A stretch of 64,000 nucleotides of DNA from Geosiphon pyriformis uo1 (Eukaryota > Fungi > Glomeromycota), in assembly GCA_016748015.1 (NCBI GenBank), contig JAAOMT010000319.1, positions 19,778 through 83,777 of the forward strand, in the 5' to 3' direction. The notes under the pieces are model-generated. The model worked only from the letters and a program-made list of their open reading frames with translations, made no database searches and was not told the DNA's origin. The translations under genes and the position numbers were made by a program. How positions within the stretch are numbered: position 1 is the stretch's first letter; each line of letters opens with the position of its first letter. Below, one piece after another: positions 1 to 64,000 of this stretch.

Positions 1-286
1 TTATGGAGTTTTATAACATGTTTATTTTTTTTGCTATCTATTATAAAAATCAGTTCACTGATGGATAATCGAGATAACGAGATTAAAAGGTAAAGAGATG
101 AAGTATCTCAGTTCTTAATTATTAAACAAATTTGATTGGAATCGCATTTTTAACACTTTTTTGATTCTCGGTTTTTGATATCGTCCGAATTAGAAATTGG
201 TAAGTAGTTTTTGTTGAAAACTTTAATGAACATGAACTTTGAAATTGAGAGTCTAGAATAATATCACGTTTAACTCTTTGCAATGA

Positions 287-287
<1 letters not shown>

Positions 288-340
<53 letters not shown>
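288..340. repeat. (TAA)n microsatellite
   Basis: About 17 uninterrupted ATA/TAA units; explains the poly-Tyr ORF 270..452. Confidence 0.95.
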
Positions 341-344
<4 letters not shown>

Positions 345-1982
345 TAATAATAATGTAATAATAAAATAATAATAATGTAATAATTTTTGAAAAATGAGCT
401 TTAATTCCACATACAAACAATTTAATATTCTGTAAAAATGTTGCAGGACCAAGAATTAAAAAAAATTCAATTTTTTAGAAAATGTACAACAAAGGATCAA
501 TAATTATCTGTATTACAATTATAACATTCAAAACTCAAGATAGGTTATTATCAAAAAAATAATAGTCTTATTGATTTGAAGAGTTCAAAAATTTTTAATC
601 ATGAATTTAAAAAAACAAAGATACAAATTTAACTAAGCTTTTCTTCACGGTAAAAAATAATTTAATACAATTCATTAGAAATTTGATTTAAAAAGTTACA
701 ATACTTTTTAGTATGTGTGGAAGGTGACTAATAAAACGATACAAAATATTCTCTTATATATCAAAATACTTGAACTGATGATACTCGCATCAAAACCTTT
801 TCATAATTTTATGTTTGGTGACCAATTAAAGGCAATATCATAAAATCTAGAAAATTCTAGACCACATAAAGTATCCTCATCTCTCAAATTGGAAACCCCC
901 CCCCCCCAAGATTGTTTATAGAAATTTTTATAGTAAAAGAAATGGTTAATGACTAGTTACGCATAATTCATCTTTAAATAAATTTTATTTGACAGTTTCA
1001 AAGAAAGAAAAATATTAATGCACAATGACAACTTGACAACCAATGTTTTCAATTCGAAATTCCAACTTTCAATGCTATTAAAAGCTCTAGAACTTTGTTG
1101 AAAAAATAAATACAGTTAAACTTTTCCGAAATGGATATATAATTGGCATTATTATCATTGTCAATGAGTCAAATGCATATTGATTAATTCGCTAACCGAA
1201 TTTAAAAGCGGGTCAATCTCGTTATTATAATACCCCCGATTGTATCTTAGTAAGATGTTGCAAAAAAACCTCACAGATTTTCAGTGTCACACGAGAATCT
1301 AAACGTCTTTAATGTGCTCTAAAGATCGACGTTAAGATTTACGCGAGATTAATATATGAACCTATTATATGCGTGATAAGAAGTTACTCTAATCTAATAT
1401 GATTACCTTTGCATGATATCACACACTCTATTAATAATACGTTGCCATGTAAGGCAACAAGGTTGCTATCTTGACCTTTTCAAAAAAACAAAAACAAATA
1501 TAGGATGTCGCTCCGGAATTGGTTCAGACTAATCAACTCTTTTGGCGACCGAGGAAGCACCAACTGTCCCTGCATTATCAAATAGGAGAAAAAAAGAATT
1601 TTAAAACTTTGTTCTTTGGCATTCAATTTTTTATTCCTCTCATGTAATAATAATCATAATATATTATTATTATTACAATTGATATCAAGTTTATATAAAA
1701 CCTGGACGATATTCAATTATCTAAATAATATTTGTCAATATTACCTTTTTTTACCTCTCTTTAAAAAGGGTCCACCCTTATCTAATGCCAAAATTACTTA
1801 TGGGAATGATAATCCCTAAAGAGGTTTTTATCGAACTAGTCCTTTTAACAACTCAAACCAAGTCTTTCATTTATTCTTTTCTTGTGTCCTTTTTTGGTCT
1901 TTGTATTTGAACTTTTTTTTTAATCATCGGTTCATCCCATTTATTTTTTCCATTTTTGAAAATAATAACTAATCATAATAGT

Positions 1983-1984
<2 letters not shown>

Positions 1985-2027
<43 letters not shown>
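1985..2027. repeat. (CAT)n microsatellite in the 5' region of methyltransferase 1
   Basis: About 14 ATC units ending ~27 nt before the ATG at 2054. Confidence 0.95.
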
Positions 2028-2053
2028 AATAATAACAATAATATTATTAATCA

Positions 2054-3455
2054 ATGGGAAACTGCTTCAAGAGACCATCATCTTCATCGTCAGCGTCATC
2101 TCCATCACCATCCCCATCACCATCACAACACACTGAACTATCAGCTACAACTTCACATACTCATCTAAATTCATCTTCATTTTCAAATTTAATGACTGAT
2201 TCAATATTTTCAAAATTTTATGATTCAATTAAAACACCAACCACCTCAACCACACCTAAAAATACGAATTGCAATCATTCTCCTGATATTTGTGAGCATT
2301 CTTTTATCATTAATGGCCCAAGTGCTTGTTCTAATTTCCCCTCCTCAAAATATACACATCAACAAATGATTCCATTGGGAAAAATACAAGAGGGAAAGTT
2401 TCTAAATGATGACGATAGGTTTGAAAAACAACATGCTTTTTATCATTATACGTGGCAAGCAAATTTTTTGGCTCCAGTTCATGATCAGTTGAGATTAAGT
2501 AACTCTAGAGTATTAGATATAGGGTAAGAAATAGCAAGTTGAAATTGGGATTTATAATGGAACCTGAAAAAATATTTTACAAAGCTAAAAAGCTAACAAT
2601 TTAATTTCTATTATGATTTTTTTTTCATGATTCTTCTTCACATTAGATGCTCAACGGGAGAATGGGTACTTGACGTTGCCCGAAAATTTCCATGGACAAA
2701 CGTATGGGGCATCGATTCTTCATCCGTATTTCCAAACTCCACACCACTGAATGCCACATTTTTACATTGGAATATACTCGACGGATTACCCATTGTTGAA
2801 AACATTTTTAATCTCGTACATGCCCGTTGTTTATCCTCTTCTTTTACAGAAACTGAATGGGAAAAGCAAGTAATCAAAGAGATGGTACGAGTTACGAAAC
2901 CTGGAGGCTGGATTAGTTTAATGGAGGTTGATGGAGTGTACCTCAATGAAGGTCCGGTTACGGCGAAATTGACGGGTGGAAGTGAGTTTGATAATTTGTG
3001 ACTCTATATCATCCCATTATTGATTGATTGATTAAATAAATAAATTTAAAATGCTAATCATTTCGAAATTTCATTCATCATCATCCACAGTGCGATCATT
3101 ATTACTTGAAAAACAAATAATTCCGGTGATCCTCCCGTTACAACAGCGACTTTTAAAATCATTCCCACAACTCACCGATATCCAAACATATGAGAAATTT
3201 CCACCATTAGGAAGTAGAGCAGGTCGAGCTGGGGTGATCGCATCCAATGAATTTGAAAAAACATTTTATGATTTATCCAAAGATTTAGCGACGTTTTTGA
3301 AAATAACAGAAGAGGAATACCAATTGCTGGTGAAAAAAAGTTTAAAAGAGTTTAACGAGTATAAAACTTGCGCCAGGCATACAAGAATTTTGGCAAGAAA
3401 AAAGCAAATGGATGTAAATATTGAAGGTGATGACAAAGGTTGCAGCAGAATTTGA
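2054..3455 (+). CDS. Class I SAM-dependent methyltransferase (LaeA/Methyltransf_23/25-like), copy 1; exons 2054-2523, 2647-2981, 3091-3455
   Basis: GT-AG splicing joins RVLDIG|CSTGEW (motif I), VWGID (motif II), FNLVHAR and EMVRVTKPGGWISLME in frame. N-terminus MGNC followed by a Ser-rich linker. Confidence 0.9.
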
Positions 3456-5307
3456 ATTTTATTAGACAAGTGTGAATTAGATTTTGAAAAATAAACAAAT
3501 ATTTACATGATGATCACCCAAAGAAATTCTTCAATTGTGGTGCAACCAAATTCTCATTCTAGAAATACGTTGAAAATCGACTGTTTTTCTTTTCAAAAGA
3601 TTTGTCAAAAATTTTAATGGTGATAAAATTGATTCTAAATATCTTTCATTTAATCCTATATATTTAAACCTGTATTAATGTTAATCTTTCCTAAATCTAA
3701 AATTATCTTTAAATGTACTTTAAACCATTTAACAGATCTTTAATTTTCTAAAAAGATTTCCAATTTTATCTCAGTAAATTCGAATTCATTTCATTCCCTG
3801 ATGATGAATCAAATAAAAATAATCAGCTTTTTGAAAAATCAAAGCGTACAACATCTGATAAAATTTGGTTAAATTTCCGCACTGTTCAGTACACTGGGTA
3901 CCAGGTATATTATGAGGACCTCCTGTTTAAGTGTTTTTAATTTAGAAATGGTTTGCTAACGAAAATACTAAAAAACGTAGAATTTTTTGTTAACATTGTA
4001 GTATACACACAAACGAATGTTGTGCAATTTGGGTCATTTGACTCATGAATTAAGAAATTTGTCTGTGTGCATAAATATTAGGGTTATTTTTCAATTACAC
4101 GAGATTTTACTAATGGAGTATCAATTTACGATATTTTTTTTTTTTTTGAATTTGTGGCAAAGATTATATCAAAGTGTTACTTACTACAACAGCTTATGTC
4201 ATCAAAAGAATTAGTGATAATCTAAACATATACTGAGATTGCATCCCCTTTTTTTAAATGAAAAAAATTTAGTCAGCAGATTTAATGTAATTTTGTGAAC
4301 TTGAAAATTTGCAAATTTCCCCGAGTTTCCACCACAAATAACATCATTTCAAAGATTTGAAAAACATACGATCTTGTATACATCTTGAAATTCGTAATCA
4401 AATAAAATTTTCACTTAATTAACACAAAAATATAAATGTATAAAGTTTCTTAGCCTTTTAGTTCAATTACAAAATTTACCGAAACAGGTCTAGATCCTGA
4501 TTTTTGAAAATAAAGTAATGGCTTCCACTCACTCTCACGTTTGAGAACGAAAAATTAAAAATTCCTCACACTTTTATGCTATCATATTTGTAATATTAAA
4601 ATACATAAATGATAATTAATCCCAATCAAACGCTTTCTCAAACGATTTCTCAAATAATTGTAAAGGCTTATGTCGTGCAACCAGCGAAATTCCTGTGACC
4701 GTGCGTCAATCAAATGAAAAAATGGAAATCCTCTCAAATAGAATCGATGACATTTAACACACACACAGAAAGTCTAATGTCACTCAACAGCGCCAAAAAT
4801 TCAAAATCAAAAATAAATTTGATTCCAGAAAATTAATCGTCAATTTTCAAATCAAGGATTCGAAGCCTCAATTTTACTTATGTGAATGTTCATAGGTTTT
4901 ACTATTTTTCGAGCATTTCGGAAAAAAAAATGAAAATCACCTTTGATAAAAGTCATACAAAATAACTACTCTTATGCATAGTAAAGCAGGGAAAATTGAA
5001 AATCTTTTCCAAATTAACCTAATTGTGAAAGTTAGCTGTTTTATAAAATGGAAAATCTTGATTTTTTTAACCCTTATCGAAGGTTGAATGACCTCTGTTT
5101 TTTAAATCTCCTTTACTTTATTCTTCTCGTGAAGTTATTTAATATTAAGCTTCAATGTAAAAAGACAAGATTTTCAATAAATATTCATTTCAAATTAGAA
5201 ATACAATCTCTAAAGCTTTCTTATCCCTTCCTCACTTCTCCCTGCCTGCCTATCTACGACATTCCTTTTAGGGGACTCTCATTACCCGCAAAACTTTCTT
5301 TTTTAGA

Positions 5308-6507
5308 ATGGGAACATGTCTAACCAAGAATGATGACCTAAACTCTGAGCCCCGTTCAATTGATAACTTGATGGCATTATCATCTTCTTCACTGGTGACA
5401 CCATACAAAAATGGTCCAGAAGTCGCGATGTCTCGTTCCCAAAGTATCATTGAACATTCGTTTATTCTCAATGGCTCAAACTTGTATCATCAAAAAATCC
5501 AAAATGAAATCACGAATTTCGGTATAAAAATAAAAAAAGAGAGATTTGAAAAGCAAAATGCTTGGTTACAATATATCTGGCAAGCGAATTTCCTGGCTCC
5601 AGTTGAAGATCAGTTAATGTATGGCAGCGCTAGAGTTTTGGATTTGGGGTAAATAATTTTAAAATAATAAATTCCCAAATTGGGTTGAAACAAAACTTTT
5701 TAATATTTGGGTTTAAATCGTTAGATCTTAAAATAAGATTTAGATTTAAATTCTCACATATCTTTATTTGAAGTTGTATCACTGGAGAATGGGTATTAGA
5801 AGTTGCCAAATCCTACCCTTGGGCAAATGTGTATGGCATTGATACAGCGCCAGTATTTCCTTCCGTTTCCCCCTTAAACGCTACCTTTCTACAATACAAT
5901 ATCCTTGAAGGGCTGCCGATTGCCATCAATACATTTAACCTTGTACACGCACGATGCTTAACGTTCACATATAGCCAAAAGGATTGGAAACGAAAAGTGA
6001 TGAAGGAAATTATAAGAATTACTAAATCTGGTGGTTGGATCAGTTTGATGGAAATCGAGATAAAATATCAGAATGAAGGACCGGTGACGACACGATTGAC
6101 TGATGCAAGTGAGTAATCAAAATTGATCAATTAAACCTTTATTAAATTAAATATTTCTGTAATAATTCATCAAATCTAAAAATTGATCAGCACGAGAAGT
6201 CTTAAGGCAAAAAGGTTTCTCATCAACAATATCCACGCTACAAGAATATCTACTCCGTGAATGTGACTTACTAGAAGATATTCAAACCCACGAAAGATTT
6301 CCATCAGTTGGGAGTTGGGCAGGAAGAGCAGGGATTATTGCCGCGCATGAATTTGTACAAACAATGCGAATATTACAATCAGATTTATCGTTTTTTTTAG
6401 GGATTAACTCAGACGAGTTTAGCTCAATGCTTCAGATCTGTTTAAAAGAGTTTACCGAGTTTAAAACTACTGGAAGGGTTGTTAAGGTCCTTGCCAGAAA
6501 GAAATGA
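5308..6507 (+). CDS. Class I SAM-dependent methyltransferase, copy 2 (tandem paralog); exons 5308-5648, 5774-6108, 6191-6507
   Basis: RVLDLG|CITGEW, VYGID, FNLVHAR, RITKSGGWISLME. Same two intron positions and phases as copy 1. Last exon ends VKVLARKK*. N-terminus MGTC. Confidence 0.9.
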
Positions 6508-7199
6508 ATCATGAATTGAAAATTCTTTAATTTGATACACGGTTTCAAAATTTTAATTTTAAAATTCATATAACCTTTACATTTTTTTGCACTTTATGCA
6601 GATTCACCTACAAGCTTATGTTTTATTTATTTATTTAGGATCATGCACTTAAGAAATTTTATTAAGCTTTTATTTTAGCAGCCAAGTTCAAAGAACAAGA
6701 TTTTACCCCAGATTTTTTCGTCAACTTGTGATGAATACCAATCTTTCTTTTCGCAAGAGATCACATCTATTTTTGATTGATTGTTGTGAACAGGAAATTT
6801 TTTTTATAAAACTTTATATTTTTATATTTTTAAATTGTTCTAAAAATGAGAATATATCTGACTTTAATATTTATTGTAAATAAAATTAGACCGAAGATTA
6901 TTAATATTAAATTAAATAAAGAAAGCCTTTGATGACAGCTTTAATAAAAAGAACGAATTGACTCAGTTTATCAGAACAATTGTTGTTTGGGTTTCAAAAC
7001 ATAATATTGAAAATCCAAATCCATTTGATGCATTAAATACATCAATCCAATTTCTTGGTAAATGCGCAATTAAATATATATTACTGCCATTTCAATTACC
7101 AAAAAATAAATAAAAAAATAAATTGAGGAGCACAGCAGTTTTTGCTAATAGTTTTTATGCCCATATATAAAATGAATATTAAATTTAAAGGGTAAATTT

Positions 7200-10100
7200 T
7201 AAAAAAATTTTTGTTATTTTATCCACAGCATATTTAATAAGAGATAATATATGATAAAAAAACTTTTGTTAATTTCGAAATTGTGATAAAATATTAATTG
7301 TATTTCTAAAATTATTTCATTCTTTAATAAAACCTGTTTTTTGTTTTTTTTAACTATGAAGTTTTGCTAATATTTGCTAAATTTTAATTAATTAAAATAT
7401 AAAATTTCAAAGTATTTTAATAATGTTTCAACTTTAACAACAATAATAAATATATTTTTTTATAATTATTATTTTTCAACTCATAAATTTTATTGTTTTA
7501 TATTTTTAATAAATTATTTACATAAATATAAAAATTTGATAAAATAACTACGTATTTTTAATATATTTATAATACCTAACCAATTTTTAGTAACATTTTA
7601 TTAAAATAAAAAACAGCAGTAGTTTTAATAATGGTATAATTAAAAGTAATAATAATTAACCAAAAATTATAATAATAGTATAATTACAAAATAGTAAAAG
7701 AAAATTTAATAAAATGTATTTATAATAATTATTATAAAACAAATATACCAAAATATTTCGGAACTATAGAAACTCAAGGTTCCAACAATTTTAACTGGTA
7801 TTACTATAAAAAATTTAGATATTATGTAGAGAGTATCCAATCTATTAACACAATTAATATTTATTTATTAAAAAATAATTTATAATAAACCCAACCCAAA
7901 TTAATTTAATAATTAATATTCAAAGACCAAATAATTAAGATGATAGTATTCAAAATAAAAAAATTCTGGTCAACAAATATACTAATAGTCCGAGCTTTTA
8001 ACTATTTAAAATATCCATAATAAAAAACAGTCATGAAATGGAGACATTCCTATTGTCAAATTATATATATTAAGATAAAACTATCAATATCATCAGCATT
8101 TTTAATTAAATCAAATTAAAACTAATAATAATAATAATCCAAATTGCCATTTTTCTATACATTATTAGACGGATATATAGATTGAATACTTAATTATTTT
8201 ATCAACTTTATTGCTGCTTGAAAAGTCGTAATAAGATTCAAAAAATATAAAACAATATGTATTATAGTAATTTATTTTATTGCTTAGAATTTTTTTTTAA
8301 CATAATTAATATTTATTGCAATCATAAAAGATAAAAGATAAGTATAGATAAAATGTAAATATGTTATTATAAGAATTTTGATAAAATAAAAATTTTATTT
8401 TGTAATTACATTATTTTTTTAGTTAATCTTATTCCAGTAATTCTGTTCAACTTGGATGTAAATACAGTTCAGATAATTTATATGATTTTTAATAAGTAAA
8501 AGTCTTCAAAATTTTCTAATAGTATTAAAAATTTCTTGATTCCAATAATTTTTCTTTAGCTATTTTTTGTACAGTATTATAATTAATATTCAAAGCAAAA
8601 ACTTTTTGCCATCAATGGTAAATTTTTTTAAAAACTTAATATTTTTCAAATAAGCTCAATATTAATATTTTTGATTTTAATTGTTTTGGTATTTTTTTAT
8701 ATTTTTTGTTTGTAAAAGAAAAAAAGTTGTTGGTTTAATCAATTTAATATATTTTGATTTAGTACACTTATTTTTGTTTTTATTTACTACTTTTGTTATT
8801 ATTTACAGAATTTTTATTGTTTAATTAATGTTTGTTTTTAATTTAATTTACTTTTTAAATAAAGTAAATATTCTAAAAAAATATTAAATTAATATTAAAA
8901 TATTTTATTTAATTGTGATATTAATGTTAAAAATATATAGAGTAAAAATAATTTAATAAAATTGAAAATAACAATTATATTATTTAATAATAATAGCTTT
9001 ATTATCTAAATAGTAAATTTATAATAATATATAAAACATTTGAAATGTTATTAATACAAACCAAACATATATTAGTGTTCTCTTTTTCAAACTATAATAA
9101 ATACACAAAATATTATAATTACTATTGAAAATATCAAATGTGAATTAAAATACATTAAAACTAAACATAAAAAATGTGTAAAACAGTTAAAAAAGAGAGA
9201 TAGCTTGAGTAAATTAAAAATAAAAATTAAAAAAAGAATTGGTAAATAAAAGAAAAAAAACTAAAAGAAAAAATACAGGATTTAAATACAAAATTTAAAA
9301 GATAAATTGATAGAAATATATAAGACAGATAGTTATATTATAATTTACAGTCTGGTAAGAAAAAAATTGGAAATATAAAAATAATTACTATGGCTTAACT
9401 AATGTACCAAATTACATAAAACAACTTTTATTAGAAAGTCAAATACCATATAATTTTATTAAAAAAAATTAATAGGAAATTCTTTCACCATTTGTCTCAA
9501 TTATCATTTCACAACGCTGCCTGATTGATCCTACTAAACCAATTAAGGTAGATTCAGGAATATCTTGCCACTCTTCCCCTATAAATCTCTCTAATTCATT
9601 ACGATTTTGAGGCATTCTTTTTTCTACATTCTTTTTAACAATAGCCCAAAGGTTTTCTATTGGGTTTAAGTCGGGACTATTAGATGGCCACCCCAACAAA
9701 TCAATTGTATTCTCAGCAATAAATCTTTGGCAAGCTTGCTAGTATGCTTGGGGTCATTATCTTATTGGAAATGCCAATATCCCCCAGCATTGCTCTAATT
9801 TCAAGTAAGTGGTTACGAAGAATATCTATATAAAATTGAGCATTCATTATTTGAACAAAACAAAATAAACTAGTCTTTCCTTTTTCGTAGAAACCCCCCC
9901 CTCCCCACGCGAGAATTTTTGTTCGATCTTTAGGCATAGAACGAATTGGTCGAGTACCTTTATGCCAACGTTTTACCGTGTTTTGAAAAAGTTGAAAAGA
10001 CGTTTCGTCAGTAAAAACTGTTCTTTTCCAATCGTCGTTCAGGTGTTTTTTGGCCCATTCTACACGTTTTCGCTTATGCTCTTCGGTCAGCATTGGAGTT

Positions 10101-11900
10101 GCTCTAGGAAGACTTTTTTTATAATTAAGGTTGGATAAATGGTTTTGAATAGTAACATGAGAAACATTTATTCCCTTCTTAGCCAACTTTATTGCTAAAT
10201 ATCTAGACGAAACTGAGGAATCTCTACAATTAATCTGCCCTAATACTTTCGAAGAATTTCCCATAATCTTTCTTGGCCGACCATTACCACTCGCATGCTT
10301 TATTGTTTGAGTTTTTCGAGGATATTATAGATTGTAGAAAGGGGTATATTCGTTTTATTCTGTATTTCTTTCGCCTTTCGTATTCCTTGCTTCCAAAAAT
10401 GTAATACGACTTGCCGTTGCGTTTCTTGCTTTGAAGTCGGCATTTAAAAGACAAGTTTTAAAAAAAACTATTAGTTAATACGCGAGAAAATGTTTTTAGA
10501 GCTCAGCCACTTATCTAATATTCTGTTTCCATTTTTACCCTCACAAAACTTACAAAAATAGTTAAACCAAATGCAATCTTAGTAGATTCATATTTTTCCA
10601 ATTTTTTTTTTTACCAGACTGTAGATATCAAAATAACAAAGTATATAAATTATTATTTGAAGTAATATTTCTGTTTTTTACTTGATTATTAAAAACATAA
10701 CAAAATTTATACATGAACAAAATAAAAACCATACAACTTAAAATAATAAAAATAGTAATAACTTTATAATATAGAGTATTATTATGGTTCAAAAAATTAG
10801 TAAAAATTATAAATAGTAAAAATTATTTAATTATAATATAACACAGTAATAATCTTAGAAAGATAATAATTTATATAACAGTAATTATCAAATAATGATA
10901 ACAACAAGCACTATTTTGTAATAACAGCAAACATCATAATATAATAATAGCAAATATTATTTAAAAATATCAAAAATAGAGTATTACAATATATTATTTT
11001 GTACAACTACAAACATGTATATATATAATAATTTTAATATTGAAAAAAATATTTTCCATTTTTTACTTTTTAATAACATCTAAATAAATTTTTAATTAAT
11101 TAAAAGAAATAACAATATAATTTTGAAAACTAAATTATTGTGCAAATCTATTAAAAAACTCACTTGCATTTATTTATTGAAAAAATAATTTCTAATCAAG
11201 ATTATTCATTTTTTTTTATTAATTAATTAAAAGCTTTATTATTTAGAATTAAAAAAAAAACACTCAAAACAATAACATTCTGTGTTTTTAGATTAAAAAA
11301 AACACTTTAGACAATTGGAAGAAAATATATTTTAACCATTTCTTTACAAGACAAAATATGATCTTATTAATTTAATTTGTACTATATATGTTATAATACA
11401 TTTTTAAGTTAATAATTTTCTAAAGTTGTTATTTAATGAGACAAAATTTAGAGTTTTTAAAAAGAATATAATCAAGATAATGTATAAAAAAATTTTTATT
11501 ACAAAATAGATAATAAAAATTATAATAGTTTTAAAAAAGCAATTGTTTAAATTATTAATTAGATAAAAATAATAAATAGATTAAAGATATTATGGAAATA
11601 ATATGAAGTTAAATAATAAATAATGAATTATAACTAAATTAATAACTTATTGATTAAGCAAATAAACCAATAGGTTAATTGGCTAAAACATAATTTTATT
11701 TTTTATACCTCTAAAATCTTTGTTTTTGATAATTAAAAACAATTTCCAATTGAATTATAACTTTGAAAAAAATTAAAATTAAATAATTATATTATTCATA
11801 ATAGTTTTTCAAAAATATGAAGTAGCATATAATTCAGTTATTTAATTTATTGTTTAAAAAACTCTTAAAATAATTTACATTCATTGAAAATTATATGTCC
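7200..11900. repeat. Strongly AT-eroded tract, probably an old transposon relic, interrupted by a younger Tc1 element
   Basis: Very low GC, almost no CpG, no ORFs in the track other than the Tc1 fragments; remaining C/G mostly in AC/GT. Family not recognisable. Confidence 0.5.
9348..10621 (-). mobile_element. Full-length (1274 bp) but inactivated Tc1-family DNA transposon
   Basis: TIRs CAGTCTGGTAA(G/A)AAAAAAATTGGAAA at both ends, flanked by TA (9346-47, 10622-23). Transposase from ATG 10443 (MPTSKQETQRQVVLHFW...) to 9469 with FTDETSF, FQ*DNDPKH and SPDLNPIENLW; frameshifts and a CAA>TAA stop. Confidence 0.93.
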
Positions 11901-12581
11901 TTTTAATGAGCCAAAAATGAACGAGTTTTCAAACTATTCACTTCTAGAATTTGAGCTCCATACTATTTTGATTGGGTAGGATAGCAGGTTTATGTGCAAT
12001 GACGAACCACAGTAACAGAACGCCAATTATTAACGATGTGCTGTAATCGAGAAAATGTATCTGTATCAATTTCGGCACACAAAAAAGCTCAGCGTGTCAA
12101 ACAGACTTGATAAGAATTTAGACGTTATTTAAAAAAGTTAAAATAGTTTAAAAGAATTTTCTAGCCATAATAAAAATACGATAAAAAGTTTTGATGTTAA
12201 ATATTTAAAAATTATATATATATTGATATTTTATTGCCTGATTGATTTTATTTCATTTCTTTTTCAAAAATAAATAAATTAATTACTATTAGCCTAAAAA
12301 TATTTTGAAAAGGGTAAAATTAACATCAATAAAAACAGTTTTATGCTTAAATGGCTTAATTATTTAACAAAAATTAAAATATTGTTTAATTTCAAAAAGG
12401 TTATAAATACATCGGGTATTCACTTGGTAAAATTTCAAAATAAATTAATTATTTAACCATTGAAATATTGTTAAGCATAGAAGAAATTATATATAGTAAA
12501 AACCTTAAAATTATCAGATCAATAAAACAAAGGAGAGTGATCTGGGGTATTGAATATTTTAACAGAATTTTTCCAAAATGG

Positions 12582-12789
12582 TCAAATATATGAAGCTACT
12601 TGAGTTTCTTCAGTTTTTTCGAAATTTTGATTGATTGGTGCTAAGGTTTGATTGGGTGATGATGAGAAGTTATTTTTATTTTTGGACCCTTCATTCAAAA
12701 AGAATTGAATTGAATTCGTGAATCTGAAATATTTTATTTAAGATGGTCAAGGTAGAACTTGTTAAAACTATTGAATCAAGTAAAGAGGA

Positions 12790-12829
<40 letters not shown>

Positions 12830-14571
12830 TTCAAAACCTTTACATACCCGCTAATATTGCATGCTACCGCAAAAGTTACATGTAAACCTAAATATTCGTT
12901 TTTCTTTAAAAAAAAAAAACCCCCCACCCCAATTGTAAAATTAGTGAAAAATTGTAAGGTTACTTGCATTATTATTTTCTTGTTTTATTTGAGTTAAAAT
13001 TTCGATAAAATTCTTACTTTAATCGTCGCCATAAAAATAAATGCGATTCCTGCTATCTGTAAAGTAAAAGTTGTATTTGTTTTAGTGAATTTTAAACTTG
13101 ATAAGAATTGTAGAGTTTTTATGAAACACATATATTCTTGATTGATTGATTGATTGATTGATTGATTAATTACCAGCTGATACCCGTACATTAAGCAATA
13201 ACTAAGAATTCTTCGATTCACAATTTGTTGAACTTTATTAAATCGCACTTGGTCATAACTTTCTGTCCCTTTGGTTGATTCCCCATTCTGTATAGAAAGC
13301 TGAGCTTTTCGAACCATGTTTAAACTTTTTAAGGTTCTTTGATAGCAAAAAAAGATCCAAGACATTGCTGTAAGATGGATTGAGAGTGTAAGCCAGGTCA
13401 TTAGGTGTGAAGGATTTTTTGCGGTTGTATAGCACCTATTAAATAATTTTTTTCAAGTTTAAAAATTAGTCCAAGGCTTAATAATTTCTATTTAACTGAT
13501 TTGGGGAACAATCAAACGAAAAATAAAATAAAATAAAATAAAATAAAATAAATAAATAAAGAGAAAGAAATAATATTTTTACCAGTATGCACCTTCCCCC
13601 GATTGACTTTTATAAAATAAGCCACAGAATACACAAAATGTAGGTAGTATAACCTGTGGGAGAATTAATTTCCACTCATATTTTCCCAAATAAATTTTTT
13701 TCATTCGACATACTATAAATAATTCATTTCACATCATAAAAAAATTTTATGTGAGAAAAATGAGTTTTTGCTTTAAAGGATAAAAGTTTATTTTAATTAT
13801 TGTGATTAAAAATAAACTTTGAAATTACCTTTTAAATATATTATCGTAGCAACTGAAACTGATAAAGCCAGGTCCATAACGAAAGATGAATAAAATAAAT
13901 TAATCAAAATTTTACAAGACATTTGTGGCCATAGACGAAGATGTATCAATGGGTAACCCTAAAGAAAACCAAAAAAAAAAGTTTTATTTAATTAATTCTT
14001 GCAGTCCATGTAAACTTGTTTAATTTTTTTTTATAAATTTGTTAATTATATCTTACCATATTAATTAAAGATTGGGTATGTAAGAAAAGACCTGTAAAAA
14101 AATTTGAAAATTATAAATTTAAAAACCTCAAATCAATACATTCTACAAAAAATTTTAAACAAAAAACTCACTACGTAGCCCCAAATATATAGGTACAGTC
14201 AATGACATTTGTAATGGAGCTTTGTTATTAAGCTTCCACAACCTATAAACGTGAATGAAAACAAAAAAACATCCGACGATCGATATCGATGCCATGGTCA
14301 TCCCGGCTATTGAGACAATTCGTTGTTTCAAAGGGAATTTAGGGTCAAAATCTTGGAATGTTGTAGTGATGTTGATTTCTTTTTGTGGCGTAACTTGTCG
14401 CTGAACTTCATTTTTTATTGATTGATCGGTAATAGTCGATAATATTGATGATGAACTTAATACCTCTGTCTGTGGAAAACTTTGAAATTCTGGGCAGAGA
14501 TTCAATAAGCATAATATCAGGATAAGGAAGTACAAAACATTGGATTTGGGACGTATTATTCTTGATGACAT
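12582..14571 (-). CDS. Multi-exon 7TM receptor, Git3/cAMP-receptor-like GPCR with signal peptide
   Basis: Signal-like VLYFLILILCLLNLCPE, S/T-rich ectodomain, TM1 (SIAGMTMASISIVGCFFVFIHVYRLW...MSLTVPIYLGL), further TM exons (WIFFCYQRTL; RRILSYCLMYGYQ; EYLGLHVTFAVACNISG), last exon FTNSIQFFLNEG...VASYI*. Many short GT-AG introns; not every junction was checked. Confidence 0.75.
12793..12828. repeat. (AAT)n microsatellite in a GPCR intron
   Basis: About 12 AAT units. Confidence 0.9.
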
Positions 14572-14897
14572 TTTCAACGAGGATTACGAACTTTTGCAGA
14601 TAAAAAAAATAAACAATACTTTTTAAATTTTAACTTTTTAACGTTTATTTCAAGAGGAGGCATGTTTATATATATATATATATATATGTTCGATTTCACT
14701 CGTCTTTGAGTAAAAAGATATCTTTTCTCGATCGGAAGTTTTTTTTAAATTTTCTTAATGTGGTTAGAGATAAGTGAATTCGTGTTTAATTAGAGGTTTT
14801 CGGAAATTTCTAAATGTAGATTAGATAATTGATCAATGTTCATTGGATCCCCAGTTATTAAAATTGGTTAAACAAATTTTAGTGTACAAAGGATTTT

Positions 14898-14932
<35 letters not shown>

Positions 14933-15823
14933 ATTTTAGTTAGATAATTCAAAGTGTATTTTTTGGATATTAAAAATTTTTCTAAAAGTATCTTTTGGAT
15001 TAAATTTAATGCGAATAATAATAACCAAATGTGGTATTTGATGTTATGAAAGGACATTTGTCAAGTTACTGAAGGAGAATTAAGAAATTTCTGAACTCTC
15101 ATCGTGTGATTAATAGAGTAGGGAGGTTGAAAATTATGTCTTTGATAAAAATAAAATTTTAAATTCGACATAAAAGTAATCGTATCGTCGAAATAAATAA
15201 CATCATTTAAATAAATGACATCATTCAAATAAATGATATCATTTGATAATAATAATAATTAAATTTAAAAGATAGACTCTAATAAATTTTGTTATTAATT
15301 TATTAAGTCAGCTATTTATAATAGTATTAAAAAACAAATCATTCTAAACAAATAGAAATACTTTAAACATTTAAAAGTAAATGAATTCTAAAGATAATTG
15401 AAAACAACATTCAAAATATTCTCGACATATATATATATATATATATAAAAGAAAATATAAATATGAATAAAATTTAGTTCTCTTTTGGTTGTTTTCTATT
15501 AAGATAAAAAAACTTTCAAAATGTCAATTTTTGCTGTTGTTCAAAAAAGAAAATAATTTGAAATTAACTCTAAAAGACTATCATCTTACTTTCATAACCT
15601 ATTTCGAAAAAGAGAGTTCAGATACTTTATTTCATTTAAAGAATAATCTATTACTAGAAATCTAATTGTGAGGACAATTGATACAATTATGGTCAAACGG
15701 AATGGTCAGATACGTTTTAGCTGTCGTACCACGATCAACCCCGAGAATAGTGTTTTTTCACTGCGCGTTTACATAAATTTAAATAATGATTACGTAAAGA
15801 CAAATAGCGTAAAAGTACATGTA

Positions 15824-16760
15824 CAGTACCTTCAAAAAGTAAAGCTCGATTCAAATTTGAACACAAAATTCTGATACTTTTTACTCTTTTTACGATTTAT
15901 ACACCAAATAAAAAATTTTACATATCTAATTAATACTTTGTCGGCCCTCCTTGTGACTCTAATACTACTTCAATACTCCTTGGCATTGAGTTAATAACTT
16001 TTTCGAGAACAGAGATATCAAATTTCTCCCATTCCTCCTTTAACGCAATTTTAAGTTCGACCACAGAATTTGAAAAGACTTTATGTTTTTGAATATTTTT
16101 CTTAAATAGCTTCCAATTTTTCTCAATTACATTTAGGTCTGGCGAATTTACCGCACAGTTGATAATCATAATTTTATGGATTTTCGTCCACTTTTGAAAC
16201 TAGTTACTAAGCAATTACCATTAAACTTTTTTCAAAACCTGATTGCTTCCCAATTTTCACACACTCGTCTTACAAGAGAATATAATTCATGCTCAACCAT
16301 AAGCGCTCCTATCCCCCATCTCCCCTATATCACCTAACACGAGCATAAATAAGCATGTGTTTCCGGGATATAAGGTTTTTTTGTTGCGACGCGTGAATGA
16401 AGTCTGGCATTATAGAGTACATTTGGGTATAGTTGACAAACTACATTTAGACCTAAATTGTTGTCAATTTCATGGAGTGTGGCATGTCATTTTTCTTTTT
16501 GGCTTTAAACACTAGTAAATCTTTTTCGTCGTTGCTGAGAATTTGTGATCTTCTAGAACGTATAAACTTTACACTTTTTTCTGTTCTCTGGTACTTGTCA
16601 ATAAAGTGCCACATTCTTGTGGAAGCATTTTTGGGGAATTTATTTTTTCCATGTACCTCAGAATCTTTCCTTTATTTATTAAGTGGTTACACTGCAAATC
16701 GAGTGTTACTTTTTAGGGGTATTGTATATCGTTATTAGCAAAATCAATGGCTCACAAAAT
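15824..16760 (-). mobile_element. Degenerate, internally deleted Tc1 element
   Basis: TA+CAGTACCTTCAAAAAG terminus at 15822-15840. C-terminal NSPDLNVIEKNW...SMPRSIEVVLESQGGPTKY (15930-16150). HTH-region remnant near 16450-16630. Second TIR not found. Confidence 0.75.
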
Positions 16761-16959
16761 TGATTAAAATTTAGGTGTCACTTTAATGATGATGATGAAT
16801 CGAATTCAAAATTACAATAATGATGTCACATTTCGTAATTAAAGAAATTATCAATCATTAAAAAATTAACAACCGAGAAAATCAACAATAAGTCCTCGCG
16901 TTTCTTATCCAACCTTTATTGCACATTTCCGATTGTCTTTATATAAATAATTCAAGAGA

Positions 16960-17560
16960 AGAATTTTTTGTATATTGAACCCGGAATAGAGTCCTCAGGA
17001 AAGAATCAACAAATCTTTTTGTCATAAAAAAATTTTTTTATCTACGTCAAATAAGCATAAAAAATGAAATTGGTAGTTTAACAGATCTGACTTTTAACTA
17101 AATTTGATGAACGAAAATTTTTTCGTCTGATTTCTACTAAAGAATGTTCAAAATTAAAATCGACGATAACATTAATCTTGGTGTTGAAACTGTTCGTAGA
17201 GCACTCTAACGAAATGCTTTACAAGCAATTAAAAAACCTTAAAAACGAAACAAATTTCCGAATTCTCTGGTCTGACGGACACAAGTACTGTTGGGAAAAG
17301 CCAATAGAACCAATCATGTACAATCAACAATAAAATTTGATGGGGGTGGTGGCATTATGGTGTACCAATCTCTGTCACATTGAAGGAAAATCGAATGGAG
17401 AAGAGTGTAGAAAAATACTTACAGATGATTGATTGGAATCTGACACTTGCCAAGAAGTGGTTTGGGGATGATAAAAATTGAGATTCTTGATTAGTCCCCA
17501 TTGAACACTTCTTGGAATCTATCTGTACAAGTTCATAGCACGAGGGAAAAAATTCAACAC
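16960..17560 (+). mobile_element. Second degenerate Tc1 transposase fragment
   Basis: Remnants NINLGVETVRRAL*RNALQAIKKP, GGGGIMV and SPIEHF, with stops and deletions. Confidence 0.6.
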
Positions 17561-17635
17561 ATTTAAAATAATATTGAGATTGAAACTTCTCAATAGAATA
17601 ACGAATGTTATCTTAAATCATTTAATGGTTCTAAT

Positions 17636-18293
17636 CAGTGATGTTCGCTGGAACGTCCAGTGGGAGTTATTGGAATTGGAATGTCACTGGACCCTTCCAA
17701 TTAGGATTTTTTATTCACTGGATGGAAAGGTCCAGTGACGTCCAGTGATGTCCAGTGGCTTGGCAAAGTTTTTTCTCTATTAAAATGTACCCATCGATGA
17801 GGTTGTCGATGAGTCTACCGATGAACCTACTAACGAACTAAATGAATATAGGATGGATAATGAACAAAACGAATTGCAAGATATCGAACCATCAAGTATA
17901 ATAACGCCCGATGATTGGGAAAATCAATTACGTGACTGGGAACAGATGTTAATAGATGAAAAGGCAGAACGTGATAATAATGGCAATATGGAAGGTGATT
18001 TGTTAAGTAATTACAAACACCCAGCAATAGATAACAGAGCAAAATGGGAAGTGAGTAGTATATTTGGTTTATTGTTTCAAAAACCAAATTTTAAAAATAA
18101 TAACAATTAATTTTCACTATTAATGTATACATTTTTATTGGTTACATTATTTACTATGCCTACATTTTGATTGGTTAACATTATATTGGTTCCAGTGGAA
18201 TAATCGTTCCAGTGAGAGTTTCCACTGGAATTACTGGAACTCTTAAAAAATCTGGCCGTCCAGTGGAATTCCAGAAGTCCAGTGCCAACACTG
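17636..18293 (+). mobile_element. Non-autonomous hAT element (658 bp)
   Basis: Perfect 8-bp TSD GTTCTAAT (17628-35 and 18294-301). Imperfect TIRs CAGTGATGTTCGCTGGA / CAGTGTTGGCACTGGA. Many subterminal CCAGTG/CACTGG motifs. Internal acidic ORF 17853..18110 (HPAIDNRAKWEVSSIF) resembles a hAT transposase C-terminal tail. Confidence 0.88.
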
Positions 18294-18934
18294 GTTCTAA
18301 TGGTTACAAAAGAAGAATTTAATCACAGACCTGAAAGCTTGATTGATGTACAAAAATTGATCTTGAAAGAAAGATTCAATTTATTTTTTTATCTCCAATC
18401 ACCGACATGATATCTAAATTTTTAATGGACGTTACGATGATTTTGCGATGAATTTAGTTTAAAAAGAGCCACAGTATATGCGCCTTAAAATTCTATCAGG
18501 TGTTGAATTTTTCAAGCAAAAAACATAGTACATTTACATTTATTCAGATGGTGCAAAACTGGCACTGGATTTATGTGTCAACCGCGGAATCATGACTTTC
18601 ATCTTTTAATCCATAAATTTTAAAATGAATTAAAATTCATATTTCTTCATTTTTCTGCTCATTTAAAATACCGAATATCTATAAGTTTTTTTGAGAAAAT
18701 TATTGCAATTACTTTCACAAGTCATGCTCAAAACTTGAGTATTCATACTCAATAATTTCACCTGACAAGATACCAAAAAAAATTTTGAAATTTTAAAACT
18801 TATTTTTTCAAAATTTATTTCAAATTAGATAAACGCCACATTCCACTTTTACAATTATAGCAATAAAAGTAAAAACGTCACTTGGGTAAATTTAGCTAGA
18901 CCACTTTGTAGGCTCTTTAAGAAAATAATAGTTA

Positions 18935-19045
18935 AAGGCAGGGGTTATCCCAATTTGGTCGTTGCCTACAGACTAATGTTGTCGTAATTCATTTACTTAA
19001 ATAAAGATCAAAAGCAGGGTTATCTCAATTTGGTCGTAGCACATT
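18935..19045 (+). promoter_or_regulatory. Duplicated upstream segment of the phosphoesterase gene
   Basis: GCAGGG(G)TTATC(C/T)CAATTTGGTCGT occurs at ~18938 and ~19014, each followed by TTGTCG...ATTC; TATAAAA at ~19064. Confidence 0.45.
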
Positions 19046-19137
19046 TGTCGACATTCGTTTGCTTATAAAAAAGAGAGGAATTGAAACTCATTTTTTCTCA
19101 CTTGGTTTTCCTGAATATCGCTAAAAAATTTTTTTTA

Positions 19138-21152
19138 ATGAAGTCCTTTCCAACAAAAATTTTGCTTTTAACCATTTTCGCAATTGCTATTACCAATTCA
19201 CTCCCAAATTTACCACCGTCATCTACCGGATTCGACTCCCGAATTAAAAATGTTGTCTTACTCGTAATGGAAAACCGTTCATTTTCAAAGATAGCCGGTT
19301 ATTTTCGTTATTCATCAGAAATTAAAGGGTTGACCGGTAGAGAATATAATTTGGTCGACCCTTCAGATCAGAAAAGTAAAAAAATCTACGCAACTCAAGA
19401 TGCTGTCTATATCGATTCAGATGATCCGGGTCATTCGGTGAACGACACTTTTGAACAAATTTCTGGATACCCGGGGGATCCAAGAACTAAATTTCGTGAT
19501 ATCCCTCCAATGTCTGGTTTCGTTCAAAATTTGATTAGAAATTATAAAATTGATGTGAAAGATGAAAAGAGATTAAAACATGTGATGAATGCCTTCAATC
19601 CAGATGATGTACCAGTTATTCATACTTTAGCGAAAAATTTTGCATTGTTTGATCGATGGTTTGCTAGTATTCCTGGAAGTACTGTTCCAAATCGATTATT
19701 TATTCATTCAGCTACTTCGAATGGCGTAATTGAAACCTCCTATGACGCTGCTTTTAATGGCTTTGATCAGAGAAGTTTATATGATTCTTTCAATGAGGTA
19801 AATATAAATTCTAATTTAATTAAAATTCAATATCACACATTGTGATTTATACAATTATCATCACTTTACGTCAGGCGAACATCACTTGGAAGAATTATTT
19901 CAGCTTCTTCCCAAGTTTGACGGAATTAAGAAGCTTACGTAAGGATATTACGAAATTCAAAAAACTTCAATCGTTTCTTAACGATGCTAAAAACGGAAAA
20001 TTACCACAATTTAGTTTCATTGATGCGTAAAGTTTTTTAAAATTTTTAAATCTTGCTTCGCTTTCTTTTTTGATTAAAATTCTCAACATGTTATTATATT
20101 TTTCTCTTTGATGGATACATCTTAGGGCTTCTGATTCCAGACCATGCTATAATGGTACAGTTAATGATGAGCACCCTCCTTATAGTGTTGCCGATGGTGA
20201 ACTTTTTATAAAACAAATTTATGAAGGTTAGAATTGATCACCATCAAAGTTTTCAAAAAATCGTGACTAAATTAAAATCTTACTCGTATAAACCGAACTT
20301 TTATTCCAGCCTTACACGCTTCACCTCAATGGAATCAGTCTTTATTCATCTTGACTTTTGACGAACATGGTAAGCTATTGGCTCCGAATAGCTTTTCTTC
20401 TTCATATAAACTACCGAATGTCACAGTAGAGCTTAAGAAATTGAATCCTAATTTAACTTTCCTAACTACTAATCTCAATTTTCTTTCGCTTCGAATCAAA
20501 AGGTGGCTTTTACGACCCCGTTCCACCGCCTGAGAATGTACCAGCACCAGATAATAAAACTGCTCCATATTTCAATTTTGATCGTTTGGGTGTTCGTGTT
20601 CCTACAATTTTGATTTCCCCTTGGATCGCTAAAGGGAAAGGTAAGGAAATTTTTTCCAAAATGGAGTTTTTAAAAAAGCGCTCAACTAGTCTTTGTTGGC
20701 AAAAATTTTTGAATCAAAAACTTTTTATACAAATAAATTGTTTATTCAAAATATTTCAGTTGTTCATGATCCAATCTTACAACCGGGAAGTTATTATGAA
20801 CATTCTTCGATTGCAGCTACGATGAAACGTGTTTTCAATTTGCCGAACTTTTTAACTAAACGGTAGGTCTATTGTTTGCATTATTACTTCAAACATTCAT
20901 TCAATTCCGAGACTCATGCCAATTATGATTGAACAAATATGTGTCAGCGATGCATGGGCAGGAACATTCGAACACATATGGTCCAAATTACCATCTCCAC
21001 GTACAGATACTCCAGTTATTCTTCCATCACCACCAGAAAATTCTCCAGCTTCCTCATCTCGTAAACGCCGTCGTTCAGAAGATGAATTCTCGCCTGAAGC
21101 CTGTGCTGAAATTTCAAAGTTTCTGGCTGCTGTTGAAGCCACCGGACCATAA
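19138..21152 (+). CDS. Secreted phosphoesterase-family protein (non-specific phospholipase C / acid phosphatase), 7 exons
   Basis: Signal peptide MKSFPTKILLLTIFAIAITNS. Motifs IKNVVLLVMENRSF, DPGHS, FDRWFASIPGSTVPNR, NDEHPP, TFDEHG|GFYDPV, LGVRVPTILISPW, EHSSIAAT, LTKR|DAWAGTFE. All six GT-AG junctions keep frame. Confidence 0.92.
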
Positions 21153-22244
21153 TAAATTTAATTTAGAAAAAAGTTTTCAAGTGTTTTAAAGAATGAATAT
21201 CTTTGTGTTTATATATAAATTGACGACAATGATTTATACTCACTCGAATAAAATGACTTATCAGGCTAGAATCTGCAATTAATAAAAAAAATAAGAATTT
21301 AGCAATCTCTTCAACAAATTTTGACCGTTTTCAATTCTTTTATGCAAAAACAAAGCCCCACTTTCTTTTGTCATTCCCTGCTCAGATGGATGAATAGTAA
21401 TTCTGTTAAACATCAATCAACTCGTATGTGATGTTGATTTAAAATAAATTCAACTTTTAATCGGTGAATTGCTGTTTCTACTTTTCATTTTCAAAGTCCT
21501 CGTTCCGACTTATTCACAACAAAAATACTGTGGATAGTTTTACAATTGATATGAGCTTGGATCTTTTCAAAATTATAATGAGAAAATAAGCAGAGATAGG
21601 AATTTCCTTCTGAAAAAATGAATTTAATAAAAATTAACCATTTCGTCAGCCTTTTTACTAATATTCTTAAGGCCACCATATAATTTGGGAAACTTTTTAA
21701 TGCCTGTCTTTAGTAACTCCTGTCAATGAATTATTTCCTTATTAGATTTCCAACAAAAATACATTGTACGTCGTGGCTGAATTCAAAGCTATCATAATAA
21801 TGTTGTTTCCCATATTTAGACCTTTCACGAACTAAATGAAACCTGTTTTATGCAAGATTAATTCTTGGAAATAAGTTAGATATAATGTTCATAGAAACAA
21901 TAAAAAGAGAGAATAATAATTATTATTATTTTAATTTGCAATATGTATCAGTTCTTTGTATAATATATTTTTTAAAAAACTTATTGATTATTGGATTAAA
22001 TTTGAAATATAAAGTATGTTGAAATTAAAGAAAATATTTTAAGATTGTCATTTTAGTTTTCTAAATATTATAGATAGTAAAAAACCGTGTAACTATAAAT
22101 ACAGTATATCTAAATTTTCCCTTCAGTGAGATAGATTAAGTCTTTTGAATTAGGAATTCATAAAGTTAAGTATAAATTTAAAATATTAATTAAACTAAAT
22201 AAATCAATCTTTGAAATCTAACACTATAGAATAAATAATGTGAC

Positions 22245-22985
22245 TTATTGAAAAATTTAACCATTTAAGCAGTTAAAAGTCTGCTTGTATAAACTGCTCC
22301 TGAATAAATATTTATCAGGAATTTGGCTAAGAATTTTATCACATTATTGTGTTTTATAGTTTTTTCAAAGAGTCAAATACTATTTCGAAGATTTCGTTAC
22401 CTCATTTTTTCTTCAAAATTTCCTCTACAAATTTATCCGATTTCTTAAACTGTAACTTCTCAGAACTCTCATTTATAAACTCATCCTCATACGATCAATA
22501 AAATCCCAACAATCTATTGTAAACCTCCAATTCAGTAGGACGATCCTCAGGAATAGCGTTTCAATGAGCTCAGTGGTAGAAGGTGAAAGGTGATCTAGTG
22601 CCATTTAAAATGTTCAATTATAAGAATGGCATCATGAGAACAATCATGAAAGTGAGACATTCCAGTTGCCAACTCCCATAATAGTATCCCTAAACTATAA
22701 ATATCGCCAGCCGTTGTAAACTTTTCTTCTCTTAAAACTACTGGTGGTACATATGGAACCACTCCAAATACTCCTTTTTTGGTGTTTGCCTTGTTTGCAA
22801 GTTGACTTAATCCAATGTCGAAAATTGTTGTGGTATCTTTATTAAGTTGTAGAACATTGCCCGAGTGTAGGTCACGATGAACGATATCAGCAGAATGAAT
22901 TGTATCAAGTTCAGAAGCGATATTTTTTGTTATAAATAATTTAGCATGTAACGAAGAGAGTGATAAATTTTTATGCAATCATGAG
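22245..22985 (-). pseudogene. TKL kinase pseudogene (C-lobe fragment)
   Basis: IVHRDLHSGNVLQ, DIGLS, GVVPYVPP, DIYSLGILLWELATG, then frameshifts and the family tail AVYTSRLLTA*. N-lobe missing. Confidence 0.88.
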
Positions 22986-24412
22986 CTTTTGAACTAATTC
23001 TTTTTTTTTTAAGGTTTTCCATAATATAGATAAAATTGAAAAATATGATATAATGAGGATATCAATAAAATAATACTCTCTCTAAAAATTAAAAAAGTAT
23101 TATTTTCAAGTCAGAATTCGTATCTCCATGTGAACTACAAAACTCAACTAACACTATTAGCTATAGCATTAAACCAATCAAATTTCTTAATTATAGAGGT
23201 TATTTGCATAATTTAAAAGTATGAATACCTGCAGTACACGAAAAAAAAACATGTAAGATACACAAAGGTCCAAGTATTTAGTGCCAAATAATTTACTGGC
23301 TGAAACCATTGTTAATAAACTCAATTCAGCTTAAAAATTGAATATTATTGATTAAAATTAGTGTTGGAATAAGAATTTCCAAAAAAATCTTATTCATGGC
23401 AGATTATATCTTGAAAAAAAAAAAGTATTCCTAGTCAATAATAAACGATCTCATTTACAAAAAGATTAAAAGATAAGTAATATAGTTCCTAGTTAATAAA
23501 CTTTGTTTTTAAAAGAGAAGTTATTAGTAATAAAATAGATTTTGTTTTTCTAATTCGAATCATATAATTAGTAATTTTGACTTGAAATTTATTCAATCTT
23601 TATACAACTTTTTAACAATAGGTTTAAATAAAATAAAAAGCAATATTACCACATTTATAATACTTTTAACTTGAAGTTTTTTTTCTACATATTTGATCTT
23701 TATGCATAAATGCTTCATTATTTTCATTTTAACAAACTAAAGAATTACAAATCAAAAAATATGTAATACTTGAAACTTAAACTAAAAATAATTTTATTTA
23801 ATAAAATAAATTTAATTTAAATTTAAAATAAACAAAGATAATTGTTTAAACCAAAAAAAAATTAATTCTTGAATTAAAAATTTATTTGTTTAAGAATAAA
23901 AATAAATAAAAATCTTTTGAAGTGCATAATTGTAATTTTATCACACACAAATAAATTAAATTTTAAAAGTACACAAAGTATTGAAATAATAAGAAAAAAG
24001 TTGAATAAATAAAAAATTAAACAAATAGATTTGAAAATTATTTTATAATACGAGTTCATGTAATTATTTTGTTAATATTGATAAGAAAAAAAACTTTTTT
24101 TATTAAAAATATTATTAATTTTTTTTTAATAAAACCAAATAAAAATTTTACTTAACTAATACAATATTATTTTTAAAGTATTTAAAAATTAAAATATTAT
24201 AAAAGTTATTATTTTAAATTATTCATAAAAAAATTGTTTAATTCAAAAAACTTTTAATATTAAATTACTGTTCGTGTTAAAGTAAATTTGTTTATTTATA
24301 AAATTATTTTTATTTTAAATTGCACAAAATGCATGTATTAATTTAATCAATGAAACTAATCGATATTTTATTAAAAAAAATCTTAATTAATAAAATAGTT
24401 TTAAAGTTTATC

Positions 24413-24444
<32 letters not shown>

Positions 24445-25168
24445 TATCAAAAATTTATATTACATTTTAATGTTTTTAAAAAATTACTCATAAATTATAA
24501 TAATAAATTAACTTATTGAATTATTGTTAAAATTGTTCAATAATATAAATTTCAATTTTGCTCAACTTAATTTTGTTATAATATTTTGTAGTGTATTTGT
24601 ATTTGTATTAAACTACAAGAAAAAATCAAGATAATTAAGATTAAATGTAAATTATTAATTTCTACCAAGCATTTAAATTTATTTTTATTCAAAATAAAAT
24701 TTATTGTCAATTGAAAAATTAATAAAACAGGAAGTGTATTAAAAACTTGCTTTAATGGGTGTACTTACATAAATGTGGCTCATTGCGAACTTTATAAAAA
24801 TTTCCTAATTTTGAAATTTATCATATTTAAATTTAACAAAAGTCATTGACCTAATCATTTATTTACTTATTAAATTTGTATTATTATTATTTTCAGAGTT
24901 AATATTGAATAATTTTTTTTGGTTGTTTTTCCACAATAACCAAAAATTACCATTTAATTTTTTTATCAAACTTTTCAATCTCAAGATTTTTACTCAATTG
25001 TTTTTGCAAGAAATAATTTATTTTGAAAATTTTATCGAAATAATTATATTGACATTTTATTTAAATTGTCTAATTTATTTGCTTTCATTTTAAATACTGA
25101 TTACTAAACTCACAAAATAGGTAACCAAACTATCAAAATCAAGATTCAATTATATTTGTCTAAATTAA

Positions 25169-25966
25169 TTAAGCATTATATTCAGTTTTACTAAAAAAAA
25201 GACTTTTTAACTTAGCTAAATCTTGGTTTATATTGAAAAGATCTCTCTCTAAATTTAAAAAATGCTGCCAAAGAGCTGGGTTGGGATTTTGTTCCAAATT
25301 CAGAAATTGGTTAACTCGAAGATCATGGTTTCGGATAGCATTAGCTTGGTTGTGCGCCGCAAAAGAGTTCAAGTTATTATTATTCCTAATATGTTGGAGC
25401 CTAGGGATAAATTCTTGCTGATTGTTTATCGGCCTTTGATTAAACTCGTGAGAATTATTATGTTGTACCATTTGAGCCAAAGGGTCCACAATTCTAAAAC
25501 TTGAACTTTGTTGAATAGAATTTGAGTTGAAAGGTACTTGCATTAAATTTTGTGAATTGGGTTGCTGGTTTGATTGAGTTTCTAACGATTTTAAAGGGGT
25601 CAATGTAAAATTAGCTACATGATTTACTGGTTTTTGATTAGGTTCGTGAGAGTTATTTTGTTGTAACATTTGAGCCATAGGATCTGCAATTCTAAAACCT
25701 GAACTTTGTTGAATAGAATTTGAGTTGAAAAGTGGTTGCATTAGATTTTGTGAATTGGATTGTTGGTTTGATTGAATTTCTAACGGTCCTAAAGGAGCAA
25801 ATGTAGAGGCAGTAACATGACAATGATTATGGTTTAATGAAGACGTGAAACTAGAATCATTAAAGGCATTATAATTAGAGAAATTCATATAGGAATTATG
25901 ATCATTGATTCTCAAGGGTTGTTGATTTTCGACAAAGTTATGATAATTAGAAACTTGCTCTTCCAT
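25169..25966 (-). CDS. Orphan N/Q/S-rich repeat protein, copy 1 (265 aa)
   Basis: Intact ORF; two ~66-aa repeats plus a C-terminal helix HFLNLERDLFNINQDLAKLKSLFF; two paralogs in this window. Confidence 0.75.
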   Translation of the reverse strand: MEEQVSNYHNFVENQQPLRINDHNSYMNFSNYNAFNDSSFTSSLNHNHCHVTASTFAPLGPLEIQSNQQSNSQNLMQPLFNSNSIQQSSGFRIADPMAQMLQQNNSHEPNQKPVNHVANFTLTPLKSLETQSNQQPNSQNLMQVPFNSNSIQQSSSFRIVDPLAQMVQHNNSHEFNQRPINNQQEFIPRLQHIRNNNNLNSFAAHNQANAIRNHDLRVNQFLNLEQNPNPALWQHFLNLERDLFNINQDLAKLKSLFFSKTEYNA

Positions 25967-27067
25967 GGCTAGGTTTAATATAATAAATTCTATGATTATT
26001 AATGAATAAATAAATATCGTTCTTTATTATTATTGTTCAAAAGGGTGTTTTTAAATAGAATGGTTTGTACTTATGGTTTCACAGCCTGATAATTTTATGA
26101 AACAAACATACGCCAGTGATGATTTCTTTGCATTGTATTACAGTCAAAATAACCTTCACCTACTTAAAAAGTAACACAGGTTTAATAATAAAAGACGCTT
26201 TCTGTGGCATAAGCAAGAAAGTCTAAAAAAAAACACAGCTGAATAAAATTCCCAGGATATTTAGAAACGCAAAAATCTTTGTAATGCCTAGATTGAACTG
26301 ATTATAATGCGAAAAGATCTTAAAATATTGAAGCGAAATTATATTGTTAAGGTAAATTGTGCTATTTAAATTATCGAAAAATTAATTTTTGATAGTAAAT
26401 AACGAAAAAGTGAATGATTTTTTGACTTTCCTGGTTAAGGAATCGATTGAAGAGTTTTTGAAAGGCACCTGAAACATTCGCCCAATATAATCAATATTTT
26501 ACGTTCCATTAAAAATTTATTTTCTACAAATTTATACTCCCTCTCAGGTTTGAACAAACTATCCATCTCTGTATATTATTTTCGAATGATAAGTTTATCT
26601 AAAATAAATTTATTGCTAAGCTTTCCGATTTTTTTTCAAATAACTCGGAGTATTTTTTTCAGTCTCCTTAAAAAAAAGACCAAATTATATTATAATAAAT
26701 GTTTATGATTGAAGTTTGATATAACTAACACTATATTTTGTCTTTTGGTTTTCTCTATGTATTACAGTGGTTCAAACTAATCAATGGAAATTAATATCAT
26801 TATTGACATATTTGCAAATTGCATAACTGTTCTTCCTGAAAGAACTTTATTAACAATAATTTAAACCAGTAAATTTTTTGGCTATGATTAACTCAATTTT
26901 GTGTACTATAAAGAAAAATTTACACGCTTTATTTTACAGTTTTTATCATGCAAATAATCTAGTTCGTTGCACAAATTAATAATTTATAATATTAATAAAA
27001 GCTTTTGAAAAGAATCGTTCTTTTGCAAAATTTACTAAATCCTATTTCTTATTAAAGTTTGTTCACT

Positions 27068-28716
27068 ATGGGAAATTTTCAAACTAAAAAAATCCCCTTT
27101 CATGTTAAAAAAACTCGTCCTCTACCTCATGATTGCGAAAAATGTGGAATTTGCAAACCTCCCATTGCTTGGAGATATCAATGCGGAGCATGCAAATTGT
27201 TTTTTTTAAATAATCTTTACAAAGACTTTTCGAGTGGCAATAAAATAGTCGATGAGATAATTAAAAATCCAATTTATTTACCTAATGAATATTATCTATG
27301 TTATTATTCTGAATGGATTCCTTGGGAGCGTTTGAAGAATACCGAGAAAATTGCAAAGGGAGGGTTCGGTACCATATATAAAGCAACATGGATAGATGGC
27401 CACATTGATTTTACAACTCTACATAATAATAATAATAATAATAATATAAACTATAAGAGAAAAGGAGAGATAAACGTAGCAATAAAATTTATGAATAAAT
27501 CTTTAAAGAGGTAATCAAATTATTATGATTATTGATATTTTATCTAAATTTAATTATTTATTCAATTTTAATTAACTACTTATTTCACTTTTGTTAGATA
27601 AATATTCAAAGAGCCATGTTCATTGAAAGTGGAGACCTTTATAATATCTCTTCGATAATAGGAGTTACACAAAACCTTGAGACACTCGATTACGGGATTG
27701 TAATGGATTTTGCTAAACATGGAGATATGCGGAAACATTTGTCAACAAAACTTCATTCTACTCTTTGGAATAATAAATTACAAATAGCAATCGATATTGC
27801 CAAAGGACTTAATAGAATTCATCTTTCTGGTGTGATGCATTGGGACCTACATTCGGGCAACATTCTACAATTATCTTCTAAAAAAACAATCATTGGAGAT
27901 CTTGGATTGAGTCAACCGGCAAGAAATAAAACAGAAAAATCAGGAACAACAACAGAGGAAAAAGGGATATTTGGTGTGATCCCATACATTCCACCCGAAG
28001 TTTTTCGGGGAGAAAATTTCACAATGGCTGGTGATATTTATAGTTTAGGAATGATATTATGGGAATTGGCAACAGGAAAGCCTCCCTTTCACGATTGTCC
28101 TCATGACGCCATTCTTATAATGAATATTTTAAACGGTGCTAGACCTGAAATAGCGTCTCCTCTTATTCCACCTTGTTACGCTGGACTAATTAAAAAATGT
28201 TGGAATCCCAGTCCATCGAATCGCCCTACTGCTCAAGAAGTTTATAATGATTTGTATCAATTTTGGAAGGTACTGCGCGATAATAAGTCTATAAATGAAA
28301 GATTGCAGTTTGAGGAATCAGATAAAGTAGTAAAAGAAATGCTAAACGATGAGACAACAAATTATTCAACAACAATTATTCATCCAGAGGCGGTTTATAC
28401 AAGTCGTCTTTTAACCGCTCAAATGATTGATTTTTCAACAGGTTTGTTCATTTAACTTAAATGTGTTAGATTTTATTGATTGAACTATGCAATATTATAA
28501 CTTATTACTAACTCTATGAATTCTAATCTAAAGGAGTAGTTTATATTCCTGAAGGTAAACAAAAAATATTTAAAGAAAATTCAAATTTAATATGAGGCAT
28601 TAATAAAACTTCTTTCCTCTCTATTATTTTTAGAAACCGGAATCGACTCTTATTTAGTTATCCTTGGTTACATCGTGATTGGTAAACTTTATTATCTTAC
28701 GAGGAGAAACCTATAA
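27068..28716 (+). pseudogene. TKL kinase with N-terminal Cys/His motif, probably frameshifted; exons 27068-27510, 27598-28441, 28534-28554, 28634-28716
   Basis: KGGFGTIYKA, VAIK, HWDLHSGNIL, DLGLS, YIPPE. Exon 1 ends in phase 2 at the donor that is phase 0 in the paralog at 50742, so canonical splicing gives AGA TAA. An (AAT)n expansion encodes poly-N. Confidence 0.75.
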
Positions 28717-29332
28717 TACCACGATAAAAGAGATAAATAACTTTTATTATTATATTTTTCAAAATTTTTAAGGGTTATATAATTATATAAAAATTGGTTA
28801 AATAAAGTGTTAAAAATAATTATTATTCTTAAATGATATAATAAATACATGAAATCGTTCAAAATATCTAAAAGTTTAAAAATTAATTTAAGAGTTAAAT
28901 TGAGAATCATATTATACTTATTAATGTAATAATTAAAACCAATAATCAAATGTTAAAATAATAGTATAGTTTTGTTACAAATAATAAAGTTATTAAAAAA
29001 ACAAATAAAAATATTTTTTTAAAAAAATAAATGAAAAATTGGGTATAAAAAAATTAAACAAATAAAATATTTGAATTAATTAAAATTAGAACTTGAATAA
29101 ATATATTTTGTATAATAAATTTTTAATGTTAATAAATATATTAACAAAAAATATAAATAGTATATAAAACAATAAGAATTTAATAAATGCAAAGATTGTA
29201 TTTATGAAAATTTTAAACTGTATTTTTTAACTTTAAATGTCGATTTAAAAATTTCTGTTCTTTGAACCAAATCCTTACTCTAGAATCCAAATGATCATAT
29301 CATTTAGGAAAAAGGTTTACATCATAAAGCTT

Positions 29333-30345
29333 TTAATCTTTTTTAGCATTCTGTTTTGCCTGCTGCTCTGTATAGCGCACCCATTGTTCTAGCTCAACTT
29401 TTTCCTGAATTTTTCTTTTCACATACCATTCAGAATTATTTTCGATCCAATCGAGCAATGCACTTGTGTAAGTATCCTCTTTTAAGGATTTTTTCTCCAC
29501 AAAAAACAACCCCTCTGCGGAAAGCATGTGACTCAACCTTGTACCTTTATCCCCATTATTTTTGACTTGTTCCCACAAGGCCATTCGATAGCTTCTTTTT
29601 ATTCATTTGCAATTCGCTTAGCGGTACCCGTGTTTCATATAACCCGCCCAACCAATCGTAACGTTCAAAAATGAGAAAAGGATCACCGTTTTCAGGTGAC
29701 AAGAGTTTCGGATTGAATGAGGCTTTCCTGGCTCTTAGACTAATACTACGCGGGATCTCAATATAAAAGCGAGACACGTAGGGGGCGCTTACGAAATTTA
29801 CCAAAATGATTGGGATTAGAGAAGCTATTCCAACTGGGATCAGGGAAGAATAATACAAATCATGTCCGACAGGCATTTTAAAATTTATTGGAACGAGTCA
29901 GATCTAAAATTAAAATCAAAAGCTTCGTGAATAAAAACCTACCTAAAATACTCCCAATCACAGGTTCCTTGCCCACAGCAAGTATGTAAGGGGTAAGGGC
30001 ATAACCGCAAGACCCCACCGAAAATGAGAATTACTTAAATTGTTTGACTGTTCTACCTAATGGGTCAATATATAGGAGCTCACGGTCCATTTTTTGAGGT
30101 TTGATGTCTAATGTGTGTTTTTTATCATTTTTATTCTTTTCATCACTAGAAAGGAATCTTGAATGAGAAAAGCTTTGTGAAGACATTTTTCGGAGAAGTG
30201 AATTTAAAGTAACATTAAGACGCGAAATTTTCAAGTTTTCATTGGGAAGTAGACGTGACTTATAATTTGTGCACAAGAAAATTTTAGTTTTAATGTTGAC
30301 ACTATGCAAGGAGTTTGACAATGAACTGAATACTCGCCACTGCAT
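29333..30345 (-). pseudogene. Mitochondrial inner-membrane protein of TMEM70/186/223-like type, disrupted
   Basis: Basic, Ser-rich presequence MQWRVFSS..., LLYIDPLGRTVKQFK*FSFSVG (in-frame TAA at 30031-33), two hydrophobic segments, PYVSRFY, and a frameshift near 29580. Confidence 0.6.
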
Positions 30346-30795
30346 CTTGGATAAAGGGTAAATGTGACTAGTCCTCGAGAATAAGAATTCAACATATAAT
30401 GTGCAGCATGTTTTAAAAAGAATCGGAATCAAAGGTCACTTTAAATCCAACAAAGTCAGTTTAAATTTTGATTGGCCAAAGAAGATTTTATCGGACTATT
30501 TACGATGACTAAACTTTGATATCTAAAGCTAATGAAACGAGTTTTTCAATACTTTTATTCTGAAGCTAGAAGATTAAAGAGCAAACTTGACAAACCAAAA
30601 GCTAGAGTTTGACCACTGTTTATTTCCAAAATTATTCCTTCAAGGTTTGCCAAACTGCCGTCTGACCTGACCAACAAGTCTTTGCCACAACTTCGGCACA
30701 AACCCTATTCTGGGTCAAAAGACACTCTTCCAGCAGGTTTTTCGACTACTATTTCTTATGGGCCTCTTAACAATACACGTATAGTAAAAACGGAT

Positions 30796-32974
30796 ATGAA
30801 AATCCTCTTGACAGAACAGGAAACAAAAATATGCAATATCTTGACTGATGTTACTGAATTGTTGAAAAAAGATAAACCAAAAATGGCCGACTTAACTTTA
30901 AGAATTGCTGGTGGATGGGTTCGTGATAAAGTGAGCTTTTTTTACTCACAACTATTGATGATTCTGTACGTTTAAAGTGGGCTTCTTTGACTTTAGTCTT
31001 CCTCAATGTCTTGATTTTTCAATTCAATACATCAGCTTCTCGGATTAGAGTGTGAACAAGTATCTTTGTGAAAACAACTACCCAGTAAGTTCAATAGGCA
31101 AAATTGAAAAAAATTCTGGTAGATCGAAACATTTGCAGACCGCCGCAACAAAAGTATTTGGGCTTGAAGTAGATTTGTAAATTGAAGGAGTGAGGTTTAT
31201 CAAGAGGATAGGCGAATCCCGAAGAAAGTCGTGAGTATTTTGAAAAAATCAAATGAATTATGGTGCGTCTATCTATTAAATCTAACCTTATATATAGGTT
31301 TTTGGTACACCAAAAGAAGATGCATTGCGTCGGGATATCACGATCATTCTACAATATACATACGCGACAAGTTGAAGATTTCACAGAAAAAGTTTGTTTC
31401 TATGATAACAGATTTTACTGTTAACGTTTTATCAAAAATCCCCTTAATAATCATTGAATTGATTAATGTTTTTGCAGGGTCTTGAGAATTTGTCGCTTGG
31501 ATTGATTAGAACACCGCTTCCCGCATATCAAACATTCTTGGAGAATCCCCTACGTGTCCTTCGATGTATACGTTTCGCTAGTCGATTTCATTTCAGTATA
31601 GTGGATGAAATATTAGAAACTGTTAAAAATGAAGATATAAGGGTGAAACCAATTTTTATATCCCGGGTTGCACACGGCTGTTAAACCCTTATTCATATTT
31701 TGGTCTATTAAAGGTGGCTTTGTTGTCAAAGATTAGTAGAGAACGTGTGGGAATAGAGATTGATAAAATGATCAAAGGTGTGTATACTCTGTGAACAATA
31801 TTCCTTTGCTTTTTGATTGTTTTCCACTCTAATAGTTATCCGATCATTCCAGCAAGTGATCCCCTACATTCTTTTGAACTCATTCAATCATTCAATCTTT
31901 ATGAGATTATATTCATTCCACCATCTCAAACGACAATAATTTCTGGAATTATTCATAAACCAATTATGGGTGTAAATGTCTCCAGAATCTTAAAATGGTG
32001 AGAATAAATAATTTGCTTCTCCGAGCAAAAAGGTAACTTCTAAACTCTTTAATTTGTTAATAGGTTAATTTCGTCAGGTGAAAGCACCCTTGATCCCGAT
32101 ATTTCCATTCGACCATTGGCAGAAGTCAGATCATTGTATCTTGCATCAATTCTAGTTCCTTATTTAAATGTGGTTGTACAAGATGGTAAAAGAGAAGTTC
32201 CAGCTGTTTCTTCAGTTATTCGAAAAAGCTTAAAGGTTTTGGCAATCCCTTTCATTAATAATTATTGGCACTCAGCAAATATGAATTATTGAATTTTAAC
32301 TTGGATTTTTCAGCTACCAAATTCCGACATTGATAATATTACTAAATTATTTGATGCGATGGGGCCACTAAACTCGGCTGCAATCAAAAACGAAGCGACT
32401 CCTTTGGATAGGGTTTACCTCGGTAATCTTTATCTTATTGGAATTTTCTAAGAACGTAACTGGATTGATTAACTTTTTTTAATAGGCCTGTTGATATGAA
32501 AAATTGGAGATAAATGGCCAATGGCTTTAATTTTAGGACTAGCATTAGAGCTATTGCCGAAGGAAAAAGATATTGAATATCAGCCGAGTAAGTTGTTGTT
32601 GTGGTTTCTCAATCTTCATTTCTAATCTCAATCAAATTTTTCTTTTTGACTTTTGAAGCTTTAAATTAAAATAGTCTGCACATGATCCAAAGATTCAATA
32701 AACTGATAGATCGAATTAGAGAGTTAGTCTTGCAAGACTCCTACGAAATTAAGCCTATTATTAACGTAAGAATTGTTCGATGTTTTCTAAAAAATTCTAT
32801 CTTGTTAAAGTAAATGAAATTTTGTAGGGTAAAGAAATCATCCAACTACTGGATATACGAATGAGACCAGGTTTTAAAGAGTACCAGCGATGGGTGTTGG
32901 AATGATAATTGGAACATCCTGAAGGAACAAAAGAAAAATGCAAAGAATACATAAAAGATAAATATAAAGAATAA
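30796..32974 (+). pseudogene. CCA1: CCA tRNA nucleotidyltransferase pseudogene
   Basis: LRIAGGWVRDK|LLGLEC, SKHLQTA, DFVNLRSEVY, DALRRDIT, NPLRVLRCIRFASRF, KISRERVGIEIDKM. The DxD catalytic segment after LLGLEC is deleted (~31053); frameshifts near 31175; stops at ~32497 and ~32903-08. Confidence 0.9.
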
Positions 32975-33046
32975 ACAGCTGAAGTCTTTTATAGAGGGCG
33001 ATAATAGACACAGGTGGATTAGGATAATGTAGGTCAGCCATCAAGG

Positions 33047-33786
33047 TTATCGCCGATGTCGCTTTACCAATTGAAATCCCTCTTCGTCTACAATAGGCGG
33101 TCGCGAATCACAAAAGTTATTTGTACTATTTCCCCTCCATTTCACTTGACCCAGTATACATTGATTCATCTTGGCCACTCACCTCGTTACTGTTCCCATC
33201 GCTACTATCATTGTCATTATCAATCTTAGCTTTATTTGAAGTGGAAATCTGATTCATAAATCTTTGATGCCTTTCCTGTAACATGGTGACTGTAACATAG
33301 TAGCCTTCCACGCAGTCTTGATACAAGTTTACTAAATCTTGGGATAACTGTAAGATGTGGACAAACGGATCAGTGATGAGAATATCTAACAATAAATTGA
33401 TTTTCCTTTTTACCTGATATGCTGAATCATCTTCGAGCAGGGTATTGAATTCTTCTGTCATCACCAGGATAAGAATTGATTCAATATCCTCCGGATAAGT
33501 ATCTTTTCAATCTATTTGTATGAGATCGAGAATTAATATGGTATTTTTTAAACTCTACGTATGTCTATATCCTAATGAACATTGAAAAATTCTCACTTTT
33601 CTCAAACTGCTCTACCACCACACCAGCCAGCCACCCCCGCTTATCCTCGGAATCAACGCCACCCCATTGATCATCAACCGCCAGTTTTAAGGCAGTCCAG
33701 AAATGTAATAGAAGGGCTACCCCATTCGAAAAGTGTGCAAGCGATTCGGAGGGAATATTCGGTCTTGCGTCGGTAGATGAAGACAT
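33047..33786 (-). pseudogene. TSR2: Pre-rRNA-processing protein TSR2, disrupted
   Basis: WTALKLAVDDQWGGVDSEDKRGWL and MTEEFNTLLEDDS. Splicing exon 1 to exon 2 gives N*KDTYPEDIE (in-frame TGA at ~33507-09). The conserved tail VDEEGFQLVKRHRR* lies beyond a premature stop/frameshift. Confidence 0.85.
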
Positions 33787-33908
33787 TGGGGCTATTATGA
33801 TATGAGTAATAATTAGTTGGGCTCCAGAAAAAACCAAAATTTTGGACCAATAACATAATAGTTTTTGGGATAAATAGTCTGATCGCTGTCAATAACAATC
33901 ATTCGCAA

Positions 33909-33928
33909 CGACGCGCCTCGACGCGTCG
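33909..33928. promoter_or_regulatory. Paired ACGCG (MCB-like) motifs including the palindrome CGACGCGTCG
   Basis: CGACGCGCCTCGACGCGTCG about 125 nt upstream of the TSR2 ATG. Confidence 0.45.
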
Positions 33929-34199
33929 CACCGTTTTTTTGTTATTGTTTTTGATTGTCGATCCCCCTAACAATATATAAAGGTCCTTTGAATCAGCCCA
34001 ATTTCGTCTTTATAACATGAAGATAGGTTATTTCCTTTCACTTTGGTTCAATCCTTTTTTCTCTTTTTCATGGTTAAATATACTTATGTTCTTTACCCAG
34101 TTTCAATCACCTATTTTCAAAGTTTTCAGGTTATACTTTTATGTTACTTTTCCTTTGTTGTAAACCTCTTCCTCTACAGAATATTAATCTATACATTTC

Positions 34200-35270
34200 G
34201 TATGAGCTTTGGAATTCCGTGGCTTTTTCATCCCCATTTATTCATCCTTTTGCCCCTTGAGCTTTAGACACCTTATACCAAATGCGACAGTTTTCTTCTA
34301 CCTGTGGTTCACCCGGGTTTGACTTTTTGCTTTTTAGTCTTGAAAATGTTGGGAGCTTGCTCGGAATCGGTCCAAGTGTTTTACGGCCCAAGACAACTGC
34401 GAGTAGGTGTGACGGTAAAGAGAGCCACGGAATATCCTTTCAAATTTTCAGCTTTACCTTCCATTCGATTAGATTAAGGGCAGTATAAATGTTTTTTGTA
34501 TTTTCCCCAACTGTTCGGATACTCACTGTCATTTTTCGGTTTTTGAATTTCCTCCTTACAAAATCCTTTGGTTTGTATTGGTAAGAAATTGCCTTTTGAA
34601 ATGATTGTAAATGCCTAACTTTTTCATTATTTAACTCACTTCATATTCTTGACTTTGGGTTCGGAGCGGTCCTCGATCAATTTATGGGAGAAGTGCAAAT
34701 ATTCCAAAGCGGTTGGTGAGGCGGGACACCTCACAAACTGAGGACTTCCTACCTTGAAATTAAGGGCATGCCCCTGCAATTACAGGACATTTCTCCATGT
34801 TCAGTTACCTGCGTGTAGGATATTGATTTTCTTTTCTTTTAGAAACGTTACAGTACACGAGACGCGAATGCTGCGTACGATCAGATTTTTCAGTTTTAAT
34901 TGCAGACCCTGAGTTAGGGCTCTCCCAACTCCTAAGACTTAGACGAGGATTCGAGTCCCCCGTACTCCACCTTAGCGACACCATGATTCAGCCTATTAAC
35001 TGTAATGGAGTATCAGGTGTGTGGGAAAGCGCCTTGTTCAACTTAATAGTTTTGACTTTAACACCTTAATAACTTTCTCGGTGCATTGGCCAAACTCACA
35101 TCTGTCCAGTGGTTCGATGGTTTCTTTGGCTAGCTAATTTCCTCGTAAATTTTCACTCCATTCCCAACCTGGTTCTCTTGCCTCTCATCGGATTCGCCCA
35201 TGGACCTGGTCTTAATTGCTCTCGCCTCACCGTGGCGACCAGGTGACAAATAATTTATTAATGAATTATT
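34200..35270 (-). pseudogene. Unidentified multi-exon gene relic
   Basis: Exon-like GC-richer blocks with minus-strand GTGAGT/GTAG donors; readings such as LIEWKVKLKI*KDIPWLSLPSHLLAVVLGRK contain stops. Confidence 0.4.
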
Positions 35271-35525
35271 TGGCTAAGAAGAGCACGATAAAATTGCCAT
35301 GGGAAGATTGAATAGCTTTTTGTAATTCATCTCAATAACTATTTAATTATAAATATATCCAAAAATGTAAAACTAATTTCGTCTGAAAAATTCACATTTG
35401 CATTTCTTGAGCACCTATAATAAATAAATAAGCTATTATCAATTATTTTAACCCAAAATTTACATGATATTAAAGAGAGAAAATGTTGTGTCCCGTCTTG
35501 GATTAGCATTTCAATTCTGTATAAT

Positions 35526-37811
<2,286 letters not shown>

Positions 37812-38339
37812 AGCTCAAATGCTGCTTGTGGAGCCAAGCTGTTTATTTACACGAGGGAAAATCCAACCTAATTATACGATCTATAAGCGGTATCTATGTC
37901 AATAGAACGTCAAAGGTCAAGTCCTGAAGTAGCAGAATGTGATATTTATATTATGCGGAGAAATTTCTGAGGTGCTGGTGATCTCTATTTTAGAGTTTCG
38001 AAAGTCACCGATCATGATTATCCCATGGTTTGACTACTCTATTCAATAGTAACCTACCATATTGATAAATCTGGTAGAAGTTAATTGAACATTAACCAAA
38101 AAGCGAGTTTACTCGCACGCGAGGCAATTAAATTAAATAAACTTTTATTTTTTCTAGATTATATTTGATACTATTAGGTAAATTAAGTAGTAATACCAAA
38201 TATTTATAATTAATAAATGAATACAATTTTATTTTATAATTATGATCATATTTTGATGATCAATCCGAAATTTGGAATTGTATATAAAACGATTTTATTA
38301 ATTAAAATAAAATTATATATTTATTCAATATAAATTTGA

Positions 38340-41100
38340 TTTAATTCTTCTAAAATACTATCTGGAAATCTTCAGAGACTTGTATTTTTTAACTGCATAT
38401 TCTGTAAATTCCTTTTCTATATAACCAAGTTTTTCTAGCAAATCTTCTAATTGTAATTGAAAGACACAGATTCGAAACTTTAAAGTAGAATTTGTTGCAA
38501 TTTTGTTTATAAATAATCACAATTTTCTCTAACATAGTGTTTGGCTGCTTCCAATGTTTCTCAATAAAATTCAGTTCACAATGAAATTTAAAATAAAAAA
38601 TACATTTATGTTTTGCTTTTTCAATTACTTCTGCAATTGCACTTTTTTGTGTTAAAAAATCTGGCTCTAAAAAAATTGCTTAGTATATACAACAAAAAGT
38701 GTTATAGTTTTTGTTTTTGCATTCTTTAGATTCAATCATAAGTTCTTTTAATAGCCATTTTTCTCTTTTTAATAAAATATAAGCATTTTTTTATAATTTT
38801 TTATTAAAATAATTAATGAAAATACTATTAATTAATTTTGATTATTTGATTTAAAATAAGCATTATGCATCTTTGGTTGTTTTTTATTAGGTTTAAAACA
38901 TATTTGCTGTGTAATTAAAGTAATTTTTTGGTATATTGCATAATTTAAACTGTAATAAAAAGCAATAATGTCTATACAATTTAGATAAAGTTCTTTAAAA
39001 ATTAAAATTGCTTTTTTTAATTGTTTAATTATTTAATTAAATATTCAATAATTTAATATCTTTATTATTATTTTTAGCTTTAAATAACAACATGGTTTTT
39101 TTGAAATTGTTAGATAATTTTGAATATAAGCAAGTTTAAGTTGTAATTCTTTATTCATTTTTGTAAAAAATTTATTAATTATAATTAATTTTTTTGTATA
39201 ATAGCAATTTTTTATGATTATTATAAAAGATTTTTACTTAATAAAATAAGTTAATATAAAGTAATTCTGACTATTTTTTGTGATTTTTATATTTATTAAA
39301 ATAATTTTTCTTTTTTTTTATAATTACATTTAGAGCAAAAAATAAAATAATTGTAACTTTTATTTTTGATATTGTTTTTACCAATTTTAATGTTTAAAAA
39401 AAATTTTAATGTAAAAACAATTAAATAACACTTTTTCAAAATGGTTTGTTAAGTAATATAGAATTAAAGTAATCTTTAACTGTTGTTAAAACACTATTTT
39501 GTGGCTTTAAGTAGAAGTTTTTTTTATTTAAGAATTTTTTTAAATAACTAACTAAATATAATTATTATTATTACAAAAAATTTTAAAGTTTTTAATAACA
39601 AATTGGTAATAAACTTTTTTTTGTTATTTTTCATATATCTGTTTAAATAACTAAAAAAGCCAAAATAATAATTTTTTTTAAAATCGGTATTTTTTTTATA
39701 AAAAATAAAATATTGGTTTTATTTAGTTTTTTCATATTTACAATAATTTTATAGTAAATATACTAATTATAATATCTAATTTGAATTTAATTATAAACAA
39801 AAATTTTTTTATTTAAATATTAATAATAATATGTTTGTTAAAATTGGCTTTAATTAATATAGAATTAAATTGCTTAATATATTAAATTTTTTTCAATTCT
39901 AAAAGCTAAACAATTTATATTTCTATAATAAAACTAATTCCATTATAAAGAAAGAATATAATTAACAGATAATAACACATACTAATATAAAATAGTAAAT
40001 AATAATAAAAAATAGTATAAAATAATTAGTAATATATTAAATAGCAAAAAATAACAATAAATAACAAATTATGATAAGTAATAACAAAATAGTATAAAAA
40101 TAACAAAATTTTAAAAGTTATTTCATAAAACAAAAAATATGTATATATATAAATAATTTTAATTTAAAAAAAAATTTAATTGTTAATATTGTTTTTAATA
40201 TTAAAGTTTGAGTTATTTGGATTTAAATTATATAATTTTTTTTTAGACTAATAAAATCTGTAATTGGTTTTAAAATCTTTATAATTATTTTATTTATAAA
40301 AAGTTATATGTAAAAACTGTTGTTTTTTTGGTTTTTTTGTTATTGGTATTAATTTTTTAGTTGACTTTAAATTGGCTTTTTTAAAATTTATTTTGAATAA
40401 AATTTATATTATTTATAAGTTTATTAATGTTTTGGTTGTTTTAATTATTAAATTAATAAGTGATTTTTTCTTAATATTAAAATAAAAAAGAAATTTATTG
40501 TAATTAAAAAGAATATTAGCATTTTTAGAAAAATTGTTAATTTGAATAAAAAAATTATGATTTTTAAAATAAAATATAAAATAAATAGTTTACCAAATAA
40601 TAATATATTTAATAATAATTCATATTTTTTTGTTAATAAAAAATAAATTTTGCGAAAATAATAATACTTTGAAATCTATAAACTTTTAATATCAAATTTA
40701 ATGCAAATAAAACTGTTGTATGATTAACTGGTTTGGTTTTTGGTAGTAATAATTTGGTTGGGGTTATGCAAAAAATGGCATTTTTGAATAAGTTTTTTTT
40801 TTGTAAATTTAATTTAGTTTAATCTTAATTGGTTTAAGTAACTAATCATATTAAAAAACATATAAATTATATTTAATTTAGAGTATTTTTCAATTATATT
40901 TTATTAAATAGTAATTGAATTACACTTAGTTAAATTAATTATAAAGTTTTTTTTCGTTTTAACAAAGTTTTTGGAGTTTTAAAAACTAATACTGTTTTTT
41001 ATTTTTTTGTTTAAGATTTTTTTTTAATATTATATAGTGTTATTTAATTGATTTAAGTAGTTAATTACATATAAAAAAGTATATGTTTATTATGTATATT
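38340..41100 (-). mobile_element. Large IS630/Tc1-mariner-type DDE transposase relic, heavily AT-eroded
   Basis: 38340-38760 reads CCIY*AIFLEPDFLTQKSAIAEVIEKAKHKCIFYFKFHCELNFIEKHW..AAKHYVRENCDY...TIRRFARKTW...EYAVKKYKS, matching the fungal PKFHCELNxIE transposase C-terminus as I recall it. The remainder to ~41100 is unreadable and its extent is inferred from composition. Confidence 0.7.
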
Positions 41101-42493
41101 ATTATATTAGTAAATAACATTGTAAAAATAGCATAGGTGTAGATTATGCGCTTTCTACACGTGACCACACACACCAGCATCATTTTAATAGATTAATTTA
41201 TATCTCCAAAACTGATCGCGATTGGATTCATTCCGTTAATCCGACTTGAATTGGAAATCCTCTTCTTCCTTTTCCTCTTTTTCCATTTCAGCAGTTAAAT
41301 ACTCATTGAGACCCTTTTGTAGTACTATTAAGGCATTTGTGAGTCTTCTATTATGATTTTTCTTTTGAGATTAGAAAATTAGTAGTTTGCCGAACATTAC
41401 TGAATCAAGGTCAATTATAAAGAGCTTCTTTCCTTCTCTATATGCAATTCATATTAAGAAGCGTCAATAATTTTATGCGTAATAAACTTTTAGATTTCAT
41501 TTAAATTTCGCGTCACGAAGTTGGTATGGATTAACATGACTGGTTTCTTTAAAAAGAACACGATTCTCATTACCATAGAATAATGATCAGGAGATGGTCC
41601 CCATCAACATGCATGGATGGAGATAGGATTCAACAACGTTCCTATGAGGATGCCAATGAAAGCACAGATAAAAATATGGGAATGAGACTCATGGGAATGA
41701 TGCCAAGGCATAACGAGATGATGTCGCTTTCAAGCCCTGAAAAGCCCTTGAAACCAATTACCTTCAAACAAACTGAGCACATTCTTTCCTTTGCATACCG
41801 GCTAACTCTTTTTTTCATATTCGGCCCGTTGTAAAGAAAAACTTTAAATCTAATAGCCTTTAATTTCCTTTGACTTTTTCTCGCATATTAAATACAACAT
41901 GTTATTATCTCTTCGATATATTCGATCATAGTAAGCGGAAATATTTATCTTCTATTCATTATAATTAATTTATAATTTATTGTGGCAACAACCTACTACC
42001 TAGGGGTGACTAGAAAACAATTGAAATAACAAACTCAGAAACAACAGCAACGACAAAAACCAGGGAAAAGTGAATTTTAAAGCGATTATATACATTCCAT
42101 TTCTGGATAGATTATCATCGGCTATTTACTAACTCAGGTTTTAAAATATAAATATAAATATGTCACATGTATTTTTGATTTATTAAACATCTCTGCAATA
42201 ATAAAACATAACAAGTCAGGAAATTAGAAATTTCAAATAGCCTAAATCAATCATGAATCAATACAAAATTAAGCAAATAAAGTCTTTTGATTAACCATTT
42301 TTGTAAGACCAATATTGGCCATTCATAAACGTTTCGCTGCCCAAATATTTAAGAGCGTAGAGCCGAGCTGATTTGTTTTGGTCATTGTATAAACTCCGTC
42401 ACCATTATCTATTGGCCGCTGTTATCCTTCGTGTCAATAGAAAAGTACCCATTGTGATTTTTCTTTTGCAAAGAAAATATTTTTGTAGTTGAC

Positions 42494-43300
42494 ATGGAAA
42501 AAATACTTGCGAGACGATGGTCAGCGACACTATCGAGATTCATATAACGAAAATGAGGATATTTTTTCCGGGTTATCACATGACATAATGTTAAAAATCT
42601 TATGCTTGTTGAATGAGCGAGATATTTTTTCTGTTGCTCTAGTAATGTCTCATAAAATTTTGTTTTGTATATCTCAAAGGAAAATTGTAAATAATTTATG
42701 TATTTAACCAAAAAATTTTGCTATTAATCAGGTTAACAAAAACTAGTTTTCGCATACCAAAGATAATTAATAGTGGGACATAATTTTTATGTTACGTTTT
42801 GGAGATGAAGAGAATGGAAAGGGACAAAGCTTTAAATCTAGTGATGATGAAGAGCAGGAGGAACAGGAAGATGATGAAGATGAAGAGGAGGAGGAACAGG
42901 GACAGGAAGATGTACGAAATAGACCTGAAAAAGATCCAAAAGAAGATAGATGAGGAAAAAACAGAAATTGATTGGCGTAAATTATACAAAAAATTAGGTA
43001 AGAGGTGGTAATTTTTTTGTCTCCTCAATTTATATAATCAAAGGAATAAAGTTGGAATAATATTAACATGGATCGAATTACTCCTTTTTAGCGGGAAACC
43101 TAATATCCTACGTTGCAAAAGAAAGACAGATTATTTGGATTGAAAGCAGTGCTTATTGGGTAATTGAAAATGATAAAGAGAGGTGATTATCTTCATTTAT
43201 TTCTCTCCCAAATTTTGATTAAAAGTTAATAACTTTTAATTTTAATAAAAGTAAATTTGGAAAAATTGCGCGATTCAACCATGTTTGGTGATTTAATTAG
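42494..43300 (+). pseudogene. F-box protein with acidic insert and truncated PP2-like C-terminal domain
   Basis: FSGLSHDIMLKILCLLNERDIFSVAL|VNKN*FSHTKDN**WDIIF (F-box), D/E-rich stretch, IDWRKLYKKL, then AKERQIIWIESSAYWVIENDKE|SKFGKIARFNHVW*F; breaks off at ~43300. Confidence 0.7.
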
Positions 43301-44044
43301 AACTCACTTATTAGGGATTTTCTTAGCAGTAGACTATAAACCTTTGATTATTTTTTATAATTAATAATAGAGAAGGTATTTATTAAAAAAATAATTGATA
43401 ATGTCCAAGACCAAACCACTTGGAAAGCTTGCTTGAAAAAAACTTGTTTGCTAGATTTTTCAGGTTAAAAAAAGGTTCTTGTGGTTATTTAATGAGATAG
43501 TTTTGCTCTCTTTTCTCTTAACCGTTTTAGTTCCAAGTAGATTTTTTAAGTTATCCCCCCTCTTTATGACAAAAGATTTTCCAGCCATCCCGATTACTCT
43601 CTTTTTCATTAGTTCAGTAAGAAACTCTGTTTAGTCTACTTCACCCATTACTGGCTGCGAATAAACCTCTTATGGCATTTATCACATTTTTGCTTTTGAT
43701 CCATGTCTAGCTGTTAATTCTTATTGTCCTATTAATAGCATCGAAGTAGAGTAATTTAAATTGATTTTTCCTAATCGTCAAGACATTAAATTTATCCAAA
43801 AAAGAAAGCAGACAAAAAAACTCTTAATGGTATTCATAGAACGCTCTTGTATGATGCGTCATGAGATGAAAGGATGTATAATAAAAAGTAGCATTATCCT
43901 ACAAAAAAGATGCCAAAGTTATTATGAACAGATAAGTGCTTGAAAAAAAGAAAGTCAAATAAAGGAATGAGAGGTCATTTTTAAAGAGATTATTGAGTAT
44001 CTTTGGATGAATAGAAAACAAACTTATAATTACTTACCTATTAT

Positions 44045-44314
44045 TCACTTCTTTCCTTTTCTTTTGGTGCCATCTGGCAAGACATTATGATAAGCTCCAT
44101 AACGTCCACTAGGGTATTCGACATCCCAGTGGGGGCCACTATGAGAATTAGGATTCCCTGGGTCACGTCCTGTCGGAACCCAAACACTCCCGTCTTTGTG
44201 GGGGTATCCTTTTTTGTGACTATTAGGAGCCTTCTTCAATTTACCATCCCAATTCCTAGGCGGTTCAAAGCCGTGTTCTTTGCCTGGCATGCCTGGCTCT
44301 TTTATCTTTAGCAT
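44045..44314 (-). CDS. Bacterial polymorphic-toxin-like domain protein (Ntox37-like, predicted RNase), 89 aa
   Basis: Intact ORF with PGxP..GF.PP.NWDGK....N...GYP.KDGSVWVPTG....HSGPHWDV......Y.NVLPDG..R, the motif string I recall for Bacterial toxin 37 (PF15535). GC-richer than its flanks; no intron within the ORF. Confidence 0.8.
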   Translation of the reverse strand: MLKIKEPGMPGKEHGFEPPRNWDGKLKKAPNSHKKGYPHKDGSVWVPTGRDPGNPNSHSGPHWDVEYPSGRYGAYHNVLPDGTKRKGKK

Positions 44315-44630
44315 ATTGTTGGGTGTAGGTTACGATGAATTATACCAGCAGAGTGAATTTGATCAAAGACCAATATATATATTTCTAATTTATTAAGAAC
44401 AACTCGTAGAATGAAAATTTGTTGATAAATATTTCTTTATGTCACCATAATCGGTAAATTTCATCACAATTCAAACATTTAGATGAAAATAATAGGAAAT
44501 TGATTACCTCTTTAAACTATTCTACAATGATATCTATAAATTTTATTGCTACTTTTTTCTTTTATATTCCATTGAATCATGATGCTTTTTATTAGTTGGA
44601 TTAATTAATCCATTAATATAGGTTGCTTAA
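44315..44630 (-). pseudogene. TKL kinase relic (N-lobe to catalytic loop) running directly into the toxin ORF
   Basis: ATYINGLI...MEYKRK, VAIKFID...FKE|gtaatc, IVMKFTDYGDIKKYLSTNFHST, QIHSAGIIHRNLHP ending next to the toxin ATG. Confidence 0.85.
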
Positions 44631-44869
44631 TCTTATTTCTCATGTATTAGCCTTAAACAGGTTTAACTATGATTAAGGTAATTGCCTATTTTTTAAATCT
44701 AAAATTTAGCTTTCGTCTAAAGCATAAAAAGTAACGTGCTACCAAAATTCTTTAAAAAAAAAGAATCTCTGCTAACCAAAGATAATTTATTAATATTAAA
44801 TAGTTTTTTTTTAAAAAAAAGGATAATGTTAGAAAATTCAAATCAAAGATCATTGTTAATAAAGACTCG

Positions 44870-45250
44870 AGTTTTCATTAAAAGAATGAAATTGATGGAT
44901 GCGTAATCTATTTTTTATTTTTATATTCATAAAAACAATGAAAATTTTATTCGGAACAATTTTTTTAATCAAAGTTAAAAAATTTACTCTTAAATTTATT
45001 TCGAATAAAATTTTTTGTTTATTAAGGTTTTCTGCATAATATTATGTTTTAGTTTTTTATTAATTATTTTATTTTATTTTATTTCAAAAAATTTAAATTA
45101 ATAATATAAATAATTTTTTAAGATAATTAAAATTTAATTTATACACCTAATATAATGAAACATAACATCATAAATAGATTCCTTGAGAATATTTAAAAAA
45201 TATCAGCAAAATGGGTAAAGGGAGTTGGCAATATATCAATATATATATAT
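44870..45250 (+). pseudogene. Strongly eroded TKL kinase exon-1 relic
   Basis: 45120-45240 matches IIKNPIYIP...WIPWERLKNISKIGKGGFGNIY at DNA level, with W>stop changes. Confidence 0.6.
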
Positions 45251-46229
45251 TAATAGATTAATTGATTTAAGAAGTATAAAATATCATGGTTTATTTTAAT
45301 TGAGATTAATTGGGTTTTTATAAAAAGAATTTCTTAATTTTTTGTCTGCTTGAATTTGGGTTATTAAAAGTTTGGAAAGTCGCTAGCATTGAATTAAAAA
45401 TTAAATACAATTTTATTCAGGAAATATCCTGTTAATTAAAGAACAATTATAAACTAGAAATAAATAAAAGATACAATATAAACTATTTTATAAATGTATT
45501 TGGAATGATAATTTTAATTAAAATCAAATTTTCTAAATCAAATTATATTATGTTTAAACAAAATAAACCATTTTTACTTAATTTAATTATTAAAAATTGA
45601 AGATCATAATATTCCTAAGTTCAATTTTTAAATTTCATATATTTTAAGTGATTAATATCTCTTTTCTCGTATGATAATGTGCTTTACAAATAATGAGGAA
45701 AAATCTCAAAGGACCAATCAAAATTGTCTTCAGATTATGTTTAAAATGATTTAATGAAATATAATTTTTAACTATTAAATTAAAATATATTTAATTCGGA
45801 TAGAATAAACTAAATGAAATGCATTCATTTTTTATAAAAGTGTTTGCTAAAACAATATTTCAAAAAATTATTTCGAAAATTTATTCAAAGATTCCTCATG
45901 TTTTTATACTGGGCTAGCTATAAACATAGTTGCTTTCATTTGCCTTCTAATTTGTTTGCATATCCTAAACCTCTCTAATCCAATCAATTATTTTTCACGT
46001 GCGAAGAATCAAATTTCGCTTTACACCATTTAACATCTGATCAGTTCAACCTATTAAAGGTTAATTTGGTTTTCTAAATATAAAGAAATATTAAATAAAT
46101 TGAACATAATTATATTGAATTATTTCTATCAGGCAGGTAGATAAGTTCTTTGGGAAGGTATTAATAGAATAAATAGTAAATTTAAAACATTGATTAATTT
46201 TAAAAATAAAACAATCACTTAAAACTAAA

Positions 46230-47350
46230 TAAACAAACCTTTTGAAGATTCATTCATTTGCATAGTTAAAAGTCGGCTTGAATACATTGCCTTTATATTC
46301 ATTATTGTTGAAAATGTTTTTATGTCGTCACATTCCACTGTTGCTTTGACACAATTTTCTGATTCCTTAAACAGTAACCTCTAATTAGACCCCTCATAAT
46401 ACAAGTTGTGCAGGTTTTCCAATGTCAAATTAACTCCTTTAGCACTAGGACGATTCAATGGATTGACGTCCCAACACTTTTCAATGAGTTCAGCGATACA
46501 ATATGGAATAAGGGGAGAGATAATTTCAGGTCTTATACCATCTAGAATATTCACTATGAGAATAATATTATGAGTAAGATTATAAAAGGGAATCTTTAAT
46601 TTATTCAACCCAACTTGTAGAATGAAAATTTAGTTGGTAACTATTTTAGCAGGTCTCCACCTGAGGCAAAGTTCATCCCGATTCCATGCTCGAGTGTTTC
46701 AGGGTTTGGTGTAATTCCTATTAGATAAGATATATATGCTGACATGTACCCATTCTAAATGAACATAGTTCTCTCAATATTTAACTGTTAATTAAATTAA
46801 TTAATTATTTAATATCCTAATAAGAATTGAACGAACGTTCAGATGAATATAAATAATAAGTATAAAAATAATTTGATTACCTCTTTGAATACTTTTTCAT
46901 CATTCTGTAAAGATGTCTTCACAAATTTTATTGCTACTTCCTTGCCGTCTATATATTTAATTCTTTTATACTCTATTGCACCATAATGTTTTATACTAAT
47001 TGAATCAATCCTTCCATCAATCCATGTTGCTTTATAAATTGCGCCAAACCCTCCTTCACCAATTTTTTTTGATATTCTTTAAACGATCCCATGGAATCCA
47101 ATTATAATAATTGACTCTACCATACTGATCTTTTTTTATCAATAGGTGGAATATAAATTGGATTCTTAATAATTTTATCAACTAATTTATTTCCGCTTGA
47201 ACAGTCCTTGTAAAATTTTCAAAAAAATATGAATTGGCATGCTCTACACTTATTACTTAACTCAGTATTCCTAATTCTTTTTTGACATATTTCACACTCG
47301 TTGCAATCATGAGTTTCTGGACGAGTTCTTTATTTAAAAGATTTTTTTCA
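46230..47350 (-). pseudogene. TKL kinase pseudogene with central deletion
   Basis: TRPETHDCNECEICQK...CRACQF, WIPWDRLK, IGEGGFGAIYKATWIDG, VAIKF, FKE|, GITPNPETLEHG, then a jump to PFYNLTHN...RPEII...CWDVNPLNRPSAK and AMYSSRLLTMQM. Catalytic loop and DFG region deleted. Confidence 0.88.
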
Positions 47351-47849
47351 TGATGCAGATAAAATCAGAGTAATTATTATGAGAATGTCAATTTATTAAT
47401 GAGTTTTGAAAAGAAGGGTTTCTTTTTCAAAGCTTTTATATGTAACAATATTTCAAGGCTGAATTTTTAAACACGTATTAGAATCTAACTAAAAAATGAT
47501 TAATATAACCGTTTAATCATTAATCTCGTGAAAATTCTATTATTAAAGATTAAACTTGAATAAAAAGATTTTCCATTTCAGCAACAATATATAAAAAATC
47601 AGGCGTTACTTTTGGTGCCTACTATACATAATCACTCCAAACATTTTTTTCCACTGTAAGCTGAGGTCAATAAGCAATATTACTTGCTATCTAACAAATA
47701 TAATGACAATTTGCTCAAAAATGTTTCCATAAAAGGCAAACTGCATTACGATCCCATACGTGACACCGATTATTATCAAGATATAGTGTATGGGCCCAAC
47801 CTAGATTCTTCAGTATTTAACTATGAAAAGTGAAATATTTAACGAAAAT

Positions 47850-48232
47850 AATTTGATTACCTTTTTAGAGAGATTATCACTGTTTCCAAAGATACATTTA
47901 TAAATTTTATTGCTAGTTTTTTCCCCTTCTTTTATATTTCATCTAATCATGATACTTTATATAACCTTTATCAATTAGTATGGTTTTATAAATTGTACCA
48001 AACCTTTCCTCACCAATTTTGTTGATGTTTGAAAAACTCTCCCATTAGCATTTATTCATAATAATTAACTCTCCCATATTTATATTGCCGCTTTGTTAAG
48101 TTTTTCAAAAAATAAAGAGTGGCATACATTGTACCCATTGTGTTGATTATTTTAAATGCTCTATTGAGACTTTTCACACTCTGTGCAATTATAAACTGCT
48201 GAACGGATTCTTTTAATTTCAAAGTTTTCCAT
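47850..48232 (-). pseudogene. TKL kinase exon-1 relic
   Basis: MENFEIKRIRSAVYNCTECEK...QCMPLFIF, WESFSNINKIGEERFGTIYK, LAIKFI...SLK|gtaatc, with stops. Confidence 0.8.
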
Positions 48233-50292
48233 GGAGTGAAAATTATAATGAAAATGTCCATAAAATCTTATTTTATTATTAATATTAATATTAATATCAT
48301 CATCATCATCATCATCATCAAAGTAATATTTTATTAAGTGGGGTTCTTATTTATATGAAAACAAACATAGATAAACAGATCAAAAATGTGTAATTGAATC
48401 ATTTACTTTTTAACCTTATTTATGACAATTAAAAACTTATTATTAGATATTAACCTTGGATGAAATTGGGATAACAGACTAAATTGTATGTATCTACAAT
48501 GCAACAAAAAACGTTAAAAATCTTTTTTATTATCTTATTTCCGTTTTGCATGTAGTACAATTTGTTTAGTTTCCATTTCTCCATTCTAGTACCTGGATTA
48601 CGCTAATTCATATAAATATAAGAATTCTAATAAAAAATTGGGTAGCTTTTTAGCCACTACTTTCTAACGCGATGATGTGTAAACTTGATTTTTAATAGTT
48701 ATTATTATTGAAAATATTTATTTTACATATAAAATTTAAATTTTTCAAATAGAATTATGACCTAAATTGATAAAAATAAAGAATAATCTTATTGCTTAAT
48801 AGTTAATTTGATTTATTTAAATATAATAAAAGCTACCCAAGAGATGTTTTTTTTTTAAATTCATGGCTGTGTAATAATACAAATAAAACCAAAATAATAA
48901 TTTTTATTTCTAAATAATAAATTCTTAATTCTTTCATTAAAAATTAGTTTTAAAAAGAGTCTAAAAACCTTTTTATAACATTTAGGCTTGGTCTGTGTTT
49001 ACTTTTACAATAGGCTTTTTGAGTTAATTTACAAAAAAAATTTGAACATAAAAAAGATGAAATTTACAATCAAAAGTTGTTTTAGACTTTTTTTACCACA
49101 AATAATAAAGAATAAGATTTTCTCAAACTAATAATTTTGATCAATTGCAGCTGAATTTAATTTATTTATATATCCTTTTAATTTTAAATTGATTTAGAAA
49201 TCAAAAAGATTTATGTAGTCAACAATAGACGGGATGGTGTGTTGAAATTAATTTCATTTAACAGTATTGAGCACACAACTTAAATTTATCGTTATGTCCT
49301 AGAGTTTTGACCATCTAATATATATGATGAAGTCTACCTTTCCATCATTATGATCTCTATGTCTATTTCGCGCTTTAAAAAACTTTATTTTTTGCTTTTT
49401 ACTAATTTATATTATTTAAAAATAAAACAATTCTACCGTTGTTGAATTCAAAATACATTCCTTCCATAAAAATTTTTTTTAAACGATCAGGATGCCTATA
49501 TATTCTATCTTTTGTAATGTTATAATATTTAATCAGTAATTAAACTATAAATTAAACTAATTTCTTAAACTTCTACCTTCCATGGGAAATAATTTTAATA
49601 TCGCCTGCAAACTACCAGATAACTAAAATTGGCTATAAAAAGCCGTAGATTTAATATGGTTTAGAAAAAATGTCACAATTTTCTCTTTAATACTGCATTT
49701 TCGGAGTGATTAAGTATTCTATAGTTTAAAAAAGAATAATTGGCTTAGATTGGATCTAATACTTTATATTACGAATTAAAATATTTATAAATCGATATAA
49801 AAATTGGAAAACCAACCCTTCAAAGTTATTAAATTCTATTTTTATTTATTTTACTTGCTTCTTATCATTTTTCGAAAAAGGATTAGTGATTTAATAAATC
49901 GAGAAATAAATGAGATATTGCAAGATTCACAATTGTTTTTGTTGATTCTATAGAGAAGAGATTAATGCTCAAATTGGAAAAATTCGTCTACGCATTCAGG
50001 ATAAAACTTTGTATAAACAGTTTTGGATTACTTTTAATTTTCTCGATATTATATCTGAAAGCTAACAATAGATTGCCTTGTTTGATAAATTAATTTTTTT
50101 AATATCAAAAAGTAAATAAATCCATCATTTGCTTTTTTGGTAACTAGTTTCCATGAAAAAAACAATATAAATATCAAGGTTATTAGAAAAAAAGACCCCC
50201 CAATTACGTTCAAAGTTTAAAGCAAGGATATTAATAAATTTTATCAAATCTTTCATCATCATTCTTATTATTTTTATTCTATTTTTTTAACA

Positions 50293-51965
50293 ATGGAGAA
50301 GCTTCAAATTAAAAAAAACCGCCCAAAAGATCATAATTGCAAAAAGTGTTCTTTGTGTCAAGAGAGCATCAAAAATAAAACATACAATGATTGCAAGGCA
50401 TGTCAATTCTTATTCTTTCGACGACTTTATAAAGAATTTTCAAGTGGCAACAAAACAGTCGACGAAATAATTAAGAATCCAATTTATATACCAGGAAGGA
50501 ACAACAATCAAAGAGATAACTTTTACCGTATTGAATGGATTCCATGGGATCGTTTGAGAAATGTTTCAAAGATTGGTCAAGGAGGATTTGGTAATATTTA
50601 TAAAGCAACGTGGGTAGGCAGCTGGATTAATTTTATAAATGTGCATAATGGTAAAATGGAATATGAAAGAAAGGGACCGAAAGAAGTTGCAATAAAATTT
50701 ATGAGCTCACCTTTGCAAAATAATTTGGAACTCTTTAAAGAGGTAATTAAAATATTGGTCTACATCCAAACCTTTCTGATTCACGTATCTTATTCATAAT
50801 ACTTATTAATCTAATTTTTCCCTTACTGATAGATAAATATTCAAAGAGCTATGTTAATTAGTACTAGATACATATCATTCATAACTGAAATATACGGCAT
50901 CACACAAAATCCTCAAACTCTCGATTTTGGGTTCGTGATGGAACTTGCCGAACACGGGGATATGAGAAAATATTTATTATCCAATTTTCACTCTACTTTT
51001 TGGGATAATAAATTAAATTTAGCCTGGAATATTGCCGAAGGCCTTAATCTAATTCACTCTGCTGGTATGATTCATTGTGACTTACACTCAGGCAACATTC
51101 TACAATTAAGCAATGAAAGGGTGAAAATTGGAGACCTTGGATTGAGTAAACCTGCGAATAGGGAAGCAGCAGATGAAGAAATATTTGGAGTGATTCCATA
51201 TATTCCACCAGAAGTTTTAAAAGGGGAAAAGTTCACAACAGCTGGTGATATATATAGCTTAGGAATGCTATTATGGGAATTAGCAACAGGAAAGCCTCCA
51301 TTTTATGATCGTCCTCATAACGATTCTCTTGTAATAGACATTTTAAATGGTAAAAGACCTAAAATCACCGCCCCATTTATTCCACCTTGCATCGCTGAAA
51401 TAATTGAACAATGTTGGGAAGCAAATCCATCGAATCGTCCTACGGCTAATGAAGTTTTGAAGAAATTAGTTGAACTTCTCAGAGTGCGAAATTATTCATC
51501 TCCAACAAAGAGTCTTGAGAGTTTACAATTTTTGAAATCAGATAAACTCATTAAAGAAAGTGTTGAATATGTTGCATGTGACGAGACGCCAAAACGGTCA
51601 AGCAAATTTTCAAAATTTATTAAATTCCTAAAAAAACTTATGAAATGCAGTAAGAAAAAAAATTCCTCCAAAAAATCCGCTAAAAAATCTCCAATAAATA
51701 TTCATCAAAGAGCAGTTTATACGAGTCGTTCCTTAACATTACAAATGACTGATGTTTCAAAAGGTTCGTTTTTCAGTTAATGTGATTTAATTAAATTAAT
51801 TTTTTAAACTTTAAATTTTTTTATAATTCTAGGTTCAACAGAATTTGTCTATTTACCTAAAGGTAAGCAAAAAAAAAGGATGTCAAGAAAATATATACTC
51901 TATCTACTATTTTTAACGTTTCTTTCTGTTCACTATTCTTAGAAACCCCAAATGAATCGATTTGA
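50293..51965 (+). CDS. Intact TKL Ser/Thr kinase with N-terminal Cys/His motif; exons 50293-50742, 50833-51763, 51833-51862, 51943-51965
   Basis: GQGGFGNIYKA, VAIK, FKE|INIQ, HCDLHSGNIL, DLGLS, YIPPE, DIYSLG, RPTANE. All junctions in frame; Lys/Ser-rich C-terminal insert. Confidence 0.9.
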
Positions 51966-52418
51966 TCGTGATCGGTGAAATATATGAAAATATGAGATTC
52001 TACATTTTGAAATCTTTTATTTCTTATTAAATCAAGTTATTCACAACATTGTTTTTTATGTGGAACTTGGAGAAACAAATTTTTTAAAATAATTTTATTA
52101 ATCAATTAGTTTATCATGGTATTTGGTAAAAGGCTTTCTTAAAAAACATAAACATAATATTTAAAATAGCATTTATATGGGGCAAAACCAGACAAAGTGA
52201 ACATCAAGCAATTGTGGCTTTAGTAATTGAAAATGCATTATCTTTATCTTCTCAGCTGTCACCAATATTAATTTTTAATTTATTCCAATCACCCTATTAA
52301 TATCATCGTTAATCATTATTATCTGGTCAATCAATCACTTTTCTAGTTGGATCAACACCAATTCTTTGATAACCTAACGCCTTTCTCTCATGTGATTTGA
52401 TAGATAGAAAATTTTTCC

Positions 52419-52476
52419 GGGGGGGGGGGGGGGGGGAAAAAATTTTAAAAAAAAAANNNNNNNNNNNNNNNNNNNN
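52419..52476. other. Poly-G run and 20-N assembly gap
   Basis: G18 at 52419-36 and Ns at 52457-76; adjacency across the gap is scaffold-inferred. Confidence 0.95.
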
Positions 52477-52654
52477 TAATAAATTTTAAACAAGACATGT
52501 TAGTTGTCCTTTTTTATTTCAAATATTATGATATAGATAACTTGATAGGTTTCAATATTCTATGATAAATGCTAATTACCAAGCTGAATATAGTTTAACT
52601 GTAAGTAAGAGAAGACTCACTGAGACTCACTTTTAAATTGATTCAACATTATAT

Positions 52655-53605
52655 TCAGTTTCTGTCAAAAAGAAAACTTTTTAAATGAGCTAAATTTTGC
52701 TTTATATTAGAAAGATCTCTCTCTAAATTCCAAAAATTATGTAAAAAAATTGGGTTAAATTGTGGAGAATGGTTTTGGATAGCGTTAGATTGGTTATACA
52801 CTGAAAATGAGTTAGAATTATTATTATCACTAATTTGTTGCAGGCCAGCGATATATTCTTGGTGATTATTCATTGGTCTTTGATTGAGTTCTTCAGAGTT
52901 CGTACCAAAAAAAAAACCTTTTAACTGAGCTAAATCTTGTTTCATATTGAAAAAATCTCTCTCCAAATTCCAAAAATGATATAAAAGAGTTGAATTAAAT
53001 TGAGGCGAATGGTTTCGGATAGCGTTAGTTTGGTTATACACTGAAAAAGAGTTAGAATTATTATTATCACTAATTTATTGCAGGCCAGCGATACATTCTT
53101 GGTGATTGTTTATTGGTCTTTGATTAAATTCGTGAGAGATATTTTGAGCAAAAGGATCCACGATTCCAAAACTTGAACTTTGTTGAATAGAATTTGTGTT
53201 GAAAGGGGGTTGCATCAAATTTTGTGAATTAGATTGGTGGTTTGATTGAATTTCTAATGATTCTAGAGAGGCCAATGTAGAACTAGGTACATGGTTTACT
53301 GGTCTTTGATTATATTCGTGAGAGCTATTTCGTTGTAGCCTTTGAGCAAAAGAATCCACAATTTCAAAACTTGAACTTTGTTGAGTAGAATCTGAGTTGA
53401 AAGGTGGTTGCATTAAATTTTGTGAATTGAATTGCTGATTTGATTGAATTTCTAACGATCCTTGAGAGGTCGATTTAGGACTAGTCATATGGTAATGATT
53501 ATGGTTTAATGAAGACGTGAAATTGGAATTATTAAAGTCGTCATAATTAGAGAAGGGTTTTTGATTGTTGACGAAGTGTTTATAATTTGAAACTTGCTTT
53601 TCCAT
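52655..53605 (-). pseudogene. Orphan N/Q-rich repeat protein, copy 2, with one in-frame stop
   Basis: The two listed ORFs are in the same frame. CTG CAA TAA ATT at 53075-77 corresponds to CTG CAA CAA ATT in the duplicated downstream module. Confidence 0.75.
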
Positions 53606-53937
53606 AGCTAAATTTAATATAATAAATTCTAAGATACTTAATTATTTAATATCATTCTTTATTATTACTGTTCAAACTGACTTTCTAAAGTTCTCCTTAT
53701 ATATAAACTTTAGTTAATCTCACATGATTGCAAATTTTCCAATTTTGGGAATGAACATCCTTAAAACTTACTTTTTTTCATATTACTTCTTCTAGGTGCA
53801 TGAGCATATTTTCAACTTGTCTTACCACCTTAATGAAAGCTTTTCTTCATGAGATTCATGAGAGCATGGCTTTTAACTTCCGATTTGTCAGCAATTGTCA
53901 ATTTTAAATAGTCAAAGTCAAGACGTTGAGATAAGAT

Positions 53938-54010
53938 GCCCGGATAGCTCAGTCGGTAGAGCGTGAGGCTTTTAACCTTAAGGTCGAGGGTTCGAGCCCC
54001 TCTCCGGGCG
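53938..54010 (+). tRNA. tRNA-Lys(UUU), intronless
   Basis: Acceptor stem GCCCGGA/TCCGGGC, D arm TAGCTCAGTCGGTAGAGC, anticodon loop CTTTTAA, T arm GAGGGTTCGAGCCCCTC; 73 nt. Confidence 0.97.
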
Positions 54011-54280
54011 TGTATATTAATGGTCTCACTAGCGTTTTTTAGTGAGGAGATCTTTACCATTTGTAGGATATTGATATTAGAATTATTTAACCTTTATTTT
54101 ATGTTAAAATTTTTTCACTTCATGAATTAAAATATAAGCGCAATATTAAAGCAGCGGATTCAAGGTTAGAAAAATTTGAAAATTTTATGTATAAATAAGA
54201 CCTCTTACAGGTAATATTAAAGACTAATATTTGAATTTATTTTCCATGTATTTTCTAACAATTTTTCGAAATAAAAGCTA

Positions 54281-55257
54281 TTACCACAAAACAAACATTG
54301 TAGCAATTAATGTAACAATACCAACGATAACTTCACTCATTCTAAATCCAAGATTCGCATCAGATGACGAATTCATTTTGGCTGCAGACGGTACAGTAGT
54401 GGTTTCATTACTCTTTGAGGTTGCATTGTTAGCATTAATATTAGTTGAGTTCAAAGATGTAGGTAGTGCATCATTAGCGGATTTGGATTCATTTGAAGAT
54501 GACTTGTCAGATTTTGAAGCTTCGCTTGTTGTATTTGTTGTATTTGTGTTTTTTGAAGTGACTAGAGATATAATTCGACCATTACCACCTTCGTTCTGAC
54601 CTACTGGTGGGGGTGGGTTTGTTGATGGCGGATACTTACCCTCTGCATCGGTGATGATGAATCGAGTGGTGAAAAATTGCCTGGTGTTGAATTGGAATCT
54701 GAAAAAGTAGACTGATAAATTTATAAAAGCCAATAATTAGTCAAATAAATTAACCGTTTGCAATTAAAAAACTTGATGAAATAATTTTTTTTGATAACCA
54801 AGATATGCTCTTATATAAGAATTTAGTAAGCATAATGAGATTCAATACTTACTTTTTCCAGCGGGTTCAACTGCTGGTATAGTAAACTTAATTTTTCCAT
54901 CAGTCCCAGGAACAGTACCTACGTTAGCTAACACAGTTTGTTTCAAATCGGCTCCAGTCATAAAATCGATTTGCAACTCATCGAAAGTTGATAATGGTGG
55001 TGCTTTACCATCTTCTTTCCATGTTATTGTGGCCTATGTGAAAAATTGAAATGCCGTTAAAATTAATTCCAATTTTAATTCAAAACTAAATATAGAACAG
55101 GGTATATTCTCGTGAGAGTCCCTACCTCTTGACCAGGCTTTAAGATTGTGCTCCCATCTGGTGAAGTAGGAATCATTGCAGCTTTTGCAAGAATACAAAT
55201 TGATATTAAAATGACACAAAAACTAAAAGGAAAAACGGGATAAAATGAATTTTTCAT
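54281..55257 (-). CDS. Secreted, probably GPI-anchored Ser/Thr-rich protein with Kre9/KNH-like N-terminal beta domain; 3 exons
   Basis: Signal peptide, PTSPDGSTILKPGQE|ATITWKEDGKAP...IDFMTG...IKFTIPAVEPAGK|...FTTRFII, S/T/N-rich stalk, hydrophobic C-terminus VIVGIVTLIATMFVLW. Confidence 0.85.
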
Positions 55258-56453
55258 TTTTCTCTTAAAAATATGATTGATAAAGTTTTACTTCTGAAAT
55301 ATTAGGACGATATACAAATTTTTATTAGATTTTTTTAATGACAACCAGGTCTAGAAAGAAGATTTTATTAAACTTTTTCAAGCAATAGTTTTTCTTGAAA
55401 TTAAGTAAAAAAAAAATAAAGAATTTAAAACTTTTAAATTTTTTTAAGTTTTTGTTGAAAGAAAAATTGAAAAGAAGGTGTTAAAGATGAAAAGGAAAAC
55501 TTTATATATGTTTGCCTTTAGCTTTTAGATTGTGCGGGTCATTCTTTTTGTGACGAGCACTTTTTATTATTTATTTTGCGTACAAACGAAGGGAAGAGGG
55601 AGGAGGGAGGAGCGAGGAGCGAGGAAGAGAAAGGTAAAGGGAAAGGGAAAGGGAAAAGGAAGAGTTGGCAAAAATGAGTTGACTGAAAATTCACAAGTTT
55701 TTCAGGTTTTATTTGGCATTCAAAATTATCCTTGAAATGATATAATAACCGATGCTTCATGTAAATGGTGCCTAAAAAAGCAAGTCATTAATTCTACTCG
55801 CATGTTTCTCCGCGTGGTAAAGTATTCTTTCGGTTTTGTGTTCCCCAAAACTCAAATATAATGCACCAGGTTGCTGAAATTTTATTTTTAGCAGGCGATA
55901 GTTTAGTAGTCATTGTTACATCTCGTGCTTCAACGGAAATTCCAAAATTCATTTCATTAGTGCAAAACTGCCAAGATTTTAATCCAATTAATTCAATCAT
56001 GATTTTTTTGATGTTCATAATACATGTATATTATTTCCATAAATACGATATGCAGAGTACAAAGCTTATCAATATTTTACAAAAGATTATATCGTGTAGC
56101 ATTATTTTTTGGCTTTTTCAAATTTTGATGATATTCTAAATATTTCAATAAATCCTTTTTATATCAAATTGATCAAAATTTTTTTTCAGATATTAAAAGA
56201 TATGTATTTGGCCGATTTATTAAAAATATAAGTTTTCATAATTCAAAGGCTTCGCTTGAAAATCAAATAGTCATATCAACTTGTCAAAATTACAAGCGAG
56301 ACTTTTCTCTAGCAAATGCTCAATTTAATATATTTTTTCAAAAACCCATTTTCTATACCAACCAAAAGTATCAAAGTGCATTGAGAATTTTAAACAGAAA
56401 AATCGCATGTATTATTGTCAAAATATTACTAGCAAGAGTCAATTGAAAACAAA

Positions 56454-57498
56454 TCAGGTCCCAGTTTTTTTCTTTTGGGCAACGAGAACCATATCAACCT
56501 GATAGGCCATTCCGTCATCACGATTGGCCCAATGATCAGATCCTGGAACTGCATGATATTTGGGAAACAAATATTCGTGCTGCTTGCGTTTCTCAGCCAT
56601 TGAGATATTGAATTTCTGGTCACGTTTCAAAACTTTGGCCATATCAACTTGATCATCTTTTAAAGGCGACATCATGAGCTGAGCAGGGCCTGTTTTGCTA
56701 AGAATTTAATGACATGCAAGATTGGTTCGTGGTATCACAATGTAAAAACAAAAAACATACCGATAGGTAACTCGTCACCACGATCAACTTGCCATAATTG
56801 CCAAAACTTCAAAATGAAAGATTTGATCAACCACTCATCAAAAGAGCAATTCAAATCAGTTTCTTACCTTCCCATAAGTATTAATCAATTCCTCCATTTC
56901 CTTATTTTCAGCATAATTGGCAACAACAGTGGGCACTAGCGGAGACATGGGAGTGATTAAAAGACCAGATTGAGCTTCGTAAACATGAGAGTGCCAATAT
57001 TTTCTTTCTTCATCTGGAAGATTGAGAAATCCTCTCGCATTGATGATATACTCGACACCAATCAATCTCGCATTTTTGTCGTTTGAGTCGTAGATCACAC
57101 ATTGAAGGAAGTCTTCGTTTAGGTGGGTGCAGTACTGATAAGCTTCAATTTGACGATTCATGTCGTGCCTTTTTATTAATGTTTAAAAGCAACATTGTGA
57201 ATAAACAAAAAATCGACATCTGTTTATAGCGTTCCAAGAAGAGGAGTCTCATTTTTGTATATTACGCATAAAAAGGAAAGTGGCAAAAATGCTCGCTGAT
57301 TTTTTGAATTGGTTCGAAGCTTTGAGTGGCACCAGTCTCGGTTTCAAGGATACTTGTAACCCATGAAATTTTCTCGCCAGGAACTTTCGGACGCTATATT
57401 GAAAATCGATTTATAATGAACACATGGAAGTGAGGTAGAAAATCTCGAGTTAGAAAAGAGCAACATACAGGTCCATCGGTAGAAGTTCCGGCATTCAT
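56454..57498 (-). CDS. DUF1264 / oil-body-associated protein (OBAP) family, multi-exon
   Basis: MNAGTSTDGP|RPKVPGEK...QSFEPIQKISEHFCHFPFYA|HDMNRQIEA...QCVIYDS...ARLIGVEYII...ERKYWHSHVYE...NTYGK|...WQVDRGDELPI|GPAQLMMS. Confidence 0.88.
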
Positions 57499-58122
57499 GC
57501 TGGAAATTTTGTAAACTGAGGGACTTGATAATTATTGGATACGTGGTCAAAAATCTTGAAACAACTTCAGGGAGATGAATTGTTTATAAAAATATTTAAC
57601 GACGTCAGAAATAATCTTGATTTTAATAAAACCTTGAAACTCGCATGATTGTATAACAATTTAGCTTGATCGTTTTCGGTGACCAAAAATTCAAGCATCA
57701 AAAATTAGGCAGATAAATTGATTTAATGGGAGGTTGGGTGATGTTGAGTTAATTAGATCAACGATTACAACTTGATGATACTTGGTTGGGATCAATTTTA
57801 TCAGCTTTAAAAATAAAAGATTAAATTTGATTCAGTTATTGAAAATTTGCCAATTTAGAAACTTTTGAATTTAAAAGGTAATTAGATAAAATAATATTTT
57901 ATAAAAAATAGAAAAAAGAGTAGAAAGAATATTTGTTTATTATGATTATTGATCACTAAAAATAAGTCCTTTAACTTATTTTATGTAATAACTATTAAAA
58001 ATAATGAAATATCATTATCTTGAGGAATTTAAAAAGATATTTGGAAAGCAGAAACAAAATATAATTAATTGCAGAAATAATTAATTTAAAGTTTTCGTTG
58101 TTAATAGATTTTATAACTTGTA

Positions 58123-58167
<45 letters not shown>
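58123..58167. repeat. (TAT)n microsatellite
   Basis: About 14 TAT units. Confidence 0.9.
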
Positions 58168-58168
<1 letters not shown>

Positions 58169-59439
58169 TATAACATGACAAAGTGAAAATGAATTCAGAA
58201 TAAATATTTAGAAAACGTATTTTTTTGGCGCTTTTAATTGTAAAATTTTTATACATTTTAATATTTTATTAATATAATATTTTGGATTTGACATTATTAT
58301 ACTTTTTGATTATTAAGCCCAAAACTTTATAGAAATTGCTCATAACATAAACATTCCTGGGAGAAAAAGTTTAATGAAGAAGCATTAACTTTTTAATTTA
58401 TTGAACTATTATCTAAAAGTTGAATAATTATGTTAAAATTTAATTGTGTAGGAAATTAAAAGCTTATTCTCAATAATAATTTCTTCACTAAAGTATTCCA
58501 ACTTTAAACGATGCGCAACCTGAGTTACAGTAATTGAACACCTTTCATTTTTGTATCTTTTATATGGGGTGTGTTGCAACAAAACTAGACAAAGTGAACT
58601 TCAAGCAATTATGGCTTTAGTTATTGAAAATGCCTTTATCTTTATCTTTTCGCTGGCTTCCTCCTCAGCACTCAAAATATCATTGGTGTTGTCCCAGCTG
58701 TCACCAAGATAGCTGGAATTAGTCACAAAGAAGATGTTCAACTTGAATTACTTTTACCTCAGAGCTTGGTATGACGTTGTAGCCATCAAACGGGTTCATT
58801 CCTAGTGCTCAGCAAGGAGGATCAGCTACACCACAAGAGGAGGAGATGCAAAAGTGGCAGTGAACATTGTTCATTTCGGGGTCTCTATCATCCTCTCGTC
58901 TGACCACCAACCACGTCCTCCTTTTCGCCACGATGCTAATCACACAAGGTGCAACCTTGCAAACGAACTCCTTTCAGTCGTGACACCAGAATTGGTTCCC
59001 CGCGACTTCATTCGAGATGAATGAATATGTTAAGAAGGGAGATTTTGAATTTTTCATTTTCTTGGCCTCTTTATTCCACATGCTCCCTTTTTCTGGTTTT
59101 GTTGTAGCACTCCCCATATAAAAAGAACATAAGATACGTGACTTGGATTCAAAAATAGTGGTCCCAACTGGTCAACAAAATTTGATTTTAAATTCAGTTT
59201 TTAATTTTAGCCACCAAATTTCTTATAATATTTAATTTTTATGGCTCTATTGGGCTATATTATGATTAAAAATATCTCTCAAAACAATAAGACATGGATT
59301 ATGTTTAAAATGAGAATTAGGTAAATTTTAAATCTAAACCTTAATATATTTAAACCTTTGTTAATACAAGTTTCTTTATATTGATCGTCATGTGCTTATC
59401 ATTTGAAAAATTTAACTATTTGCAAAACAAGCAAAAAGT

Positions 59440-60240
59440 TTGCTATTAAATTAAAAAATTAAGACAATAGGCAAAAAAGACGAGTTAAATTGGAGATTAA
59501 TAAAACTTCTCTGGCCATAGTTTCACAACTATTACATAGCATTTGCCAAAGATTTAGAAGAAAAACAAAAAAAACTTTGATGGTTTGTTCTGTATCAATG
59601 CATCAAAACCAATTAGTCTCTCAACACTATTAGCATGATTGACAAAACTTATTTTATATTAATTAGTCTATCCAAACACAATTAAATAATGTGGGATTCA
59701 AACTAACAATATTTAACCAAAAGTTTTTTTACCATTATTATTGAATACTTAACAGATATAACTTATTGTTTCCAGTTTATATTTTCATGTTAAAAAAGAT
59801 GTGGTTGATTAAAATGTATTATCGAAAAATAATATTTTGGCAATCTAACTTCTCTTCTAGCTCTTGATTCATTTAGAAAGCATCTGGTGGACTATATTAA
59901 AGATCAATCTCAAAAAAAAATAGAAATTTGACTTTTATTATTGAAGTACTTACAACCATTAGATATTTTGATGAATAAAAGTTTCAGAGTTAAGTTTTGT
60001 AGTGTCTTTTTTAAAAAATTGTTCAAAAGTTGGCATTCAATATACAAAATGAAATTTGAAAAAATTAATCAACTTATTTTTGCGGGTCGTATCAAAAAGC
60101 CATCCTATGTTTTGCTGGCATGGAAATTTTTTATACTTTTAGTTAAGCAATCATTTAAGTAGTGCAATGTCTCGATTGTCTGCAATGCATATACAAATAT
60201 AATTGAATGTTTGACTATGAAAATGAAAACACATGATAAC
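59440..60240 (+). mobile_element. Degenerate pogo/Tc5-type (DDE_1) transposase
   Basis: LLALDSFRKHLVDYIK, KYLQPLDILMNKSFRVKF, FAGRIKKPSY, LVKQSFK*CNVS; many stops. Confidence 0.7.
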
Positions 60241-61051
60241 GAATAAGTCTTGACAGATTGCTACAAAAGGATTAAAAAGAGCCGATAGAACTCCTTTCTG
60301 AAAAAAAGATTTGCTTCCAATTAAAAAAACCTAAAGATTATATTTGAGTAGGTAAATATATCGTTCACAATTAATAAAAAATGAGAGAAAAGTCATTTAT
60401 GCTTGATTTTTATTTAATTTGCGGTATTGGGCATCCTTAAGTATAAATAATCAAGGTAATTCTTTTTAAAAGCCTAATTATTAAGATAACGTTTGACTCA
60501 TTGATTGATTTTTCGCTGTTTTTTTAATGTTTATTTTAGATTTCTGGCAACATGAAAATTAAAATAATAATGTATGTGAGAAATCAATTATTATTTGATA
60601 TAAATGATATATTTTTTCCTAATATCCAAATTAAAATTTGCCCAAGAGCCTGGTCGAAGCTTTTTTCAAAAACTTCAATTAGTACGAGAAACATATTTTC
60701 CATAATATAACTGGTTATATGTCTGAAAATAGTATTATAAAATTAGAATGAGTGAAAATAGATAAACTAAAATGCATCTACAATTTTTAATCTTTATAAC
60801 CATTCACTATACACTGAATTTAGTTAACTAAAAAACCTTTCTTTGTAAGATAGGTTCTGATGTAGTTGTGCAACGCCAGTAAGCTCATCAGCAAAAAATA
60901 CGATTGGTTCCACTAAATCGTTATTAAAAAAGTCCTTTGGACGCTCAATTTATGATTAAGCTGAAAAATGTGTATTCGAAACTCGATATAATTCAATTGT
61001 AAGGAAGAGGAATCATCTCGAGATTCACTTTTAAATTGATTAACATTTTAT

Positions 61052-62134
61052 TTAGTTACCACCAAAAAGAAAGTTTTTCAACTGAGCCAAATATTGCTCC
61101 ATATAGGAAAGATCTCTCTCTAAATTAAAAAAAAGATGTTCGAAATGCGGAAATTGTTTAAATCGGGGAGCATGGTTTTGAATTGCGCTAGCTTGGTTAT
61201 ACACGGAAAAAGAGTTTGGGCTATTATTATTATAAATATTTTGCTGGCCAGCGATATGTTCTTGGTGATTATTCAGTCTACTAAAAACAAAACCTTTTAA
61301 ATGAGCTAGATCTTGTTTCATATTGAAAAAGTTTCTCTCTACATTTAGAAAATGATTTAGAAGAATAAAGTTGGGATTTTGTTCAAAATTCGGGCAAGGC
61401 AGACCAGGGATACATTCTTGATGATTGTTGATTAGTCTTTTATTAAATTCGTGAGGGATATTTTGAGCGAAGTGATCTACAGTTTCACAATTTGAACTTT
61501 GTTGAATAGAATTTGAGTTGAAAGGTGCTTGCATTAGATTTTGTGAATTGGAATGCTGATTTGATTGAATTACTAACGATCTTAAAGGGGCTGATGTAAA
61601 ACTAGTTCCATAATTTACTGGTCTTTGATTAGGTTCGTGAGAGTTATTCTGTTGTAGCATTCGAGCCAAAGGATGCACAATTCCAAAACTTGAACTTTGT
61701 TGAGTAGAATCAGAGTTGAAAGGGGTTTGCATTAAATTTTGTGAATTTGATTGCTGGTTTGATTGAATTTCTAATGATTCTAAAGAGGCCAATGTAGAAC
61801 TAGTTACATGGTTTACCGGTCTTTGATCATGTTCGTGACAATTATTTCGTTGTAGCCTTTGAGCAAAATGATCTACGATTGCAAAACTTGAACTTTGTTG
61901 AGTAGAATCTGAGTTGAAAGGTGATTGCATTAAATTTTGTGAATTAAATTGCTGGTTTGATTGATTTTCTAACAGTCCTAAAGAAACCGAAGGATCATGG
62001 TTTAATGAAGACGTGAAACTAGAACCATTAAAGCCATTATAATTAGAGAAATTCATACGGGAATTATGACCATTTATTCTCAAGGGTTGTTGGTTGTCGA
62101 CAAAGTTGTTATAATTAGAAAGTTGCTCTTCCAT
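61052..62134 (-). CDS. Orphan N/Q/S-rich repeat protein, copy 3 (360 aa)
   Basis: Intact ORF with three ~66-aa repeats and two C-terminal helix modules. Confidence 0.78.
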   Translation of the reverse strand: MEEQLSNYNNFVDNQQPLRINGHNSRMNFSNYNGFNGSSFTSSLNHDPSVSLGLLENQSNQQFNSQNLMQSPFNSDSTQQSSSFAIVDHFAQRLQRNNCHEHDQRPVNHVTSSTLASLESLEIQSNQQSNSQNLMQTPFNSDSTQQSSSFGIVHPLARMLQQNNSHEPNQRPVNYGTSFTSAPLRSLVIQSNQHSNSQNLMQAPFNSNSIQQSSNCETVDHFAQNIPHEFNKRLINNHQECIPGLPCPNFEQNPNFILLNHFLNVERNFFNMKQDLAHLKGFVFSRLNNHQEHIAGQQNIYNNNSPNSFSVYNQASAIQNHAPRFKQFPHFEHLFFNLERDLSYMEQYLAQLKNFLFGGN

Positions 62135-62220
62135 AGCTATATTTAATATAATAAGTGCAATGATTAATAACTGCTAATATCGTTTTTTATTATAACTGCT
62201 TAACGGTATTTATATACAAT

Positions 62221-62510
62221 GGCAATTATAAGCAAAGGACAGAATCAAAACGATCTACATGTGCGTGTAACCGGCAATTATAAACAAAGGACAGAATCAA
62301 AACGATCTACATGTGCCGGCAATTATATATGCAAGAGTAGCGACTAAATTTTGTCTCAGCTTACTTTTGTACTTCCCCAAAAAGCACCGTGCCCAGAGTC
62401 TTATTTGTTCAAACCATCCCGGTGTATCAAAGATGCGTGATTCAATTCTTTACCTGATTAATCATCTCTATGAATCAGGAAAAGAGTAGCGACTAAATTT
62501 TGTCTCAGCC
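62221..62510. repeat. Short direct repeats upstream of N/Q gene copy 3
   Basis: GGCAATTATAA(G/A)CAAAGGACAGAATCAAAACGATCTACATGTGC twice plus a partial third; AAGAGTAGCGACTAAATTTTGTCTCAGC at ~62333 and ~62482. Confidence 0.85.
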
Positions 62511-63768
62511 CTTTATAAAAAAAACTAAATGTATCTTAGTGAATAGAAATCAAAAATCTAATAAGTTTGATATATAATTTAATAAATCATAAGAAATCAA
62601 TATTAACTTTAGTTTTTTAATTTAATAAATTTTGGTTATTTTTGAATCAAGAGTTATTTGAATTTGCTTTAATTAATAAAATATTGGATAAATTGTTAGC
62701 ATTAAAAAATTTTAAAAAAAAATTATCTTCAGTCATCAAATTCAAGTTCGAATTCTCAAGGATCATCGGAAAAAACATTATAAAAACGAAGTTAAATAAG
62801 CTCTTTCATATTAAGAAATAAGAGTAAAGAGATTAGGATTTTTAATCTTTCTTCGAATTTGAAAAAAGTAACTCATTTAAACAATATCACCGATTTATCG
62901 CAAATTAGCAACACACACTGAAAATCTATATTAGAATAAATTAAATTAATCCTATATTTTAAACAACATGGAATGCTTATTTTTCGCGCAAAAATTGACA
63001 ATGAAAATGTGGATGAAACTATTCTAATTTCGGAATTATAATAGGCTGTTTAATATTCATTTTCATAATGATAATGACTTTTTATTAAAAGTAATCGACA
63101 CACAAATGGTAACACTTGAAAGTTGGAGAATTCACTTAATTTTAAGTTATTCCAATATACTGCTTGCTTTTCAAACTCAAAATTCTCTAAGTAATTCAAT
63201 AACCATTAAATTCACATTTTTTTCAAGTGATAAAACGCAAATTCAAAACTTTTTATGATTAAGCCAATAAGAAATAATAATCTTCGATTTAATGTCAGGC
63301 CTTTCTAATAGGAACTAGTAAATGTACAGTGTTTGGCAAAAAATTCCCATGATACTTTGTTAGGGAATTAATCCAAAAAATTCTGAAGCTAGTTAATATT
63401 ATAAATTTAAACTTAAGAGTGTTATATATTGATTGACATTGCTGCTGTTACAGGAATGGATTCTTGGTGCTTTAAGTATCAGTTTCATGAGTTAAGTTCA
63501 TGGCAAAAATACAAGTGGCCATCCTTCACGTTTTTACTAACCTCATAGAATTGCAAAAAACAAATCAAGAAAAATGAAATTCAATTTCTCTAAAGATTCT
63601 GTGCAATTTTTGTATAGAGCATGACTCGCCCAATAAAAGTTGTTATGACAGCAAATGGGGATGCAATACATTACTAGTCTATCTTATATACATAAAATGG
63701 TAAAAAAAATATTAGATTGTATTTATTATTGGGACTTTCAATAAATTCAATAGACCTATTAAAAACTA

Positions 63769-64000
63769 CAGAGGGTGTCCAAAAGTTCCCGAACAAGATT
63801 TTATTTAACAATAATATTTATTTTTTTATAAAATAAAACAAAATAAACAACATATTTATAATTTTATAGTAATTTTCTAAATTTTTCCATTAAGTGTTAC
63901 TAAACGTTTAAGTCGGCGATATTTTTGGTGAGTAAATAAACGTGGACGTCCTGAACGAGGTCTTGAATCAATTGAACCAGTTTCTTTAAATCGTTTTATT
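63769..64000 (-). mobile_element. End of an internally deleted Tc1/mariner element, running out of the window
   Basis: TA+CAGAGGGTGTCCAAAAGTTCCCG terminus; minus strand reads IKRFKETGSIDSRPRSGRPRLFT (GRPR linker) only ~150 nt from the end. Confidence 0.7.

Follow-up and report, generated by a model that had tools for sequence, protein, structure and literature searches.

A bacterial Ntox37 toxin domain joined to kinase debris in Geosiphon pyriformis: probable scar of a DNA transfer from endosymbiont to nucleus

A contig of the fungus Geosiphon pyriformis (JAAOMT010000319.1), of which we analyzed a stretch of 64,000 nucleotides (the window), carries an intact open reading frame for a bacterial Ntox37 toxin domain that begins exactly where the sequence of a TKL kinase breaks off. 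In our reading, this junction is probably the left-hand scar of a DNA transfer from an endosymbiont to the fungal nucleus. The nearest relatives of the toxin are found in Mollicutes-related endobacteria (MRE), a second gene lies beside it in the order of the donor, and both are bounded on the same contig by host sequence, with kinase debris and host repeats as the flanks. What looks like a kinase-toxin "chimera" would thus be the edge of a foreign insert and not a new protein architecture. The window itself is eukaryotic: it is sparse, with seven ORFs of at least 170 aa in 64 kb, and contains kinases with introns as well as the remnant of a Tc1-type transposase. The features discussed below are the following.

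42535-47479: duplicated block, with its copy on a second contig (C520) at 60720-68564, reaching to the end of that contig.
43710-43924, plus strand: remains of a DUF8220 gene that faces the toxin in convergent orientation, as it does in MRE genomes.
43862-43864, plus strand: TGA at the site of Trp94 of the DUF8220 protein of the endosymbiont GvMRE, which spells this Trp TGA (genetic code 4).
44045-44314, minus strand: Ntox37 ORF, 89 codons, intact; a complete toxin domain without N-terminal trafficking module.
44290-44288, minus strand: second in-frame ATG of the toxin ORF, the start of the public 81-aa gene call.
44302-44322, minus strand: junction interval; kinase-like up to 44309 (CTA), toxin-like in AAG ATA AAA GAG at 44308-44297.
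44312-44314, minus strand: ATG start codon of the toxin, aligned with the Ile codon (ATC/ATA/ATT) of the kinase motif GNIL and also present in the C520 copy.
44323-44631, minus strand: TKL kinase pseudogene fragment B, from just past the Gly-rich loop to the catalytic loop, in three frames and with stops.
44488-44507, minus strand: kinase intron stub (GTAATCAATTTCC...), matching the 5' intron end of intact paralogs.
45155-45291, plus strand: scrap of kinase exon 1 in inverted orientation, lying upstream of fragment B.
46228-47329, minus strand: kinase pseudogene A, broken into pieces in three frames and lacking exon-2 residues 47-147.

In a profile search PF15535 matched the ORF at 44045-44314 with an E-value of 6.4e-14 (52.8 bits, cut-off 27.8), ORF residues 5-82 covering positions 2-78 of the 78 in the profile, and the genome-wide profile scan gave 52 bits. 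Every invariant or near-invariant residue of the family is kept, including the GPHWDV motif with H62-W-D64. From stop to stop the frame has 94 codons, and its upstream limit lies 6 codons before the ATG. Ntox37 has been described as an all-beta domain with a conserved E, [KR] and Hx[DH], with no activity given (PMC3482391). The predicted structure of the domain in the window has five strands (pLDDT 83.4). Neither Foldseek with this model (E <= 0.001) nor a sequence search returned a match in the PDB. The best Z in VIA-align was 3.7, and weak scores were obtained for two rRNases, namely the colicin E3 rRNase domain (Z 3.5, 71 residues aligned) and CdiA-CT of E. cloacae (Z 3.0), a resemblance of the modeled fold that we take as a lead only.

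An exhaustive profile-free search yielded 376 Ntox37 relatives. Among the matches listed, nearly all have the domain at the C-terminus. The ORF in the window does not hold this usual position at the end of a larger secreted protein, and carries neither a signal peptide nor an N-terminal module. Its three closest relatives are a protein of GvMRE, the endosymbiont of Glomus versiforme (WP_147411421, 67%), one filed under Glomus cerebriforme that lies on an MRE contig (RIA93358.1, P0004, 68%), and one from Funneliformis caledonium (64%). In a quick tree the copies from the window and from C520 pair with an SH-aLRT of 99 and are placed within the MRE/AMF group (85-89). Full-length relatives from this group begin with a module made of a hydrophobic helix, a Ser-rich stretch and WWGxGL...ELGY, for which no homolog was found anywhere in the fungal genome searched. 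The N-boundary of the domain, K/Q-[AE]-P-G-x-P-T-x-x-D-G-[FY], is present in about 150 relatives and corresponds to residues 5-16 in the window. By these alignments, the toxin ORF is the 3' end, i.e. the last third, of an MRE toxin gene.

The origin of the relatives was judged from their surroundings. The G. cerebriforme contig QKYT01000106.1 (20-kb locus L017) is bacterial, uses genetic code 4 with in-frame TGA codons, and contains ORFs which, from the motifs recognised in them, we take to be Fpg-, thymidylate kinase (Tmk)-, Ndk- and RNase III-like. As the contig is bacterial, RIA93358.1 is an MRE protein, and the whole 259-kb contig filed under G. cerebriforme probably belongs to MRE as judged from its sequence. 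The possibility that this copy is a fungal nuclear gene was rejected for the same reason, a bacterial contig with genetic code 4. The F. caledonium locus was assigned to the nucleus because it is sparse and carries Kelch-like ORFs. Its annotated protein CAG8452298.1 (CAJVPQ010000160.1, L018:10001-10588) has an "intron" that merely skips an in-frame TAG (WW to W-stop), and this nuclear copy of a full-length MRE-type toxin is a pseudogene; an open, near-identical copy is found on a soil metagenome contig (L055). Within MRE genomes the toxin gene looks foreign. In both MRE toxin genes (L031:6001-6606 and L017:10001-10573) all seven Trp are TGG and the GC content is 0.43 versus 0.29 in the surroundings, while in the neighbouring genes about 60% of the Trp codons are TGA (P ~0.002).

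The second gene of the insert, DUF8220, is dead in the window. Its remains are two pieces in different frames, 43710-43799 and 43799-43924, which correspond to GvMRE residues 17-46 and 73-114 and are interrupted by stops at 43752 (TAA), 43862 (TGA) and 43889 (TAG). The GvMRE gene likewise follows the toxin in convergent orientation and has three Trp written TGA. The TGA at 43862 lies inside an insertion that is present in the MRE-type clade and absent from other bacterial DUF8220 proteins, and the nuclear DUF8220 remnant of F. caledonium (L018 10792-10917) has TGA at two MRE Trp sites. We read the codon at 43862 as a footprint of the genetic code of the donor, a lone site of this kind being also explicable by a TGG-to-TGA change. 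The C520 copy of the gene has the same TAA stop, loss of 26 codons and change of frame. At the DNA level the similarity to MRE stops near 43710, and at the protein level a few further codons can be aligned to about 43690; from these limits (~43.69-44.31 kb) the insert measures about 0.6 kb.

A putative cognate gene thus adjoins the toxin, as in a toxin-immunity module. In 17 unrelated bacterial and metagenome loci (L046, L043, L037, L034, L049, L060, L063, L069, L074, L077, L081, L085, L091-L093, L096 and L101) DUF8220 comes directly after Ntox37, co-directional and within a few bases. The two genes are convergent in GvMRE, the IMG contigs, L054-56, L073, F. caledonium, the window and C520. 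Since steady adjacency after the toxin is the usual signature of immunity genes, DUF8220 is likely the immunity partner of Ntox37. When searched against Pfam, the bacterial DUF8220 homologs matched neither Imm32 nor DUF8220; the 2012 survey had paired Ntox37 with Imm32 (PMC3482391).

On the other side of the junction, fragment B is 76-78% identical in DNA to dozens of nuclear TKL paralogs. Its kinase homology begins near 44631, so that it is truncated at the 5' side and cut at both ends. About 140 bp are missing, from the middle of the intron through the beginning of exon 2 as far as the IVMKF codons, and a 10-bp deletion shifts the frame just before IHSAG. The first ~20 bases of the intron of the kinase family (GTAATCAATTT...) are retained, evidence that the fragment derives from genomic DNA of the fungus. 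When the intact paralog at 50293-51780 served as tblastn query, its two exons kept separate, only short pieces matched. No kinase C-lobe or DFG was detected downstream of the insert, even at E 50, and neither the exon with the Cys motif nor a collinear 5' part of exon 1 was found in line upstream of fragment B. A functional TKL kinase has a continuous frame through N-lobe, catalytic loop, DFG and C-lobe, and fragment B does not. It is, as its lesions indicate, a non-coding remnant of about 300 bp, a dead fragment rather than an N-lobe gene. The inverted scrap of exon 1 marks the neighbourhood as a jumble of kinase debris and not a single gene. Pseudogene A is, by the pieces it contains, separate from fragment B and not its lost half. 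A further weak exon-1 scrap was observed at 47922-48232, and the stretch with pseudogene A and scraps is a "kinase graveyard" that has been block-copied to C520.

The join was then read base by base. The minus-strand letters quoted in an earlier note on this DNA, written from the sequence alone, are correct, as is its placing of the toxin Met at the Ile of GNIL: the ATG occupies, in register, the Ile position of the kinase motif HRDLHxGNIL. In this register paralogs read CAC TCG/CCG GGC AAC ATC CTA CAA (H S/P G N I L Q), and the window reads CAC CC- AAC AAT ATG CTA AAG. Between AAC AAT ATG CTA (44320-44309) and the paralog GGC AAC ATC CTA, 7-9 of 12 positions match, a score reached by 0.1-4% of other offsets in the same loci. 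In the 6 bases after 44309 the match to kinase paralogs drops to chance level. Homology to toxin-gene DNA starts at 44309 with the G. cerebriforme-associated copy, or at 44302 with the F. caledonium copy and an IMG contig. Mapped in this way from both sides, the breakpoint lies within ~44302-44309. The kinase codons upstream of the ATG are 1 base shorter than in the paralogs, the difference falling at 44321-44322, and are hence in another frame, which ends at a TAA overlapping the ATG. The N-I-L codons share the reading frame of the toxin. As this is a single junction from a single event, neither its position at the catalytic loop nor the in-frame join can be distinguished from chance; the prior for an in-frame join alone is one in three. 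The ATG could also come from the toxin side via a one-codon gap, as the linker of the toxin family (LKNII or LKNYV) then faintly resembles NNML. The comparison involves only four residues (MLKI), and ungapped toxin DNA upstream of the AAA shows chance-level similarity.

From the alignments we infer the following course of events, which includes end joining as the mechanism. About 0.6 kb of DNA from an MRE living in the cytoplasm, with the last third of the toxin gene (Ntox37) and the convergent DUF8220 immunity gene, would have been joined to a broken end in a copy of a TKL kinase, the break falling after the HRDLHxGNIL codons. This kinase copy would already have been debris or would have become so soon after. 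By chance the join would have kept the kinase N-I-L codons in the frame of the toxin, and once the Ile codon had mutated to ATG, the orphan domain would have had a start codon. Later the block, together with more than 5 kb of flank, would have been copied to C520, where the toxin has since decayed. Among the interpretations offered by the earlier note, a captured toxin fragment that gained its start codon from the kinase is thus borne out, with MRE as the probable source and the immunity gene brought along.

The same note had also considered an ancestral fusion of Cys motif, kinase N-lobe and toxin, the toxin taking the place of the C-lobe, and the swapping of toxin tips on the expanded kinase family. 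On present evidence no kinase-toxin fusion protein is encoded in the window. That a working fusion once existed and has since decayed agrees with the N-(I/M)-L codons being in the frame of the toxin, as after an originally in-frame join, and with the toxin part being still open. The kinase part is truncated at its 5' side, the Cys motif and the 5' part of exon 1 are missing in line upstream, and the deletions of ~140 bp and 10 bp predate the duplication. Moreover, the kinase part has lesions in both copies where the toxin was lesion-free, so that the two parts decayed unalike, and a kinase N-lobe cut at the catalytic loop is not known to have any activity.

Fusions were also sought elsewhere, and none was seen in 150 Ntox37 representatives, in about 80 loci or in the fungal genome. 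In the 150 representatives listed no kinase similarity was found beyond a weak one in P0132. This candidate (C-lobe BLAST E 8.8e-4 in a set of 151) has neither a Pfam kinase domain nor kinase motifs and was set aside as a chance match. No kinase occurs within 6-10 kb of Ntox37 in 21 genome and 54 metagenome loci, nor within this distance of the toxin in the loci of GvMRE, the G. cerebriforme MRE, F. caledonium and IMG. Together, these observations make an ancestral fusion very improbable. With no kinase beside Ntox37 elsewhere, the junction is best read as an integration scar that chanced to supply a start codon. The earlier note would have called it a chance deletion junction if other Ntox37 copies had their own conserved MLKIKE N-terminus and no fusion existed elsewhere. 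Only the latter was found; in place of MLKIKE the other copies have the conserved K[AE]PG.PT boundary and a module of their own.

The join could alternatively have been made inside an MRE, by recombination of an Ntox37 tip onto a kinase of host origin, the kinase-toxin-immunity block reaching the nucleus afterwards. Several fungus-derived kinase genes per MRE genome have been published (PMC10507103), for which reason we keep a small probability for a bacterial join. It would fit with the non-kinase sequence that bounds fragment B on both sides, and toxin cassettes of bacteria recombine at exactly this boundary (PMC3482391). The 5' end of a fungal intron retained in fragment B speaks against it and in favor of a nuclear origin of the junction. 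Fragment B furthermore lies among other nuclear kinase debris, and the contigs of GvMRE, of the G. cerebriforme-associated MRE and of MRE-like metagenomes have no kinase within 6-10 kb of the toxin. A join in the nucleus therefore remains the preferred reading.

In the whole fungal genome (128 Mb, 792 contigs) Ntox37 has only two matches, in the window and on C520. The C520 copy has the identical junction, the 10-bp deletion and the ~140-bp deletion. Since these are common to both, the junction had formed and the kinase part was dead before the duplication. By substitutions the flanks of the two blocks have diverged by 6-8%, fragment B and the toxin by about 12%. C520 has lesions of its own: 22 bp have been lost at the junction, the toxin contains a TAA, and its 3' end is gone. 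Both ATGs of the toxin are retained in both copies. The two Ntox37 copies are, from the shared lesions, one event inside a segmental duplication of at least 5 kb, and having one origin they do not form a kinase-toxin gene family. The eukaryotic analog of polymorphic-toxin tip swapping finds no support in two copies with the same junction from a single segmental duplication. Elsewhere in the window, an ORF at 9713-10264 on the minus strand has a Tc3-type transposase HTH domain (E 4.8e-14), and the 1.3-kb stretch around it (9346-10626) recurs on C520 with 92% identity.

Finally, we compared the toxin in the window with that on C520 (65024-65227) for signs of selection. The two differ at 25 of 204 bases. 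Of the 19 changed codons 10 are synonymous versus 4.1 expected (P 0.005) in a neutral simulation with the mutation spectrum of the flanks, and versus 5.6 expected (P 0.04) when only transitions are simulated. Against internal pseudogene controls, the codons of the dead DUF8220 and kinase parts (6 of 23 synonymous), the excess in the toxin has a P of 0.055-0.074. Five of the six polarisable residue changes fall on the C520 branch, and the terminal branch of the window copy has a length of 0. Over its 270 bp the toxin is free of lesions; the adjoining remnants acquired 2-3 common lesions before the duplication (Poisson ~0.08). Synonymous divergence of the toxin is 0.30 versus 0.07 in the flanks, about four times higher, and its GC3 is 0.40-0.44 versus 0.25-0.29 in host genes and 0.22-0.29 in donor genes. 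Simple constraint does not explain these two values. The codon comparisons are suggestive of, but do not prove, purifying selection on the ORF in the window. We put at about even the chance that a leaderless toxin domain of 81-89 aa is being produced, or once was, and has been maintained by selection.

Only a little below even chances stands a pure relic, for which the scar is read correctly, the ORF was never expressed, and the open frame and its ATG are a matter of luck. The decay of the sister copy on C520 (TAA stop and two deletions), the dead immunity gene and the lack of a signal peptide or N-terminal module are all as expected for a relic. The neutral chance of the frame staying open since the duplication is ~0.3-0.5, and the synonymous excess is not significant against the internal controls. 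A relic is less easily reconciled with that excess in the simulations (P 0.005-0.04), with the zero-length terminal branch of the window copy, with 270 lesion-free bases of toxin beside remnants that have 2-3 lesions (Poisson ~0.08), or with both ATGs being retained in both copies.

More speculatively, the fungus may express the leaderless Ntox37 against its own wall-less MRE in the cytoplasm, or in conflicts between nuclei or strains, which we regard as unlikely from the sequence evidence. Such an expressed toxin would have received its start codon from a kinase pseudogene, and its immunity gene would have been discarded. If true, it would be a fungal counterpart to the domesticated interbacterial toxins of animals and a gene birth from an integration scar. 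If the selection signal is real, the locus offers a testable case of a host armed with the weapon of its endosymbiont.

As a probable transfer from MRE to the nucleus of a member of the Glomeromycotina, the locus provides an example of such DNA movement at the level of single bases. The opposite direction, from fungus to MRE, has been described for this partnership (PMC10507103), and in R. irregularis a survey turned up no MRE among the donors (PMC5982333). The locus also indicates that this toxin-immunity module was inserted independently in two fungi at least, the one with the window and F. caledonium; it links Ntox37 to DUF8220, the likely immunity partner, and illustrates how an integration junction can supply a start codon to an orphan domain.

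Compared with the Ntox37 polymorphic toxins of bacteria (Zhang et al. 2012, PMC3482391), the window shows the same domain, the same cassette boundary and a following immunity gene, and stand-alone cassettes of 81-90 aa exist in bacteria too (P0064, P0083). It differs from them in having no N-terminus for secretion or trafficking and no array of alternative tips, in its dead immunity gene and in its place on a eukaryotic chromosome; no eukaryotes are listed for Ntox37 in that survey. With the expanded TKL kinase family of Glomeromycotina, fragment B shares the position of the intron and a DNA identity of 76-78%, while as a ~300-bp remnant it is, unlike the members of that family, without function. 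The dae genes of ticks and others are domesticated interbacterial toxins that are expressed, secreted and act on bacteria. Like these, the window has a bacterial antagonism domain captured by a eukaryote as an open gene; unlike them, its toxin lacks a signal peptide and the signs of selection are suggestive only. Parallels are also offered by NUMT/NUPT-like inserts and the Wolbachia-to-insect inserts, where likewise a short piece of DNA from an organelle or cytoplasmic bacterium ends up at a break in host DNA and most of it decays. As in these inserts, the gene order of the donor is kept here along with a TGA-for-Trp footprint, and what sets the window apart from both kinds is its putative donor, an MRE of Glomeromycotina.
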